DNA from: Promethearchaeota archaeon
GTDB lineage: Archaea; Asgardarchaeota; Lokiarchaeia; Sigyniarchaeales; SOKP01
Direction of reading: 5' to 3'
Length of the DNA stretch: 19,884 bases
Assembly (NCBI GenBank): GCA_008080735.1
Contig: SHMW01000079.1
Coordinates: 1 to 19,884, forward strand
A model generated the notes under the pieces. The model was not told the origin of the DNA and ran no database searches. It saw nothing but the letters and a program-made list of their open reading frames with translations. This document shows, one piece after another, positions 1 through 19,884 of this stretch. The first letter of the stretch is position 1. Each line of letters starts with the position of its first letter. A program made the translations under genes and the position numbers.

Positions 1-112
1 AAATTATGTCTTTTGTCAGGAACAGAAACCTCAATTTCTCTTTCTTTGTCTTTAAATATCTAAAATCATAAGAATAATTAGGTGTCAAAAAATGGAATTT
101 ACAATTCCACAT
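1..112 (-). CDS. possible 5' end of an unknown gene running off the left edge
   Basis: ATG at 112-110 preceded by AGGAT; open frame MWNCKFHFLTPNYSYDFRYLKTKKEKLRFLFLTKDII to the window edge; no recognisable motif. Confidence 0.25.
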   Translation of the reverse strand, partial: MWNCKFHFLTPNYSYDFRYLKTKKEKLRFLFLTKDII

Positions 113-167
113 ATCCTATAAACAAATAAAATTATTTTACATCAAATATTTTTTACCACGAGGTACT

Positions 168-668
168 ATGGGAGATAAAATTAGGAATGTACTCTTTATT
201 TGCTTCGGAAATACGGCAAGAAGTCCCGCCGCGGAAGGAATCGCAAAGGCATTAAAAAGAGACAAATGTATTGAGGAGTTGCACGACGTGTCCTTTGATT
301 CAGCGGGGTTTTTTAATGTATATAAAACCGCACAACCAGAGACGAAGCAATATCTAAAGGACAATTGGGATATTGATTTCAGTGATTTTAAGGGAAAGAT
401 AATGGATAAAGATTTGTTAGATAAACAAGACTTAATTCTTGCCATGCAGAGCCGTCATTTGAAGCGTCTGCGACGGAAATTTAAAGATGTTGATAATTTA
501 ATGGATAAGGCACACTTGCTCTTAGAATTTGCAGGAGAAGAGGGGGATTTTGACATAGAAGATCCCGTAAATTTAACACCTGGAGAATATGAACAAATCA
601 TCAAAACCGTTGAGCAAGGAGTTATTAAATCCATTGAGAAAATCATCGAAATTAATTCAGAAAAATAA
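168..668 (+). CDS. low-molecular-weight phosphatase (LMW-PTP/ArsC/YwlE superfamily), copy 1
   Basis: P-loop VLFICFGNTARS (C-X5-R-S), DSAG motif, DLILAM, general-acid DIEDP. Confidence 0.93.
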   Translation: MGDKIRNVLFICFGNTARSPAAEGIAKALKRDKCIEELHDVSFDSAGFFNVYKTAQPETKQYLKDNWDIDFSDFKGKIMDKDLLDKQDLILAMQSRHLKRLRRKFKDVDNLMDKAHLLLEFAGEEGDFDIEDPVNLTPGEYEQIIKTVEQGVIKSIEKIIEINSEK

Positions 669-717
669 TTTTCATTCTTTTTATCAATTCTTTTTTCAAT
701 CTCTATATTAATTCAAT

Positions 718-2016
718 TCAGATATAGAAAAAGGATATAATAAATAAATACCCCATGGTAAGGAGCAAATGGAATCCTGTCATCGCCGCACCAACAATTA
801 AAAAGCGTCGATAATCTAAATTTTCCACATTATTTTCTTGTGCGGTATTCAAGAGAAAAACGTTGCACGTACAACCAGATGGTAGGAAATTACCCCCAAG
901 ATTGATAGCGAATATGAAAGCAAAAAGAACGGGAACTGAAGGAAAATCATATACACCGATAAGAATATCAATGAAAGGAATCAGAAATAAGGCAGTCGGG
1001 TTATTAGCCACAAAGGCATTAATAATCGAAACGACCAATAACAATAATATCACCATAAGGGGGGTAGAAAGGACCTCAAAAGGTACTAAAAGTAACACTT
1101 CTTTAAATCCCGCCGCTTTGAGACACGCCACAACGATATATAACGCGATAAAGAAGAATAACACTTCCCATTCAAGTTCTCGTAAAATCTCACCCGCCTT
1201 TTTCTTAGTAAATCCTCTATTCAGCAATATTAGGATAAACGCTGAAAATAGCGCGACTAAATATAGTTCTGGGATTATCACAAAAAATACGATGGTAACG
1301 ATAATCGCAATGCTATTGAGAAAAAAAATACGCCTGTCTTTAATGATGATTTCCCCATTGATGAGCTCGATCACATATTTTTTTTGTTGCCTATCTATCT
1401 CAGGTTCTTCCTTCAAGAACATTCTATCCATTATAAAAATAGTTATGAACCATAAAAAAAAGGCAAATATCCAGTAATGTTGAACAAAATACAAGGTATC
1501 CAATCCATAAGTAGTAGAAATGACGATATTTTTCCCGCTCGAGAAGGGTGTGAGGATCGAACCAATATTGATACTAAGCGCCATTCCAAGTAGATGCGTA
1601 CCCGCCTTTATTTTTAATATGCGACACAATCGAATCACGATGGGGGCTAAAATTATTGCGACAACCACATCGCTGATGATTGCGGCAAGTAGCGTCGTAA
1701 TAAAACAGAGAAGATAAAAAAAAGTGCGATTATTGCCTTTTGAGATTTTGAATAACTTTATCGCTAAATATTCTAAGATATTCGATTTAGTTGCCAGATT
1801 GGTGATAATATTCATACAAAAGATTACTATAATTGCCTGAAAACCTATTTCATTTAAGAAAAACTCATAATCAGCATCCGTGAATATAGCGGTCAGGGTT
1901 GCTGCCACCAAGCAGCATATTATGGCAATCGAGAGATAATCCACTTTTTTTATTGAATAGCTGGCTAAAATGATGACAAACAAACCAATTATTATGAGTA
2001 AAAGTGGTATATTCAT
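718..2016 (-). CDS. ion transporter (IT) superfamily permease, ArsB/NhaD/SLC13-like
   Basis: About 11-12 hydrophobic segments; family motifs NIGSILTPF..KN, EWEVLFFFIALY, SIINAFVANNP and NLGGNFLP.G..N. Confidence 0.88.
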   Translation of the reverse strand: MNIPLLLIIIGLFVIILASYSIKKVDYLSIAIICCLVAATLTAIFTDADYEFFLNEIGFQAIIVIFCMNIITNLATKSNILEYLAIKLFKISKGNNRTFFYLLCFITTLLAAIISDVVVAIILAPIVIRLCRILKIKAGTHLLGMALSINIGSILTPFSSGKNIVISTTYGLDTLYFVQHYWIFAFFLWFITIFIMDRMFLKEEPEIDRQQKKYVIELINGEIIIKDRRIFFLNSIAIIVTIVFFVIIPELYLVALFSAFILILLNRGFTKKKAGEILRELEWEVLFFFIALYIVVACLKAAGFKEVLLLVPFEVLSTPLMVILLLLVVSIINAFVANNPTALFLIPFIDILIGVYDFPSVPVLFAFIFAINLGGNFLPSGCTCNVFLLNTAQENNVENLDYRRFLIVGAAMTGFHLLLTMGYLFIISFFYI

Positions 2017-2164
2017 TTGAAAAACTTATTCCAATGTAAATGCAATTAACATTAGTTGTTTTTATATATTAAATAGATCGAATTCTACTTGGCAATTTTC
2101 TGGGATGGTTTCTCTGCATTAAATTATTAATCTCTTGTTCTTTTCTTTGAAATAGAATCTAATT

Positions 2165-2653
2165 ATGAGGAATATAACGAAGATATTATTTGTATGTACA
2201 GGAAATACGGCACGGAGCCCAGCAGCCGAATATCTGGCTAAATATTATGCGAAAAAAGCCGGTCTTGATATCAAATTTGAGAGTGCGGGATTTATCAACG
2301 CATTTTCGTATATGCAACCAGAATCGAGAAAATTTTTAGATAAAATGAAGATAGATCATTCTGATTTTTCTCCCCAGTTAGTTAGCGGAGATCTAATAAA
2401 AAAGCACGATCTTATCATTACGATGGAACGCTCTCATAAAACTCGGATAATTAATACCTACAGCCAACTTGGGGAAATTCAAAAAAAAACATATACTTTA
2501 AAAGAATTCACGGGAGCTTCGGGATCATTGGATATAGAAGACCCTTATTATACATCCAGTTCAAGATATCGAGAAATTCTAAATGCTATTGACGAGAATA
2601 TTAAAAAACTGATGCAAATTTTCAAAGAAGAAAACCAAAATATTACATTCTAA
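2165..2653 (+). CDS. low-molecular-weight phosphatase (LMW-PTP/ArsC/YwlE superfamily), copy 2
   Basis: ILFVCTGNTARS P-loop, ESAG, DLIITM, DIEDPYY. Confidence 0.93.
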   Translation: MRNITKILFVCTGNTARSPAAEYLAKYYAKKAGLDIKFESAGFINAFSYMQPESRKFLDKMKIDHSDFSPQLVSGDLIKKHDLIITMERSHKTRIINTYSQLGEIQKKTYTLKEFTGASGSLDIEDPYYTSSSRYREILNAIDENIKKLMQIFKEENQNITF

Positions 2654-3185
2654 TTTTATCTAATACATCGTCTAGATAATAGATTTGCTCTTCTCCTATT
2701 TCCTCCTCAATAATATTAGCTAATGAGTACTTAAAAGCCCATACTTCCACACGCTTATTCAGTTCCTTCACTTTTTTGATTACAGGAAGAAAATCACCAT
2801 CTCCAGAAACCAGAATAGCTGTATCATATCTATTTTCGTACGCAAAGGACACCATATCGATCGCGATTCTCACATCAACTTTCTTCTCAAAGGTTTTTCT
2901 TGAGACTCTCTTATCAAAGCTAGCCTTAATTGTGTAATTACTGTTATTTTTAAGGTCGTTATACCATTTTTTCTTCCTATTACTCATCGGATATACGATT
3001 CCTTCATATAGAAATATATCTTGTAAAATTCTATTTCCGAGAAGGACGGATTTTAGCCTTTCATAGTCTGCTTTTATTTTGTATCTCCTAAAACCTTTAA
3101 AAATATTGGAATTATCAATAAAAATCATTACTTTTTCATTAGACAAAAAATCAACTTGAGGTTCTATTAAACTGATATTGATCAA
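2643..3185 (-). CDS. NYN-domain (LabA/DUF88, PIN-like) protein
   Basis: IFIDNSN, EKKVDVRIAIDM and ILVSGDGDF acidic motifs all intact; start uncertain (TTG 3185 or 3146); 3' end overlaps the convergent phosphatase by 11 bp. Confidence 0.92.
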   Translation of the reverse strand: MINISLIEPQVDFLSNEKVMIFIDNSNIFKGFRRYKIKADYERLKSVLLGNRILQDIFLYEGIVYPMSNRKKKWYNDLKNNSNYTIKASFDKRVSRKTFEKKVDVRIAIDMVSFAYENRYDTAILVSGDGDFLPVIKKVKELNKRVEVWAFKYSLANIIEEEIGEEQIYYLDDVLDKIRM

Positions 3186-3289
3186 AAGGTTTTAATACCA
3201 AAAAACCACACGCTTTAAATGTAAATGGGAGATAATATATAATAATATACTTTTAAAACTTATTCGAAGAGATTATTGATTTCAATTAT

Positions 3290-3691
3290 ATGAAGAAAGC
3301 TCAAGTTTGGTTGAAGGAAGCAGAATGGGATCTAAAAAATGCTCAAATCTTATTTGAAAATCAAAGATATAACACAGTGATTTTTTTAGCACAGCAAGCA
3401 TCCGAAAAAGCTGTGAAAGCTCTTCTCTTTTCTGAAGGTTTAAATGGTTGGGGTCATTCAATTTTAAATTTACTTAAGAAATATGCAGAAATTAGGAATC
3501 GGGAAATTGATTCTGTTGAAAAAGAGGCATTAAGCTTGGATAGAGAGTATATTCCAACAAGATATCCAGATGCTTTACCTGGACTTGCTCCTCATGAAGC
3601 ATATGATAAAAATGATGCAAAAAAAGCTTTAAGGGAAGCAGAAGAGATCATTAAATTTGTTAAAAATGAATTTAATACAAATCAAAATTAA
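3290..3691 (+). CDS. HEPN-domain protein (archaeal COG2250-like)
   Basis: W...A..DL..A, AQQASEKAVKALL, GHSILNLL and YIPTRYP motifs; sits next to an MNT gene. Confidence 0.92.
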   Translation: MKKAQVWLKEAEWDLKNAQILFENQRYNTVIFLAQQASEKAVKALLFSEGLNGWGHSILNLLKKYAEIRNREIDSVEKEALSLDREYIPTRYPDALPGLAPHEAYDKNDAKKALREAEEIIKFVKNEFNTNQN

Positions 3692-3715
3692 AAAAGTATA
3701 GGATGAGAGAATAAA

Positions 3716-4141
3716 ATGAATAAAGAACTGGTTAAGTCCTTAAATAGTTTAATTAAAAGTGTAAATAGAAAAATAAATTTGGAATGTGTTATTTTATTTG
3801 GTTCCCAAGCGCGAAATGAAGCTATGCCTCAAAGTGATATTGATTTAATCTTTATAGGAGATTTTGAGAAAAAATTTACTCGTCGCTCAAAAATTATTTA
3901 TAATAATTTTAATTTTGATCTCGGAAGAGGTTTGGACGCATTTTGCTACACAGCCTCTGAATTTGATAGGATGTTTTATGAAGGAGTGGTTTCGATATTA
4001 GATTCAATTGATGAAGGGATCTGCTTGCTTGGAGAAGAGTTTTTTGAGAAATACAAAAAGATATTGAATAAATTAAAGGAGAGAGGTCTCAAGAAAGATC
4101 CTCCGGTATGGATTTTACCAGAATCGATGGAAGTAAATTAA
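3716..4141 (+). CDS. minimal nucleotidyltransferase (MNT)
   Basis: ILFGSQAR...SDIDL (GS-X10-DXD) plus downstream LDAF; paired with HEPN. Confidence 0.92.
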   Translation: MNKELVKSLNSLIKSVNRKINLECVILFGSQARNEAMPQSDIDLIFIGDFEKKFTRRSKIIYNNFNFDLGRGLDAFCYTASEFDRMFYEGVVSILDSIDEGICLLGEEFFEKYKKILNKLKERGLKKDPPVWILPESMEVN

Positions 4142-4185
4142 TTTTGCATATAATAACTTTTAAACCTATTAGTTACGAAATTCAA

Positions 4186-4689
4186 TCACTCATCTTTCAA
4201 CTCTCTTTTAAGAATATTAATTACCTTCTCAACAACAGGAAACATCTTAATAAAAAGATTAACCAATTGGTTAATTGAATCAAATCTTTCTTGATCTTTC
4301 AATTGATTTTTACATTTTTCCATATTTTCTTTCATATCCTTAAAATCATCTTTATACTTTAGGTAATATTTAATTGAATGCAAATACGATTTAATAAAGC
4401 CATCTGTAACAGAATCCATCGAATAAATATATTCACCTGTAGGTAGACGACCTCTTTCTTTGATAATATTTCGCTCTAGTAAATAATTGATTTCTTGAGA
4501 TACTGTGCCAGGTGAAAGTAGAGTCAATTCCCTAAGTTTCGCTTGAGTAAGATTCTCTCGTGTGATAAAATATGATATAATCTGAGCTGTCGATCCTTTC
4601 TCTCCAATTAATAGCTGTGATTGCATAAGATAATTTACAACCTCATCTTCAATTTCCCTAATTTGAGGATCAAACTTAATTTGATTCAA
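4186..4689 (-). CDS. GbsR/MarR-like winged-helix regulator
   Basis: LTQAKLRELTLLSPGTVSQEINYLLERNII HTH, wing, then coiled C-terminal helices. Confidence 0.82.
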   Translation of the reverse strand: MNQIKFDPQIREIEDEVVNYLMQSQLLIGEKGSTAQIISYFITRENLTQAKLRELTLLSPGTVSQEINYLLERNIIKERGRLPTGEYIYSMDSVTDGFIKSYLHSIKYYLKYKDDFKDMKENMEKCKNQLKDQERFDSINQLVNLFIKMFPVVEKVINILKRELKDE

Positions 4690-5464
4690 ATTTATCTCCC
4701 ATAATTGATTGAATTTGATTTGAGGAAATTACTTTAAACAAAATATTTTCTAATAAGATACAAAATTCCTTCATTTCTTCTAATCGTTTTGATAGTAAAT
4801 CAAGGCCATTTCTGCTTTGATTATCCATTTTTTTCAATTGAGAGATCTTTTTATCAACAAATTTCAATAGTTCTTCAGCTTTTAGTGATTTTATAATTGA
4901 AACGTTTTTCGCAACATAGGCCATAGACTCTCCGATGGTATATTCATATTTCCGCGTTCCCTCTATGAGTTTTTTATGAACGAAGCCATAATTAACTAAA
5001 ATCTTTAGATTCTCTGAGATTGCACCTCTAGAATATCCTGATAATTTCTTAAGCTCTAATTGAGTCAAATGTTTATAAATAAGAAGATATGCTATAATAG
5101 CTGAAAGTGTTTCGTTAGTTCCTTTTCTTTTACCTATATCAACCAAAAACTTTACAAGTTTCTTCTCATAGGTTCTAATTTTCTCTTTTTGCAATTCTTT
5201 CTTTTTTATTTTTTCTGAAGATTGACGATTCAATACATCTTCAACTTGTCGCCAAAGAAATTCAAAATTGTCTTGGTATTCTTCTTCATTTTCTACAAGA
5301 TTTATGATTTTTTGGATTCTCTCGTCAAAACTTAAAGGATTTAAGATTAATTCCCTCAGCTTTTTTTTGAATTCAGCGATTTCATAAATTCCCTTTTCTA
5401 TGTAGTCTTCTATTAATTGTTGAATTAAACCATTCAAAATGTTAATATCTTTAGATTTAACCAT
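4676..5464 (-). CDS. GbsR/MarR-like winged-helix regulator with ~95-aa N-terminal helical extension
   Basis: LTQLELKKLSGYSRGAISENLKILVNYGFVHKKLIEGTRKYEY; overlaps the downstream paralogue by 14 bp. Confidence 0.82.
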   Translation of the reverse strand: MVKSKDINILNGLIQQLIEDYIEKGIYEIAEFKKKLRELILNPLSFDERIQKIINLVENEEEYQDNFEFLWRQVEDVLNRQSSEKIKKKELQKEKIRTYEKKLVKFLVDIGKRKGTNETLSAIIAYLLIYKHLTQLELKKLSGYSRGAISENLKILVNYGFVHKKLIEGTRKYEYTIGESMAYVAKNVSIIKSLKAEELLKFVDKKISQLKKMDNQSRNGLDLLSKRLEEMKEFCILLENILFKVISSNQIQSIMGDKFESN

Positions 5465-5539
5465 GAAAATAATTTATAATATTAGTTTTTGAAATCTCTT
5501 TTCTTATATAATATATCATTAGCTTTGTATATAAGATTC

Positions 5540-5559
5540 TTCATTTCAAATGAAATGAA
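5540..5559. promoter_or_regulatory. palindromic operator 1 (TTCATTTCA-AA-TGAAATGAA)
   Basis: Perfect 9-bp inverted repeat between the divergent regulator and ABC genes, directly upstream of a TTATATAT box at 5564-5571. Confidence 0.8.
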
Positions 5560-5605
5560 AACACTTATATATGAAAATTGATAATTATAATTTAGAAAAA
5601 TAAGT

Positions 5606-5625
5606 TTCATTTCATCTGAAGTGAA
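5606..5625. promoter_or_regulatory. palindromic operator 2 (TTCATTTCA-TC-TGAAGTGAA)
   Basis: Second copy of the same motif with one mismatch, just before the GGTGA RBS of the ABC ATPase. Confidence 0.8.
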
Positions 5626-5638
5626 GGTGATAATAAGA

Positions 5639-6577
5639 ATGAATTCGATCGAAGTAAAAAATTTAAAAAAGTATTACAACGGGGGATCAGTGAAAGCAGT
5701 TGACGGAATTTCTTTTGAAGTGCCTCAAGGTGCAAGATTCGGATTTTTAGGCCCTAATGGAGCTGGAAAGACCACTACCATTCGGTGTATCTTGGGATTT
5801 TTACACCCTGAGGATGGGGAAATCCATATACAAGGGGAAAAAATTACCCCCGTTTATGATGTGGAGTATCGCAATAAAATCGGATATCTCCCCGGAGAGC
5901 TGGGCTTGTATAAAACGATGAATGCGATGGATCTTTTTCAGCATTTTATGAAGCTTTATGATATGGATATTGATTGGAATTATGTAAAAGAGTTAGCTGA
6001 CCGACTCGAATTAGACTTAGAACGTAAAATGGGAAACCTAAGTAAAGGGAATAAACAAAAAGTTGGAGTAATCTCTGCTCTGATGGGAAAGTTTGATCTT
6101 TTAATTATGGATGAGCCATCTTCTTCATTAGATCCACTTAAAAAAAGAGAACTTTTCAAAATCATCTCTGAACACCAAAAAGAACATAATTCTACTATCT
6201 TTTTATCAAGCCATATTCTTGAAGAGGTTGAAAAATTTTGTGATCAAGTAGCTATAATAAGAAAAGGAAAAATCATCGAAATTTCAAATATTGATGATCT
6301 AAAAGCTAAAAGTCTGAAGGAAATTGGAATATATTTCAAGACTTCTAAAGGAAGAGAAGAATTTTTATCTTTTTTAAACTCAAAATATCCCCAAACTGTA
6401 TTAAAATATAATTCCAATCATCATGTAATATTTCTTATACCCCCAAAGGAAAGTCGAGAAATTCTTGAGAACATCAGTACACAGAAATGGGACGGGGAAT
6501 TTATCGAAGATTTCACAGTCGAGCACTCTTCATTAGAAAACATATTTTTACAATATTATCATGGGGGTGAAAAATAA
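5639..6577 (+). CDS. ABC-2 type exporter ATP-binding subunit
   Basis: Walker A GPNGAGKTT, signature LSKGNKQKV, Walker B LLIMDEP, H-loop LSSH. ATG 5639 preferred over GTG 5621 because GGTGA (5626-5630) precedes it. Confidence 0.95.
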   Translation: MNSIEVKNLKKYYNGGSVKAVDGISFEVPQGARFGFLGPNGAGKTTTIRCILGFLHPEDGEIHIQGEKITPVYDVEYRNKIGYLPGELGLYKTMNAMDLFQHFMKLYDMDIDWNYVKELADRLELDLERKMGNLSKGNKQKVGVISALMGKFDLLIMDEPSSSLDPLKKRELFKIISEHQKEHNSTIFLSSHILEEVEKFCDQVAIIRKGKIIEISNIDDLKAKSLKEIGIYFKTSKGREEFLSFLNSKYPQTVLKYNSNHHVIFLIPPKESREILENISTQKWDGEFIEDFTVEHSSLENIFLQYYHGGEK

Positions 6578-7392
6578 TGAAAGTATTTGAGTTGGCTAAA
6601 AAGGATTTATCTATTAATAAAACAGGGATTCTAATCTTTTCAGGATGTATCGCTTTATTCTTTTTCTGGTTTTCTTCTGTGTTTGATCCAGAATTATTTG
6701 CTGATCTAGAAGAATTCTATCAGAACTTTCCTGAAGCTATTAAATCTTTAGTTGGGGGACAATTATCCATCAGTGACTATAACAGCTTTATGAATGTGTA
6801 TCTGTTTTCCTTTGCATGGATGTGGATGGGTTTATATTTTCTTCTTAAAACTTCTCAAGATATTCCAACAGAAATTGAAGAAAAAACAATCGAAATTACA
6901 CTTTCGAAGCCAATAAAACGTTGGGAATTTGTAACAGCAAAATTGCTAAGACATCTAATAGTCCTTTTATTTATAACAGGACTCACAATGTTAAGTGTGT
7001 TTTCAGCACCATTCATACTCCCTAATACTGATCCAAATTATGTCAATTTCGGACCATTATCTATAGCATTTGTTTTATTAGTGCTTCATTTGTTCTCTCT
7101 ATTGGTAACAGGATTCATTTTTTCGACACTTTTCAATAGAAAGAAAGCATTGGCATTAAGTTTCGGAGTATTAATTTTTTTTTATGCAATTGGACAATTT
7201 TATGGGCTCTTTCCGGAAATAATCCGAGATATCAAATTTATCAGTATTTTCTATTACTTTGATACTTATGACCTACTTGTAAATGCTTCTCTAGACGGAT
7301 TGTTTATAAACATGCTTATTCTTTCCATATATTCTGTAGCTTTAATAATCGCATCGATTTTGATTTTTCAAAAGCGTAATATCCCCGTCTAA
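6577..7392 (+). CDS. ABC-2 type exporter permease
   Basis: About 6 TM segments, EIEEKTIEITLSKPIKRWEFVTAK motif, C-terminal FQKRNI; TAATG coupling to the ATPase. Confidence 0.93.
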   Translation: MKVFELAKKDLSINKTGILIFSGCIALFFFWFSSVFDPELFADLEEFYQNFPEAIKSLVGGQLSISDYNSFMNVYLFSFAWMWMGLYFLLKTSQDIPTEIEEKTIEITLSKPIKRWEFVTAKLLRHLIVLLFITGLTMLSVFSAPFILPNTDPNYVNFGPLSIAFVLLVLHLFSLLVTGFIFSTLFNRKKALALSFGVLIFFYAIGQFYGLFPEIIRDIKFISIFYYFDTYDLLVNASLDGLFINMLILSIYSVALIIASILIFQKRNIPV

Positions 7393-9186
7393 TCTGTAAT
7401 TAAATCTTTTTTCTTTTAATTCTTTCTGAATATAATCATCATAAATAACCTAATCTTATATTAGAGATTGGATTATTAGGGATTGATAAACTCTTTCCTT
7501 AACCTTTTCTGAGTAATTATGATATTTCGTTATTATTTTTATTACTTCTTTATTTCCTTTTTCTGTTAAATATGCTCTATCAAATTTATGATCCATATGC
7601 CTCTGATGTAGATTATCCATTTTTACAATTTTTAGGTATCCTCTTTCTATTAGACTTTTGGATAATGAATTATAGAAATAACTATATGAAAAACCTGAAA
7701 TTTTAATAAATCTTTGACAAATCATATATTCCCTTCTAAAAAATTTTATATAATAATAAACAATAAGTAGATAAAGTCTCCATCTATTGTAGTTATCGAA
7801 TGGCAATTCCAATGAAAATTTCGAATCCTCTATTAATTTTGTGGGGTATTCAAATTTCTTTAAGCTATTTAGGATATCTTCAAATTTGGTTTCGGCTTTC
7901 TTTTTAATTAGTTTTAATTGATCTTCATCGTAAAAAGATTTTAATACTTTATCACATACCAAATGAAAACTTGAATGTAGGTAGTAATGACAATTAGAAC
8001 ATAGACTGACACATTTTTCTTCGATAATTTTCTGAACAATTTCTTTAATATTTAAAGAGCTAATACCTTGCCAAAAGGAACCCTCCTCAGATTTCAATTC
8101 GGTATCAATATGATGTAAATCAAGTGTTGTGAGGTAATCATTTCCACAACTTATGCATTTACTATTAAAAAGCAACTTAAAAATAAATCTTTTTTTAATC
8201 CATTTTTTTATCTGATATTTGAATTTGCTAAATATTTTTTTTGGTACTTCCTTTTTTTTTGAAAGATAATTACTTTCAATATAATTGTTAAATGTATATG
8301 AATTTTCGAATTTCTTTAATTCATTGTCTAAAAACCTATCTACTTGTTCTGGATTCATTTCGAACAAATCCTTTTTGAAAATAATATTTGAAAATATTTT
8401 TGGTATTTTCACTTGTTCTATGGAGTGATGATTTTTGCATAATTGAGAAAGATTACTGTTGTCAAAATCTTTTAAATGGCATTTTCCACTATAATAATCA
8501 CTTAAAGTATAATTTTTATTTTTTTTATGATGAATATCGATTATTGGTAAATCTATAACATTGGATTCACATTTCTCACATTTAATTTCGCCAAAGAGAT
8601 GGAATAACAATTTAAACTTTTTTTTATTATCTCTTATTACTTTTTTAGAGATAAAATTCTTTAATCGCTCACATAAATTATAGTTTGCAAAATTAAATAA
8701 TGCTTTTGTAAATTCAATCCCAAATCTCTCAAAGAAATATGATTTTTTTTTATTATAATGCTTTTTTCTTAGTTGGCTAAAAGTAAATTCGAAATGACCC
8801 CTTGATCTTCCTCTCTTGAGGGCATTTCTAAAAGCATTAAATCCTAATGCATTTAATTCCTCAAAAGTTAAATTTGACTTTATAATGTAATAAGGAAGTA
8901 TCACTATAATGAAGTAATCATCTGCCAAGCAAGGATTTTTGTATAACCAAGACCATTTACTTTCTAATGATGATATCTTTATTGATCTTATTTCTAAGAA
9001 TATTTTCTCTTCTGGTAAAAATTCATAAAAAACCATTTTTTTATCTCATCTCATCGAATTCTTTTAAAGGGTTTTAAAATAGAAAAGAAATAAATACTTT
9101 TAAATGAAAATAATCACTAATTTCGATCCTTAAAGAATAGAAATTTTAAAAAATTCAATACTGGGATGAATTTATGAATTATACTT
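7240..9186. mobile_element. putative homing-endonuclease cassette (replacement permease 3' end plus double-HNH gene)
   Basis: 1947-bp interval between the starts of the two homologous permease 3' ends; both begin within a shared TTATCAG; only other content is the AT-rich HNH gene. The left boundary could lie further upstream. Confidence 0.55.
7456..9036 (-). CDS. tandem Zn-binding HNH endonuclease-like protein with probable C-terminal winged helix
   Basis: Module 1: CEKC...DIHH...NLSQLCKNHH (aa ~153-204). Module 2: CISC...DLHH...KCVSLCSNCH...H (aa ~294-354). C-terminal LSKSLIERGYLKIV...AYLTEKG resembles a wHTH. Confidence 0.75.
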   Translation of the reverse strand: MVFYEFLPEEKIFLEIRSIKISSLESKWSWLYKNPCLADDYFIIVILPYYIIKSNLTFEELNALGFNAFRNALKRGRSRGHFEFTFSQLRKKHYNKKKSYFFERFGIEFTKALFNFANYNLCERLKNFISKKVIRDNKKKFKLLFHLFGEIKCEKCESNVIDLPIIDIHHKKNKNYTLSDYYSGKCHLKDFDNSNLSQLCKNHHSIEQVKIPKIFSNIIFKKDLFEMNPEQVDRFLDNELKKFENSYTFNNYIESNYLSKKKEVPKKIFSKFKYQIKKWIKKRFIFKLLFNSKCISCGNDYLTTLDLHHIDTELKSEEGSFWQGISSLNIKEIVQKIIEEKCVSLCSNCHYYLHSSFHLVCDKVLKSFYDEDQLKLIKKKAETKFEDILNSLKKFEYPTKLIEDSKFSLELPFDNYNRWRLYLLIVYYYIKFFRREYMICQRFIKISGFSYSYFYNSLSKSLIERGYLKIVKMDNLHQRHMDHKFDRAYLTEKGNKEVIKIITKYHNYSEKVKERVYQSLIIQSLI

Positions 9187-9339
9187 ATCAGCATCTTCTA
9201 CTATTACGATACATATGATTTACTGGTAAATGCATCACTCGAGGGCTTTTTTGTAAATGTGTTGGTTCTATCCATTTATTCAACTGCCTTGATAATAACC
9301 TCGGTGCTCATCTTTCAAAAGCGAAATATCCCAGTTTAA
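9187..9339 (+). pseudogene. orphan duplicate 3' end (50 codons plus stop) of the ABC permease gene
   Basis: Translates ISIFYYYDTYDLLVNASLEGFFVNVLVLSIYSTALIITSVLIFQKRNIPV* versus permease ISIFYYFDTYDLLVNASLDGLFINMLILSIYSVALIIASILIFQKRNIPV*; in-frame TGA at 9175-9177 and no upstream ATG. Confidence 0.95.
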
Positions 9340-9540
9340 ATATTTCAATTTTTCACATTTCTTTTTTTATTAATAGAATCCAATCTACCTTGGAGAGTTT
9401 TTCCATGTCAGATTTCGAGTTCTTTTATCACCCTTTATAAAAAAATGCTATTTAAAGATTAACAAATATCGTTTGAAGGGAGAGAGAAGGGAGATAATTC
9501 CAAAAAGCAATATATATAAAATTTTGAGTTTTTATCAAAA

Positions 9541-10566
9541 TCAAGGGAAAATTTGAACCGGTACGTTATCAATTGTAATTGGATTTTGGTTCCATCTCCA
9601 GCCAGAGATTTTACACCTATAAAATGCATGATGTGGAGAATGTTCACGGTGAATATGACCTGCATAGTATGGTACGATAATGTGCTCACCTTTGTAGGTC
9701 GTTATGATATCTTCTAAATCATAAAATGAATCCTTATTGAGATTTGCCCCAAAAAGCGCTATTTCAGAAGGAAACCAAGGATAAATTTCAGAATCATCGC
9801 AATAATCGGGATCTCCCAAATATAACACCTTTTCTAATATCTTTCGAATCTGTGCAGGACCGTGTGAAGGGCCTAATTCTATTACAAATACAATGTTTCT
9901 GATCCCTCCTTTTGCCATCCTTTTTCCTAACCATGAATCTATTCTATTCATTTTACGTTTGCCGCCTTCAAGAAGAATATCAACCGAGAGCTCTTCTTTA
10001 TCAGGAGGACAACAAATTAATACATTTTTATCTATTTCCGCATCGGGTTCATAACGATTTTTTACCCATTCAAATAATAACTTGAGATGAGATTTCAAGG
10101 TTCCTTGTGCTTTTTTCCCTGCTATAGATTTATCTACTTCAATTTCTTGGTCTGTTTCTGCTCCCTCTTCCTCGATAACTCGTATATAATTTTCGACTTC
10201 TGTAATGAAGGGTTCAAATTTAGCAATATCTCCGTCAAAATCCTTAATATCTCCTTTATATTGCCTAACGAATAATTCTCCGAGATCATCCGCGATATCC
10301 TCTACGACTTGATCCGAAGGTTCTTTTCTGTCAGCAACTATCGCTACTACAACGCCTTCTTCCATTTTAACCTCGATCTTGTTTTCTTCGGTCATAAATT
10401 TGGTTAAATCACCGATATTAGCTTCCCGCAAAAATGAACGGATGCCTTGGAGCGCTCCCGAAAACATGGCAGAGGGCACGTTCAAATGGTCATCCAAGTC
10501 AAACAAATCCACATGGACTAAGGGAACACCAGAATCACGATGAATAATATGCACTTCTTTTATCAT
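9541..10566 (-). CDS. longin-like domain fused to a PD-(D/E)xK-like C-terminal domain
   Basis: From ATG 10566: MIKEVHIIHRDSGVPLV...MFSGALQGIRSFLREA...VVVAIVAD...LFVRQY...DFDGDIAKFEPF matches the Asgard longin pattern. The ORF extension to 10671 is AT-rich and promoter-like. Confidence 0.75.
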   Translation of the reverse strand: MIKEVHIIHRDSGVPLVHVDLFDLDDHLNVPSAMFSGALQGIRSFLREANIGDLTKFMTEENKIEVKMEEGVVVAIVADRKEPSDQVVEDIADDLGELFVRQYKGDIKDFDGDIAKFEPFITEVENYIRVIEEEGAETDQEIEVDKSIAGKKAQGTLKSHLKLLFEWVKNRYEPDAEIDKNVLICCPPDKEELSVDILLEGGKRKMNRIDSWLGKRMAKGGIRNIVFVIELGPSHGPAQIRKILEKVLYLGDPDYCDDSEIYPWFPSEIALFGANLNKDSFYDLEDIITTYKGEHIIVPYYAGHIHREHSPHHAFYRCKISGWRWNQNPITIDNVPVQIFP

Positions 10567-10690
10567 ATTTTTCGTAATGGGAAATATAATTATTTGATTG
10601 TATATGGGTTTTAAAACAAAATATAGATAAAAAAAGTAATTAAAAAATTTAAGTACTTTTTCGGGGTTCAATTCTTTTGTGAATTATAAT

Positions 10691-11401
10691 TTAGAATTCT
10701 TCCATAAAAAAGGGTTCTCCATGTCCTGGGAAAACTTTCTTTATAGACAATTCAGTAATTCGATCAATGCTCTTTTTATAGGCTTTTTTATCAGCAATCA
10801 TTTTTGCCTCTATGGGTTTTTTGATGTTTTCCAATAAATCTCCGCAGAAAAGGTTCCCCTCCTTGTCTAAAATACCGATCGAACCTCTTGAATGTCCGGG
10901 AATAGTGAAAACATCCGCATCATAGCCATATTCGGATAGAGATTGGCCGTCTACGAGAAATAGATCGGGAGTAAATCTATCCTCTTTCCTCAAATTTACT
11001 TTGAGGACATATGCCATCAATTTTCCAAACCCACGAATAATAATATTTAAATCTCGATTATATGTAAAATCTCCAAATTCTACCATCCCTATATCGTCTC
11101 GATGCATTGCGATTTTTGTTTGGAATTTTTCTCTCAGATATTTACAATTTCCTACATGGTCGGAATCTCCGTGCGTTACAACAATTAATTTCAAATCCCC
11201 AGGATAGCAACCCGCAGCCAATATAGCCTCTTCCACTTGCTTACGATTCTTTGGTAAACCTGAATCTATTAATATGTATCCATCTTTGCTTTCTACAAGA
11301 TAACAATTTACATCCTCTAATTTAATAATCCTAATTCTTTCGGAGATATCCATTTGATTTAGTTTGAACCTGTTTTCTAATTCTATTACCTCATTACTCA
11401 T
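10691..11401 (-). CDS. metallo-beta-lactamase-fold hydrolase
   Basis: ILIDSG, THGDSDH (HxHxDH variant), PGHSRGS, CGD, PGHG. Confidence 0.93.
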   Translation of the reverse strand: MSNEVIELENRFKLNQMDISERIRIIKLEDVNCYLVESKDGYILIDSGLPKNRKQVEEAILAAGCYPGDLKLIVVTHGDSDHVGNCKYLREKFQTKIAMHRDDIGMVEFGDFTYNRDLNIIIRGFGKLMAYVLKVNLRKEDRFTPDLFLVDGQSLSEYGYDADVFTIPGHSRGSIGILDKEGNLFCGDLLENIKKPIEAKMIADKKAYKKSIDRITELSIKKVFPGHGEPFFMEEF

Positions 11402-11442
11402 TTTTATTTATCAACTCATATTGATATTACTATTCTATTATA

Positions 11443-11486
11443 AGTGAATATTCGTTCACTATTGAATAAATAAATGACCATTCACT
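11443..11486. promoter_or_regulatory. two putative TetR operators
   Basis: AGTGAA-N6-TTCACT at 11443-11460 and degenerate AATAAA-N6-TTCACT at 11469-11486, between the divergent MBL and TetR genes. Confidence 0.65.
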
Positions 11487-11517
11487 TTTAAATATTTTGG
11501 TTCATTATAATGATCTA

Positions 11518-12102
11518 ATGAGAACTCGAGATCCGAAAAAAAAAGAATCGATTATTAATGAAACTATAAAGCTTGTAAATGAGTTGGGATTCACTGGAAT
11601 TTCAATATCGAAGATAGTAGATGAGGCGGGGGTGTCTCCAGCCACAATATATATCTATTATGAAGATAAGCAAGATTTATTAACAAAAATTTATGTGGAT
11701 ATTCGGGAAAAAATGGGAAAAGCCGCGCTTTCTAATTTAAAGAAGCAGATGAGTATTGAAGAGAGATTTAAAACAATTTGGCGTGATTTCTTCAAATATG
11801 CGGTAAAGCATCCCCAGTTCATCTCCTATCGTGAACAATTTGAACAGACTACTATGATGGAGGGAATTAATGAGAATGAATTTGAATTATTTAGTTATAT
11901 CACAGATTTGTTTCAAGAAGGTATAAAAAAAAAGAAGATTAAAGATTTAGAATTGCCATTTTTAGTGTCGTTTGCATTCATACCGATTATTAACCTTCTA
12001 AAATTTCATTTTGACGCTGAATTTACTATGACTGAGAGCAAGATTGGTATAGCAAGCGATATGGCGTGGGATATTATAAAATATTCAGAATCTGAGAAAT
12101 AA
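11518..12102 (+). CDS. TetR/AcrR family regulator
   Basis: GFTGISISKIVDEAGVSPATIYIYYEDKQDL HTH; ATG 11518 preferred to TTG 11497. Confidence 0.94.
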   Translation: MRTRDPKKKESIINETIKLVNELGFTGISISKIVDEAGVSPATIYIYYEDKQDLLTKIYVDIREKMGKAALSNLKKQMSIEERFKTIWRDFFKYAVKHPQFISYREQFEQTTMMEGINENEFELFSYITDLFQEGIKKKKIKDLELPFLVSFAFIPIINLLKFHFDAEFTMTESKIGIASDMAWDIIKYSESEK

Positions 12103-12164
12103 AATATTATCTGCTGGTCTTAACCAAGCTTAATAGTTATTAGAAATCTTGAATTTACCATAGT

Positions 12165-12716
12165 ATGACTGGAAAAAACTTGATATCCCAACAATCCATA
12201 AAAAAGTATCTCGAAAGATTTGAACGGATTAAAAAACTCGGATACACAGAAGAGGGAGATGCTGCATTTATCCAGGAAATGGTGGCAACATCTGAACAAA
12301 TAGACAATTTGTGTGTAAAAGCTTCTATTGGTGAATATGAGCTCTATTGTGATGAACCAGAAAACTTGGGAGGAACAGCAAAAGCCCCTAATCCCATGCA
12401 GACCTTGCTCGGAGCGTTTGCCAACTGTTTAGAAATAAGCGCTATGCTTTATTTCTGCTTTATGAATCTTGATGTCCGCTCAGTCAATGTAAAAGTCATG
12501 GCAAAATACGACAAAAGGAGTGTATTGCTAAGAAAGAAAGATTGTTTACCTGGTTTTTATGATATCACTTACACGTGGTATATTGATACGAACGAAAACA
12601 AGAACAAAATTGAACGAGCTTTAGATGCTATAGCAGAATCATGCCCAGTTAAATGGACTTTGAAAAAGGAACATAAATTTTCACAGAAAATAATTTTGAA
12701 TAAATATCGTAAATAA
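12165..12716 (+). CDS. OsmC/Ohr-like family protein
   Basis: DEPENLGG...PNPMQTLLGAFANCL and distal CPV. Confidence 0.9.
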   Translation: MTGKNLISQQSIKKYLERFERIKKLGYTEEGDAAFIQEMVATSEQIDNLCVKASIGEYELYCDEPENLGGTAKAPNPMQTLLGAFANCLEISAMLYFCFMNLDVRSVNVKVMAKYDKRSVLLRKKDCLPGFYDITYTWYIDTNENKNKIERALDAIAESCPVKWTLKKEHKFSQKIILNKYRK

Positions 12717-12736
12717 TCACATACAATAATACCTTA

Positions 12737-14116
12737 TTATTTTATTCTACATTTTCCACCACAAAATTTTTTATATTCACAATTTTCTACCTTACAAATC
12801 AGGTTTTGCTTGGCATATCGATTCAAACTTTTCCATCCTTCTAAGAATCCCAATTTTTCGATGTTTCCAAATCCTTTCCTAACTTGAGGACAAAGTATAA
12901 TCTTTCCTGTATGTGTAATTCCCATTTTAGTTAATCCCGCATTGCATCCTAATAACATATCATAATATTGGTCAAATCCTTGAAAATTGAGAATTTCCAA
13001 TAATCTAAAAGTATATGGACTTAATCCAAGAAAAGGGGCGTCTATATATATTTTATCTAAATAATTAAGAATGTATTTAACTAATTCTTCTCTTATTATA
13101 GACTTTTTTCTATCTTGAAATCCCAATTTTTTACTAGCAATAGCACCCCTTCCCGTGGATGATAAAGTTAAGAATTGGATACGTTTAGCATTATTATGAA
13201 TAGCAACATCAATGAGTTCATCAATTTCAGAGATATTGTGCCTCCCTAAAACACAAGTTACATTCATCAAAATTTCATTTTTTTTCATAAGTTTTAAAGT
13301 TTTCAGGACTTTATCATATGTTCCCTCTACTCCTCTAAATGAATCATGAGTTTTCGAACAAGTTCCATCTAGACTCACATCAATAGCTAATTTTTCATAA
13401 TTGGAAAGTTTTTTGGCGATATCTACATCTATGAGAGTACCATTTGTGGATATATAACAAAATATATCTTTCTGAGTTATTTTTTCAATTATTCCTAAGA
13501 TATCTTTTCTCATAAACGGTTCCCCTCCTAATAAATGGATACTTTGAATCCCATATTTACTAAATTGGTCAATCCAATGAAATATTTGTTTAGAAGTTAG
13601 TTCTCCCAACAATGTCTTCTCAGTTGCGTCAGCATAACAGTGAACACATTTTAAATTGCATGTGCCCGTAATTTCCCATTGAATTGTTAATGGAAGATTC
13701 AAATATTTTATTTGAGAATTAAAAGGACTTTCAATATATCTGAAATCAGATTTAGGTACATATTTTTCAAATAGCCTCAGAAAAGCGTCAACTTGATATT
13801 CTGAGATTTCCTCTTCTTTTGCTATGATTTTAATCTTCTCTTCTCTGTTAAATTCGAAATTTTGATAATATATATTTAAGGCTCTTACAGCTTCTTTTGA
13901 AAGTCTGAATTGAAGTGGATTCTCTCCTTTTAGAAATCCAAATCCATCATATCTAAGAGTAAATTCATTTTTTACTCCATCTGATTCTGAAATGTGCATT
14001 TTATCATATTTAGATTTGAAGATATCAAGATATTTCTTCCAATTCTTAAATTCCGATAAACAAGGTAAATAATATGAACAAAGAAGTGGTTTAATTTCAA
14101 GTTTCAAAATAATCAC
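12737..14116 (-). CDS. radical SAM/SPASM protein (PqqE/MftC-like) with N-terminal extension
   Basis: WEITGTCNLKCVHCY (CxxxCxxC), GGEP, STNG, VSLDG...HDSFRG; SPASM CNAG...LCP...C-x4-C-x5-C-x3-C. Start is GTG 14116 or ATG 13999. Confidence 0.93.
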   Translation of the reverse strand: MIILKLEIKPLLCSYYLPCLSEFKNWKKYLDIFKSKYDKMHISESDGVKNEFTLRYDGFGFLKGENPLQFRLSKEAVRALNIYYQNFEFNREEKIKIIAKEEEISEYQVDAFLRLFEKYVPKSDFRYIESPFNSQIKYLNLPLTIQWEITGTCNLKCVHCYADATEKTLLGELTSKQIFHWIDQFSKYGIQSIHLLGGEPFMRKDILGIIEKITQKDIFCYISTNGTLIDVDIAKKLSNYEKLAIDVSLDGTCSKTHDSFRGVEGTYDKVLKTLKLMKKNEILMNVTCVLGRHNISEIDELIDVAIHNNAKRIQFLTLSSTGRGAIASKKLGFQDRKKSIIREELVKYILNYLDKIYIDAPFLGLSPYTFRLLEILNFQGFDQYYDMLLGCNAGLTKMGITHTGKIILCPQVRKGFGNIEKLGFLEGWKSLNRYAKQNLICKVENCEYKKFCGGKCRIK

Positions 14117-14126
14117 AAAAAAAAAA
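14117..14126 (-). terminator. possible archaeal oligo-T terminator
   Basis: T10 on the minus strand immediately after the TAA of the giant gene. Confidence 0.4.
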
Positions 14127-17100
14127 TTAAAAATTAGATATAAGATAAATTAACACAATTGCGATAATAACTATCCCTGCTCCTAAACCAATAGTAAGTA
14201 ATCCATATTTTGTTTTGAAGAATGATTTTTGGCTATACTCAATCTTAACATGTTTTGAGTCTTGAGCATACAAAATTCTTTCTTCCCAACGCGCAATGAT
14301 TTCAAATTTATAGTTACCAGGACCTGTTAATCGTGGTTCTATAATCGCTTTCGCATTTTCAATTGACCCAATTTTGCGTAGATTTAATTGATTTGGAATC
14401 AAAGTTGTTTTAAATTGTATAGGGTTATATTTATGTTTAATAGATAAATTTACCATTCCTAATTGGCGATTTCCATTATTAATTACCGTTAAATTGAATT
14501 TTGTATCACCTTTAGAAGAAATAAGTTTCTTAGTTCTGCTTGTTTTTAATAATACACTCCAATTTGCTCCAGGAGGAGCACTTTTAATAGTAATTCGTTC
14601 TGATTGTTTAACTAATGGATTTCCCTTGCTTACCGCTGAAAGTGAGATTATTCCACTATCACTAAGTTTTGCTGATCTGGGTGAATTAACATTTATTTTA
14701 TAGGAGTGAGTGCTATCAGGAGTTAACGAGATCTTTTTCTTCTTCGGATATATCCACCATCCACTTGGTAATGTATGTGCGGCAGAAATAATTACAGTGT
14801 CATATTTTCTCCCAATATTTTCAAGCGTAACTTTTATAGTCGCTCTTTTCCCTTGGACAACAGATAAAATCCGCCAATCTCTTTTTAATGCGAATTGATA
14901 ATCCTTTCTGTTATTCGTAATATCAATATTTATAATATTCGTGAATTTCCTTGGATCCTCAGCAACTCCACTGACTAACTTGATGGGAATCTTGTTTCCA
15001 ATCATTACATCTTCGGGAATTTTGATTTCCCAGATAATTTTACGACTATCACCATTTTTTAATTTGAAATTATGAGGTGGTCTGCTTATTAACTCAACAT
15101 CTCCCTCTATATTAATAATTACATTATAAAATTCCTTATCCGCCGAAGGAAAGATATTAAATTGGGCTATTAATTTTAAGGTTATTCCTGGATCACCTGC
15201 GTTCGGTGAGGATCGAAATGTTACTCCTAAGGGATGGGACTTTGCTTCAAAACTAGTCAATAATGCTAATTCTTTATTAAACATAAATTTGGAATTATTA
15301 GATTCCAATGGATCCCAACTGTATTTTACTGATATGAAATTTGTGACTTCAAAGCTTTGTGCCTTCTGAGTTGATTTAACATTAAATAGAAGATCCTCTC
15401 TTCGTCCAGTTAATTGCAATTTCAGCTCTTTTTTATTGTTAGATGAAAAGAAATAGTCCCAATTATTTTCCAAAGCTTCAGATTGACCGATGGTTTCAAC
15501 TTCTAAATCTAATTTAATATTTGAATTGTTAATTATTTTTACTACATACTGAGTTTCATAATCTCTTTTCATTTTATGATGAGGGTCTTCACATTTTAAC
15601 AAAAATATCTCTGAAAAATCCTTAATAACGTTTATTTTTAATTTTAAATCTTTTTTAATTTCTTGTTCTTTCACAGTGGCAGTTCCTATTATTGAAAAAT
15701 TTAATGTTGTACCTTTGACAATATTCCGAGAAGCAGCTATACCGATTACTAAACTCTGAACCCTATCCTCCGATAGAGTATAAACTTGATGATTAAGTGG
15801 CTTAGCCTTACTATTTGATGTTTCTTTAATAAAAATAGTATAGTTTTCGGCTTGTGATTTAATTAAATTTGAACTAATTTTCACTCGTATACTATCTACA
15901 TCATCCTCTTTAATAATTTCAATTGGAAACTCAGCAACTCTATGATAGGTTAGTGTCTCTAAAGTTTTCTCAGCTTTGAATCTGAATGCTTTGATTTCTC
16001 TTTCCTCAATTCTAATGGCTTTTTGGCTTACCATATGAAGATCTAAGCTATCAGAATTAAATTCCCATTGAATATACTTAATATCGGTTTTCTCTGTAGT
16101 ATCCATTATGTATTCAAAGTATCCAAACGAATTTGGAGGTAAAGACTTAAGACAGTGTAATTTAAATTTAGGATGAAAATAAAGCACTCCCCCATCTTTA
16201 AGTGTAACTAGACTATTTTTAATAATATCTCGTTCCCCTAATAAATATCTTCCCTTTTCAATTAAAACTTCTCCAGATAATCCAGCAAATTCAAAGAAAT
16301 ATGTTTCACCCTCCTTTAATAACACGGAATTTTGGAGATAATGAATTCCATGTGTAGCGTCATATTCAGAAAATTCTGAGATTTTATATCCTAAATAGGA
16401 TATATTTAATTCGGAACATCGGACTTTCTCGGTCGATCCTGAAATGGATAATAATTCAATAGAATCTATCCACATATCGTAAGAAGCTATGAATTCAAAA
16501 CTAATCATCTTACTTTCGGTATGTGATTCTGCTGTTCCATTTTCAAATGGAGTTCTCTCAAAGTTAGATTGAATTATCCTTGTTTCAACTTTTTCAATAT
16601 TTTGCTCATTCTTATTTTCATCTAGTTCTTTGAACAAAATTTCTCCATTGCGTATGTTGAGTGGACCATTTCCTGTATTTTCTAATCTAGATCCGACGAT
16701 GATTGTCTCACCTTCAACAGCAACGCTCTTATCTACTGATAATTTAGGTTTAACAAGTTCAGGTGGCCAAGAATCAAAGGTTATGCTTACTGATTGTTCT
16801 TGTCTTCCAGTAAATATTGGAATATTTTCTCCCATTAAATGTTCAAAATCTTTTTCTAGAATTGCTACTTTAAATTTTCGTATCCACCCCTCTATACCAT
16901 AGGTACTCAATCCCAAATTGGTAGTGTCCAATGTCAAACTTACACCAGTTTCATCATTATAATTAATATTATCTGATGATGTGTAATACTGTTTCGATAT
17001 CAATTGATTTTTTCCTTCTCTATCATCAAGATACCATCTAACGCATAGATTCCTATAATTAACAAAAGCCCCTCCAGTATTCCTTACGCTACTTGATAAT

Positions 17101-19058
17101 GTGATAATATCTCCTTCTCTTACCAATGGAATTTCTGCATTATCAAACATTTTGGTCCTTAATTTTCCACTACTTGAAAGTTCAATTGGCTCGATTTTTA
17201 GGTAAGGAGGAATTTTTATTTTAGTCGAGTTTATTAATTGACTTTTATTTGAATCATAATCTCCATTTATATGGACTTTTGCGATAACACTACATTTTCC
17301 CTCCAAAATCTCTTGAGCTAAACTCTTAGAAACATCCCAATTTTGAAACCAAACTTCCTTTATTTCTCGCGGTTTCAAAATATCTCCATTTTCTTTATCT
17401 TGAGTAGCATCATGAATTAATTGATCGGGACCGCCCTCAATGGAATAGTAAAATTCAACATTTATCCTTGTTTCAGCAATACTGTCATTTTTTACCTTGG
17501 TAGATAACCACATCCCCGTAATATTATCATTTTCATCAATGAAATCTTCTGCTACCGTTCTAGCATAATCTAGATCAATAAAACAATAATTAATTATTTC
17601 AGGACCATACCAAGGTTTAGTGACCCTAACTATGGGGCTTGCTCTAATGATTTTAATGCTCTCATAGTCCTTATAATATTCGTTAATCTTTGGATCATCA
17701 GGAATAACTTCATTATCTTTAGCCATTTCTGCGGGATTTTTCTCCTCCTCTTCATCGAACCCCAATTCTTCATATAATTCTGCTAATGCCATTAAGATGG
17801 GTTCACTTGTAATATTATTACTTCCCATAGCGCATGCAAATCCTCCAAGACAAACCAAAAAACTCAAGGCAGTTACTATATACTCATAAGGACTAGCCCC
17901 TCCTTTAATCTGAGTTATTAATCCTGCTATTGTTATTACCATAGCGGTTGAATTTGTTATTGCGAGATCTTTAGTCCTTTTGATACCATTCAGATGTTCT
18001 GAAAGCCCTTCGTCAAATTTTCCGCTTGAAGCTGTGTTCATAACTGAATTTATAATATTGAGGTATCCTAGATATACTCCAATCACCGTTAGTGCCGTAC
18101 CAACCTGTCCTGGTAAACCGCTAGTTGTTGCAGGAAAATCGGGATGAAATGTAATAAATCCAACGACTATACCTTCTAAAGTAAGTATCAACGCTAAAAT
18201 ATCAAATCTCCAACTCGGAACATCAGCATCAGGATTATTTTCCTCTTTTAATGCCTCATTTCCTACTAAAGTAATAAGGAATTCGACTATTCGTTCCATT
18301 GATTTTCGTAAACTTGCTGTAGCATCTCCGAATAACTGCCCCACGTTAAAAACATTATCAACTGCGATATTAAGAATTAAATCTTCAATACCCGGAAGAG
18401 GAATTTTATCCAATGGGAGTAATCCTTCAAAATAACCTACAATGAAAGGACGTATATACTCGTCAACTAAGGACTCTAATAATCTTTGAGGTGAAGTAAC
18501 TATGGATTCTATTTTCTCGATTATTTCTTGTAGCGTTTCAAATAGAGGTAAAATGGATTTAAATGGTTCTGTGTTTTCAATATATCTCTCAGCCTCCTCA
18601 AGATCAGTACCCATTAGTTCTAATAAATAATTTAAGACATCCCTGGCGAGATTTTTAATCTCGTCCGCTCCAAGACACACTCTAAATATTGCTTTATAGA
18701 TTAGCAAACTGACTTCATATACAACATCACTAATTCCTCCTAAGATTGCATTAGTACCATCTAGAAGTTTTTCAAAGATAAATTTCATCCATTCCAATAA
18801 TTTATCTATTACGGGTTGCAAGTATCGATCAAATATATCCCCTGGCAAATCGGCAATCGTTTCTACAGTATCTCCCATTTTATCCTTTAGTTCATCGATG
18901 TTTTTATTGGTATAGTTTATTGCTGCTTCCGCAACCTCATCAACACTCGCTATCCCATCCTTTACCAATTCTGTGATATCCAACACTCCAGATTGGATCA
19001 TTTCAGAAGGAGAGGGACATAGACATATAACTTCAGGTGCAACACATATCCATTGCAT
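14127..19058 (-). CDS. giant (~1643 aa) membrane-anchored protein: helical N-terminus, hydrophobic hairpins, multiple Ig-like (CARDB/NEW3-like) domains, C-terminal TM
   Basis: Repeats such as EGDIITLSSSVRNTGG, EGETIIVGSRLENTGNG, VTLENIG...LPSGW and FNLTVINNGN; terminal GLLTIGLGAGIVIIAIVLIYLI. ATG 19058 preferred over 19088 because a TTTATAAA box lies at 19095-19102. Confidence 0.8.
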   Translation of the reverse strand: MQWICVAPEVICLCPSPSEMIQSGVLDITELVKDGIASVDEVAEAAINYTNKNIDELKDKMGDTVETIADLPGDIFDRYLQPVIDKLLEWMKFIFEKLLDGTNAILGGISDVVYEVSLLIYKAIFRVCLGADEIKNLARDVLNYLLELMGTDLEEAERYIENTEPFKSILPLFETLQEIIEKIESIVTSPQRLLESLVDEYIRPFIVGYFEGLLPLDKIPLPGIEDLILNIAVDNVFNVGQLFGDATASLRKSMERIVEFLITLVGNEALKEENNPDADVPSWRFDILALILTLEGIVVGFITFHPDFPATTSGLPGQVGTALTVIGVYLGYLNIINSVMNTASSGKFDEGLSEHLNGIKRTKDLAITNSTAMVITIAGLITQIKGGASPYEYIVTALSFLVCLGGFACAMGSNNITSEPILMALAELYEELGFDEEEEKNPAEMAKDNEVIPDDPKINEYYKDYESIKIIRASPIVRVTKPWYGPEIINYCFIDLDYARTVAEDFIDENDNITGMWLSTKVKNDSIAETRINVEFYYSIEGGPDQLIHDATQDKENGDILKPREIKEVWFQNWDVSKSLAQEILEGKCSVIAKVHINGDYDSNKSQLINSTKIKIPPYLKIEPIELSSSGKLRTKMFDNAEIPLVREGDIITLSSSVRNTGGAFVNYRNLCVRWYLDDREGKNQLISKQYYTSSDNINYNDETGVSLTLDTTNLGLSTYGIEGWIRKFKVAILEKDFEHLMGENIPIFTGRQEQSVSITFDSWPPELVKPKLSVDKSVAVEGETIIVGSRLENTGNGPLNIRNGEILFKELDENKNEQNIEKVETRIIQSNFERTPFENGTAESHTESKMISFEFIASYDMWIDSIELLSISGSTEKVRCSELNISYLGYKISEFSEYDATHGIHYLQNSVLLKEGETYFFEFAGLSGEVLIEKGRYLLGERDIIKNSLVTLKDGGVLYFHPKFKLHCLKSLPPNSFGYFEYIMDTTEKTDIKYIQWEFNSDSLDLHMVSQKAIRIEEREIKAFRFKAEKTLETLTYHRVAEFPIEIIKEDDVDSIRVKISSNLIKSQAENYTIFIKETSNSKAKPLNHQVYTLSEDRVQSLVIGIAASRNIVKGTTLNFSIIGTATVKEQEIKKDLKLKINVIKDFSEIFLLKCEDPHHKMKRDYETQYVVKIINNSNIKLDLEVETIGQSEALENNWDYFFSSNNKKELKLQLTGRREDLLFNVKSTQKAQSFEVTNFISVKYSWDPLESNNSKFMFNKELALLTSFEAKSHPLGVTFRSSPNAGDPGITLKLIAQFNIFPSADKEFYNVIINIEGDVELISRPPHNFKLKNGDSRKIIWEIKIPEDVMIGNKIPIKLVSGVAEDPRKFTNIINIDITNNRKDYQFALKRDWRILSVVQGKRATIKVTLENIGRKYDTVIISAAHTLPSGWWIYPKKKKISLTPDSTHSYKINVNSPRSAKLSDSGIISLSAVSKGNPLVKQSERITIKSAPPGANWSVLLKTSRTKKLISSKGDTKFNLTVINNGNRQLGMVNLSIKHKYNPIQFKTTLIPNQLNLRKIGSIENAKAIIEPRLTGPGNYKFEIIARWEERILYAQDSKHVKIEYSQKSFFKTKYGLLTIGLGAGIVIIAIVLIYLISNF

Positions 19059-19091
19059 TTTATAATCTCTTTTTTTTTTATTTTTCATTAA

Positions 19092-19105
19092 AGCTTTATA
19101 AAGCT
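19092..19105 (-). promoter_or_regulatory. TATA box within the perfect palindrome AGCTTTATAAAGCT
   Basis: 14-bp palindrome about 35 nt upstream of ATG 19058. Confidence 0.5.
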
Positions 19106-19317
19106 CATTTAATTATTCGATAGTTCTCAGATTACGTATTAGGCTAATTAGTTAAATTATTAGATAAATTGCTCATTTCTCAAAATTTGAGAATGAACTC
19201 TATAAAGGTTACTTTAATGTATAATAATTCTAAATACAAGATTATAAATGTTTTCAAAAAGGTCAGTCAAATACTTCATTTAATCCGTACAAAAAAAAAT
19301 GAATTAAAGCTTTCTTC

Positions 19318-19884
19318 TTATTGCTCCAATTTTTTTCTGTATTTCTTTCCAATTTTATATGCTTTAGCTAAAGTCTTCCCTATTGTCCAGCATTTCATAT
19401 CAATCGTAGAATATGCGATTGGCTTGATCTTTTGCATATCTGGTTTACTATTAGTCAAGCATATTTCGTCAGCATAAGCATTAAAAATCTCACCAATAAA
19501 GATATAATTGGACCCTCCTAAGTCCACGGTTTCTACTACTTTATTCCCATATTAACTGGCGCTACATTGATAAGTGGAGAGTTTTTAAGTTCTCCGAAAA
19601 AAGCTTCAAATAATATGGATTTATCCTTTCGCTTACCTTGAGTGATGCCACAGTAATCTGTTACATCCACCATATCCTCAGAAGGTATATTTACACTAAA
19701 TTCTTTATTTTTCATTATTCCTTGATTTGTATAGTGAACTTTTGCCGAACTAACAACTATTCGGGGCGTTTTATACCCAGAACGTGTAATATTTGCTACT
19801 GTGAAAAAGTTTAGCTTTCCTCCTATCAGTGCTCCGGTAAGAACTACTGGTTTTAGATAAATAAAGAGATGAGGGTTTATATTA
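19318..19884 (-). pseudogene. flavoredoxin / flavin reductase family gene, frameshifted, 5' end off the window
   Basis: Upstream frame YLKPVVLTGA...LNFFTVA...HYTNQGIMKNKEFSVNIPS...TDYCGI...PLINVAPVNM stops at 19538-19536. The family C-terminus KVVETVDLGGSNYIFIGEI...KPDMQKIKPI continues in another frame from ~19542. Confidence 0.82.

Follow-up and report, generated by a model that had tools for sequence, protein, structure and literature searches.

A gene encoding a 526-aa nuclease-like protein in an Asgard archaeal genome lies between the working 3′ end of an ABC permease gene and a stranded second copy of that end. The arrangement is probably a free-standing homing element that swaps out one end of its host gene and works like the yeast WHO element. 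Since relatives of the protein show the same layout at nine different genes, with either 5′ or 3′ ends duplicated, they most likely form a family of selfish, end-replacing homing elements. The chimeric genes, the polarity at two other genes, the empty alleles, the breakpoint shared at lpdA, the target-linked clade and the recurrence were observed. Cleavage, resistance, nuclease expression and the route of DNA exchange are inferred parts of the homing proposal and have not been demonstrated.

An antisense gene between two copies of a permease 3′ end

The window is the whole 19,884-nt stretch that was analysed, contig C79 of G000, a 4.1-Mb metagenome-assembled genome (MAG) with 7% contamination. 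The features of the locus are as follows.

5621-6577: ABC ATPase preceding the permease
6577-7392, + strand: host gene, an ABC-2 type permease of 271 aa (PF12679, E 3e-19)
7169-7392, + strand: exchanged 3′ tract of the working permease, codon 198 to stop, taking in copy 1 (7240-7392); defined by differences from the same-species locus L243
7216-7242, + strand: inferred target region, permease codons 214-222, with the unique residues I215 and F221; the orphan's left edge maps here
7456-9036, - strand: 526-aa nuclease-like gene, with an N-terminal helical part, two Zn-binding HNH modules and a C-terminal winged helix
7495-7806, - strand: winged helix, residues 411-514, the probable DNA-binding part (VIA-align to 2qvo)
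7975-8157, - strand: HNH module 2 (C294, C297, H308, H309, C346, N348, C349, H350, H354)
8425-8580, - strand: HNH module 1 (C153, C156, H169, H170, C200, N202, H204)
9037-9177, no strand assigned: AT-rich spacer with the right junction, read from the sequence
9178-9339, + strand: orphan copy 2, a displaced former working permease 3′ end without a start codon (match to the L202 working tail)
9340-10566, - strand: downstream flank and 341-aa gene (9541-10566), directly behind the permease in L202

The last 50 codons and stop of the permease recur as an ungapped direct repeat (7240-7392 and 9187-9339, offset 1947 bp), by far the longest repeat of the window. The two copies differ at 41 nt, 30 of them third positions, with 25 synonymous and 9 non-synonymous codon changes (9 aa differences; pS 0.82, pN 0.11, pN/pS ~0.13). 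The differences are almost all synonymous, and both copies therefore diverged while coding. A tblastn search with the repeated tail, in which the copies match each other at E 1.6e-19, found no third copy in the genome. Just before copy 2 the frame is closed by a stop at 9175-9177, and no ATG, GTG or TTG lies between that stop and the copy. Its homology may tentatively be followed back to ~9167 across a 5-nt deletion. The sole gene between the copies is the antisense ORF at 7456-9036, whose GC content of 0.247 is in the lowest 0.2% among the genome's long ORFs. The spacer presumably holds the nuclease promoter, although a promoter has not been shown. A preliminary description had reported the repeat, its divergence under purifying selection, the missing start and the lone antisense, AT-rich double-HNH gene, and recomputation confirmed each of these.

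Two unlike copies might also result from a local tandem duplication that has since decayed or from an assembly that mixes two strains, and a contaminated MAG invites the suspicion. Both are largely refuted, and we give them almost no weight. Besides the synonymous character of the differences, tail 2 (copy 2) matches the working tail of another species (L202, below). An independent JGI assembly (L031) has the identical layout at 99.7% identity to the window, which makes a chimeric assembly unlikely; this outcome, which the preliminary description had said would refute its proposal, was not borne out.

Upstream of the ABC operon, the window also carries a HEPN and nucleotidyltransferase pair and an NYN gene (3290-4141, 2643-3185); in G003 and G006 the pair is missing at the corresponding position. 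At a contig end in another genome (L029:172-334, G008:C91), the NYN gene has beside it a decayed orphan from this permease family that covers the last 53 codons.

The nuclease-like protein and its family

Neither Pfam nor PADLOC gave a match for the window's own 526-aa protein. Its two CxxC..HH..CxNCH modules are almost invariant across 62 homologues, in which H169, H170 and C200 are invariant and both modules keep the catalytic His-His strand, the Zn-binding CxxC pairs and the CxxCH helix motif. Module 2 has a PF01844 match in 26 of the 62 family members, and its weak match to EcoKMcrA (E 0.016) is the best PDB sequence match. The predicted structure (pLDDT 92) contains a winged helix that aligns to 2qvo with VIA-align (Z 10.1, rmsd 2.4, 86 aligned) and has many MarR-type matches. 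Whole-model searches with Foldseek and VIA-align matched the winged helix only. Fold matches of a single HNH module were weak (E > 0.5, Z ~3), with many HNH proteins among the matches listed, including T5 SciA, Cap5, Cas9, IscB, Gme HNH and McrA; an Atlas comparison gave TM 0.51 to an archaeal HNH-repeat cluster. That the protein is a nuclease is inferred, cleavage not having been shown.

Of 161 genomes of the class, 68 carry the family, often in several copies, and nearly all of these come from one family-level group. A profile search returned 115 clusters at E < 1e-30. No LAGLIDADG or intein family occurs among the 25 most frequent Pfam matches. Members range from ~300 to >1800 aa, and two lpdA-clade members (L138 and L139, in G016 and G074) reach 1200-1335 aa through acidic N-terminal extensions.

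The EcoKMcrA match, weak as it is, raises the question of a defence nuclease, a McrA-like or wH-HNH modification-dependent restriction enzyme kept for host benefit and moved as cargo. McrA-type and wH-HNH type IV enzymes share the CxxC..HH..CxxCH motif and the winged helix (PDB 6ghc; PMC11037411), and the wH-HNH enzymes exist in archaea (PMC11037411). However, they have one HNH domain, which in the wH-HNH enzymes follows the winged helix, and are methylation-dependent, and no gene-end replacement has been described for them (PMC11037411). The window's protein differs in size and order, with two HNH modules followed by the winged helix, and the absence of a PADLOC match and the fixed breakpoints described below also count against a defence role. 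We consider it very improbable.

Nuclease-free alleles and the exchanged permease end

The locus L243, from a Logan run, belongs to the same species as the window. It has no HNH nuclease and no orphan at the permease, and other genes lie downstream. Its permease is 98.8% identical to that of the window up to codon 197 and then abruptly ~75% identical, with 7 differences in nt 1-592 and 55 in nt 593-816. This switch indicates that the permease 3′ end was exchanged from about codon 198. It is the same pattern as in the alleles of yeast FBA1, which are 99% identical upstream and 85% downstream (PMC7282813). The exchange begins some 20 codons upstream of the orphan's edge; the repeat at 7240-7392 had been taken as the replaced end and does belong to it, but the exchanged tract starts at ~7169, not at codon 222.

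In L202 (GCA_014730295.1), the permease leads straight into the 341-aa gene, and window positions 9188-10739 align in one piece to L202 positions 4720-6230 (86%). The orphan is 87.6% identical to the L202 working tail at the nucleotide level and 90% at the amino acid level. Tail 2 keeps 12 of 16 fourfold sites relative to L202, much as the downstream gene does (84 of 113); the working tail 1 keeps 4 of 13 and the permease body 22 of 57, both saturated. Tail 2 thus once worked as a gene end and goes together with the downstream DNA. L202 was considered as a close empty relative and rejected, being another species with only the block from tail 2 to the OsmC gene in common. This block (9187-12716: tail 2, the 341-aa gene and OsmC) resembles L202 far more closely than its surroundings do and is a segment shared horizontally. 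Since L202 is distant outside it, the block moved between lineages. Tail 2 may thus be the ancestral end or an earlier import that was later displaced, and the polarity at the window locus is unresolved. Tail 2 joined to the window's own permease 5′ part occurs in no close relative, as L202 belongs to another species and the tail of L243 is a third one. Empty alleles do exist, in L243 and L202, but neither makes the predicted junction of the window's 5′ part with tail 2.

Within the exchanged tract, I215 and F221 are the only residues seen in none of 13 homologues. Codons 214-222 read PEIIRDIKF in the window and PEFMxxIKY in most homologues. We infer that these codons are the cut site, for which there are no cleavage data, and that the two residues at the orphan's edge give the expected look of a resistant allele.

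In every relative, other genes occupy the slot behind the permease, and permease tails differ even where no nuclease is present (L243, L202, L203). A further candidate, the permease of L244 that ends at codon 195, was set aside as an assembly or library artefact; this JGI contig has a fold-back chimera at 1378-1453.

Duplicated ends of other genes around family members

Family members lie between duplicated 3′ ends of guaA (84% nt, enclosing a three-gene cargo), of a radical SAM gene (84%), of an acyl-CoA synthetase-like gene (79%) and of lpdA (77-81%), and between duplicated 5′ ends of a DUF6125 gene (83%), a GH20 gene (72%) and an ABC ATPase gene (88%). At an ABC transporter in G051 there is a nuclease gene at each end and a 3′ fragment of 68% identity, which could instead derive from a neighbouring paralogue. 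In L074, an orphan RTC 3′ end begins 10 nt behind the nuclease. Within the clade of the window's protein, five of eight distinct loci have the bracket or orphan layout, at five different genes. The expectation that HNH homologues would be flanked by duplicated gene ends was therefore met repeatedly.

An automatic rule, applied to family loci with flanks of at least 3 kb (n = 31), found brackets at 6, compared with 13 of 3003 G000 genes and none of 379 neighbouring genes. The resulting p of 2e-8 is overstated by kinship, and two of the six bracketed loci are the same lpdA element. An ambiguous repeat at L164 was left out of the counts. About 80% of family loci have no detectable bracket, and many of these are in clades tied to one locus; they would fit T4-like intergenic homing, eroded orphans or vertical inheritance. 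Only clades with support of at least 95 were used, because the tree, from a quick run, had long end branches.

Polarity and breakpoints at lpdA and the acyl-CoA synthetase-like gene

At the acyl-CoA synthetase-like gene of G069, compared with the empty relatives G085 and G086, the body and the orphan are each 94% identical and the orphan's flank 90-91%, whereas the working tail reaches only 79%. For lpdA of G074 and G097, compared with six empty relatives, the values are 85-88% for the body, 88-90% for the orphan and 73-78% for the working tail. Judged by these identities, the orphan is the native end and the working end the foreign one at both genes. This supports the original proposal of homing in which a foreign end displaces the native end, and none of its refuting conditions that could be checked was fulfilled; the window locus calls for more caution, as tail 2 may be an earlier import there and the layout also occurs around non-HNH cargo.

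The lpdA switch lies ~240 nt before the end, and the cluster of changes there alters the protein, from FIMVL to FLAVL or FLVVL. Four orphans (in G016, G117 and twice in G081) start at codons 413-417, where the working gene turns foreign and is recoded, and three others start later, at codons 427-436, which fits erosion. The two orphans in G081 are stacked. All three lpdA-adjacent nucleases form one clade (SH-aLRT 100). In G089 the first part of the tail is foreign and the rest native, as is the flank after it, a mosaic that fits recombination between both copies with loss by pop-out. G069 keeps a nuclease remnant behind lpdA, and no family nuclease adjoins the lpdA orphans of G081 and G099.

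In G016, 23 kb of cargo separates lpdA from the orphan, which would suit an integrase-driven island or provirus remnant that carries a spare gene end and whose integrase was lost or acts in trans. guaA is a known island target in bacteria. The prophage e14 is inserted by an integrase, and none was seen at the window locus. At E. coli icd/icdC, the gene takes a substitute 3′ end from e14 and a C-terminal pseudogene stays behind, a layout identical in kind (PMC13626634). Nonetheless, no integrase was recognised in the bracketed loci, as judged by inspection and not by a systematic scan. The window copies share no long identical core and enclose a single gene, although an integrase in trans is not excluded, and the use of nine unrelated targets at both gene ends is not what an island would lead one to expect. 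We regard an island origin as improbable, if slightly less so than a defence role.

The same layout around other cargo

By the automatic rule, G000 contains eleven bracketed pairs, some of them false. Among those that look real, the enclosed cargo is a PD-(D/E)XK gene, a TPR gene or a small toxin-antitoxin pair, and each of the three UPF0175 antitoxin genes in G000 lies between repeats. The layout is therefore not specific to the HNH family. The PDDEXK_10 gene (291 aa) is at C24:7441-8951 (L225), between duplicated 3′ ends of a thioesterase-like gene (82%), and is possibly a second nuclease family with like behaviour. The TPR gene is at C4:58153-59793 (L224), inside a duplicated ABC ATPase 5′ end. 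That 5′ end is the site occupied by the HNH family in G123 and G129, and no similarity was detected between the C4 insert and the family. Non-HNH brackets may be leftovers after nuclease loss or the mark of a general uptake route.

Such uptake is the main rival to homing. A related gene end would recombine on one side and illegitimate joining would complete the other, after a break of any origin, with the HNH gene a passenger, like the toxin-antitoxin pairs, in the variable slot behind the permease. The UPF0175, TPR and PD-(D/E)XK brackets favour this, as do the changing slot content and the permease tails that differ without a nuclease. However, it does not predict the shared recoded breakpoint at lpdA, the target-specific nuclease clade or the stacked orphans. 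Brackets without a nuclease can be leftovers of nuclease loss, as at lpdA in G069, G081 and G099. Moreover, the PIN (PF01850) matches that could be placed all lie outside brackets, save one in a near-identical repeat at a contig end. We consider general uptake unlikely but a serious contender. Homing by a free-standing nuclease remains the preferred reading. It is weakened by the unbracketed ~80% of loci, the non-HNH brackets in G000, the weak fold matches of the HNH modules, the lpdA orphans without a nuclease and the lack of a relative with tail 2 on the window's 5′ part.

Comparison with known elements

The closest known system is the WHO element at yeast FBA1 (Coughlan et al. 2020, PMC7282813; bioRxiv 10.64898/2026.08.13.744650), in which a free-standing nuclease gene has on one side the working host gene, its 3′ end replaced, and on the other a fragment of the end that was there before. 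Alleles are near-identical upstream and divergent downstream, fragments are stacked, and there is no splicing (PMC7282813). The Asgard loci show three features of this class: a nuclease gene between an intact host gene and an end fragment (at the window and other loci), empty alleles with differing histories of the host-gene ends (L243 and L202, lpdA, the acyl-CoA synthetase-like gene), and a fixed breakpoint with fragment stacking (lpdA). The 526-aa protein, with its tandem HNH modules and winged helix, is not a member of the WHO protein family proper. WHO proteins are kin to HO and intein endonucleases, carry a zinc finger and home in meiosis in the yeast nuclear genome, mainly at one target gene (PMC7282813), whereas the Asgard family occupies an archaeal chromosome, has at least nine targets, uses 5′ and 3′ ends and has cargo of up to 23 kb, with cleavage only inferred.

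The fungal mitochondrial and T4 systems, which had been named as parallels when WHO was not, are also alike. Mobile endonuclease ORFs of fungal mitochondria (Allomyces atp6; Glomus atp6, atp9, cox2 and nad3) stand between a foreign working C-terminus and a native C-terminus that matches close relatives (PMC3630166). They encode LAGLIDADG or GIY-YIG enzymes and are often in frame or co-transcribed with the host gene (PMC3630166), in contrast to the antisense or separate HNH gene on a prokaryotic chromosome. In T4 intronless homing, free-standing HNH genes of the seg/mob type spread by break repair with co-conversion, in phage genomes, with intergenic insertion and a distant cut site; the parts of the source available to us describe no stranded gene-end copy (PMC2988022). 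By analogy, this process may describe the unbracketed family members. A literature search that did not cover subscription papers found no description of such elements in Asgard archaea, in keeping with the novelty first suggested.

A model for end replacement and its implications

The order of events that we propose (a cut, one-sided recombination with end joining, and later two-sided conversion) is inferred by analogy with the WHO model (PMC7282813). When a cell contains both donor and recipient DNA, the tandem-HNH/winged-helix protein would cut a permease allele that lacks the nuclease, near codons 214-222. In a first invasion, the upstream end would recombine with the donor's permease, with a crossover near codon 198, and the donor's recoded 3′ end and nuclease gene would be copied in. 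The downstream end would be joined without homology, stranding the old end as an orphan. The orphan could later supply the right-hand homology, so that the unit would spread through ordinary gene conversion. The recoded end would keep the host protein whole and escape cutting.

Splicing-free homing elements are known in yeast and in fungal mitochondria, and the present family would extend them to an archaeal chromosome and a different enzyme. To our knowledge, no mechanism has been established by which Asgard archaea exchange DNA. Since homing can occur only where donor and recipient DNA are in one cell, the swapped ends would be dated traces of such exchange. Replaced ends make housekeeping genes such as lpdA and guaA chimeric, a possible source of error in gene trees of the lineage closest to eukaryotes. 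The predicted cut sites and the natural alleles, presumed sensitive or resistant, make the family directly testable, and it may supply new rare-cutting enzymes.

A broader possibility, slightly less likely than not, is that Promethearchaeales chromosomes are widely invaded by undescribed tandem-HNH/winged-helix homing nucleases that retarget readily, replace either gene end and draw cargo in behind. If so, end replacement set off by a nuclease would rank among the main routes by which Asgard archaea gain genes and evolve chimeric ones, and frequent chromosome contact between different strains and species would be implied.

Two minor observations concern G000. Toxin-antitoxin-like pairs lie between direct repeats of 80-300 nt at C2:99219-101935, C44:6659-9052, C41:30337-31595 and C66:13240-14474, where the repeats are a GTPase 3′ end, an actin-like 5′ end and other flanks, and UPF0175 is present at three of the four sites. 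In addition, HdrA-like genes at C42:15303-15515 and C13:35573-35790 have an in-frame stop, its codon not checked, that aligns with a cysteine of a paralogue and probably encodes selenocysteine.
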